This document shows positions 1 through 48,442 of a stretch of DNA of 48,442 nt, piece after piece (positions within the stretch are counted from its first letter, which is position 1; each line of letters starts with the position of its first letter). Below the pieces are notes generated by a model. That model had not been told where the DNA came from, made no database searches, and saw nothing but the letters and a program-made list of their open reading frames with translations. Position numbers and translations under genes: made by a program. The stretch covers positions 1-48,442 of IMG/VR virus record IMGVR_UViG_3300039208_000529, one strand, 5' to 3'. The stretch comes from a virus. Its lineage: Duplodnaviria; Heunggongvirae; Uroviricota; Caudoviricetes.

Positions 1-2
1 GT

Positions 3-38
3 TTCCCAGTCACGATCCTTTTAGGATCGGGTTGGGAA
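3..38 (+). terminator. Imperfect hairpin, possible terminator upstream of the first promoter
   Basis: TTCCCA..CGATCCT-TTT-AGGATCG..TGGGAA inverted repeat. Confidence 0.4.
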
Positions 39-48
39 TTTACGCTAG

Positions 49-76
49 TTGACAATTGCGAATCTTGCGATACTAT
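49..76 (+). promoter_or_regulatory. sigma70-type promoter, 16-bp spacer
   Basis: TTGACA(49-54)-N16-TACTAT(71-76). Confidence 0.75.
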
Positions 77-106
77 TTTGAGCCTGGAATCATTGAATGG
101 CGGCCG

Positions 107-322
107 ATGTCTAAACTGCGGGAGCATGATAACGTGAAATGTAATCGATGGTTTTTCCCTAAACACAATTGGGGGCAATGGGAAACAATAACCAAATATC
201 ATAAGGATAGCATTTCTATTTTTCATAATACCGTTGTCGGACGTAAGGATATCCTAATTCAGCGTAGGGTTTGCAAAGACTGTAATAAAATTCAGTTACA
301 AAAGATAGAGGTAGTAATTTGA
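107..322 (+). CDS. Hypothetical protein with H/CxxC zinc-ribbon-like motif
   Basis: ORF downstream of the promoter; KHNW...CKDC; start uncertain. Confidence 0.6.
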   Translation: MSKLREHDNVKCNRWFFPKHNWGQWETITKYHKDSISIFHNTVVGRKDILIQRRVCKDCNKIQLQKIEVVI

Positions 323-516
323 CTCCTGAGGAATTACAGCGTAGACTAGATGTAATGTCGGAAGGCAGAAAGGAATGGATCCGGAGAATGTGCCTATATC
401 TTTTGGCTGCAAAGAAAAAAGATTGGCCGAAGGCCAGGAAATGGGCTATGCTAGCGGACAGGCTTGATTCCTATAAAGCCGCTCGACGTTTGGCGGCTCG
501 GGGGTTTGAGATTTGA
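319..516 (+). CDS. Hypothetical protein
   Basis: Start/stop overlaps with both neighbours. Confidence 0.6.
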   Translation: MTPEELQRRLDVMSEGRKEWIRRMCLYLLAAKKKDWPKARKWAMLADRLDSYKAARRLAARGFEI

Positions 517-1022
517 ATCACGCCGAAAAAACTATCGAATATCTATCCGATGGGTACGGTAGCATTTTCCCATGTCGGAATGCCATTCTTTGTCATTTGT
601 TTTTTACAATTGGTAATGGCTACGAATGGGAAAACGGTAAGCTAGAAAACGTTTTCCCTGAGGAAGATAGAGACCGGTGGTTTCCCGAAGGAAGCGATCC
701 GGAATTCCATTATCGAATTGAAGCATTCGAAAAAGAATGGTATAAAAGCAATCCCTATACCAATTGGTATCCTATTTCGGAATATTCTCACATTTGTAAT
801 GTGCCCGAGAATGTAGCTCCCGAATGGTTGGCCATTTGTATTGAAGCTTGCAAAGAATATCTAAAAACTCCCGATGATGCTAAGAAAATGGGAGTATCAT
901 TTGATTATTCCGGGGGCGGAGAAAAACCTAGGCTATATATGGCTCCCTGGCGTAGTCATTCTGAACTAACAATGGACAAAGCTAGAGTGTTCGAAATTCT
1001 GCAAAATCTCTTGACACGATAG
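513..1022 (+). CDS. Hypothetical protein
   Basis: 169-aa ORF coupled to the upstream ORF. Confidence 0.7.
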   Translation: MNHAEKTIEYLSDGYGSIFPCRNAILCHLFFTIGNGYEWENGKLENVFPEEDRDRWFPEGSDPEFHYRIEAFEKEWYKSNPYTNWYPISEYSHICNVPENVAPEWLAICIEACKEYLKTPDDAKKMGVSFDYSGGGEKPRLYMAPWRSHSELTMDKARVFEILQNLLTR

Positions 1023-1038
1023 AAAATAAGAGTATCCT
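1011..1038 (+). promoter_or_regulatory. sigma70-type promoter, 16-bp spacer
   Basis: TTGACA-N16-TATCCT; ATG 8 nt downstream. Confidence 0.75.
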
Positions 1039-1046
1039 TTAGCATT

Positions 1047-1562
1047 ATGAAAGTTACTAAGCAAAGAGTAATGCAACGGGCCCGCGAAATTCGGTCTACT
1101 CTTATCGAGCAACATCCGGATCTAGCGGACAAGCTTCGGGGAATTTCCTTCAAGGTTTCCCACCGAATGACTCGGGCGGCCGGAATTGCTAAGCATAGGG
1201 ATCAATTGGTTACGCTTTCCTACCCATTTTTTGCCGATTCGGACAATTTCCAAAATGATTTCCACAATACGGTAACGCATGAAATTGCCCATCTCTTGGC
1301 CCCCTCTCTTCCGAGCTATGGAAAGCGTAGGAATCCGCACGGCCCCGAATGGCGAGCTATGCATCGGCGTCTAGGAGGGAATGGGCAACGTACCCATACG
1401 CTAGAATTGGCCGACGGCTTCAGGTCTCGACGGGATAAAGGTATGGAATTGCCTTGTTCGAACTGTAATAAGCCTATGAGGCTTGGCCCGACTCAAGCGA
1501 AAAGACATGTAGCCCTTATCATGCGGGGAGAAAAAGGCTATCGGCATCGGAAATGCCCTTGA
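1047..1562 (+). CDS. SprT-like zinc metalloprotease
   Basis: RMTRAAG, HEIAH (HExxH), HGPEW and a C-terminal CxxC match the SprT family pattern. Confidence 0.85.
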   Translation: MKVTKQRVMQRAREIRSTLIEQHPDLADKLRGISFKVSHRMTRAAGIAKHRDQLVTLSYPFFADSDNFQNDFHNTVTHEIAHLLAPSLPSYGKRRNPHGPEWRAMHRRLGGNGQRTHTLELADGFRSRRDKGMELPCSNCNKPMRLGPTQAKRHVALIMRGEKGYRHRKCP

Positions 1563-1586
1563 CTAATCCGCAATACGGTGTAGTAT
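1559..1586 (+). promoter_or_regulatory. sigma70-type promoter, 16-bp spacer
   Basis: TTGACT-N16-TAGTAT. Confidence 0.7.
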
Positions 1587-1595
1587 ATAGGTGCT

Positions 1596-1739
1596 ATGAG
1601 AATCCGAAGCTACAAAACAGAAAGTCCGGAGCAAATGATTCTCCGACTTTGGGAAGCTGGGTTTTCGGTTGGATTTATTCGGCTTAGGCTAGAAATGGTA
1701 AAGCATGGAAGTAATCAATACGGCGGAAGCTATTCGTAA
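1596..1739 (+). CDS. Small hypothetical protein (47 aa, not in ORF track)
   Basis: MRIRSYKTESPEQMILRLWEAG... directly after the promoter. Confidence 0.5.
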   Translation: MRIRSYKTESPEQMILRLWEAGFSVGFIRLRLEMVKHGSNQYGGSYS

Positions 1740-2034
1740 AATCTATCAGACTGCAAGCGGTCGGGTAGGTGAAGGTTACGGCGAAGTTTTTTCCGTCACT
1801 TTCAAGAAACGTAATTCTTGGGAAACAAGGGAAATGCGTTGCCGGCTTGGCTCCACTACCCGTAAGGGTATTGCGGGGGGTCAGGCTCGCTACAATCCTC
1901 AGTCCCATGGGCTAATTTGGGTCTACCTTATGGCGGGAGACGAAAACCGTAGCGATAGCAGAAATCGACGGTCTATTCCTGTCGAAGGAATTCGAAAGCT
2001 CGTAATCGGCGGGCGGGAGTTTATTGTAGAATGA
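1705..2034 (+). CDS. Phage protein, probable SH3/Sm-like (WYL_2-like) fold
   Basis: VFSVTFKKR...REMRCRLG...RRSIPVEGI pattern typical of this small phage family. Confidence 0.55.
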   Translation: MEVINTAEAIRKIYQTASGRVGEGYGEVFSVTFKKRNSWETREMRCRLGSTTRKGIAGGQARYNPQSHGLIWVYLMAGDENRSDSRNRRSIPVEGIRKLVIGGREFIVE

Positions 2035-2234
2035 AATTGAAGGATGCGGAAATTGGTTCTCCTCCGTACGAAATTTTAGAGGATGGCCGAGCTATTGTTA
2101 GGGTAAAAGTTTCTAGGGATATCCAAAAACTTTATCCCCGCATGATTCCCGTTTTTGTTTTCGAGGAATCCGCATTCGGATTTCTTGCTCCCTCGACTGA
2201 GGTTAGGAGAATTTCGAAGATTGTAATTGACTAG
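2031..2234 (+). CDS. Hypothetical protein
   Basis: ATGA overlap with the upstream ORF. Confidence 0.6.
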   Translation: MKLKDAEIGSPPYEILEDGRAIVRVKVSRDIQKLYPRMIPVFVFEESAFGFLAPSTEVRRISKIVID

Positions 2235-2254
2235 CACGCAAAGCGTGCTAGGAT
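2227..2254 (+). promoter_or_regulatory. sigma70-type promoter whose spacer is a perfect palindrome
   Basis: TTGACT-N16-TAGGAT; CTAGCACGC-AAA-GCGTGCTAG at 2231-2251. Confidence 0.65.
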
Positions 2255-2260
2255 ATAAGT

Positions 2261-2695
2261 AACCGAGGACGGCGAGCGATAACAGCCGTTGACAGCCTGT
2301 AAATAGAGGCATTTGGTAGCGGGAGATTAGTTTATAGTTCGGTGGAGCCGCTACAAAGCCGAACATTTTAGCACACTATTGGGGTGGAGCCCCGTAGTTG
2401 ACAGGAAGGGAATCAACCTGTATAAAGAAAAGTATTCCTAGCTCGTACTCAATTCCTAGTCTGACGTACGGCGAATATAATGACTAGGGGCAGGATCGGT
2501 GCCGTAAAGACCTTCCGGGGGGGAAACCGATAATAAACCGGATTTTTACTAATGCGTGCGGGCCCTATTTTTTTGCTTGACCTTTAGGGGACCCGCTAGG
2601 AGTTAGGAAACCTCCGAAAAGAATCAAAATCCACCGGGAAAACATTTCCAGCCTGTCGAACCGTGGGCAACCCGGACGGGGAGGGCTGGAAATAC
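2261..2695 (+). ncRNA. Candidate large structured non-coding RNA (~430 nt)
   Basis: Own promoter; no credible + strand ORF; many complementary helices including a pseudoknot (2312-2364), a loop-loop pairing (2467-2472/2501-2506) and GNRA loops. Confidence 0.6.
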
Positions 2696-2707
2696 CTACA
2701 ATTTTGC

Positions 2708-2735
2708 TTGACTCATAACAATATAGGGATATACT
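2708..2735 (+). promoter_or_regulatory. sigma70-type promoter, 16-bp spacer, probably leaderless transcript
   Basis: TTGACT-N16-TATACT; ATG 6 nt after the -10. Confidence 0.8.
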
Positions 2736-2741
2736 GTAAAT

Positions 2742-2960
2742 ATGAAAGCAAAAGTAATCGACAATGCGATTCCGATTATCAAATCGGGCGATGGGTTTTA
2801 CGGTCCTTATATCGCTATTCAAATTGTCAAAGGTAGTGCATACGAGGATATTCCTAAGGCTTTGGAATTCGAAGGTAGAGCCTGGGGACTATCCGGGTGG
2901 AGTAGTGACATCGGAGTAGCCGCCTACTCAATTGGTAAATCCGTTGCGATTCCGAAATGA
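2742..2960 (+). CDS. Hypothetical protein
   Basis: ORF immediately after the promoter. Confidence 0.7.
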   Translation: MKAKVIDNAIPIIKSGDGFYGPYIAIQIVKGSAYEDIPKALEFEGRAWGLSGWSSDIGVAAYSIGKSVAIPK

Positions 2961-3205
2961 ATCTATCTATTCAACAAATCGAAAAAATTCTCCGACAATA
3001 TTTTCCGGGGGAGGATTGGGATAGTGCTAGTCCGGAGCTAATGCGTCTATGCCTTGCGGAAAGGGCATTTCACGCATCCGAAATGCTTCGGGATAACCTT
3101 CAGCAGCAAATTATTTACACCGGAATTTTTTGCTGTTCAAATTGTGCAGTATATTATTCCGATTATGACCCTTCGGATATGTGTGCTAAGTGTCGCAATT
3201 GCTAA
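2957..3205 (+). CDS. Hypothetical protein with C-terminal CxxC...CxxC zinc ribbon
   Basis: CSNC...CAKC; overlaps both neighbours. Confidence 0.65.
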   Translation: MNLSIQQIEKILRQYFPGEDWDSASPELMRLCLAERAFHASEMLRDNLQQQIIYTGIFCCSNCAVYYSDYDPSDMCAKCRNC

Positions 3206-3897
3206 TGAATAATTCTCTGGTAGAAAAGGCAATGGGCCTAAAGGTTTCTGAGCTAGAGAAATTCGTAGGAGGATTGTCGAAACCTAGCAAAATGCCGGGT
3301 TACGCATATTTTACTCCGGCCGTGTCTTGCATGGTAGGCACGCTATTGAGCCGCGTAAAGGGTTCGGTTTGTGGGTCTTGCTATGCTAAAAAAGGCCGAT
3401 ACGTATTCCCTAACGTAATCCGGGCAATGGAGCGTAGACTAAAGGCTATCAAAAAGCCCGGATGGGCGGAATATATGGTAGCCTTGCTAAGAAAAAAATA
3501 TAGCAAATTGCCATTTGACAGAAGGGTTTTTAGGTGGCATGATTCGGGCGATATTCAAAGTTTCGAACATCTAAAAAGTATCATCGAAATTGCAAAAATG
3601 TTGCCGGAAATTCGTTTCTGGCTTCCGACCCGAGAATGGGCAATTATTAGGGATTATTTGGATTGCGGCGGAAATTTTATTCCGAATAACCTTGCAATCC
3701 GGCTTTCTACTGCTATGATTGGGCAACCGTATGAAGCGGTGCGTAACTATCAAGGTGCCCGGATTCAATGGTCTACCGTGGGATATGATGGCAAGGGGGC
3801 TTTTCAATGTCCTGCCTATTCCCAGGGTGGCAAGTGTGAAACCTGCCGGGCGTGCTGGGATACCTCAATTCATAGCGTAAACTATGCAAAACATTAG
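3205..3897 (+). CDS. Gp88-like phage protein (radical-SAM-related, Cys-rich)
   Basis: LSKPSKMPG, CxxG...CxxCYA, FRWHDSGD, FWLPTRE, CPA...CxxCRACW; start at the TAATG overlap. Confidence 0.8.
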   Translation: MNNSLVEKAMGLKVSELEKFVGGLSKPSKMPGYAYFTPAVSCMVGTLLSRVKGSVCGSCYAKKGRYVFPNVIRAMERRLKAIKKPGWAEYMVALLRKKYSKLPFDRRVFRWHDSGDIQSFEHLKSIIEIAKMLPEIRFWLPTREWAIIRDYLDCGGNFIPNNLAIRLSTAMIGQPYEAVRNYQGARIQWSTVGYDGKGAFQCPAYSQGGKCETCRACWDTSIHSVNYAKH

Positions 3898-3985
3898 AGA
3901 TATTCTTATCGCTATTCCGATCGCACTTTGTTTTCTGGTAGTTGTGTGCTCTATAGCATATCTTTGGTGCCTTATTTTATCATAG
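3884..3985 (+). CDS. Small membrane peptide (33 aa)
   Basis: MQNIRDILIAIPIALCFLVVVCSIAYLWCLILS, one hydrophobic helix. Confidence 0.4.
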   Translation: MQNIRDILIAIPIALCFLVVVCSIAYLWCLILS

Positions 3986-3991
3986 TTTCCC

Positions 3992-4019
3992 TTGACCTTT
4001 TCTATTTCCAGAGTATTCT
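3992..4019 (+). promoter_or_regulatory. sigma70-type promoter, 16-bp spacer containing ATTTCCAG
   Basis: TTGACC-N16-TATTCT. Confidence 0.7.
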
Positions 4020-4054
4020 ATAATTAGTAGAGCAAAGTAAGGCATTGCCGTTGC

Positions 4055-4103
4055 GGGCGGCCTAGAGTAAACTGCCCTAGTGAATCTAGGCTCGCCCTTT
4101 TTT
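4055..4103 (+). terminator. Intrinsic terminator or attenuator ending a ~80-nt transcript
   Basis: GGGCG-GCCTAGA...TCTAGGC-T-CGCCC followed by T6. Confidence 0.6.
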
Positions 4104-4114
4104 AGGTGTAACTT

Positions 4115-4279
4115 ATGTATCTAATCGAATATGCTTTGGACGATCAATCCAGCCCCGTGGTAAACGTGGTAACAGACTCCAAAAATCTCTATGGGATTTT
4201 GACTACCTATCCCGGCATGCTATATGTTTATTTGAAAGACATTGGTGGAAATGAACTAATGTCCTGGAAAAAGGAATAA
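4115..4279 (+). CDS. Small hypothetical protein (54 aa)
   Basis: AGGTG upstream of ATG; fills the gap. Confidence 0.5.
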   Translation: MYLIEYALDDQSSPVVNVVTDSKNLYGILTTYPGMLYVYLKDIGGNELMSWKKE

Positions 4280-4283
4280 GAAA

Positions 4284-4499
4284 ATGTATATCGTAGTCCA
4301 TATGGATAATGGTAATGTTCTCAAGGGAGGCGAAATTTCCGAGGAAAAACTAGGCAAGCAAGAATATTCTAGAAGGGTTGAGAATATCAACGAAATTCTA
4401 AGGAATCTAAAGAATCTAGAATATCTTACAATGCCTATTGGTGATACGGAAATTTTTCTCAACCCTGACAAAATCTCCTACGTCGAGCTTGTGAAGTGA
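4284..4499 (+). CDS. Hypothetical protein
   Basis: Tightly packed early ORF. Confidence 0.65.
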   Translation: MYIVVHMDNGNVLKGGEISEEKLGKQEYSRRVENINEILRNLKNLEYLTMPIGDTEIFLNPDKISYVELVK

Positions 4500-4693
4500 A
4501 AATTTTTCTTACCTCGATTGACGAATCTGAGCCGGATTGCCTTCGGGTTTCTTTTATCGGAGCAAAAGAATCAGATTCTAATTGCCAATGGCATATTTTA
4601 GTGTCATCCTGTCTAGGTACAGAGGAAAATAAAAAGCAAGCGGAAGAGCAGGCCCGTCAAAAATGGGGTAACCTAGAAATTGAGTGGGTATGA
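4496..4693 (+). CDS. Hypothetical protein
   Basis: GTGA overlap. Confidence 0.6.
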   Translation: MKIFLTSIDESEPDCLRVSFIGAKESDSNCQWHILVSSCLGTEENKKQAEEQARQKWGNLEIEWV

Positions 4694-4905
4694 AATTCTC
4701 AATTCAACATTTTGAACACGGACAATTGATCGAATGGAATGTGTCCAGGGCATGGTTTCCTGAATTGGGAGATATTATTGCCGTGCCTTTTCAAGGCAGA
4801 ATGAAAGCGGCTCGTATTATTGGAAGTGATAAAAATTGGGAAACTCCCATTATTTTCGTTCAATTTCTTAGCGAAGAAACTTGCAATAGCCTGGAAATGG
4901 AGTAG
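4690..4905 (+). CDS. Hypothetical protein
   Basis: ATGA overlap. Confidence 0.6.
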   Translation: MKFSIQHFEHGQLIEWNVSRAWFPELGDIIAVPFQGRMKAARIIGSDKNWETPIIFVQFLSEETCNSLEME

Positions 4906-4914
4906 AATACAGTT

Positions 4915-5106
4915 ATGATCGAAGTTTGGATTCCTAAACGGCGTTACCTTCATAACCTTTTCCCGTCCGATGGGAATGTCTGGGAACATTTGGACGAAAT
5001 CCAAAAAAAGCATCCTAGAGCCTATCTCGTCGAAGTGAAAGGCGGAAAGCGAGAGCGAATTAGTGCTAAGCTGTCAGCCGATCAAATTTCGGACGATGAA
5101 GTTTAG
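4915..5106 (+). CDS. Hypothetical protein
   Basis: Tightly packed early ORF. Confidence 0.55.
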   Translation: MIEVWIPKRRYLHNLFPSDGNVWEHLDEIQKKHPRAYLVEVKGGKRERISAKLSADQISDDEV

Positions 5107-5350
5107 TAAAAAAATAAGGAGTATCGCAAAATCTAAGGTACTAAAATTCCAAAATGTCCGATATTGTGCGTATCTAACGCCAATTGAAACCCTATATCTA
5201 ATTTCTATAGGGTGCATCCCGGAGCGGGATGATATGGAGGAAATGCAATTGGTGGCAAAACGCAACGGAGATTGTTGGGCATCCTGGATTTATTTTGACA
5301 AGGTGACATTTCCAGTAGATAAAACTTGGGAATCAAAATATGGAATTTAG
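5096..5350 (+). CDS. Hypothetical protein
   Basis: Tightly packed early ORF; ATG at 5096. Confidence 0.55.
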   Translation: MKFSKKIRSIAKSKVLKFQNVRYCAYLTPIETLYLISIGCIPERDDMEEMQLVAKRNGDCWASWIYFDKVTFPVDKTWESKYGI

Positions 5351-5591
5351 ATTTTATTCGCTAGAGGAAATTGCCGAATTCGTAAGAGAATGTCCGGCTG
5401 TCCAACCCAATGTTCCAATCGCAACCGAGCCGGTTGTGGGATCTATTTCGGCGGCTGATTTTGCCTCTGCCCTGGCTGAGATTGTTCGATTGCATAACTG
5501 TAAAATTATGGCAATCAAGCTTTATCGCCAGCATACTGGGGCTAGCTTGAAAGTCGCGAAAGACGCTATCGAAGGGGCCAGCCGCCAGTAA
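5340..5591 (+). CDS. Ribosomal protein bL12 (L7/L12) C-terminal-domain-like protein
   Basis: KIMAIKLYRQHTGASLKVAKDAIE matches the bL12 CTD motif KIxVIKxVRxxTGLGLKEAKxxVE. Confidence 0.75.
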   Translation: MEFRFYSLEEIAEFVRECPAVQPNVPIATEPVVGSISAADFASALAEIVRLHNCKIMAIKLYRQHTGASLKVAKDAIEGASRQ

Positions 5592-5601
5592 GGAAGATAA
5601 A

Positions 5602-5814
5602 GTGTTATATCTAATTATTTGGGCGATTGGTTTTATCCTCGTATTTCCAGTTTCGGCATGGATTATCCTGTCGGAGGAATACTACAGGAATAAAAACTAT
5701 GGTAGTATGCGTGATATCGTAACCATGATTGCCGCCGGTTTCATTGTGGGACTTTTCTGGCCGTGGACGATTACGTTTATGATCCTGGAAAAGATTAGGC
5801 CAAAATACTTGTGA
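5602..5814 (+). CDS. Small membrane protein (two TM helices)
   Basis: Two hydrophobic segments; FWP motif. Confidence 0.65.
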   Translation: MLYLIIWAIGFILVFPVSAWIILSEEYYRNKNYGSMRDIVTMIAAGFIVGLFWPWTITFMILEKIRPKYL

Positions 5815-6116
5815 AAAAAATTGCATATGTAATTCGTGATTCTGGGATCGATGGGCGGTCCGCATATAAAACCGTAAAGGCTTTTTGGAATGAGTCCGAA
5901 CGGGATAAGGCTTATGAGTCTGACCCGAATAAAAACTATTACCGAAAGGCCGAAGTTATTGTCGATCTCAAGTCTCATTCTGAGACCATCCTAAGGAAGC
6001 TCGACGGTCTAGATAAGTTGGTTTTGGGACTCTCTGATAGTGCTGTATTTTGTTGTGAGTGCGAGTCGGAGCTAGAGTGTCCGACTTGTTCTAGGCTGCA
6101 AAATACTGTAAAATAG
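5811..6116 (+). CDS. Hypothetical protein with C-terminal zinc ribbon
   Basis: CCEC...CPTC. Confidence 0.65.
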   Translation: MKKIAYVIRDSGIDGRSAYKTVKAFWNESERDKAYESDPNKNYYRKAEVIVDLKSHSETILRKLDGLDKLVLGLSDSAVFCCECESELECPTCSRLQNTVK

Positions 6117-6157
6117 ATATAGGACAGTAAGTAGCAGACTGTAAACTATTTCCAGCT

Positions 6158-6319
6158 ATGTATACCATCCTTATACAGAACAATAAAGGACAGTGGGTAA
6201 GTGATGGGCGGTTTCATGCGGTCGAGGCGGATGCCGTAAGGTGGGCAGGGAAACAGGGTTATGGGCGTTTCTTTGTGGCGGCACTAAAATTTAGTGGTGA
6301 TATTCGGATTTTGTCTTGA
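6158..6319 (+). CDS. Small hypothetical protein (53 aa)
   Basis: MYTILIQNNKGQW... fills the gap. Confidence 0.5.
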   Translation: MYTILIQNNKGQWVSDGRFHAVEADAVRWAGKQGYGRFFVAALKFSGDIRILS

Positions 6320-6362
6320 TTCGGCACCAATAACACACTACTCTAATAACAGATAAAAACTA

Positions 6363-6554
6363 ATGACCACCCAAGAGCTAATCGACGCTTTGAAGCGAGC
6401 CGATCCTACCGGCAAGCTATACGTTATGATTTATGTCGATAGTTCCTCAGACGTTGCCTTCCATCCTAGCGAGCCCTATATGGGGGAGGATGAAAGCGAC
6501 AATTCTCGTAAATGGGTAGTTATTCCTACTGGGGGATTTTGGGAATTAGGCTGA
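6363..6554 (+). CDS. Hypothetical protein
   Basis: MTTQELIDAL start common in small phage proteins. Confidence 0.65.
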   Translation: MTTQELIDALKRADPTGKLYVMIYVDSSSDVAFHPSEPYMGEDESDNSRKWVVIPTGGFWELG

Positions 6555-6556
6555 AA

Positions 6557-6715
6557 ATGAAGGGGAAAACAAGTCTCGGCTTGGATAAAGCCGATATTAT
6601 TAGGCTTTTGAAGAATTTTGGCGTACATATCCCTATAAACTATGATTCGGCGAGAGTTTTCGTGAGGTTCCAGGGATCTACGCATGAAATAGAGGAATCT
6701 AGCGGTATGCTTTGA
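6557..6715 (+). CDS. Hypothetical protein
   Basis: ATG at 6557 just after the previous stop. Confidence 0.5.
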   Translation: MKGKTSLGLDKADIIRLLKNFGVHIPINYDSARVFVRFQGSTHEIEESSGML

Positions 6716-6739
6716 CAAACCCATTTCCAGGGTTATAAT
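6712..6739 (+). promoter_or_regulatory. Consensus sigma70 promoter, 16-bp spacer containing ATTTCCAG
   Basis: TTGACA-N16-TATAAT. Confidence 0.85.
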
Positions 6740-6896
6740 CCTAATGCATCGAGAGGATAAAAACAATGGGAAGCGAACAGTGCAACGAAGTGATTCGGGG
6801 CAGTATCGGTAAGTTTTTTGCCTACTTAGGGCTTTATGTCCTACTGCCCATTTGGTTGGTAATTCTTTACTGTCTGATTTTTTGAGGAAATATAGA

Positions 6897-7094
6897 ATGT
6901 TTATCACATATACTTCCGATGATGAGGTAATTATCACAACGGAAGGTCGGGACGAAGAAAAAATGTTGCGAGAATATTTCCAAAAAGGCGGACGGGATTT
7001 GGAACGTTACGAACGGGAAGAGTATTTCAATTGTGCCGTTTCTGTGCGGTTTAGTTGTGAATTACTACCGGGGGTATATCCCGAGACAGAATAG
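6897..7094 (+). CDS. Hypothetical protein
   Basis: ORF, ATG at 6897. Confidence 0.55.
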   Translation: MFITYTSDDEVIITTEGRDEEKMLREYFQKGGRDLERYEREEYFNCAVSVRFSCELLPGVYPETE

Positions 7095-7179
7095 CTAAAT
7101 AGATAAAAGCTAGAAATAAAATAATAAGTAGCTACAAAAAGAGCGGCCCGAATGCAAATATTCGAGTCGCTCAATTTTT

Positions 7180-7400
7180 GAAAAGTGTCCAAATTTTGCT
7201 ATTACTATAAAAATGGGTCTCCCCCTGCCCCCTAACATGCCCCTAACGTTACGAAACCGTAACATGGAAGATTTTTCCGTACCGATTCCGTAACGGAAAT
7301 CCTGTCCGTTCAAAAATCTCGACGGAAGTATTTTCCGCCCCGAAAAATTTTCACTATGGCATAACCCAAAGCCTACCACACCGAACGCCAAAAGAAAAAA
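7180..7400. repeat. Non-coding cluster of short direct and inverted repeats
   Basis: TGCCCC(C)TAAC x2, GTTACG-AAAC-CGTAAC, TTCCGT-A-ACGGAA, CGGAAG-TAT-TTTCCG. Confidence 0.55.
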
Positions 7401-7410
7401 TATTTTCGAT

Positions 7411-7438
7411 TTGACTATTTCCAGCCCGTGTGTATAAT
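7411..7438 (+). promoter_or_regulatory. sigma70-type promoter (extended -10), 16-bp spacer containing ATTTCCAG
   Basis: TTGACT-N16-TATAAT with TGTG before the -10. Confidence 0.85.
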
Positions 7439-7465
7439 TGGGCAGCCTAGAGAAAGGGGCAGGAA

Positions 7466-7558
7466 ATGAGACACTGCAAATGCAAACACTGCGGAGCCGA
7501 CATCTACGATTTCCAAATCCGTTGTATCTGTGGGCAGCCGGTCGAAGGGGCTATCTAG
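7466..7558 (+). CDS. 30-aa zinc-ribbon peptide
   Basis: MRHCKCKHCGADIYDFQIRCICGQPVEGAI; purine-rich RBS upstream. Confidence 0.5.
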   Translation: MRHCKCKHCGADIYDFQIRCICGQPVEGAI

Positions 7559-7568
7559 AAAATTCGGC

Positions 7569-7596
7569 TTGACAGAATCCAAGTAACGGGTATACT
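7569..7596 (+). promoter_or_regulatory. sigma70-type promoter, 16-bp spacer, probably leaderless
   Basis: TTGACA-N16-TATACT; ATG 5 nt after the -10. Confidence 0.85.
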
Positions 7597-7601
7597 GGAG
7601 C

Positions 7602-7760
7602 ATGAAAGAGGAAACCGAATTCGGGCCCGCCTACTGGCCCTCCCTACTACTGGAAGAGATCAAGACGGCCCGCGAGGAAGCAGCCGAACGGCACCGGGAG
7701 CTTATGGAGGATCTCCGAAGCTTCGGATACTTCAGGGGCGAGGAATACTACAATGCCTAA
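7602..7760 (+). CDS. Small hypothetical protein (52 aa)
   Basis: Starts at the predicted TSS; overlaps the next ORF. Confidence 0.55.
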   Translation: MKEETEFGPAYWPSLLLEEIKTAREEAAERHRELMEDLRSFGYFRGEEYYNA

Positions 7761-8082
7761 ATTTCGCATCAAGCGGAGAGATGAAAATAACTGGGTCATT
7801 GAGAGATGGCAAAGCGGGGGCATCATTTCTCGGGGCCGCTACGCTGGCCAGCAAAAAAAGGAAAAATGGGACGAAATCAACCCGGTAGGGTACTTCCCAT
7901 CCCTGGCCCATGCCGCCCGCCGGTTGCTAGATGAGGAACTAGCAGCCGAATGGCCGGAAGAGGGCTGGACCGGTGCCGATCTCCTGGAGGCCCTCAAGGC
8001 GGCCGAAGCCCGAGTCCTGGAAGCCGTGAAAGCCGTTCCGGCAGTCGCAATTTACACCGAGGAAGGTCGAAAAGACCTCTAG
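7753..8082 (+). CDS. Hypothetical protein
   Basis: 109-aa ORF; GYFPSL motif seen in small phage proteins. Confidence 0.7.
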   Translation: MPKFRIKRRDENNWVIERWQSGGIISRGRYAGQQKKEKWDEINPVGYFPSLAHAARRLLDEELAAEWPEEGWTGADLLEALKAAEARVLEAVKAVPAVAIYTEEGRKDL

Positions 8083-8115
8083 TCTTGCTGGCGGATTGTC
8101 GATAATCATAGTACC

Positions 8116-8250
8116 ATGAAAGAAACAATCCAAACGCTCACCTACCATGCCCGTCAAAACGCTTTCGCCCTGTTCCTCGTGGGATTCGTCGGGGCAGTCG
8201 GTTTCGGACTCTTCGCTCTTTTCAACATGTTGCAAAGCTTCCAGGGGTAA
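8116..8250 (+). CDS. Small membrane peptide (44 aa)
   Basis: AFALFLVGFVGAVGFGLFALF hydrophobic segment. Confidence 0.5.
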   Translation: MKETIQTLTYHARQNAFALFLVGFVGAVGFGLFALFNMLQSFQG

Positions 8251-8252
8251 CA

Positions 8253-8480
8253 ATGGAAACGGAAGAGCCGGCCGAATCCGGCCGCGTCAGTCTCCAAGAA
8301 TTCGCTAAGGTCTTAGGAAAAATCGCGAAGGAGCTAAAGGCAATTCGCACCAAGGGAACCACCAAAAAACAAGCGGTCGAGCATTTGATGCGAGCGGCCG
8401 ACTATTTCGAGCCTGGCGGGGAAATCCGTACCGCCCTAGAAAAGGAAGCCTCCCAATGGAGAGATGGACTCCCGAGCTAG
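8253..8480 (+). CDS. Hypothetical protein
   Basis: Packed ORF. Confidence 0.6.
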   Translation: METEEPAESGRVSLQEFAKVLGKIAKELKAIRTKGTTKKQAVEHLMRAADYFEPGGEIRTALEKEASQWRDGLPS

Positions 8481-9001
8481 AGACTAAGGTCCGCACGGGT
8501 ACGGACGCTAGAAAGGGTTCCTCCTGCTACTTCGTACCGGTCTCCGAAACCATGGGGCTCAAGCTCTACGCTACCGCCCAAGAACGGGACGCATCATACG
8601 TAGCCCAATCCATCGTAGCGGAGCACGGTTTGGCCCCGGACGTAGGAGAATGCGTAGACCTCAAGGGCTTGCAGATTCCCTCCGGTTCGGCCCCGAATTG
8701 GTGGCATCCAAGGTACAAAGAGAAAACCCCACTAGTCATGTATGGGTTTCTCACGGAAAAAGTAAAGACGAATCCAGGCTACAATCCTTCAGCGGAAATC
8801 GATTTGAGAGATAGCCTAACGGCAATCCTCGACCTACCTTGGAATTTCTGCGATCTCTACGGAGATAACATAGGGGAGAAAAACGGCCGCCCGGTTTGCG
8901 TCGATCTCGATCCGCGATTCTGCGATCTCTTGAGCGACGCGGACTATGAGGTAATCGAACCCTTCTACGAATATCAGTATAGGATGGACGCGGGGCTATG
9001 A
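8456..9001 (+). CDS. Protein-kinase-like (PKL fold) protein
   Basis: GSSCYF Gly-loop-like segment, GLKLY (catalytic Lys), DLYGDNIG catalytic loop (DLxxxN), VCVDLD (DFG equivalent). Confidence 0.65.
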   Translation: MERWTPELETKVRTGTDARKGSSCYFVPVSETMGLKLYATAQERDASYVAQSIVAEHGLAPDVGECVDLKGLQIPSGSAPNWWHPRYKEKTPLVMYGFLTEKVKTNPGYNPSAEIDLRDSLTAILDLPWNFCDLYGDNIGEKNGRPVCVDLDPRFCDLLSDADYEVIEPFYEYQYRMDAGL

Positions 9002-9363
9002 CCTACACACGTAAACAGTATTTGGCTGGAGAATGCTCCCATCGGGAATACTACAGCCAATTCGTAGCAGAGGAAGTAAAGAACCGCGTACATACGTACA
9101 TCGGAGTAAGCCGCCTATTGGCGTCCACCGATAAGCACTTGAACGATATTCCCTTGAATTTATGGGATCGTCTCGGTGCCGTGGGATCTAAGGCTCGATG
9201 GGACGCGGCGGGGGACTACCCCACGGCCGCCGGTCGAGTCTGTATCTATAAGGAAGCAGCCCGGCAAATCGTCGAGGAAAACCGTAATTCCCTATTGCTC
9301 GCCCGCCCGTATGCCGATACACTAGTAGGCAGGGGCGAGAGCCCCACGGAACAAAGGGACTAA
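8998..9363 (+). CDS. Hypothetical protein
   Basis: ATGA overlap; HREYYSQFV...LNDIPLxxWD. Confidence 0.7.
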   Translation: MTYTRKQYLAGECSHREYYSQFVAEEVKNRVHTYIGVSRLLASTDKHLNDIPLNLWDRLGAVGSKARWDAAGDYPTAAGRVCIYKEAARQIVEENRNSLLLARPYADTLVGRGESPTEQRD

Positions 9364-9366
9364 CCA

Positions 9367-9594
9367 ATGAACGCAAGAATTCTAGTCAAGGGCTCGGCCT
9401 TGGATGCGGTAGCGGCTTGTATGTCGCGAGGTATCCACGCCGACCATATCAAGGAAGAGCGAGAGTCCGAAACGCTCTTGGATGTTACAGGCCCTGCGAG
9501 TACCATTGTCCGATGGTATTTGAAGGATACGATTCCCGCTCCTGAAGGAGGCTACCCGATCGGTACACTACTGTTCTATCGCGACCGAAACTAG
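9367..9594 (+). CDS. Hypothetical protein
   Basis: Last ORF of the + strand early block. Confidence 0.65.
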   Translation: MNARILVKGSALDAVAACMSRGIHADHIKEERESETLLDVTGPASTIVRWYLKDTIPAPEGGYPIGTLLFYRDRN

Positions 9595-9690
9595 GGGGGC
9601 GGGGTTTTTTCATTCTGCCGTTTTGGCAGGGTGGAATGCCCCCCGGCGGGTACCTCAAAATCACCGCAACCCCATTTATTGTCAAAGAGC
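9594..9690. other. GC-rich structured junction between convergent gene blocks
   Basis: GGGGGC...GCCCCC flanking CATTCTGCC-GTTTT-GGCAGGGTG; strand and composition change here. Confidence 0.5.
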
Positions 9691-9920
9691 TACTCAGATA
9701 TTTGTCTGTTCGGCAGAGGCTGTGGTCTGTAATTTAACTTCACCCAAAAGTATTCATTCCACAAAGAAGAATACATATACTCCTCTTCAACAATTCCTCT
9801 TTCAAAACATCGAGTAGTTCCATCACTAAACCGTCTCGGCCACCAATAGAACCTTACTTTGGTTCGTCTAGTTCCAACTAATTCTTTTTTATTATCTCTT
9901 AAAATCATTGCAACAGCCAA
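9690..9920 (-). CDS. Hypothetical protein (probable paralog of 10248-10475)
   Basis: GTRRTKVRFYWWP vs GSKRVTKEFAWLP. Confidence 0.6.
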   Translation of the reverse strand: MAVAMILRDNKKELVGTRRTKVRFYWWPRRFSDGTTRCFERGIVEEEYMYSSLWNEYFWVKLNYRPQPLPNRQISE

Positions 9921-10270
9921 ATTCCCTCGTTAATAAACGATTCAACTTCATCTAAGGTCCATCTTGCCCAGCGTTTTACTCCTGTATCTACATGAGTATA
10001 TTCTGCTGTTCGTTTTTCTCCGTTCCAAAAGATGCGATACAACCCGCAATCAGACATAAAACAAAGATTGTTGGTTAACTTCGCGTCCAACGGGATTATT
10101 GGGGGAGCCCAATCAAGACACGGCTTCAGCTGCATAGCCGGCGAGGGCGAGGGTGGTGCTGGCGGCTCAACCGGAGCCGCAGGCTCCGCATAAGTGTTTA
10201 TAACTTCGTCGAGCGAAGATCGACGAGGGAACTTTCGGCATTTCCACCTATGTATTAGCTTCCCGATCAA
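9905..10270 (-). CDS. Hypothetical protein with Pro-rich linker
   Basis: Packed minus-strand ORF. Confidence 0.6.
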   Translation of the reverse strand: MIGKLIHRWKCRKFPRRSSLDEVINTYAEPAAPVEPPAPPSPSPAMQLKPCLDWAPPIIPLDAKLTNNLCFMSDCGLYRIFWNGEKRTAEYTHVDTGVKRWARWTLDEVESFINEGIWLLQ

Positions 10271-10475
10271 TTACTGTCTTCTTTTGTATTTTCCAACAAT
10301 TAAACGGATAGATGTTTTGAACATTGCGGCCATATACTTCGTGTAAGTGGTAGTGTTCCAGCCACACAATATAATCTTCGCAAAAAACAGGTAACCAAGC
10401 AAATTCCTTCGTAACTCGCTTAGAGCCTAAATCAGGAAGTTCTTCTTGTTCCTTTTCTGGCCAGTGTAGTCTCAT
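10248..10475 (-). CDS. Hypothetical protein (FAWLP-type small phage protein)
   Basis: FAWLPV...VWLE. Confidence 0.6.
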   Translation of the reverse strand: MRLHWPEKEQEELPDLGSKRVTKEFAWLPVFCEDYIVWLEHYHLHEVYGRNVQNIYPFNCWKIQKKTVIDREANT

Positions 10476-10878
10476 GCTTTTCTAATTCCTTTTGAAGCTT
10501 TTTAATTTTTGCCAAACGTTTTGCTTCTGCGTTGGCTTCCCGCCGTGCAATCTCTTCGTCAATTGCCTTCTTATTGTTTTTATACCACTCGGCATACTCT
10601 TTTAGCTTTCTCTTATAGGAGGCTAGCCTCCTATTGTACTCTTCCTCGGTTTCGTCACGATAGCCAAATATCTCGAAGCTGTCAATGCCCTCATAATAAT
10701 GATGATCGGCCTCAAGATAGATACCATGGCAACCATCTTTGTTCCTATACGATTCTAACTGCGTTATAACATCATCTAACGCACCTTCTAAATCGTATGG
10801 ACTTACACAACCCAACCTTACCTTCATGCCTTTACGGCGTTTAGGTTTTATAGGTTTTTTACGTAACCTCATAGCCAA
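10432..10878 (-). CDS. Hypothetical coiled-coil protein
   Basis: YRDETEEEYNRRL followed by a charged helix. Confidence 0.7.
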   Translation of the reverse strand: MAMRLRKKPIKPKRRKGMKVRLGCVSPYDLEGALDDVITQLESYRNKDGCHGIYLEADHHYYEGIDSFEIFGYRDETEEEYNRRLASYKRKLKEYAEWYKNNKKAIDEEIARREANAEAKRLAKIKKLQKELEKHETTLARKGTRRTS

Positions 10879-11372
10879 GACTCACTCCAAGTTTCACACG
10901 AGTACATAGCTGGTGCTCCGTGGCCACGGAGCACCAAAAAGAATCCATTGTCGGCTACTCCAACCGGCCAGTCAAGAACTATCAATCTGCCTGGTACGCC
11001 GACAAAGTGACCTTGTAATAGGAATGTATCAGGGTCCTGCACCGTGTTCGTATAGATCCATGCCTCCATGGTGACGGTTGGTTTAGCTGGCGTTTCTACC
11101 ACAAATGACACCGTTTGCGAGGCTGGCGTGAAAAACCACCACCAATCGCTGTTGCCGTTCGAGTTTTCGCGGCCACACACAGTAATGAAGTCGCCCGGCA
11201 ATAAAGTGCCAGCAAAATCTGCCTCGACAGCAACGTCGTTAGGTTCGGTTTCACCCACATCGCATTCTGCCAACGGACCCCCTCGTCCTGCCGAATGTCC
11301 TTTTTCGTCGCTGTTGCAGGCAGCAACCAAGATTAATGCTAGTATGCTGAAAATAAAGCTTTTCACGACCAA
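10869..11372 (-). CDS. Lipoprotein with PPC-like beta domain
   Basis: LVAA-C lipobox; ETEPND motif and DWW characteristic of pre-peptidase C-terminal domains. Confidence 0.65.
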   Translation of the reverse strand: MVVKSFIFSILALILVAACNSDEKGHSAGRGGPLAECDVGETEPNDVAVEADFAGTLLPGDFITVCGRENSNGNSDWWWFFTPASQTVSFVVETPAKPTVTMEAWIYTNTVQDPDTFLLQGHFVGVPGRLIVLDWPVGVADNGFFLVLRGHGAPAMYSCETWSESWL

Positions 11373-11626
11373 TCCTCCGGCGGCAAATTCATTGCACGAT
11401 ATTCGTTTATCTGATCATCAATATCCATTGACATGTTGTATACTTCGTCATAGCGATTTCCGGTGCGAAGTAAATCATCAATCTTGTAGCGGCATTCATC
11501 GCCACTTTCGCAGTAAATGGGAAAGTTATCATAGTCGAATGGATCGAGCCCAATAATCAGATATGCCGACCCACGTTCTTTGGCTTCATCAATCCAGTGC
11601 AAAATGTCATTTTTTGATGCTGTCAT
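11363..11626 (-). CDS. Hypothetical protein
   Basis: DPFDYDNFPIY...EVYN..DIDDQINE. Confidence 0.7.
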   Translation of the reverse strand: MTASKNDILHWIDEAKERGSAYLIIGLDPFDYDNFPIYCESGDECRYKIDDLLRTGNRYDEVYNMSMDIDDQINEYRAMNLPPEDWS

Positions 11627-11916
11627 TGTGTTATTTCCAGTTTTATAACCTTGTTATTATTTAGAACAATTTTAATTCGATAGTAGTAGATGTTTTTAAT
11701 ATCGTTTTGCTCGTCTTTAGAGATAGTAACCGACACTGGTTCGCCAAGTAAAGCTACAACCTCGTCATAATCTGTTCCTATTTCAATACTCTCTGCTATG
11801 GGCAGTAACTTATTTGGGCTATTCTCAATAAGTCTCGTAATACCAACAACCGTGACTACAGCAATAAGAATCATTGCTGTAATTGTTGCAAATAGTTCAT
11901 CCTGCCAACTTTTCAT
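11623..11916 (-). CDS. Membrane-anchored protein with SmpA/BamE-like domain
   Basis: N-terminal TM helix; IEIGTDYDEVVALLGEP motif. Confidence 0.55.
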   Translation of the reverse strand: MKSWQDELFATITAMILIAVVTVVGITRLIENSPNKLLPIAESIEIGTDYDEVVALLGEPVSVTISKDEQNDIKNIYYYRIKIVLNNNKVIKLEITQ

Positions 11917-12443
11917 TTGACTTCCGTAATATACTTAGTTTTAAAGAAATTTCTTGAAAACCAGCCTTGGTCTGGATCTGGTATTAATCTTGCCGTAGCT
12001 TTAATAACATTTCCTCCGTCAATTGTTTCACCACAGTTTATGCATACTTCGCAGTAACCCGGCATTCTAACATAACTATCTGAACAACGTCCACATTCTG
12101 AACAAAAGTATCCTTCGACCCAGTTGCCGTATACTGCAACACTGTCTGTATCAAGTTTTAATTCTACTCCTGAGTAGAACTTGGCCTCTTTGTTTGAAGC
12201 GTCATGCGAATATTCAAAGTATTCCTCAATAACAAACTCGTCTTTGTCGTGCAGAAATTGCTTGAAATATTCATCCTTCTTTAAGAAGCTAATTAGTTCT
12301 TTTATTGCAATTTCTTTGCTACAAGCACTATGTACCCTAGGGGGCATAACTGACTTATTCTTTAACCATTCAGCTTCGGCACTATATCGACCCTCAGCAT
12401 TTAGAGTTACTTTTATAAACCTCTCACTCATAATTTTCATCAA
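11913..12443 (-). CDS. Hypothetical protein with CxxC zinc finger
   Basis: CSECG...CINCG. Confidence 0.65.
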   Translation of the reverse strand: MMKIMSERFIKVTLNAEGRYSAEAEWLKNKSVMPPRVHSACSKEIAIKELISFLKKDEYFKQFLHDKDEFVIEEYFEYSHDASNKEAKFYSGVELKLDTDSVAVYGNWVEGYFCSECGRCSDSYVRMPGYCEVCINCGETIDGGNVIKATARLIPDPDQGWFSRNFFKTKYITEVK

Positions 12444-12618
12444 TCATGTCGAGTATTCGATTAATCGTATCTTCAGAATTGAGCGACGGGTATTGGCCCC
12501 GAACCGTTCGACGAGCCTTGATTAAAACTTGCAACAGTAAATCTTCGTCCATTCCAGGATAAATCCAAATTTTGGACCCATCCGGCTCATTCCATACCAA
12601 AGCCCGTTCTTGTTCCAT
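12424..12618 (-). CDS. Hypothetical protein (start uncertain)
   Basis: ORF 12424-12711; later ATG chosen to limit overlap with the ATPase. Confidence 0.45.
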   Translation of the reverse strand: MEQERALVWNEPDGSKIWIYPGMDEDLLLQVLIKARRTVRGQYPSLNSEDTINRILDMIDENYE

Positions 12619-13702
12619 TCGCAACGACACCAATTCCTTCCTGAGCAAGCTTTTGCTCAATACTGTACTTTCTAGAACCGCTTCTAACATAGGTACGCTC
12701 AAGCTTCTCATTATGGAGTCGACGATAATCAGACATTATGGCCGCTTGCGTTACCTTGTCTGATCCATTATACAGCTCGTCGAAGATGTCGCCAGACATT
12801 TCTAAGATTTCTGTCCAAACCTTGCGTCCTTGCTCAAAGGTCATGGGCTGTAAAACAAGGAAATCGAAACAACGTCCTGGCCGAACTAAGGCAGAGTCCA
12901 TCTTGCTGATAGGCTGATTTGTCGTGATAACGATTTTAGAACGACGATTGAAAATGCCATCACTATATGACAGAAGATTTGTTACAAAACCTTTGTCGCC
13001 CTCTGATCGTGGCTTAAGTGCAAAATCTAGGTCGTCGAAGATCATCAAGTCAAAGTTATTTTCAGCGATGGAAGACCAAAACTCTCCGTTGCACATTACT
13101 TCCATATCCTTGATATAGGCAACAGACTTGTATTGACCTTGCTTTAAAAGCAACTTCAAAAAGGTTGTTTTTCCAACACCAGGATCCCCATATAAAACAA
13201 GAATACTTTCGTCGGCTTCATCAAAGGCTTCACAGAGCTTATTTGGATCAACATCAGGATAAAACTCAGGATAGATTCTAGAAACATCATTTGGGTTAAT
13301 GGTGATATATCTGTAGCAAATCTCTCCCTTAGTAAGATAGTAATAATATACTGAGATAGAACCTTTGTCTTTTGTAACAAAGAATGACTCAAATCTAGTT
13401 AAGATATCCTGAACAACCTCATAACTTGTGGCAGCAATTGTTACCTCATTCCTGTTAATGGACATACCAAAAGTTTTAGACTCAATTACAATTTGCGGAG
13501 TATGCTTCCGGTAATCAAAAACTTTTACATCTTCAAATTGTAGTTTTAGTGCGGCAATAAAGTCATCCTGATCATCTTCATCCATTTTTAGATGATCACG
13601 ACAGCCAGTCATTCCCTTGCCAATGAAGTAATTCATCAGCATGCGTTTGTCAAAAAGAGTGCCGGGAGCTGCACCAAGCTCGAAAATAAAGTTATTGCTC
13701 AT
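12587..13702 (-). CDS. AAA+ ATPase
   Basis: Walker A GDPGVGKT, Walker B LMIFDD, sensor TTN, DSALVRPGRCFD arginine finger; start at the ATGA overlap. Confidence 0.9.
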   Translation of the reverse strand: MSNNFIFELGAAPGTLFDKRMLMNYFIGKGMTGCRDHLKMDEDDQDDFIAALKLQFEDVKVFDYRKHTPQIVIESKTFGMSINRNEVTIAATSYEVVQDILTRFESFFVTKDKGSISVYYYYLTKGEICYRYITINPNDVSRIYPEFYPDVDPNKLCEAFDEADESILVLYGDPGVGKTTFLKLLLKQGQYKSVAYIKDMEVMCNGEFWSSIAENNFDLMIFDDLDFALKPRSEGDKGFVTNLLSYSDGIFNRRSKIVITTNQPISKMDSALVRPGRCFDFLVLQPMTFEQGRKVWTEILEMSGDIFDELYNGSDKVTQAAIMSDYRRLHNEKLERTYVRSGSRKYSIEQKLAQEGIGVVANGTRTGFGME

Positions 13703-13911
13703 GATTCTATGATAAAGTCGCTTTGATTTGTAATATCTAGTGGTTTGGCAAAACCACACTCTACACACAACAGCACTGGAGCTACACATCCAATTACTGT
13801 TAAACCTTCTTCAAAATTTTGATGAGGACATGCGTCCTGAATTCCTTTTATCTCTTCCGTTAACTTTTGTATTTCAAGATCTATCTCTTGAATTCTTTTA
13901 TTCCGTACCAT
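13699..13911 (-). CDS. Small zinc-binding hypothetical protein
   Basis: CPH...CVECG. Confidence 0.65.
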   Translation of the reverse strand: MVRNKRIQEIDLEIQKLTEEIKGIQDACPHQNFEEGLTVIGCVAPVLLCVECGFAKPLDITNQSDFIIES

Positions 13912-14863
13912 CTCTCATTAAACTCACTATTTCATCAGAGATGTGGTCCATCACAGTTTGTGCTAACCACTCATCCCAAAATTTATAATCTACTTTCTCT
14001 GGTAGATCACTCTTATCTATAAGATATTCGATTTGCCGTAAGTCTTCGTCTAAAATTTCTTCAACTTCTTCGAGAGACATTTCGCCACGTTTGATTGGCA
14101 GAAGAAGCCACTTAGAATCTTTTAGTGGGAACTCAATATGCTTAAACATCAATAACTCAATTAATTCCCGCGAAACCCGGACAGCATGACTCATGGCTTT
14201 CCAATCAACTCCTAGAGCATCAGCAGCTTCACTGGCACGTCGGCCATACCTTTTGATTAAGCGGTCCACCGCAAAATATACTGACAGGATTGTGGTTGTT
14301 GCTCCAAACCATTTCCCAGAAATTTGTAGCTCTTTGATACCGTTAGCGTTTACACGCTCACTGTCGCGAGGCAATTCGTCCCATACCCGCTCTAATCGAG
14401 TTTCAGTTGGGTTTTGTATCTTACCGAGGACATTTTGAAATTTTCTCAGCTTTTCAAGCCTTTTTCCCTTCATAGAATATTTTGCAGCTTGACCACGAGC
14501 ATAACCAACAAAGGCATGCATATTCTTTGAAAGGAAGTTTTCACGTTTAGATTGTAAGTCTTCCCATATTTCAGACGACTGTCGGATAAATCTAGGTGGA
14601 GCCCACAACATATCAATAGCCACAGTTTGGCCCTGTTGAGCTAACTTTAAAAAGTGATGTAAAGAGTAAAACTCGGCGTCCAATTCCCCAGGTTTATTTT
14701 TTCTATCCTGTGAATTTCGGATTGAGTGCGATGTTTTCGGAATTCTGCCAAGCAATATGTCGGAAAAATCCGGCATAAATATACCCTTTACATCATCGTC
14801 AGATGTTTCGGTGTTCGTTCCATAAAGGTGCGACCCGAAAGTTAGTTCAACTATTTTTTTCAT
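13898..14863 (-). CDS. Predicted nucleotidyltransferase (DNA pol-beta superfamily, phage type)
   Basis: GSHLYGTNTETSDDDVKGIF (GS + DxD); DWKAMSHAVR. Confidence 0.85.
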   Translation of the reverse strand: MKKIVELTFGSHLYGTNTETSDDDVKGIFMPDFSDILLGRIPKTSHSIRNSQDRKNKPGELDAEFYSLHHFLKLAQQGQTVAIDMLWAPPRFIRQSSEIWEDLQSKRENFLSKNMHAFVGYARGQAAKYSMKGKRLEKLRKFQNVLGKIQNPTETRLERVWDELPRDSERVNANGIKELQISGKWFGATTTILSVYFAVDRLIKRYGRRASEAADALGVDWKAMSHAVRVSRELIELLMFKHIEFPLKDSKWLLLPIKRGEMSLEEVEEILDEDLRQIEYLIDKSDLPEKVDYKFWDEWLAQTVMDHISDEIVSLMRDGTE

Positions 14864-15152
14864 TTAACTTCTTGACTTCGTTTTCTATTTCTAGCTTGCT
14901 TGTCGATACGTATTCGTCATCTACAATAGAAGTCTTGCTTTTTAAGTGTTTGTTCCAGCATAGATATTCAATACATACATTATCTGTCTCATCTAAAAGA
15001 ATCAATATGTCTGTTACTTTTACTGGACCGACAACACCATATTTTTCCTGATAATTACTATACTTTACATAGTATAGCTCATCACCAATATCAAACGTTG
15101 TTGTCAGACTTATCTTCATGCAGCTCGAATCTAAATCCGTAGAATTCTTCAA
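14847..15152 (-). CDS. Hypothetical protein
   Basis: TTFDIGDELYYV; start may be later. Confidence 0.6.
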   Translation of the reverse strand: MKNSTDLDSSCMKISLTTTFDIGDELYYVKYSNYQEKYGVVGPVKVTDILILLDETDNVCIEYLCWNKHLKSKTSIVDDEYVSTSKLEIENEVKKLNEKNS

Positions 15153-15348
15153 GAAACTTAACGCAAGCGATAAAGTGCGGCATAGCGGAGGATTTCCCGG
15201 CCCTAACTAGCCGGGCATTGCACTCCATTATAGCAATAATGGCCGGAATGGCTCTTTCGATATGATCCTTTTCTGACCTGTCTTGAAAAGGTACAAAATT
15301 TATATCATCAAAAACTATTTCCAGCGGCTTGCTGTCGGGGTTTTTCAT
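15091..15348 (-). CDS. Hypothetical protein
   Basis: ATGA overlap at 15348. Confidence 0.55.
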   Translation of the reverse strand: MKNPDSKPLEIVFDDINFVPFQDRSEKDHIERAIPAIIAIMECNARLVRAGKSSAMPHFIACVKFLEEFYGFRFELHEDKSDNNV

Positions 15349-15746
15349 TTCTTCTTCTTTTTCTTCTTCTTCGGCTTCTTCTTGCAACGCTCCCACTTAT
15401 CTGTTTCTTCGTTCTTCTTGTACAGTATACCATCTCTGCCGCGATATGTCCCGCCAGAAGTTCTATTTCCATTGTCGTCTCTACCGGCTGTCGTAATTCC
15501 TCTGTTTCCACCGAATGAATCTACCTCTCCAGCATTAACGCCAGTAGGAGTAGAGCTGTCGTCTGCTGCGTCGCCGCCTTTATCTGAGACAGTAGTGGTA
15601 TAATTTCCAGACAATGGTGCTGGGGCAGTAATTTCTACAGTGACCGTTCCTCCATCAGGAGTTGTATATTCACCAGATGTAATCTGTCCAATTCCTACGT
15701 TACAAAAAATTGCAAATACGAGTGCAGCGAGTATTGATTTATTCAT
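15345..15746 (-). CDS. Secreted protein with poly-Lys C-terminus
   Basis: Signal peptide MNKSILAALVFAIFC; T/G/D-rich body; KKKPKKKKKKKK tail. Confidence 0.7.
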   Translation of the reverse strand: MNKSILAALVFAIFCNVGIGQITSGEYTTPDGGTVTVEITAPAPLSGNYTTTVSDKGGDAADDSSTPTGVNAGEVDSFGGNRGITTAGRDDNGNRTSGGTYRGRDGILYKKNEETDKWERCKKKPKKKKKKKK

Positions 15747-16437
15747 TTTGTTCCTTTATGTGCTGTTGCACGGCAAAAAGAAGTGCGAAATTGGGATCAT
15801 TATCCCAAATTAATGCAGCAATATGGTTTAACATGCCTTTGTTGAGTTCGGCAACGTAGTCAATATCCCCCTGATATTGAATTGCTGCTGTCCAAGTAGA
15901 GATCTCGATAATCTCCATATGTCTCTCATAGAGAGATTGAACATTATTTGATTCCCATATCTTTTTTAAGTCCGCCTCAAAATTAACATCACTAGGAAAA
16001 GATAAAACTGCACCTACCTTAAGATTGCTATCCGCCTCTTCTAAAGCTATGCGAAGATGTGCCCATGGTCTCCAATCAAATTCTTGAGTCATATGTAAAA
16101 AATTCTTTACATTTATGTTCCATAACAAACGTATACTTTTTGCGTACCGCTCAGTGAAATTTTCCCATGTAGGATAACATGTTGCAGGATATATGTCAGA
16201 ATCAAATAATCCTACAGGGGTCAAGATAGAAACCGCTGTTATTGATTCCTCTTCTTCAATGACCGGGACAACTTCGCGTTCGTATTTTGGAATAAAGTCA
16301 TTGTTGACCGCAATTGGAGTCGAATCTTTAGATTCGGCCTCCGGTGCTACAGCAACGTCATTGTTTGATGTCATAGACATAATAATTAGAAATGCCCATA
16401 AACAACAAAATGCCGTAGCTATATATACTGTCTTCAT
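15739..16437 (-). CDS. Membrane-anchored hypothetical protein
   Basis: N-terminal TM helix. Confidence 0.7.
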   Translation of the reverse strand: MKTVYIATAFCCLWAFLIIMSMTSNNDVAVAPEAESKDSTPIAVNNDFIPKYEREVVPVIEEEESITAVSILTPVGLFDSDIYPATCYPTWENFTERYAKSIRLLWNINVKNFLHMTQEFDWRPWAHLRIALEEADSNLKVGAVLSFPSDVNFEADLKKIWESNNVQSLYERHMEIIEISTWTAAIQYQGDIDYVAELNKGMLNHIAALIWDNDPNFALLFAVQQHIKEQNE

Positions 16438-16793
16438 TAGAAAGGGGGAGTTCCTTCACGCATAAGATCTTCAAGACATTTTTCACTATCAACTATCTTT
16501 ACTTCTGCGTCTGGGCCAAACGAAGCTCCAAGACAAAAATGTTGCCAATTTATATACATAGAATTAAATCCAGTTGAATCATCATTTATCTTAACAAAAT
16601 TAGATCCATCATAATGAAACATTTGACCTATCTTAAGATCTTCAAATTGTTTGATTCTATTTAGAACATTACTTGCTTTTTCAGCTTCATCAATAACATT
16701 ATTCTTCCATTTGTAGGAATCTTGATAATCTAGATCGATAGCCTCAAGTAAACCGTTAAGTGCATTGCACAGTTCTGCTTCTCTGTCGTTCAC
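16437..16793 (-). CDS. Hypothetical protein
   Basis: Packed ORF; FEDLKIGQMF. Confidence 0.65.
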   Translation of the reverse strand: MNDREAELCNALNGLLEAIDLDYQDSYKWKNNVIDEAEKASNVLNRIKQFEDLKIGQMFHYDGSNFVKINDDSTGFNSMYINWQHFCLGASFGPDAEVKIVDSEKCLEDLMREGTPPF

Positions 16794-16794
16794 T

Positions 16795-24964: not shown

Positions 24965-25521
24965 ATATATTTTGAAACGTCAATTAGTCTTTTACAATTA
25001 GCTTCGAGGAGTTCTCTATTTTTATCTTCAAGCTCAAGAGCATTGTCTGGAGTAGGTTCTAAATTCCACGGATAATCATCGTCATACTCTTTAGTCCACC
25101 ATCTATAAAGATCTAGTATCTCGTCATGAATTTCTCTATCTTCCTCCCTGTGGAACCAGTCAACTATACCCTCTTTTTTAGCAGGATACATCTCTTTTTC
25201 AACAAAATCACAAAGAACTTCAAACATAACATGCGGAAGAAGATGAGAACGATCACACCAAGTATGACCTAGTTTTCTAGGTTTAACGGTAGTATAGCGT
25301 TTCCATGCCCAGCATTTGAACTTATACCAAAGTTGATGAGGTCGTTTTTCATACGGAACTATGCGATAATATTTGAATAAAATCTTGATCCAAATAGTAT
25401 CAGCATCTTTCATTGTCATGTTACATTTGATACAGACCTCGCCGTCTTCATCGTCGTTCCAATCATACTCACAAACTTCAAATTCGCTTTTTGGGCACTT
25501 ATATCTAGTTAGTCTTACCAT
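24955..25521 (-). CDS. Hypothetical protein
   Basis: WCDR..LL...FE.L.DFVEKE...EI..LY.WW...LIDV..YMWT. Confidence 0.7.
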   Translation of the reverse strand: MVRLTRYKCPKSEFEVCEYDWNDDEDGEVCIKCNMTMKDADTIWIKILFKYYRIVPYEKRPHQLWYKFKCWAWKRYTTVKPRKLGHTWCDRSHLLPHVMFEVLCDFVEKEMYPAKKEGIVDWFHREEDREIHDEILDLYRWWTKEYDDDYPWNLEPTPDNALELEDKNRELLEANCKRLIDVSKYMWT

Positions 25522-25696
25522 TATCAAACACGTCAAAAAACTTAGATTCTGAATTATTCTTCCAAGGAATTTTCTGTTCAATAGCTTGAATTATTGCTGA
25601 AACTTCTGATGCACGTATTTCTAACGACCGCATTTCTCCTTTACGATCATTATAATCATCTCGACGTTTCCTCAACCATTGAAGCAGTTCATCCAT
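25505..25696 (-). CDS. Hypothetical protein, first gene of the minus-strand operon
   Basis: ATG 6 nt after the -10. Confidence 0.65.
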   Translation of the reverse strand: MDELLQWLRKRRDDYNDRKGEMRSLEIRASEVSAIIQAIEQKIPWKNNSESKFFDVFDNGKTN

Positions 25697-25702
25697 ACTT
25701 CT

Positions 25703-25730
25703 ATGGTACTAGGAACATGCAGATTGTCAA
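25703..25730 (-). promoter_or_regulatory. sigma70-type promoter, 16-bp spacer, probably leaderless
   Basis: TTGACA(25730-25725)-N16-TACCAT(25708-25703). Confidence 0.75.
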
Positions 25731-25737
25731 ATCATTT

Positions 25738-26394
25738 CTAGCGTTTTGTCGTCGAGATTAAATTCAACAAAGCTAACTTCGCATGGTAAAGTTCAAGTTC
25801 CGAAGGTTTTGCGTCAATATTATGTTCATTAAGAAACGGGAACATTAGCATTTTTTCCGCACCAGCAGGAACAACTATATCACCAGTTGCTGCTCCGTCA
25901 ACTTGAAAACTATTGATTACATGAGGAACTCCCAAGGCATGACCAATTTCATGCATCGCAACAGCCCTCGCCAAATCTAAGTCATCAGATATTTTAGCAA
26001 CATTGAGAGTCAAGGTGTTGCTTCCTTCAAACCACGCTCCCACTCTAGATGGGTCTAAATCATTCTCTACCATTTCAACAATAATAACGTTTTTTCTAGA
26101 AAGAGGAGATAACAGAGGAAACAGTTGTGTGAAATCTTTATTTTCAACGAAGACGGCAGCCTCAATTGGCAAATCAACAGTCCAAGCACTAATGGCTTCC
26201 TCTACAGCCTGGGCCACAACCGGATATTGTTCTATTTCACTTGTAAAAAGCACAAACTCAATTCGTATAGAGAACTCTTGGTCAGTATCGGCAGCTGGGG
26301 GTGAGATAAAAACTACTTCCGTGTTGTTAGACTGGCCAGCACACCCACACAAAAGTAAACCCGTTAAAATTAATGACAGCAGCCTCATGGCCAC
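25738..26394 (-). CDS. Lipoprotein metzincin (matrixin/M10-like) metalloprotease
   Basis: LLCG-C lipobox; HEIGHALGVPH; LMFP Met-turn. Confidence 0.85.
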   Translation of the reverse strand: MAMRLLSLILTGLLLCGCAGQSNNTEVVFISPPAADTDQEFSIRIEFVLFTSEIEQYPVVAQAVEEAISAWTVDLPIEAAVFVENKDFTQLFPLLSPLSRKNVIIVEMVENDLDPSRVGAWFEGSNTLTLNVAKISDDLDLARAVAMHEIGHALGVPHVINSFQVDGAATGDIVVPAGAEKMLMFPFLNEHNIDAKPSELELYHAKLALLNLISTTKR

Positions 26395-26432
26395 CCCTCC
26401 TTTCCCAAGTATATAGTAAAGAACACAAATTA

Positions 26433-26601
26433 CTATATAACAATACGCTAAAACAAGAAAAAGCTGGAAAAGGGAAAAATAACAGCATATATGCCTTATA
26501 CACTATAGCTTGGCTGTGAGTCCTTGATTTTCCGCCGTCCTTCTTGGCTCCGGCCCTAATAAGCTATTGAGCTTATAATGACATCAAAACAACAAAGTGT
26601 A
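26433..26601. promoter_or_regulatory. Divergent intergenic region with late-type motifs
   Basis: Minus strand TTAGCGTATT (26451-26442) and TAGTGTA (26505-26499); plus strand AAGTGTA (26595-26601). Confidence 0.45.
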
Positions 26602-26612
26602 CATAGGTTTCT

Positions 26613-26876
26613 ATGAAAGCAAAAGTAATCCGAGAGAACACCTTGGCAGAAGCTAACTTACGTCTCACTAAGGACGTTCAAGTAGGCTACTTTAAGATAG
26701 TAGGAATTGGTCCTAACACAATCGAGAGTTGCGAAGGAAATGTAGAAGAGATCCGGCAGATACTAGTAAAACAGCCCGGATTTTTTATTTTAAGCGACTC
26801 GCAGGAAGACATGCGAGAAACGCTACATCAACTAGTTGACAAATTTTGTGATGCGTTGGAGGTTAAAACATCATGA
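26613..26876 (+). CDS. Hypothetical protein
   Basis: First ORF of the + strand block; weak resemblance to 29503-29724. Confidence 0.7.
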   Translation: MKAKVIRENTLAEANLRLTKDVQVGYFKIVGIGPNTIESCEGNVEEIRQILVKQPGFFILSDSQEDMRETLHQLVDKFCDALEVKTS

Positions 26877-27223
26877 ATCAAAGAATTAAAAGAAGTGGTA
26901 AGGGAAAAGGCAATCGCACAGATTTTGTCGGTGTAAACACCGGAGGTCTGCAAAGTCGTATGACACCCAAAAAATCTGATGTTCAGATTCCGCAAAAAGC
27001 TACCGGCGAGCTGCCTGAGGAAAAAAATTTACAAGGTCTGGCAAAAGCTTCTCCTAAATTTAAACCAATTGAAGCTCCGGTTGAAAAAGTTAGTGCAGAA
27101 GAGCAATCTAGAATCTTAGAAGAGCAGGCTGAAGTTGTTTCAGTCGAACTAGATGACGACGATGTTGGAGAAGATCTTGACGTTAACGACATTTTGGACA
27201 GCCTTGAAAAAGAAGAAGACTAG
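26873..27223 (+). CDS. Hypothetical protein with basic N-terminus and acidic C-terminus
   Basis: ATGA overlap. Confidence 0.7.
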   Translation: MNQRIKRSGKGKGNRTDFVGVNTGGLQSRMTPKKSDVQIPQKATGELPEEKNLQGLAKASPKFKPIEAPVEKVSAEEQSRILEEQAEVVSVELDDDDVGEDLDVNDILDSLEKEED

Positions 27224-27229
27224 TATTAA

Positions 27230-27820
27230 ATGACTGCGATAGCACTAAGTGGACTACCTGTTTACAGTGAGATCACAGACATTGTTGAGGCTCTGATTAA
27301 TACAGAAGGGCGTAGATACCCAATTCCTGGAATGGATCATGAAGATATTGCCCAGGAAATTAGGCTTGAATGTCTTAGAGTGATGCAACACTATAATCCA
27401 GAACGCATTGGCCCTTCCCCATATAGATTTTTGCAGGTTTGTATTAGAAATTATTTGTATAACATGCGGAGGGGGATTTACGTTCCAAATAACCCTCCGT
27501 GTGTTAGATGTCCTATGTGGGACAGAATGAATAAGACATGTTTGGTTGACGAAATTGGCTGCGACAAGATTGTTCAATATAGACAGAATATGGCAAAGAA
27601 AGCAGCCTTAAAGAAGCCAGCATCTCTTGAAATTGATGTTTATGATAATAATGGCGATTCGAGCATAGATGCCGTAATGCTTGACGAAAGCATACGAGAG
27701 GCACTACCAGACCACCTCATTTCCTATTATCAGCAGATGATTAATGGCGAGCAGGTTCCGCCACGAATTAAACGACAAATTCGCAGTTTAGTTAAAGATA
27801 TACTTAAAGACGATGCCTAA
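27230..27820 (+). CDS. Phage sigma-factor-like protein
   Basis: Region-2-like DHEDIAQEIRLECLRVMQHYNP...FLQVCIRNYLYN; inserted CVRC..C..C zinc motif; short region-4-like end. Confidence 0.65.
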   Translation: MTAIALSGLPVYSEITDIVEALINTEGRRYPIPGMDHEDIAQEIRLECLRVMQHYNPERIGPSPYRFLQVCIRNYLYNMRRGIYVPNNPPCVRCPMWDRMNKTCLVDEIGCDKIVQYRQNMAKKAALKKPASLEIDVYDNNGDSSIDAVMLDESIREALPDHLISYYQQMINGEQVPPRIKRQIRSLVKDILKDDA

Positions 27821-28586
27821 GATATTTCCTGACGATCAAAGAGATGAAGTAATTCGACTACATGAACAGAAGTTGAATTATACCGATATAGCAAAAAAAA
27901 TGGCTGCTCGATATCCCGATCATTGGGATTTTAAAAACGCTCATCGTGCGGCATCGAAGATTATTAAAGAGCACAGAAATCGCCTTGTATCTGTAGTAAA
28001 AGATACTGAAAAAACTCTAGACGAGATGACTCGTGAGGAGCGTTTCGGTTTCATTCAGTCTAAACTGAAAAATACTCCTAGATTTAAAATGGCGTTTCGG
28101 AATTTTACTAATGACGAAAAAGAACTGTTTGTTGATGAATATCTTTCTATTTTGAAAGAAACAGATAGTTTGACTTCTGCTGAGGAGCAAATGTTGTTCA
28201 CCGGGATTTTTGAACTTATATTAGCATTTCAGGCTATTGGCAGAAAACAAAGAGAAGAAGATCTTTATCAGAGAACAATAAATGGAGAGTTTCAAGAAGG
28301 TGATGCTCAGTTTAGAAGATTTGTTGATGATAAATATCAGAAAGAATACGATCAGCATATGAAGCTTTATCAAAAAACAATGACCGAGCTGAAAATGTCG
28401 AGAAAAGAACGTCTTGATAAAGTTAAAACTGAGCGTAGAACGCTTGTAGATTTGGCCGAGGAGCTATCTAGTAAAACAGCTCAGGCCGATGCGGCTGCAC
28501 ATATTGAAGAGTTATCGAAGTTACGGGATGAGGAATTAAAGTCCATGATTGAAAATAAATATATTCATGGAGTGTTTGAGGATTAG
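27813..28586 (+). CDS. Protein with N-terminal HTH and coiled coil (possible terminase small subunit)
   Basis: DEVIRLHEQKLNYTDIAKKM; lies upstream of the packaging genes. Confidence 0.45.
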   Translation: MPKIFPDDQRDEVIRLHEQKLNYTDIAKKMAARYPDHWDFKNAHRAASKIIKEHRNRLVSVVKDTEKTLDEMTREERFGFIQSKLKNTPRFKMAFRNFTNDEKELFVDEYLSILKETDSLTSAEEQMLFTGIFELILAFQAIGRKQREEDLYQRTINGEFQEGDAQFRRFVDDKYQKEYDQHMKLYQKTMTELKMSRKERLDKVKTERRTLVDLAEELSSKTAQADAAAHIEELSKLRDEELKSMIENKYIHGVFED

Positions 28587-28588
28587 GT

Positions 28589-29521
28589 ATGAAAATAGCA
28601 ATGCTGTATGCTGCGTGGGATGGAGAGGGCTGGTCTACTCCTATCGGAATTCACAATGAGCTTTTGTCTCGCGGTCACGAAATAAGACAGTACAATTTAT
28701 ATCATGATGATGGAGCGTTGCTCCCTGGTCGGAATATTAGAACGTATTCAGCACAGTGCTTAAACAAGCTTAAAAATGATATAGAACAGAATATATTTAC
28801 GCCGGATGTAGTTTTCCAGATGGATTATGGCGTGTTTGATGCTGGTCAACTCGATAAAAGATATTTTCCTAATACAGTCTGGGTTATGGAAGCGGGAGAT
28901 GAGCCTCAATCTCATCGTATGAATTTTTCCAAAGCTCATAAATTTCACGCCGTTTTAAGCCCAGACTATCCTTCATATGAGAGATACATTCAATCTGGAT
29001 TGATAGCGGATTGGTGGACTCATCATGCAGATACTAGAATTTTTCATCCCAGAGACGACGTGTCGGAAGTTTTTGATTGTGTTACTACATGTGGGCCACG
29101 AGGCAATGGTCTTACTAAGAAAGTAGAGAAAGCTCTTAAAGGAAGATTTAATAACGAACGTTATTTTTTTGGAATGGAGCATGGTAAGAGACTTTGTATG
29201 GGTAAAATGGTGTTTCAATGTTCTCAGCATGGCGAAGTAACTCGTAGGGTATTTGAGGGCATGGCTTGTGGCAAGATGGTTATTGCAGATCGTCTTCCGG
29301 AACAAACCCGCATGCACGAGCTGTTCGTTGATGGGGAAGATATAGTGTATTATGATAATGCTGATGATGCTATAGATAAAATTAATTATTACTCAAATAA
29401 CGACGAAGAGAGGTTGCGTATTGCAAAAAATGGGATGGAAAAAGTTTGGCAAGAACACTCTCAGATACAACGTGTTGACGCTTTAGAAAGAATAATTGAA
29501 GAATGCAGAATGTTAGTATAA
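28589..29521 (+). CDS. GT-B glycosyltransferase (CgeB/Glyco_trans_1-like)
   Basis: RRVFEGMACG, LFVDGEDIVYY, ERLRIAKNG. Confidence 0.85.
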   Translation: MKIAMLYAAWDGEGWSTPIGIHNELLSRGHEIRQYNLYHDDGALLPGRNIRTYSAQCLNKLKNDIEQNIFTPDVVFQMDYGVFDAGQLDKRYFPNTVWVMEAGDEPQSHRMNFSKAHKFHAVLSPDYPSYERYIQSGLIADWWTHHADTRIFHPRDDVSEVFDCVTTCGPRGNGLTKKVEKALKGRFNNERYFFGMEHGKRLCMGKMVFQCSQHGEVTRRVFEGMACGKMVIADRLPEQTRMHELFVDGEDIVYYDNADDAIDKINYYSNNDEERLRIAKNGMEKVWQEHSQIQRVDALERIIEECRMLV

Positions 29522-29724
29522 GTAAAGATCAGCTTGAAAAAATAGCTCAAGAAAACGACAAAATTGTTTTGAAGACAGGATTGGCAGTGCAAAGAGTTGA
29601 TAAGATTCATAAGGATTCTGCTCTGTTTCTTGATGCTTTTCCGACGTTTCTGTTGTGTGGAACAAAAGAGGAGATTAAAGCACAACTGATAAAAAATCTG
29701 GATGCAATGCTTGATGCCGTATAA
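29503..29724 (+). CDS. Hypothetical protein
   Basis: Packed ORF. Confidence 0.6.
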   Translation: MQNVSISKDQLEKIAQENDKIVLKTGLAVQRVDKIHKDSALFLDAFPTFLLCGTKEEIKAQLIKNLDAMLDAV

Positions 29725-30533
29725 TGACATCATCTCATAAACATCTTAGTCCTAATCAAAAAAAATGGGACTATTCTGTACAAAAATATAAAAGCTTGGA
29801 AAATCCTTTTGAGGAACCAAGTTTGTTTTCCATTCTTTTTATTGCGTGTGGTAGACCTCAAATAACTAAAAGATGTCTTCTATCTTCTTTGGATTCTGTT
29901 CTTAAATATACTGATGATGTTGAATGGGTCTTTATAGAGAATGGAGAATGTGATGAAAACTATCAACTTTTTCAAGAACTGGACCTAGAGAGAAAAGTAG
30001 TTGTAAGACAGAAAAATTATGGAATTAATCATGCCCTCAATCAGGCGTGGGCATTGTCTCGCGGCCAATGGTGTTTGATTCATGAGAATGATTGGGAATG
30101 TAGACTGTCTTTGGATTTCTTAAGAATAGCAAAGAGTGTTTTTCTGGAGAAACCTGAGGTTGGCATCTTACAACTTAGAGCAGTTAATGATCCTAACGAA
30201 AATTGGGGATATGGTAAGCCTGATTACAGTCCATGGTCTTCGTCTGATCAAGCTTTGTCAAAGGCAGGTATTAAGGTTTGGAGAGAACAGACTTCTGATG
30301 GCCACACATACTTTGTATCTCATTTTCCTAATGGATTTAATAACAATCCAACTATCATAGCTAAAAGTTTGTACACAGAATGCGGTCCATATCCAGAGCC
30401 AGAACTGGGAACAGATCCTAGACATGGAGAAACATTGTATCAAAATAAGGTTGCTAAAACTGATTGTGCTGTTGGACACATTGGTCTTGAACTTTATTTT
30501 CACTGCGGACAACAAACGACAAGTCCTATTTGA
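29724..30533 (+). CDS. GT-A (family 2) glycosyltransferase
   Basis: FSILFIACGR, FIENG, NYGINHALNQA, LIHENDW. Confidence 0.8.
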   Translation: MTSSHKHLSPNQKKWDYSVQKYKSLENPFEEPSLFSILFIACGRPQITKRCLLSSLDSVLKYTDDVEWVFIENGECDENYQLFQELDLERKVVVRQKNYGINHALNQAWALSRGQWCLIHENDWECRLSLDFLRIAKSVFLEKPEVGILQLRAVNDPNENWGYGKPDYSPWSSSDQALSKAGIKVWREQTSDGHTYFVSHFPNGFNNNPTIIAKSLYTECGPYPEPELGTDPRHGETLYQNKVAKTDCAVGHIGLELYFHCGQQTTSPI

Positions 30534-30790
30534 AGGAGAAAAAAATGATTAATATTGGAGACAGAATTCGTGTTGATGGAAGAGAAGTTACTATTGAGTC
30601 AATTTGGTCTCAGGGTGCTCATAAACGTTTTAATTTAAGTGATGGAACGTCTTCTTTGGATCTGCATACAAATCCAGGTGTTGAAGTTCTTCAGAAAAAA
30701 GAAACCCCAAAAGAAACTCGTAAATGGCAATGGCCGAATCTGCCAGTCGATAGAAACAAAAATGATGAGGTTGATGAATTAGGAGTGTAA
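30530..30790 (+). CDS. Hypothetical protein
   Basis: Packed ORF. Confidence 0.6.
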   Translation: MKEKKMINIGDRIRVDGREVTIESIWSQGAHKRFNLSDGTSSLDLHTNPGVEVLQKKETPKETRKWQWPNLPVDRNKNDEVDELGV

Positions 30791-31275
30791 TGCCACCTAA
30801 GCCTATTTTAATAATAGATACTAGAGAAAAAATTCCCTGGGATTATGATGGGGATGATTCTTTTGCTGAAATCAAGTCTAAGAAACTTGATGTTGGAGAT
30901 TATTCTATTGAGGGCATGGAAGATATTATAGTAATCGAGCGTAAAGCAGGAGCAGACGAACTCTATAATAATTTTGGTCAAAAGGGCGGAAAGCGTATTT
31001 ACGCTGAAATTGACAGGATGAAAGATCATAAAATCAAGATTATTATTGTAGAGCAGACTCTTGAAGAGATATTAGATCCCGAGTCTTATTATGTGAATAT
31101 ATCTGGAAAAAATAGATTTAGTAAAAGAATGCCACCAGCTGTTGTCGCGTCTAATTTAAATGAACTTATGTTGAAACATGGGGTTCAGGTTATATTCGCT
31201 GGATTTAAAGCTCAGGCTACAGCAAAAAATCTGTTGCTTAAAGCATATGAATTGCATCGCAAAGGTAAATTGTGA
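30790..31275 (+). CDS. ERCC4-domain nuclease
   Basis: IDTREK, LDVGDYS, IERKA. Confidence 0.85.
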   Translation: MPPKPILIIDTREKIPWDYDGDDSFAEIKSKKLDVGDYSIEGMEDIIVIERKAGADELYNNFGQKGGKRIYAEIDRMKDHKIKIIIVEQTLEEILDPESYYVNISGKNRFSKRMPPAVVASNLNELMLKHGVQVIFAGFKAQATAKNLLLKAYELHRKGKL

Positions 31276-33323
31276 ATTTAACTTCGGGACAGATCAGACG
31301 TAAAAAAGGGAAAAAATGGGAAACTGTTTTTACTCGCGATGATGTTGTCGAGGTTCTTGAGTCTCAAATTCCTACGCAATCTGTGTTTTACGGAGCACAA
31401 TTTTCTCTTTCGTGGTTTGTTGAAAAGGTTCTTAATAACCAACAAGGAAAACCTCTAAAACTCGAAGCGTTTCAAGCCGTGATGCTTGACATGCTTTGGA
31501 ACAAAAAATTTCCTATGGTGATTGCAAGTCGAGGAGCTGGCAAATCTTTCATCTTGGCGGTTTATGCTTTAATTAGGGCAATCTTAGTTCCTGGATCGAA
31601 AGTTGTTATTGTTGGTGCGGGATATAGACAAGCTAAAGTTGTGTTCAAGTATATTGAGCAATTGTACAACTCTAGTCCACTTATTCAAGAGGCAATTCGT
31701 CATCAAGGTGGTCCGAAGTATGGATCTGATTCGGCTACTTTACAAGTAGGACTTTCGTATATTAAAGCACTTCCAATTGGAGATGGAACGAAGGTTCGTG
31801 GTGAGCGTGCAACAGTGCTACTAGCCGATGAGTTCGCATCTATTCCAGAAGATATTTTTAACCATGTTCTTTCACCATTTACAGCTGTTCATGCTAATCC
31901 AGCTGAGCGAGCTGAAACAGTGCGTTTTATAAAGCGTATTAAGAAACTTGGTGCTTCAAAAGATCTTGTTACGTCTATTGAAGATACGCAAGGTTTTGGA
32001 AACCAAATTGTTATTTCTGGTACTCCGTCTTATAAACATAATCACTTTTATCATCGTTATAAAGCGTATTTAATGTTTATTAATTCTGGCGGAAATCTGC
32101 GAAGTCTTCGTCGTGCTCTTGAAGAGAGAGCACTTCAAACCACCGGTAAAGCTGACAGTATATCTGAAAAAGATGTGAACAGCATGATTAGAACTTGGAA
32201 ACATTATGCTGTGTATCAATTGCCGTATTATGGTCTACCTGAGGGATTTTTGGATGAAGATAATATTCGTTCAGATAGAGCAACATTTCCTAAGTCCAGA
32301 TTTGCTATGGAGTATGAAGCTCAATTCCCAGATGATTCCGATGGTTTTATTAAGAGATCATGGATTGAACGAGCGACACCTTCTCCAACACCCGAAGATC
32401 CCGGAGTTAAGCCAGTTTCTGTAGAACTCTATGGAGATCCTAGAGCGACATATGTAATGGGCTTGGACCCCGCTAGATGGAATGATAACTTTGGGTGTGT
32501 GGTTTTGAAGCTTACCCCAAGGGGGAAGGAGCTTGTTTATTGTACTGCTTGGCGGAGAGAAGAATATACGATTTCAGCAAAGAAGATTAGAGAGATATGT
32601 AAAAGATTTAATATTTCTTACATATGTATGGATAAGGGCGGCGGCGGAGATGCTACATATGAATGGTTATGCAAGAAGCAAGATGACGTAGATGACTCAG
32701 AACTTATTTGGTTAATTCCAGATCAATTGGAAAATAAATCTGATCTCTCTGCTCCAGGTCGTAATATTCTTGAATTCGTAAACTTTGCTGGAAATATTCC
32801 GGCTGATCTTGCTCACTCTGTGGAAGCTGCGATCGAACAATGTGAGATTTTATTTCCTGATCGAGCAGATGAATTAGAGATTCATAATCAGTATTGTAGA
32901 CATTTTAATGCTGAAGAATTGAACGATAGAGAAAAATTGGAATTGCAAAGAGATATTTGGGGGTTGGATGAGTGGGAAGCAGCTCAAGAAGATGAAGATT
33001 CTCGTATGGGAGTGATGCAGCATATAGACGAATGTATTAATGAGACCTGTGCGATCGTTAGAACAGTTAGTCCAAAAGGAACGGAATCGTTTGATTTACC
33101 CAAATTATCTGAGCAGCCAGAGGGACTTGATATGCGTAGACGAGACCGTTGGACCGCTTTGTTGCTGGCTAATTATGCAGCTAAAATTTATCTAGGCCAT
33201 GGTCATCGTAGAAAAAGCGTAATTGGTGCTCAGCCAGGCAAACCAAGAAATTATTCTGCGAGTGCTCGTCATCGAGGAGCTGGTCAAAGACGTGGTGCAG
33301 CAGCATGGTTTAATCCTCATTAG
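31272..33323 (+). CDS. Terminase large subunit
   Basis: FQ..ML, SRGAGKS (Walker A), LLADEF (Walker B), ISGT, FAMEYEA, GLDPA RNase-H-like nuclease, RRDRWTA. Confidence 0.92.
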   Translation: MNLTSGQIRRKKGKKWETVFTRDDVVEVLESQIPTQSVFYGAQFSLSWFVEKVLNNQQGKPLKLEAFQAVMLDMLWNKKFPMVIASRGAGKSFILAVYALIRAILVPGSKVVIVGAGYRQAKVVFKYIEQLYNSSPLIQEAIRHQGGPKYGSDSATLQVGLSYIKALPIGDGTKVRGERATVLLADEFASIPEDIFNHVLSPFTAVHANPAERAETVRFIKRIKKLGASKDLVTSIEDTQGFGNQIVISGTPSYKHNHFYHRYKAYLMFINSGGNLRSLRRALEERALQTTGKADSISEKDVNSMIRTWKHYAVYQLPYYGLPEGFLDEDNIRSDRATFPKSRFAMEYEAQFPDDSDGFIKRSWIERATPSPTPEDPGVKPVSVELYGDPRATYVMGLDPARWNDNFGCVVLKLTPRGKELVYCTAWRREEYTISAKKIREICKRFNISYICMDKGGGGDATYEWLCKKQDDVDDSELIWLIPDQLENKSDLSAPGRNILEFVNFAGNIPADLAHSVEAAIEQCEILFPDRADELEIHNQYCRHFNAEELNDREKLELQRDIWGLDEWEAAQEDEDSRMGVMQHIDECINETCAIVRTVSPKGTESFDLPKLSEQPEGLDMRRRDRWTALLLANYAAKIYLGHGHRRKSVIGAQPGKPRNYSASARHRGAGQRRGAAAWFNPH

Positions 33324-33338
33324 TGTAATCTAATATAG
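33320..33338 (+). promoter_or_regulatory. Putative late promoter
   Basis: TTAGTGTA-N8-TAG upstream of the portal gene. Confidence 0.6.
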
Positions 33339-33362
33339 TTACCAATATATTGGAGGGATATA

Positions 33363-35789
33363 ATGTCCGAAGAAAAGCCTAACGTTGAAGTGAGTAAAGA
33401 CTTAGAACATTTAGTTTCTAAGTTTGCTTCTGCACAAACTATGCTTAATGCTACTAACAGGTCTAATGATCAAAATAGATCTCAGGCGTATTTTTATGGA
33501 AACTTAGGTGATAGTATTGAACGTAGGTTTTCTGGCGATGGTTATAGTCTGCTAGGTGGCGGGAATGATTATTTCCAGGGGACCTATGGCACCGGTGGTA
33601 CTTGGCAGGCTTCTGGATATGGTAATTATTTTGGTGCTGGGCTTTTGAACGGCGACGGCCGAATGTTTTCTGGTGTCCATAATAATGGTCTCGGTGGGTT
33701 TCAGTATTTAAAAAGATTTTCAACTCATTCGGCCTTTAATCACTCAGTTATAGCTCAGTGTATGTTGGCATACTTGGGCTATGGTGTGGTACGCAATATT
33801 ATTGATTTGTACACTGATTTCGCCTGTGAAGGTCTTGAGATTTATCATACAGACAAAAGTGTTGAAAACTTTTATAAAGCGTGGGCAAAGAAGGTGGGTT
33901 TAAAAGAACGTATTCATAGTCTTTTCTCTAACTTGTTTGTTGGCGGCAACGTTTTTTGTCATCGTAGATGGGCAACCTTATCTGAGTCCGAGATAAGAAC
34001 GATGAAAAGAGCTAGAGCAACAGAGATATATGGAGACATGTTGATTGCTCGGGGAGAAGATGAAGATGAAGTTATTGAACCTCAGACAGATGAGAGCTTG
34101 ATTAATTGGCATCTCTCGAAGAAAGAGGTTCATATTAGAGATGATTCTAAGAACGGAAAAGCTGCTGGAGAAGCTCCGAGTCCTCGCTTTGACGAAGAAC
34201 CAGAAGTAAGCAATAAAATACCTTGGGGCTATACGTTCCTCAATCCTTTACAGATGGAAATTCGTGGTCGTAAAATTAGAGGCGAGCATTATTGGGTAAT
34301 GGCGATCGATAAGAAAGACACCATGGAAATATCCAAAGGATATAATATGGGAACTTATCAGGATCTGGGAAAAACCGAGATTAATCTTCCTAAGGAATTC
34401 GTCAGTAGAATCTCCAAGTATAAGGGACGTGGAGCTGGATATTTTGCTGAAGTGAAGTTATCTAATAATGAATTGAGTGTTATTCAGGCTCCAGGAAAAT
34501 GGGATTGGTTTGATTGGGCTGTACCGTTTGTATACCCAGCATTGAGAGCTTTGCATTTTAAGGACTGTTTGAGAAACATGGAAATTAGAGCATGCCAGTC
34601 CGTAATTAATTCGATCTTTCTTTTCAGACTTGGTAAGCTTCAAGAAGGTATGCCTGCTGAAGATGAACATTTTGAACGCTTGGCTGATATGTTGCAGCAG
34701 CCTGGCCATATGATGAATATTCTGTGGAATGAAGCTATTGATGCAGAGGTCATTCAAGCTGATGTAAAAGGAATTTTTGATACCAACAAACACGAGTCTG
34801 CTGATAAAGATATCTTAACAGCACTTGGAGTGCCAGAAGTATTGCTTGGTGGTAAGGGCGGAAACTTTTCAAATTCGTTTATTGGTGTCGCCACCGTTCT
34901 TGAAAAACTTGAGTCGTATCGCGACCGGGTGATGGAATGGTTGATGGGTGAACTGAAGCTTATTGCTGATGTAATGGGGTTCAGAAAACTGCCAGAGATT
35001 AGATTTGGAAGTACAAGCTTGGTTGATAAGAAAGCTCAGCAAACATTTTTGATGGGTCTTTATGATAGAAATATTATTTCTGCTGACACGCTGCTTAGAA
35101 ATGAAGCTAACACTACGGCGGAAATGGAAGCATCGAAGTTGAAACAAGAAAAGAGTTTGCGAGGCAAGAATGTGTTTGAACCTCGTGGTCCATTTATTAA
35201 AGAGCCTAAAGCTCCTGGTGCAGGTCCAGCTGGATCTAAGCCAACTCAGCCAAACGGCAGACCAGGAAACTCGTCTACTGGTCCTACAGGAAAACAAAGT
35301 AATCCTAGAGGACCGAAGGGTCAAGGTTTGGCTGTGAGTTTAGAGTCTCTTGAACAATATCATAATATGAGTGATTTGTTGCAGGTTCATGGAAGAGAAG
35401 TGTTAGATAAGATTGAGTCTTATTGTAGTAATCAGTTATTGCGTGCTCGTGCTCTTGAAGATGGACGAATTAAGCACATTAAACAGCTGAAAAAGGACGA
35501 GAAAGAAAGATTAGAAAATCTTATCTACAATGTTTTTAGTCATATGCCGGCGGCACCTGAAAATGATTACACAGATGACTTTATAGTACAGATGCTACAG
35601 TCTGATGCTGCAACCAGTATTAAGGCTGATGTATTGGAAGTTTATACAGATAAAATTGCTGAGTATAGTAGATCTTATGGTAAATCTCCTTCTAGAGAAA
35701 TGAGGCGTCAGTTTATTGTTTCTGCTTGGACTCAGCGTGCACTCATGAATCACTTAATGCAAAAACCCGACATTTTAACGGCAAGTTAG
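33363..35789 (+). CDS. Portal protein
   Basis: Follows terminase; GVVRNIIDLYTDF, YTFLNP, WAVPF, ILTALGVP..LLGG, EIRF, YDRNIIS..TLL; Gly/Pro-rich C-terminal extension. Confidence 0.8.
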   Translation: MSEEKPNVEVSKDLEHLVSKFASAQTMLNATNRSNDQNRSQAYFYGNLGDSIERRFSGDGYSLLGGGNDYFQGTYGTGGTWQASGYGNYFGAGLLNGDGRMFSGVHNNGLGGFQYLKRFSTHSAFNHSVIAQCMLAYLGYGVVRNIIDLYTDFACEGLEIYHTDKSVENFYKAWAKKVGLKERIHSLFSNLFVGGNVFCHRRWATLSESEIRTMKRARATEIYGDMLIARGEDEDEVIEPQTDESLINWHLSKKEVHIRDDSKNGKAAGEAPSPRFDEEPEVSNKIPWGYTFLNPLQMEIRGRKIRGEHYWVMAIDKKDTMEISKGYNMGTYQDLGKTEINLPKEFVSRISKYKGRGAGYFAEVKLSNNELSVIQAPGKWDWFDWAVPFVYPALRALHFKDCLRNMEIRACQSVINSIFLFRLGKLQEGMPAEDEHFERLADMLQQPGHMMNILWNEAIDAEVIQADVKGIFDTNKHESADKDILTALGVPEVLLGGKGGNFSNSFIGVATVLEKLESYRDRVMEWLMGELKLIADVMGFRKLPEIRFGSTSLVDKKAQQTFLMGLYDRNIISADTLLRNEANTTAEMEASKLKQEKSLRGKNVFEPRGPFIKEPKAPGAGPAGSKPTQPNGRPGNSSTGPTGKQSNPRGPKGQGLAVSLESLEQYHNMSDLLQVHGREVLDKIESYCSNQLLRARALEDGRIKHIKQLKKDEKERLENLIYNVFSHMPAAPENDYTDDFIVQMLQSDAATSIKADVLEVYTDKIAEYSRSYGKSPSREMRRQFIVSAWTQRALMNHLMQKPDILTAS

Positions 35790-35802
35790 AGTATTACATA
35801 TT

Positions 35803-36675
35803 ATGAGTAGTAGAACCACCGCTAAAATTATAAAAAAAGGATCTCAATGGTGCGTCGTTTCCGAAGATGGAAGCAAAAACCTTGGTTGTTCTGATTCAAG
35901 AGAAGGTGCTGAAAAGAGACTTAGACAAGTTGAATTTTTTAAAAACAAAGGGCATGCGATGAGTTACGATGAATTATTTGAGAACCTTGGGAAGGTTTCC
36001 TCTGGATATAAAATTAGCGAAGATAAAAATAAAACGCTCATTGCGGGCGGAACAATTGCTGGTCAGCTTTCTCCTAATGTCTTAGACACTAAAGAGCATT
36101 TTCCAGTAATTACTGAAAATCAAGCTATCTCTTCAATGAAGAGAGCTATGGCATTGACGGAGGCTCCAGTTTGGTACAACGGCAATCTGGAAGGTCTTCG
36201 TAATGAAGTATACGCGGGTGTAGCTATTAATCATCCGGGTTTAAATATTAATGTATCTATTCCAGTTGATCAAGCTCTCGCTCTTTCTGATGGGGAGCAA
36301 GAGGCCGAAACTCAGAAAAGCGACATTAAGGATCCAGCCAATGTTGCAACCGATAAAGTCCCACAGGTAAAGCGTCCTACATTAGCAGCAGCTCTTGCAG
36401 AGGAAGCCGCTGATGATGATCGTAGAAAGGTTATGGCTGGAGATCTCATGGTTATGCTTGAGAAACAAAAGGAAGCATTAGACAATGCAATGAAAGTTGC
36501 AAAGAGATTAATGAATAAGGGGCTTTCAGCAGAAGAGTTTGAAGGACTTGTTTCCTTTTTACAGGAGGATGTTCTTCGTGCTCTTTTAAGTCAGGGTGTT
36601 ACAGCTTCTTCGAGAGATGATGATACTGATCGTCGTCAAGAGCTTATCAATCGTCTGAAAGGCGATAATGAATAA
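35803..36675 (+). CDS. Head-module hypothetical protein
   Basis: N-terminal IIKKGSQWCVVSEDGSKNLGC...AEKRLRQVEFFK domain often seen in phage head-gene modules. Confidence 0.7.
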   Translation: MSSRTTAKIIKKGSQWCVVSEDGSKNLGCSDSREGAEKRLRQVEFFKNKGHAMSYDELFENLGKVSSGYKISEDKNKTLIAGGTIAGQLSPNVLDTKEHFPVITENQAISSMKRAMALTEAPVWYNGNLEGLRNEVYAGVAINHPGLNINVSIPVDQALALSDGEQEAETQKSDIKDPANVATDKVPQVKRPTLAAALAEEAADDDRRKVMAGDLMVMLEKQKEALDNAMKVAKRLMNKGLSAEEFEGLVSFLQEDVLRALLSQGVTASSRDDDTDRRQELINRLKGDNE

Positions 36676-36808
36676 GCGGTTTGTTGATACTGTTGCGGTT
36701 TTGATGAGGCTCCGACGTGAAAAAGCGGAGAATAACCCATTTCGAAATCCTCAGAAGCCGACAGATGGCGGGAAAAAAAAGGAGAAGAAGAAAAAAAGGA
36801 GCTATTGA
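36668..36808 (+). CDS. Small basic protein (46 aa, not in ORF track)
   Basis: MNKRFVDTVAVLMRLRREK...GGKKKEKKKKRSY; overlaps both neighbours. Confidence 0.55.
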   Translation: MNKRFVDTVAVLMRLRREKAENNPFRNPQKPTDGGKKKEKKKKRSY

Positions 36809-37113
36809 TGGCAGCTGATCTCAATTCTGGTTTTAGTAATAATATTAATATTGTAACTGTTCGTACTCAGGGAGTTAGTTTACAAAAACTAACCGATAGA
36901 TCAATTGATTTAGATGGTGACGGCAATAAAGAGCAAATTAGTATTACTCATGTTTCTGGCCATGCAGTTGGAACACCAAGTGCTCCAGGCGGAAAGATTC
37001 GAGAAACGGTTACTACTCCAGCTGGGTTTAACAGAACTATCGTTCAACAGCCTGTTGAAACTGATGGTGGTGTCAATATCACTGGATCTGAGTTTACTGA
37101 AGGGGTTGACTAA
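36808..37113 (+). CDS. Hypothetical protein
   Basis: AAGGAG RBS; TGATG overlap. Confidence 0.7.
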   Translation: MAADLNSGFSNNINIVTVRTQGVSLQKLTDRSIDLDGDGNKEQISITHVSGHAVGTPSAPGGKIRETVTTPAGFNRTIVQQPVETDGGVNITGSEFTEGVD

Positions 37114-37625
37114 TGGATACTGCTAATGAGGGACTTCGTAGACAAGAGTTTGGTCGTCTAAAAGATAAGCTTGATGACCAGAAAGGTATTCAGATAGATC
37201 ATTTTTCTGATGCTCTTGAGCGGGCTGGCGTGAAAGCTGATGAGACGGAGCATATTAGCGTAAATCCGCCTAAGACCGATTTGTGGCCACGTATGCCCGG
37301 AAGCAGCGATGATGGGGATCCATATAGCTCTTCTGTTAAACCAGAAGGCGTAGCTGTTTGGTCTAAGCCTCCGGCCACCAAAGAAGAAGAAGCGACGTAC
37401 TATGGTGTTCATATTCACGATGAGTCAAACCCTCTTGGATTGCATACGCACGTTCCTGGTGGGACTCCGGGTGGCGGTCATAGTCATGGTCCTCAAAATA
37501 GATTAGGTGTTCATCACCATCGTACGGATTCTCCAGACATGGTGCAGCTTGATGGTCCTCACACTCATGAAGGATGTAATTTTCCAGATGGTGGTCATAA
37601 TCATGCACCGTCTAATTTTGGATAG
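37113..37625 (+). CDS. Protein with repeated GxHxH motifs (probable metal binder)
   Basis: GVHIH, GLHTH, GGHSH, GVHHH, GPHTH, GGHNH. Confidence 0.7.
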   Translation: MDTANEGLRRQEFGRLKDKLDDQKGIQIDHFSDALERAGVKADETEHISVNPPKTDLWPRMPGSSDDGDPYSSSVKPEGVAVWSKPPATKEEEATYYGVHIHDESNPLGLHTHVPGGTPGGGHSHGPQNRLGVHHHRTDSPDMVQLDGPHTHEGCNFPDGGHNHAPSNFG

Positions 37626-37629
37626 AGTT

Positions 37630-37650
37630 TTAGTGTATTCTAAAAAATAG
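37630..37650 (+). promoter_or_regulatory. Putative late promoter
   Basis: TTAGTGTATT upstream of the protease/scaffold gene. Confidence 0.55.
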
Positions 37651-37652
37651 AC

Positions 37653-39506
37653 ATGTCTAACTTAAGAAGAAATAAAACATATCTGGTCTCTAAGGCTGAA
37701 TTAGTTGAACCTAATTCAGATGTTTTCCGTGCCGTTGCCGCATCTATCCAGGAAAAATATGGCATGGATCTTAAACCCCAAATGGATTTGCTTTATATGC
37801 GGTCTTGTTTGGTTTCGGCGGGGCTTAAGGCGGGAATAAATGATAACGATGATATTTTTACCAGAGAAGAGGCTTGGGCGGCTAGACATTCTCCGGTATT
37901 TAAGCCTTTTAACTGGCAACATCAAGATAAAGATATTGTTGGTGTTATTTACAGCGTTGAAGCAAGAGATCTAAACGGTAATGTTTTAGATTTTAGTGAC
38001 AACAGAGTTCCGGATCAAGATTTTGATCTTTGGACTGAGGCTGTAATTTTTAGATTAATTCATCCTGATCGAGCGAACGAAGTTGAAGCTCGTGCTGCCA
38101 AGAATGATTTATACGTCTCCATGGAAGCATGGTTTGATGATTATGGGTATGGCATATGTGATGAAAACGGGAAACTTGATAAAATTGTTGCCCGGAATGA
38201 GAAAACTAGTTTCCTTGATAAGCATTTGCGTGCTAGCGGAGGAGCTGGTTTGTTTGAAGAAAAGCGGATCGGTCGAGTTCTACGTTCTATCACCTTTGGA
38301 GGGTGTGGTTTAGTAGACCGTCCCGCAAATAAACGTTCTGTCATTTCTGATGTAACGGCTGGGACGTTTGATACTGACCCCGTAGAAGTGGTTGATATTG
38401 AATTCTTACTTCAAAAGGTAATGGAATCTGACTCTACAATGGAGGAAACTTTAATGAATACTCAGGCTAATCAAAAAGATACTAAGGCTGAGATTGCAGA
38501 AACAGTAGGCGAAGTGCTCGATCAACGTGAGAAAGTACAAGCTGATCGTCAAGCAAAAGCAGCATTAGAGGCTCGTGCGGCTGAAGCCGAGCAGAAAAAT
38601 AAAGAGCTTGAGCAGCAAGTTTCCGATCTATCTGAAGCAAATGAAACAAAAGAAGCGGAGGTCCAAGCACTGAATGAGACGCTAAATCGCTTTAATGAGG
38701 TTGTAGATAACCTTGTTGAGAGTGAGCAGGCTGCTGCCGGTGCCACTGGTGATACTCCTGCGGAAATTGCGGCTATTGATGGTGCTAAGGATGGTGAAGG
38801 AGCTTTTAGAGCAAAGATGTCATGGATTGAAAAATCCTTGGCTTCCCTACGCTCTCGTGCTGCTAACGCTGACAAATTGGAAGCTGAACTAGTTGAAGCT
38901 GCCAAAATCGTTCGTGAAAATGAGGTTCGTGCTATGTTTGCCAACGTTCTTCCCGAAGAAACAGTTGATGCTCTTGTAGCTCGTGCTTCTGCTCTCAGTG
39001 ATGAGGATTATGAGCTTTGGCGTGATGAAAAAGAGCTGATGGCTCTTGACATGACTCAAGCTGCTGATCCTGAGCTGAAGGAAAAAATGAATAAAAAAGG
39101 TAAAGAAGGTGCTAAGGAGGAGAAAGAAGCTCAGGCTTCTGATTTGTTCCGTGCTCTTCTTGAAAGACGTAGATCTGAAGGGATGGAAGCTGACCCAGGG
39201 ACTCCAGGTGCGGAACCGCACTTGATTAATCCTCCAGGTGGGGATGGTCTAAAGTCTGGCGTAAATCCTGGTGGATTGCGTACTCCACGCCACAAAATCG
39301 CAGGTAGTGCTGCCGGGAACGACCTCGAAGCCGTGCTTGAGAATGCTCAAGCCGAGGACGACGTTAACCTTGCCGGTGCTACTCAAGCGGGTGGTGAGGA
39401 GAATGGTGTTAGTCCGTTCCGTAGCTTAGCTGCGGAGATTACGGGCTATGGCAAGGAAGATGAGGATCCGGCTTCTGAGAAGCCGGGATTTGATCCTGTT
39501 CAGTAA
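37653..39506 (+). CDS. Prohead protease fused to scaffold
   Basis: NDNDDIF..E, NWQH..IVG, VSME, F.G.GLV.RPA protease-like N-terminus; long coiled-coil C-terminus; precedes the capsid genes. Confidence 0.75.
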   Translation: MSNLRRNKTYLVSKAELVEPNSDVFRAVAASIQEKYGMDLKPQMDLLYMRSCLVSAGLKAGINDNDDIFTREEAWAARHSPVFKPFNWQHQDKDIVGVIYSVEARDLNGNVLDFSDNRVPDQDFDLWTEAVIFRLIHPDRANEVEARAAKNDLYVSMEAWFDDYGYGICDENGKLDKIVARNEKTSFLDKHLRASGGAGLFEEKRIGRVLRSITFGGCGLVDRPANKRSVISDVTAGTFDTDPVEVVDIEFLLQKVMESDSTMEETLMNTQANQKDTKAEIAETVGEVLDQREKVQADRQAKAALEARAAEAEQKNKELEQQVSDLSEANETKEAEVQALNETLNRFNEVVDNLVESEQAAAGATGDTPAEIAAIDGAKDGEGAFRAKMSWIEKSLASLRSRAANADKLEAELVEAAKIVRENEVRAMFANVLPEETVDALVARASALSDEDYELWRDEKELMALDMTQAADPELKEKMNKKGKEGAKEEKEAQASDLFRALLERRRSEGMEADPGTPGAEPHLINPPGGDGLKSGVNPGGLRTPRHKIAGSAAGNDLEAVLENAQAEDDVNLAGATQAGGEENGVSPFRSLAAEITGYGKEDEDPASEKPGFDPVQ

Positions 39507-39524
39507 TTAAAGGGAGATAAAACT

Positions 39525-40004
39525 ATGGCTCTACAAGGAAGTCGCCAAGTATTCCATACTAATGTGGATTGCACTGTCTCCGGTGTTGCTGAAAGAGGGG
39601 GCATCTTGTCTTACGTTCCTGGCGTTAATGGCCTTTGTGCATATGCCGATGCTACTGCCGTTTCTGGTGCTTTGTCCGGTCCAGCCGGTCTATTGCTAGA
39701 TGATGTTGAAGACATCAACTACTTCAGAAACCCAGAGTATCGTCAACGCAACGTTGTACCTAAGGGTAGCGTTGTTGGTATTGCAACTGAGGGCGAATTT
39801 CACACTGATCAAGTCGAGCAGAACCTGCCGACTGGTGAAAGCGTTGGAACGTATGCACCTGGTGATACCCTGTATCTAGCAGACAACGGACAAGTTTCTA
39901 GAGACAATGCTTCTGGAGCAACCGGCACGGCACGCCCGACTGTTGGTAAAGCTCTAAGTGCTCTCGGATCTGATGGGTTCCTAAAAGTCCGGATTGAGTT
40001 GTAA
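39525..40004 (+). CDS. Capsid decoration/cement protein
   Basis: Between scaffold and MCP; PAGLLL, GDTLYL..NG, VGKALS..SDGFLKVRI. Confidence 0.7.
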   Translation: MALQGSRQVFHTNVDCTVSGVAERGGILSYVPGVNGLCAYADATAVSGALSGPAGLLLDDVEDINYFRNPEYRQRNVVPKGSVVGIATEGEFHTDQVEQNLPTGESVGTYAPGDTLYLADNGQVSRDNASGATGTARPTVGKALSALGSDGFLKVRIEL

Positions 40005-40017
40005 GGAGAGATAAACG

Positions 40018-41058
40018 ATGAATATGTACAAACGTTATCCGCAAGCAGCGGTTGAAGCTCTTAGAGCTACTGCTTCTCCTAACACGCAAATCCGTGAACA
40101 AGCTCAGAAAGCATTTGCTGCCGAGCTTCAGTTCCCATTGCGTCAAGGAGTATTTGATCGTGATAATCTTGCTGGAATTTTCGAAAGACAGCTATTGGCT
40201 CCTGGTGCTCAGGCCAATTACCCACTGGATTTCGTTAAGCCTGGTGAAGAGGATGAATTTATTGCCTTTACCATGCCGAAGCAGGGCCGCGTCCCTGAGC
40301 GTCATGTAGAAGGCGACGAGCTTTGGGTGCCGACTTTCAATATTGCTAACAGTATTGATTGGTCGATTAAGTATGCCGAAGAAGCTCGCTTTGATGTTAT
40401 CATGCGTGCAATCCGCGTCTACGAGGCCGGTTTTGTTCGTAAGATTAACAGTGATGGTTGGCGTACCGTTATCGGTGCTGCTGATGGTCGTGGTTTGGTA
40501 GTTACCGCTCTTGGTGCTGCCCCATTCACCGGCTCTACTCTTGCACCTTCGCCTGCTGCTGGTCAGTTCACTAAAGAATTGATTAGCCGTATGCGTACTG
40601 CAATGACTCGTGGTGCTGGTGGAAACGGTAACGCAGGTCGTTTGACCGACGTTTACCTTTCTCTTGAGGCTATGGAAGATATTCGTGCATGGGACGTTGA
40701 TGAGATCGACGAGTTTACTCGTAGAGAAATCTTCGTAAGTCGCGAATACGGTCTTGCTCAGATTTATGGCGTGGTTCTCCACGAGATGACTGAGTGGGGC
40801 GAAGGCCAGGAGTACGAAGAGTACCTAGAGTCTACTCTAGGTCGTTCGCACCAAACCGTTGCATCGGTAACCCTTAGAGAGTTCTGCCTGGGTCTTGACT
40901 TGTCTACTATGGACAGCTTCGTAATGCCTATCCGCAAGGAACTAGAGACTTACGAGGATCCTGCTCTATACAGACAACAGAGAGCTGGTATCTACGGATG
41001 GATGGAGCACGGCTTTGCCGTTCTTGATCCTCGTAGAGTTGTACTCGGTGAATTCTAA
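40018..41058 (+). CDS. Major capsid protein
   Basis: 346 aa, strong RBS, followed by a terminator; GRVPERHVEGD, DVYLS.EAMEDIR, EDPAL.RQQRAGIYGW..GFAVLD.RRV. Confidence 0.85.
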   Translation: MNMYKRYPQAAVEALRATASPNTQIREQAQKAFAAELQFPLRQGVFDRDNLAGIFERQLLAPGAQANYPLDFVKPGEEDEFIAFTMPKQGRVPERHVEGDELWVPTFNIANSIDWSIKYAEEARFDVIMRAIRVYEAGFVRKINSDGWRTVIGAADGRGLVVTALGAAPFTGSTLAPSPAAGQFTKELISRMRTAMTRGAGGNGNAGRLTDVYLSLEAMEDIRAWDVDEIDEFTRREIFVSREYGLAQIYGVVLHEMTEWGEGQEYEEYLESTLGRSHQTVASVTLREFCLGLDLSTMDSFVMPIRKELETYEDPALYRQQRAGIYGWMEHGFAVLDPRRVVLGEF

Positions 41059-41079
41059 ACCATCTAGGTTTTAACACGG

Positions 41080-41113
41080 AGGCGGCGGGGTCTTAGGGCC
41101 CTGTCGCCTTTTT
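41080..41113 (+). terminator. Intrinsic terminator after the MCP
   Basis: AGGCGGCGGGGTC-TTAG-GGCCCTGTCGCCT followed by a T run. Confidence 0.85.
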
Positions 41114-41116
41114 CAA

Positions 41117-41135
41117 TTAGTGTATTATCTTGTAG
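41117..41135 (+). promoter_or_regulatory. Putative late promoter
   Basis: TTAGTGTA-N8-TAG immediately after the terminator. Confidence 0.65.
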
Positions 41136-41145
41136 GAGATAAATT

Positions 41146-42018
41146 ATGCCAGGTGAAACAAAAGTACTAACCGTAGGGGCCAATGCTTCGGCACTCGATA
41201 TTTTTATAAACGCTGGCGGTTCTCCAGTTAATGCAACCTTTGTTGGTTTTGAACTTTTTGATGCATCAAATACTTCGGCTACTAGTGGCGTAGCTGTTAA
41301 CCCATCTACAGGAAAATATACTGCGTCCGGTGTCGTTCCGGCCGGTTTTCAACTTGGTACATGGAGAGTTGATTGGGATATTATTACTGCTGGAAATAGT
41401 ATAGTAACAGCAAGTGAACCATTTTGCGTTCAGGAGGTAGATGTACAAATTGGCTTTGTTCCACCTACAGATAAAACTGGTACTATTTATGAAGCAGTGA
41501 GAATTGATATTGGCGACCCGGATGGCAATGTTTTTGACGACGATTTTTTGAAACGTGTGCTTACTAAGGCTGCTCGTAGATTAAATCATAGATTAGGGTT
41601 ATCTACTACAGCTCGACCACTTGGTATTCCAGGTACCTTTGGAGGGCCACGTCTTAAGGTTTCGCCAATTACTGTAGACTTAGAGGCTGGTACTATAACT
41701 CCCAATAATGATGAACTTTGCGATCTTATTATTATGATGATGGAATATATCATTATAACAAGTGAAGTTTCTGCATTGAAGAGACTAGCGGCCACATCTG
41801 CCTCTGGTCCATTTGCCACCTTGGTTGGAAATGCTGTTAATGATGGAATCTCTGTGACTAACGCCGACGGTGTTCGTGTAGATATCAGTGGAGGTAGATT
41901 GGCGAATAGAGTAGCTCTTCATCGTCTTGATATTCAGACTAGAGAAAAAGAACTTGAAGCTGCTATCAAAGCATTTTTGGCTCGCCAAACTGGAAACTAT
42001 GGAAAGCTCATATATTAA
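41146..42018 (+). CDS. Head completion/adaptor (neck) protein with N-terminal Ig-like domain
   Basis: VRIDIGDPD...FDDDFL..VL adaptor-like motif; position after the MCP. Confidence 0.6.
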   Translation: MPGETKVLTVGANASALDIFINAGGSPVNATFVGFELFDASNTSATSGVAVNPSTGKYTASGVVPAGFQLGTWRVDWDIITAGNSIVTASEPFCVQEVDVQIGFVPPTDKTGTIYEAVRIDIGDPDGNVFDDDFLKRVLTKAARRLNHRLGLSTTARPLGIPGTFGGPRLKVSPITVDLEAGTITPNNDELCDLIIMMMEYIIITSEVSALKRLAATSASGPFATLVGNAVNDGISVTNADGVRVDISGGRLANRVALHRLDIQTREKELEAAIKAFLARQTGNYGKLIY

Positions 42019-42377
42019 TGCTAGTGTACGCAAAGCAACCAAGAGGTATTTTATACATTGGTAAGGAACCTATATATGGTCGAGAAATGATCCAGGGACC
42101 TTCTGATATTCCGTATAAAGTATTTGAAGCATATAAGGATGGATTAGAGGAAGGCACATATAGAGAAGGGTTTCTGTCTAAATTGTTTGGTAATCCTGAT
42201 TTTCCAGAGGTTGCCTTTAAATATAGTGATTTGAGGTTTTTGCCAGAAAAAACACTTAATAAAATTTGTGTTGGCATGAAGATGAGAATTTTTAAAAAGA
42301 CCACAAGAATTGCTAAAATTAAAATGATAAAGAAGGCTTTGAGGGAAAAATCTCCTGATGTCGTTACGTCCGCTTAG
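42018..42377 (+). CDS. Hypothetical protein
   Basis: TAATG overlap. Confidence 0.65.
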   Translation: MLVYAKQPRGILYIGKEPIYGREMIQGPSDIPYKVFEAYKDGLEEGTYREGFLSKLFGNPDFPEVAFKYSDLRFLPEKTLNKICVGMKMRIFKKTTRIAKIKMIKKALREKSPDVVTSA

Positions 42378-42933
42378 ACAGCAAGAACAGGTTAATATTG
42401 ATTATATTTCGCCATGGACTCAAGAACGTGGCGGTATTCTTACATATGCGACAGCTTCAGGAATAACGTTTGCTCAGTATGCTCATGTTGCCAGCGGTGC
42501 AGTTCCTATTGGTATTCAATTGAACGATGTAGAAAACGTTAATTTTTCTCGTGAAGTATTTCCTCAAAGAATTAGAAATACTGAAGTCCCTTGTGGAATT
42601 GTTGGGATTGGTGTACAAGGAGATTTTGAAACAGATTGGGTTCATCAGGTTGGTCAGATATCTACAGGAGATTTGGCTTATGTTGGACCAAGTGGAACAT
42701 TTACAAACTCTTCCAGTTTTGGAGGAGCTTTAGTGGGAAAGTTTTTAGGAACATTAAAAGCTAATGTTCATCCAGTTGTTTTTAGAGGATTAGGGTTTTC
42801 TAGAGAGTTTGTAGACCCTGTTTCAAAACAAATTGTTTGGGAAAACAATCCTTCAGATATGTTAACAGTGTTGTCTCCTGGTTTTGTGAAAATTCGTATT
42901 GACTCATCTCTTATGACTAGGGGGTCGCTATAA
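42358..42933 (+). CDS. Paralog of the decoration/cement protein 39525-40004
   Basis: ERGGILTY vs ERGGILSY; PIGIQLNDVENVNFSR vs PAGLLLDDVEDINYFR. Confidence 0.75.
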   Translation: MSLRPLRQQEQVNIDYISPWTQERGGILTYATASGITFAQYAHVASGAVPIGIQLNDVENVNFSREVFPQRIRNTEVPCGIVGIGVQGDFETDWVHQVGQISTGDLAYVGPSGTFTNSSSFGGALVGKFLGTLKANVHPVVFRGLGFSREFVDPVSKQIVWENNPSDMLTVLSPGFVKIRIDSSLMTRGSL

Positions 42934-43472
42934 TGGTAATTTTGCCTAATGGACAAGATCTTACTGCTGCGAGCGGTCTAATCAACATAGGATTTCTTGA
43001 AAATGTTTATCACTCAATCATTGATGAAACATTTGTAGACCTTGGTCGTAGAGTTGTATTTCATTTGCAGCCTTCTCAGGAACAAGATGTTGTAACTCAA
43101 TCAAAACCACAGGCACAGCAGTACAATCCGTTTTTTGGAAGAGTTGGTGTTCCAAACACAAACACTAGAAATCCTGGAACCAAGATAACACCAAGAGATG
43201 TTATATATGACGCCCATATTAGAATTGGTCCAATGAAAGAAGGTACCGATACTACTGGTATGGGTGATCTGAAAGCAAATGAAGCAATGATCACTGTTGT
43301 TATTGAGGCTATGCAATACATAGATCAAATAATCAGCATTTCTATTGAGGGTCGCAGATATTCTGTTATGGAAACTAGACCAATTGGCTTTTCAAGTAGA
43401 AGGTATATAATGATGAAACTTGAAGAGATTAATGAACGTGAGGCCCCTAGTACAATTTCTACGGATGGTTAA
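42933..43472 (+). CDS. Probable head-closure/head-tail joining protein
   Basis: Position; IEGRRYSV...RPIGF..RRYI. Confidence 0.5.
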   Translation: MVILPNGQDLTAASGLINIGFLENVYHSIIDETFVDLGRRVVFHLQPSQEQDVVTQSKPQAQQYNPFFGRVGVPNTNTRNPGTKITPRDVIYDAHIRIGPMKEGTDTTGMGDLKANEAMITVVIEAMQYIDQIISISIEGRRYSVMETRPIGFSSRRYIMMKLEEINEREAPSTISTDG

Positions 43473-44501
43473 ATGGGATTAGAGCTTAAATTAAGATCAC
43501 TTATCAAGCTCAATATGAAGCTTTTTCTTGACATGCATATGTTGAGAGAAGGAACGTATATTAATATTCCCAGTTCTGGAACTTTGTTTTACGACGGAAG
43601 TGATATGAGCGTTTTACTTCCTGATACTAGTGCGGATGATTTGTTGTTTGGAGTCAGTGACGGGCAAGTTTGGCAATCACCATTTAGACAATGGGTTTAT
43701 GAATCTGGGGTGCCATTAGATGGAACCAATGTTCAAGTTGCTCCAATTGCATCTTCTGGTGTTATCGTTGAGGGTGCTTTTAGATCTACAGATGATCCTG
43801 TATATAGTCATACTTTAGATTTTATTAATGGTCGAGTTATTTTCGATTCTCCCCAGCCACTAGATTTAAAGGTGAATGGAGTGTTTTCTGCTCGTGAAGT
43901 TAGGACAGATTTTGAGCATGCATTTAATCAACAGCTTAGAACAGGATTCTTAGAAAGTAAGTATACAACAAATCCACTAACGTCGTTTCAGATCGTATAC
44001 CCATCTGGCCAAGCTCAACCATTTCCAGCAGTGTTTATTGAAGTAGACGATAGAAACTTTTCCGCCTATGAGCTTGGAAACAGAAGTGCTATTATTGAAG
44101 ATGTAATTAGGTTACATGTTTGGGCTCTAGATGATTTACAGAGAGATAATATAGTTGATATTTTAACTTCTCAATGGAGAAAACGTATTCCGGTAATTGA
44201 TTTTAATAAAGCACCACTGCCGTTATCGGGGATAAATAATACTTTATCGAATGAGTATGTTCCTTACCAACTTATGGTTAAAAATCCTACTTTAATTACA
44301 ACTGTAGGATCTGGTGTGCCAGTGCGTTATGTTGCTGATATTGATGAAGTTACGTCAATGAACATAGAGCCACATGAGGAGTTTGAGCGTTCTGTTGTTA
44401 ATTATAAAATAAAAGTTTATCTGAACGCACCGACTACTCCATTGGGTCATTTGTTTGGTCCGATTACTACATTGGGTACAATTGAGGACCCAGGGTTTTA
44501 A
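43473..44501 (+). CDS. Probable tail completion/terminator protein
   Basis: WQSPFRQWVYESG, QPFPAVFIE, YELGN, HVWA...RDNIVDIL; precedes the tail tube. Confidence 0.55.
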   Translation: MGLELKLRSLIKLNMKLFLDMHMLREGTYINIPSSGTLFYDGSDMSVLLPDTSADDLLFGVSDGQVWQSPFRQWVYESGVPLDGTNVQVAPIASSGVIVEGAFRSTDDPVYSHTLDFINGRVIFDSPQPLDLKVNGVFSAREVRTDFEHAFNQQLRTGFLESKYTTNPLTSFQIVYPSGQAQPFPAVFIEVDDRNFSAYELGNRSAIIEDVIRLHVWALDDLQRDNIVDILTSQWRKRIPVIDFNKAPLPLSGINNTLSNEYVPYQLMVKNPTLITTVGSGVPVRYVADIDEVTSMNIEPHEEFERSVVNYKIKVYLNAPTTPLGHLFGPITTLGTIEDPGF

Positions 44502-44510
44502 TAACAAATT

Positions 44511-44529
44511 TTAGTGTAATATTGAATGG
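44511..44529 (+). promoter_or_regulatory. Putative late promoter
   Basis: TTAGTGTA-N8-TGG upstream of the tail tube gene. Confidence 0.6.
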
Positions 44530-44576
44530 TATACCAATTTTTTTATGGCAGGCTTGTCTATTAAGAGGAGATAATC

Positions 44577-45992
44577 ATGGCCACTAATAATCGTGTCTTT
44601 TACGCAATTGAACAGATTGCGATTAAAGCTAACAGTGCTACGGCAACAGGTGACGTAGCTCCTGTTAATTCGCGTCACTATACCACTGGAAACCTCGCCT
44701 CTGGTGTGAACGAAGTTAATGGCCTATGGGAAGTTCCTCGTGGCCTTCAGAGTGCTGGTATGAGCACTACGTTCAACCTAGAGCAAGTGTTCCAAATCGG
44801 TCAAGTTGAGCTTTATGAATATTCAGAAAGACAGCCAGATATTGAAGTCACGCTTTCGAAAGCTATTGATGGTTCGAAGCCTCTGTTCTTCATGGTAACT
44901 GATTCTACTAAGGCTAACGATATTGTTGCACGTACAGCTGATTTCCGTATTGATGTTGCTATGCAAATTTATCCGGATACTCAATTCCGTGCGACGGGTA
45001 AGCCTCAGTCTATTGTTACTGCTTCTGGCATGTATGTTTCTAATATTGCATACACTTTCCCGATCGATGGTTTTGTGACAGAGGACGTTACTCTTGTTGG
45101 TAACGACAAAATTTGGGGAACTTTCGTTGCTGTGTCTGGACATACTGCTGGACATAATGCCGGTGCCGGTGGTGAGCCTTTGGTTGTATGGCCAGATGCT
45201 CAAGATGGAAGTAATCCTAATGCTCCTGAAGGAACTCCTTCTGGTGTATTTGGAAACGATGGACTAACTTCGACTCTTGTTGAAGGTGGTGCACAGGAAC
45301 TTGCTGGTGGTGCTGATAGATTCGGCGTTATCATCGTTGGTTCTGGTGTTCAACGTCGTGAAGAAGTTGATATTAGACGCTCGGTTCTTCCAAAAGATGT
45401 TCCGGGTATCATTGACTTTGCTTCATCTGGTATTGATGCAGCTTTTGTGAATGGTGGATTTGGTGCTCAAGGCCCAGGTACTGCCGCTGGTTTGAGTCAG
45501 CTTATTGGCAATGCTAATACTGACAATGTTGCTGAGCACATTCAAAACATTAATGTGGCAGTATCCCTAGCCCGCGACGATATCTTTGAGCTTGGATCCA
45601 AGCGTCCATTTGTGAAGGTAGTTAGCTTCCCAGTTGAGGTTACGGCTACTATTGAAGTTATCACTGCTCAGGGAGATCTTGTTGATGCAACCTCTGACAT
45701 TGATTGTGGTCCAGATAACACTACGGAATCTAACACAATCATTATGAGAACTTGTGACGGTTTGCAAGTCGACCTTGGTGATTCTAACAGATTGACTAGC
45801 GTTGAGCAGGGTGGTGGCGAAGCAGGTGGAGATAATATGACGATTACTTACAACTACTCGTCATTCAATACCTTCAATGTCTCGCACGATTTCTTTCAGC
45901 CGAACCATAGAATCTTGCTATTCGAAACAGGAAATAGCAGATTCAATGTTGGTGCCCCGCTATTCACGAGAAGCGTTCTAGGCATCTTCTAA
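44577..45992 (+). CDS. Major tail tube protein
   Basis: NNRVFYA, GLQSAGMSTTFNLEQVFQIGQ, TEDVTLVGNDK, R.DIFELG.KRP..K.V.FPVEV; strong RBS and terminator. Confidence 0.7.
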   Translation: MATNNRVFYAIEQIAIKANSATATGDVAPVNSRHYTTGNLASGVNEVNGLWEVPRGLQSAGMSTTFNLEQVFQIGQVELYEYSERQPDIEVTLSKAIDGSKPLFFMVTDSTKANDIVARTADFRIDVAMQIYPDTQFRATGKPQSIVTASGMYVSNIAYTFPIDGFVTEDVTLVGNDKIWGTFVAVSGHTAGHNAGAGGEPLVVWPDAQDGSNPNAPEGTPSGVFGNDGLTSTLVEGGAQELAGGADRFGVIIVGSGVQRREEVDIRRSVLPKDVPGIIDFASSGIDAAFVNGGFGAQGPGTAAGLSQLIGNANTDNVAEHIQNINVAVSLARDDIFELGSKRPFVKVVSFPVEVTATIEVITAQGDLVDATSDIDCGPDNTTESNTIIMRTCDGLQVDLGDSNRLTSVEQGGGEAGGDNMTITYNYSSFNTFNVSHDFFQPNHRILLFETGNSRFNVGAPLFTRSVLGIF

Positions 45993-45998
45993 ACTGAC

Positions 45999-46060
45999 GG
46001 ACGACATAGGCTGCGGCGAGAGTTGAGGAGGTCTCTCGCTGCGGCCTCGTCCCATTTTTT
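45999..46060 (+). terminator. Intrinsic terminator after the tail tube
   Basis: AGGCTGCGGCGAGAG...CTCTCGCTGCGGCCT followed by T6. Confidence 0.8.
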
Positions 46061-46079
46061 AGCCTCTTCGGATTTAGGT

Positions 46080-47297
46080 ATGTTAACGGTACAGGAAAAA
46101 ATTAGTTTATTATTGTGGGATAGGCGGTATATAAAAATCCCAAATGATATAGATGTCCCAAATGGCATCACAACTCTTGTCATGGTTGATCCTACTTTAG
46201 AAGACAAGAATTACTATTTACATGTTAAAGCATGTGAGGCTCAGGCTTGTAGTGAAATGGAAATTCCTGTGCCTACCGAAGAGGATGTATTTAGTTCTGC
46301 TCGCGAAGCTGGCTTTTGGACTGAGATGGACGACAAAGTTATCCAAGAGACTGATGAACACATTGAGTTTCTTGAATCTGAACTTGCTCGCCAGAAATTT
46401 CAAGCTAGAAAACGCAGCCTCAATCAGCAGATAGAACAAGCTAGAATTAAATACAATAGCGTCCTGCAAAAGAAGGAGAATCTTAAGCTAAACTCGGCGG
46501 AATATCTAGCCCACGAGCATGCTACCTTCTGCCTTTTACAGCGTATTGTCTATAACTTAGACGGAACATTATTCTGGCCAACAGAGCAGCAATTTGTGAG
46601 AGACAAGGAGAGATACCTTCCATTAGTAATTTATATTGCCCATGAGTTTTTGAACGAAGGAACTTGGAGTATAGCTGATATTCGTGAAGTTGCTCGCTCC
46701 GGCGAATGGAGAATATTATGGGCCTCTACTAAAGATAATTTGGTGACTCTTTTCAACAAGAATGTTGGAGCTTTAAATCTTAATCAGAAGATGTTGGTTT
46801 ACTGGAGTCGAGTTTATGATTCCGTATTTGAAGATCCGAATCGTCCAGACCAGGATGTTATTAGTGATGATGATTTATTAGATGAGTGGCTCGCCAATAG
46901 AGACTTGGATCGTGCTGAAAAAGAGAAGGATCTGGACGTGTCTAAACATAAAACAACAAAAGATCATCAGGAGCAAATGCAAGTTTTGGATGGATACTAT
47001 GTTGAGACATGTACTTGCGGGGCCTCTAATGTGAAAGTCAAAGGCTTAGGTGAAAAGCCGATGCATGCTGTTGACTGTCCTTATGGAACTTGGCGTAGGT
47101 ACACATTGCAAGAAAAGGAAGAACTTGCACGTCAAATATATGGAAGAAATACTAATAGGGTTCGTCAACTTATTAACAGTGAGCAAGATGCTGTTGAGTC
47201 AAAGGGGGTTATCGAGGAACATCATCTTAGACATAGAAAAAGTAATAGCCGAAAGATTTTGAATCCAGAGCAAAAAATTATTCCAATAAGACGATGA
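46080..47297 (+). CDS. Probable tail assembly chaperone-like protein
   Basis: Follows the tail tube; IREVARS.EWR, YDSVFE.P.RP...I.DDD.LD.W; ATG at 46080. Confidence 0.55.
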   Translation: MLTVQEKISLLLWDRRYIKIPNDIDVPNGITTLVMVDPTLEDKNYYLHVKACEAQACSEMEIPVPTEEDVFSSAREAGFWTEMDDKVIQETDEHIEFLESELARQKFQARKRSLNQQIEQARIKYNSVLQKKENLKLNSAEYLAHEHATFCLLQRIVYNLDGTLFWPTEQQFVRDKERYLPLVIYIAHEFLNEGTWSIADIREVARSGEWRILWASTKDNLVTLFNKNVGALNLNQKMLVYWSRVYDSVFEDPNRPDQDVISDDDLLDEWLANRDLDRAEKEKDLDVSKHKTTKDHQEQMQVLDGYYVETCTCGASNVKVKGLGEKPMHAVDCPYGTWRRYTLQEKEELARQIYGRNTNRVRQLINSEQDAVESKGVIEEHHLRHRKSNSRKILNPEQKIIPIRR

Positions 47298-47860
47298 GAC
47301 GAACAAGCAATTCTTCTAGAGATCAACTGATGCGTACTTCAGAACGCAGAATTAAACATTTGATGATTCAAACTCTTACCAAATTTGAGGATCGTTTTCC
47401 CCAAACTGACAATAGTAAGGCCGGGGAAATGTTTAAAGCAGAGCTAAGAACAGCTTTTAATGATGTTATTCGTGCTCAGCGTGACGAATTTCATGATTAC
47501 GACGTTGAGTATCGTCCGTTGAAAATGACTGACGATAATACATTAATTATGACTCAGACCTTTATGGGTACGGTTCAGAAGATTGAATTTGATATCAAAG
47601 GGAATGTTCCGTCTATGAGGGTTTATGCTGATTCCGCTTATAGAAAAGAACTTGATGCTGTTAGATCTGAGTTAGGAGCTGGAGTTTTATATAATATAGA
47701 TACGGCTTTGGTTCTAGAAATTGTTGGTACTGAATCATGTATAAATTGTGTACTTCCTCTAATGGATAAGTATAGATTACATGAAGGTGTTAGGAAAAAA
47801 TATTTACAGTGGCGAGATATCGTTGTTAAAACATATATAGGAGATAGGGATGTCGACTGA
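47294..47860 (+). CDS. Hypothetical protein
   Basis: ATGA overlap. Confidence 0.7.
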   Translation: MRRTSNSSRDQLMRTSERRIKHLMIQTLTKFEDRFPQTDNSKAGEMFKAELRTAFNDVIRAQRDEFHDYDVEYRPLKMTDDNTLIMTQTFMGTVQKIEFDIKGNVPSMRVYADSAYRKELDAVRSELGAGVLYNIDTALVLEIVGTESCINCVLPLMDKYRLHEGVRKKYLQWRDIVVKTYIGDRDVD

Positions 47861-48442
47861 GAGAGTTTTTAAGGCTGAAGATCGGTTTGGTGCCGAGATT
47901 GAGTTTGAGCTTTTTAGACCGGGATTGGCGGAAGAAGCTGAGGGTGAGCGTCAGTATAGAATTGCGTTTAGTAAAGCTTTAACTGAAGGGATTTTTCCCC
48001 GCGAGAAGATGGCGGAGGTTATGCGTCATCATATGATGTGGACGGATGATGATGATAAAAATATGAAAGCTGCTATAGCTAAAATTGCTATTATGCAAAT
48101 AGAGCTTGAGCAAGCTCAGACTGCTGGAAAGCAAGATGAATGTATCAAGTTGGCAAAAGAGATTAGTGATCAGCGAAATCGTATGTGGGAATTGTTTTTG
48201 ATTCAACAAAGTGTGTATATGAATTCTGCTGAAGGCGTCGCAGAGGCCATTAAGGCTGAGGCAATTATGGCAGCGTGTACGAAAATTAAAGCAACTGGCG
48301 AGAGGTATTGGAAGAGTTATTCGGAGTTTGTTAGTGAACGCGATGGGAACAGCAAATCTAGAGTATATGAAAAGGTGGTAGAGCTTCAGGGTAAATTGCT
48401 AGACGAGGTTAGAGAAGATCTTTTAAATCAATATCCCGAAAG
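47850..48442 (+). CDS. Hypothetical protein, truncated by the window end (possible tail assembly chaperone)
   Basis: MSTERVFKAEDRFGAEIEFELFRPG... open frame; GGAG RBS. Confidence 0.65.
   Translation, partial: MSTERVFKAEDRFGAEIEFELFRPGLAEEAEGERQYRIAFSKALTEGIFPREKMAEVMRHHMMWTDDDDKNMKAAIAKIAIMQIELEQAQTAGKQDECIKLAKEISDQRNRMWELFLIQQSVYMNSAEGVAEAIKAEAIMAACTKIKATGERYWKSYSEFVSERDGNSKSRVYEKVVELQGKLLDEVREDLLNQYPE

Follow-up and report, generated by a model that had tools for sequence, protein, structure and literature searches.

Early regions of phage genomes are rich in unexplained non-coding stretches, of which the Pleft RNA of the mycobacteriophages L5 and D29 is the best studied. A stretch of this kind lies between two promoter-like sites upstream of a GP88-family gene in an uncultured aquatic phage, and an initial annotation, made from the sequence alone, proposed that positions 2261-2695 yield one promoter-driven, pseudoknot-rich RNA of about 430 nt. 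This raises the question of whether an RNA is encoded here at all, which part of the stretch would belong to it, and which known phage elements it resembles.

An ORF-free gap in the early region of a large uncultured phage

We analyzed the first 48 kb (48,442 nt; hereafter, the window) of the 177,556-base IMG/VR record IMGVR_UViG_3300039208_000529, which derives from an aquatic metagenome, is 89% complete, shows no end repeats, and belongs to a tailed phage with large terminase and portal genes. IMG/VR contains 13 related large contigs, none of them close, with large terminase (TerL) proteins 57-64% identical to that of the window phage. For the protein encoded by the GP88-family gene of the window (3190-3897; 98.6 bits to PF17338), identity to the best family relative in a set of 5.8 billion proteins reaches 58%; about 3000 GP88-bearing contigs exist beyond those examined here. 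The first 10 kb are filled with small genes on the plus strand and carry 15 sigma-70-like promoter sites on that strand and 0 on the minus strand: the start of the window is the early region, transcribed rightwards. In a complete relative with terminal repeats (G009), the GP88-family gene is located 4 kb from the end, so that the window probably starts near the physical left end of the genome. The early regions of these phages are mosaic.

Between the promoters at 2227 and 2708, the plus strand contains no ORF of at least 40 aa under translation table 11, with many stops in all three frames. Because the phage genome carries a tRNA with a CUA anticodon, we also read the gap with TAG as Gln and TGA as Trp; the recoded frames that appear nearby overlap the real flanking genes, and none of the three readings of 2235-2741 yields anything credible, in agreement with the initial annotation. 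The tRNA genes of the phage are 140 kb away from the gap, and ARAGORN detected 0 tRNA or tmRNA genes in the window.

The two flanking sigma-70-like promoters that had been named are indeed present, and the gap contains two further promoter-like sites (Table 1). The spacer of the upstream site is occupied by a perfect inverted repeat that overlaps the stop codon of the preceding 67-aa gene (2031-2234) and may be an operator or a hairpin. Our first promoter scan required T at position 6 of the -10 box and so missed the internal site at 2398-2426; the other, a perfect TATAAT box with a weak -35 element, lies 33 nt upstream of the first conserved helix (P1, see below). Given these internal sites, a single 430-nt species is not the sole possibility, and several 5' ends are conceivable. 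The downstream promoter serves a 72-aa gene (2742-2960), the first of the two small genes that separate the conserved module described below from the GP88-family gene. Its ATG (2742) is only 6 nt past the end of the -10 box, such that the gene is probably leaderless, and its homologue in the relative G001 has an identical promoter/ATG arrangement. No terminator-like sites were found in 2235-2741.

Table 1. Coordinates of the features in and around the ORF-free gap of the window
Feature	Position	Strand	Description or basis
Upstream early promoter-like site	2227..2254	+	TTGACT-16-TAGGAT with TG (extended -10); expected start ~2261
Perfect 9-bp inverted repeat	2231..2251	.	CTAGCACGC-AAA-GCGTGCTAG; read from sequence
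Lineage-specific 5' segment	2261..2499	+	first six helix proposals of the initial annotation; no homologue; z -0.34
Internal promoter-like site	2398..2426	+	TTGACA-17-TATAAA; promoter scan
Perfect TATAAT box	2476..2481	+	weak -35 (TTCCTA, 17-nt spacer); read from sequence
Candidate conserved RNA module common to the window and G010	2500..2701	+	nhmmer, CM, pair statistics
P1, candidate hairpin	2514-2518 / 2538-2542	+	TCCGG/CCGGA, 19-nt loop; structure-guided alignment
J1/2, predicted single-stranded linker	2543..2557	+	(A)UUUUUA-N-U..UGCGU; conserved in alignment
P2, candidate helix	2558-2562 / 2592-2596	+	GCGGG/CCCGC, spanning 2558..2596; CM alignment
P3, candidate hairpin	2599-2602 / 2612-2615	+	GGAG/CUCC, 9-nt loop; CM alignment
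J3/4, predicted single-stranded linker	2616..2643	+	invariant GAAUCAAAA and CACC blocks; conserved in alignment
P4, candidate long irregular hairpin	2644..2693	+	AUUUCC/GGAAAU (invariant), AGCCU/GGGCU, UC/GA, CCG/CGG
Invariant 3' tail	2694..2699	+	ACCUAC; no U-tract terminator after it in either phage
Downstream promoter	2708..2735	+	TTGACT-16-TATACT; promoter scan

The gap as a whole folds no better than shuffled sequence

The case for one large structured RNA rested on dense pairing throughout the gap. All the complementary segments listed in its support were found where they had been placed, but for two of them, GTTCGGT/GCCGAAC and CTAT/GTAG, the position stands and exact complementarity does not, the pairing being G-U-containing or imperfect. 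Scored against dinucleotide shuffles, however, the MFE of 2255-2700 (446 nt) is ordinary, with z -0.87 for the plus and z -0.90 for the minus strand, contrary to the claim of unusually dense pairing. The same holds for the 5' part (2261-2512, 252 nt; z -0.34) and, within it, for 2433-2512 (z +0.62). The proposed H-type pseudoknot at 2312-2364 is topologically possible on paper but not energetically unusual (z -1.40 for 2305-2370). Only the first (2261-2310, z -2.36) and the last hairpin (2640-2701, z -2.68) are notable individually. The stretch contains 7 exact inverted repeats of at least 7 nt within 80 nt, where 1.7 are expected, and 4 of these derive from one 10-bp stem (2644/2684). When the conserved 3' module described below is folded alone, the window copy scores z -0.70 and its homologue z -2.37. 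Thus, neither the whole stretch, nor its 5' part, nor the window copy of the module is more stable than shuffled sequence.

The helices proposed for the 5' part, including a loop-loop pairing between TACGGC and GCCGTA, are energetically ordinary and fall within a segment that has no homologue: 2255-2525 retrieved no relative with nhmmer in 12 genomes and 80 loci, and no six-frame protein relative with tblastx. We treat the 5' 240 nt (2261-2499) as a lineage-specific leader with internal promoter-like sites, outside the conserved RNA.

A non-coding 3' module is conserved in one distant relative

The 3' part of the gap, by contrast, has a homologue, one, in the record IMGVR_UViG_3300038492_000258 (G010). 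With nhmmer, window positions 2523-2701 align to G010, with E-values of 6.6e-8 and 7.1e-7, a match that holds on full genomes, and weaker similarity reaches back to about 2500; the G010 copy of the module occupies 106559-106740 on the minus strand. The collection of homologues called for in the initial annotation yielded one copy for the 3' part and nothing for the 5' part, and comparative support for the presumed 430-nt molecule is limited to its 3' ~200 nt. Finding the copy required nhmmer, as a BLAST search with the gap in 11 related genomes retrieved no relative. The module was compared on the nhmmer and CM alignments, because MAFFT placed its 5' half wrongly.

The degree of conservation is best appreciated against the surrounding genes. 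The two phages are distant, with GP88 proteins 49% and TerL proteins 64% identical, and when the first 12 kb of the window were compared with G010 by nhmmer in 200-nt windows, three stretches still aligned and no others: 7901-8100, the GP88 gene and the module. The module scores 28.6 bits per 200-nt window, compared with 28.9-31.3 bits for the GP88 gene, and is the sole non-coding piece of this fast-evolving region that can still be aligned. Non-coding DNA preserved to the same extent as a gene whose proteins are just 49% identical argues for selection. The two copies are about 65% identical; their mismatches, by codon phase, number 16, 17 and 15, lacking 3-periodicity, and the gaps between them are 1, 1, 1, 2, 11 and 18 nt long. 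The module thus shows no sign of being a protein-coding gene, recoded genes included.

The genomic contexts of the two copies differ. In G010, the module directly follows the GP88 gene, whereas in the window it precedes it, and the flanking genes are different. A promoter is found upstream in both cases: the G010 promoter, TTGACT-16-TATAAT, matches the consensus at 11 of 12 positions and ends about 8 nt before the start of homology, its TATAAT being 20 nt upstream of P1. From these arrangements, the module appears to behave as a movable promoter-plus-RNA cassette shuffled among early genes. Downstream, the G010 module is followed by a Shine-Dalgarno sequence (SD; AGGAAAU) and a 75-aa ORF, without an intervening promoter or terminator, and the window phage has no counterpart of this ORF. 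Two implications follow. The module has no fixed downstream gene, an argument against a gene-specific riboswitch; and, as the G010 copy runs into a ribosome-binding site and an ORF, a purely cis-acting leader is equally compatible with this arrangement. Neither the window nor G010 has an intrinsic terminator (GC-rich hairpin and U-tract) after the module, so that no defined 3' end is visible and the module lacks the boundary expected of a terminator-bounded sRNA gene.

A candidate four-helix fold shared by the two copies

Comparison of the copies suggests that the module (approximately 2500-2701) could be a self-contained four-helix RNA, with three short hairpins (P1-P3) followed by an irregular hairpin of about 20 bp (P4) (Table 1). 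Three of the helices that the initial annotation had placed in this part (TCCGG/CCGGA, GCGGG-CCCT/AGGG-CCCGC and ATTTCCAGCC/GGCTGGAAAT) gained comparative evidence, and a fourth, the GGAG/CTCC hairpin, was absent from its list.

At the position of P1, G010 has a 7-bp stem with wholly different letters, GGGTTTC/GAAACCC, directly before the invariant AUUUUUA; five pairs are changed on both sides, in an alignment that was guided by structure, and the CM alignment does not recover P1. P2 reads GCCGG/UCGGC with an 11-nt loop in G010 and is 100% paired, with one double change and one change from G-C to G-U; the inner CCCT/AGGG extension and 19-nt U-rich loop are confined to the window copy. P3, preceded by an invariant GCUAGG, is likewise 100% paired, reading GGGG/CCCC with an 8-nt loop in G010 and showing one A-U to G-C double change. 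In P4, three pairs are all replaced in G010 (C-G to G-C, C-G to U-A, and U-G to C-G); the two CM helices that compose it (4 and 5) are 92% and 100% paired, with two double changes, two G-U changes, and two pairs open in G010. The tip of P4 is variable, GGG-CAA-CCC in the window and a longer GGCUAUAGCC hairpin in G010. These stems, which differ in letters between the copies, alternate with invariant blocks: AUUUUUA..UGCGU, GCUAGG, GAAUCAAAA..CACC, AUUUCC, GAACCG, CGGGGAG and GGAAAUACCUAC. Scanning the unpaired conserved columns for pseudoknots returned only pairing between a U-run and an A-run, without covariation, so that the description "pseudoknot-rich" finds no support in the part of the gap with a homologue.

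Given nothing but the window copy and its proposed structure, a CM retrieves the G010 copy with 50.6 bits (E 1e-11), and the resulting alignment gives P2-P4 as in the alignment made by hand. Across the two sequences of the CM alignment, 91.7% of cells pair, compared with 27-58% in controls with slid partners, and five pairs are changed on both sides, compared with 0-1 in those controls. The hand alignment has 16 unchanged pairs, 9 double changes, 3 single-sided changes, and 2 broken pairs, both open in G010. The RNAalifold consensus, evaluated against column-shuffled alignments, reaches z -8.3 for the hand alignment, -6.1 for P2-P4 only and -4.9 for the unedited nhmmer alignment, and 0 of 300 column shuffles attain the observed consensus energy for the hand and nhmmer alignments alike. 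The compensatory changes are accordingly suggestive of a shared fold, with the qualification that, with just two copies, covariation cannot reach significance in R-scape-type tests; a rough binomial estimate of kept versus broken changed pairs for P2-P4 alone gives p ~0.05-0.1. The fold also has a strand preference: the consensus of the reverse complement is weaker (z -3.5), and three pairs are G-U on the plus strand, which places the RNA, if real, on the strand read from the promoters.

Searches for families, further copies and partners

The initial annotation recognized no tmRNA, RNase P, SRP or intron hallmarks in the stretch, and database searches concur. None of the 4227 models of Rfam 15, which cover tmRNA, RNase P, SRP and 6S RNA, riboswitches, group I/II introns and pRNA among others, matched the window at gathering thresholds, self-cleaving ribozyme families did not match the stretch, and at E-values up to 10 the only match in 2150-2800 was Yar_1 (12 bits, minus strand), which is noise. 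In the loci of eight relatives, Rfam identified only tRNAs. The stretch contains no ToxI-type repeats, and the module no iterons or repeats of other kinds. Among the roles that the initial annotation suggested (decoy, antitoxin mimic or ribozyme), these results thus favor none.

Further copies of the module were sought at increasing depth. BLAST of 1-8000 against INPHARED phages found none; nhmmer with single-sequence and two-sequence profiles in 12 full genomes, and two CMs (R1 and R3) in 13-16 related records, returned only G010; and nhmmer and the CMs found no copy in 80 GP88-anchored IMG/VR loci. Motif scans of IMG/VR viral contigs gave no further copy, and those of JGI metagenome contigs and of 185,579 prokaryote genomes gave 12 matches each, all attributable to chance (by CM in the former case). 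The genome of the phage itself holds no paralogue. Searching sequencing runs for the stretch recovered only two DNA samples, its probable sources, and no RNA runs. We regard the module as a new candidate family, with two members, of a known kind of element.

Phylogenetic profiling for a partner protein, based on genes confined to the window phage and G010, gave a sulfotransferase, VWA, MazG-like, HAD, MoxR-like AAA and DUF2201, none of them RNA-related, and a search of both genomes for complements of the invariant blocks, as possible targets, revealed nothing notable. CsrA-type GGA loops were considered and rejected, being present in P3 of the window and absent from G010.

Comparison with known phage RNAs

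The closest analogue is the Pleft RNA of cluster A mycobacteriophages (L5, D29 and StarStuff). In L5, the early promoter Pleft is located at the genome end and is followed by about 500 nt without ORFs; its RNA, the most abundant phage transcript, is stable, lacks a canonical terminator, is processed to species of 100-500 nt that share their 5' end, and has a toxic effect on the host when expressed (Dedrick et al. 2017, PMC5712189). According to the L5 annotation, the leader is followed by gene 89 and then by gene 88, whose product, gp88, is the namesake of the Pfam family GP88 (192 bits to PF17338). The window thus shares with L5 an arrangement close to a genome end in which a promoter is succeeded by an ORF-free leader of about 500 nt, by one or more small genes and then by a GP88-family gene, and in neither case does a canonical terminator follow the ORF-free stretch. 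The likeness appears to be positional only and is drawn as an analogy, not as membership. The module CM R3, run with filters off on L5 50300-52297, yields best scores below 0 bits; the GP88 proteins of the window and L5 align weakly (BLASTP E 2e-4); the G010 module is found after, rather than before, the GP88 gene; and L5 is a 52-kb temperate siphovirus, whereas the window phage is an uncultured aquatic phage of about 180 kb, their hosts being far apart.

Other phage RNAs resemble the module in fewer respects. The species 1 and 2 RNAs of phage T4 (rnaC/rnaD) are small, stable, folded RNAs of unassigned function that are processed from a tRNA cluster transcript. They are comparable as short folded non-coding units among early or tRNA-region genes, but the window holds no tRNA. 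The put antiterminator RNA of HK022 (about 70 nt, two hairpins) and the early leader of T7, whose R sites, cleaved by RNase III, are single hairpins, likewise represent structured, non-coding, sense-strand RNA between early promoters and the first early genes. The module, in contrast, comprises about 200 nt, with four predicted helices and long invariant unpaired blocks. Finally, the pRNA of phi29 (RF00044) is a structured RNA of about 170 nt made from an early promoter at the genome end; no Rfam match occurs in the window, and this phage, whose large terminase and portal are of the conventional kind, would not be expected to use a pRNA-dependent motor.

Possible roles of the module

As in the initial annotation, the locus is best read as giving an early, promoter-proximal RNA that is non-coding and belongs to no known family, now confined to the module, in view of the missing ORF and the empty Rfam searches. 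We rank first, at about an even chance, a stable RNA derived from an early leader and acting through its invariant unpaired blocks. Such an RNA would probably be made in quantity by the host RNA polymerase early in infection, would probably persist as a stable, leader-derived small RNA as Pleft RNA does, and would probably act as RNA, its invariant unpaired blocks binding a host or phage factor. Transcription, accumulation and action in trans are what we infer.

Second comes a purely cis-acting 5' leader, a possible but clearly less probable alternative, in which the module would affect translation of the next gene, mediate put-type antitermination, or serve as an RNase III/E processing or stability site. 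The G010 arrangement fits it well, with neither promoter nor terminator between the module and the SD and ATG of the next ORF, and there the 5' AUUUCC of P4 has two possible partners, its own GGAAAU and the SD AGGAAAU, in which those letters recur. P4 also has the size of an RNase III substrate, as known from the T7 R sites, and no terminator follows the module in either phage. The downstream genes, however, are unrelated in the two phages; in the window, the next gene has a separate promoter and is apparently leaderless, leaving no SD to sequester; and the long invariant unpaired blocks exceed the needs of a processing hairpin.

Two further explanations dispense with a functional RNA, and we consider both improbable. 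The module could be a DNA-level element, either a cluster of protein-binding sites, such as operators of an early regulator, or a site for replication or packaging close to the end of the genome. This would accommodate the four promoter-like sites within the 500-nt gap, the probable proximity of a physical genome end judged from G009, and a palindrome in the window, GGGAAAACATTTCC (2636-2649), of a type (GGAAR-N3-5-TTTCC) that recurs at 7262-7345 and upstream of GP88 in G001 and G003. Yet the palindrome is absent from G010, which has AGCATAAATTTCC instead, the module contains no iterons, and its position relative to genes and promoters differs between the phages. The base changes, moreover, leave the helices paired, in part through G-U pairs, which only the plus strand can form, and the consensus fold is stronger on this strand.

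Equally improbable, in our estimate, is that the module has no function and is a patch recently exchanged between two phage lineages, drifting neutrally and containing chance hairpins. The mosaicism of these early regions, the existence of two known copies only, and the unremarkable single-sequence fold of the window copy are all compatible with this reading. Against it, 7 of the 9 changed pairs in P2-P4 stay paired at about 65% identity, invariant blocks of 6-12 nt alternate with fully replaced stems, the preservation equals that of the adjacent protein gene, and column shuffling never reached the consensus energy.

A tiny leader peptide regulated by RNA structure is very improbable: although the window has an 11-codon ORF (ATG 2553, M-R-A-G-P..., stop 2586) and G010 a matching one of 9 codons (TTG, M-R-A-G-P...), the first five codons differing at third positions only, a single-base insertion in the GGGCCC run, which encodes Gly-Pro in two frames, explains the same differences, the two ORFs start with different codons, an SD is missing from both copies, divergence is full after residue 5, and the module shows no overall codon periodicity.

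Returning to the leader-derived RNA that we favor, a broader and more doubtful proposal can be attached to it, namely that the two copies are the first representatives of a class of early phage RNAs that is new, a mobile promoter-plus-RNA cassette that would act in trans on a host factor during takeover. As a counterpart of the toxic Pleft RNA, it would then belong to a widespread, sequence-diverse strategy of early leader RNAs linked to GP88-family operons. If the module is a true RNA, it provides a second, unrelated example in a Pleft-like position, close to a genome end and preceding an early operon of the GP88 family, and its small, well-delimited fold, with clear invariant blocks as targets for mutagenesis, would render the role of early leader RNAs more tractable. 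If it is not, nothing sets the locus apart from other mosaic intergenic DNA in which promoters cluster.

Separately, ORF-poor gaps of about 290-575 nt, unrelated in sequence, are located shortly upstream of the GP88 gene in 4 of 8 relatives.

Early promoter-like sites and the position of the GP88 gene

The first 10,000 bases of the window hold 15 promoter-like sites of the form TTGACN-16/18-TAnnnT on the plus strand versus none on the minus strand, and, judged by these motif matches, the putative host-type promoter array is unusually dense. In this phage group, early genes often begin 6–7 nt past a consensus promoter's -10 box and lack a Shine-Dalgarno (SD) sequence, as in TATACT-GTAAAT-ATG at window 2730–2744, an arrangement which suggests that early mRNAs are leaderless. 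The GP88-family genes, which take their name from gene 88 of mycobacteriophage L5 and include the window member at 3190–3897, tend to sit within a few kb of the genome ends in unrelated phages, suggesting that GP88 is a conserved gene of the first early operon.

Features of the window and of related phage genomes (L034, L040 and L041 are the GP88-gene loci extracted from relatives G001, G006 and G011; G000 is the full record of the window phage and G010 a distant relative)
Feature	Location	Strand	Remarks
Promoter-to-start arrangement, -10 close to start, no SD	window 2708-2744
Same	L034 about 7606-7643		reverse complement
Same	L041 5866-5900
GP88-family gene	55-1500, or last 700 bases		Roseobacter CRP phages
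GP88-family gene	2.7-3.7 kb		Acinetobacter AM24-like phages
GP88-family gene	4 kb		G009, complete genome
Perfect 9-bp inverted repeat, AAA loop	window 2231-2251		spacer of 2227 promoter
GGAAR-N3-5-TTTCC palindrome, 3 copies	window 7262-7345		upstream of strong promoters 7411, 7569
Second ORF-poor stretch	window 7095-7600		two near-consensus promoters (7411, 7569)
tRNA-like gene with insertion	L041:5132-5323	+	near GP88 gene
tRNA-like gene with insertion	L040 about 5455-5645	+	near GP88 gene
tRNA-like gene with insertion	L034 about 567-737	-	near GP88 gene
tRNA, anticodon CUA	G000:C1:152892-152967		outside window; ARAGORN label 'Pyl'
tRNA, anticodon CUA	G010:126818-126894		ARAGORN label 'Pyl'

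Candidate operators and tRNA-like genes

The GGAAR-N3-5-TTTCC palindromes are candidate operators for some regulator. One palindrome of this type, GGGAAAACATTTCC (window 2636–2649), lies within the module, the candidate folded RNA common to the window phage and G010, and similar repeats occur upstream of GP88 in G001 and G003 (locus L037). Besides filling its promoter's spacer, the 9-bp inverted repeat shares bases with the stop codon that closes the gene upstream. Around the second ORF-poor stretch, G010 aligned only to the adjacent 7901–8100, within ORF 7753–8082.

The three tRNA-like genes near GP88 in relatives each combine a normal acceptor and T arm with an insertion of ~120–140 nt, and may represent tag-less mini-tmRNA or tRNA-like genes. 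ARAGORN called none of the three; the Rfam tRNA model matched the L041 gene across 192 nt (34.7 bits). Both module carriers, G000 and G010, with 10 and 28 tRNA genes, respectively, encode an anticodon-CUA tRNA of the amber-reading suppressor type.
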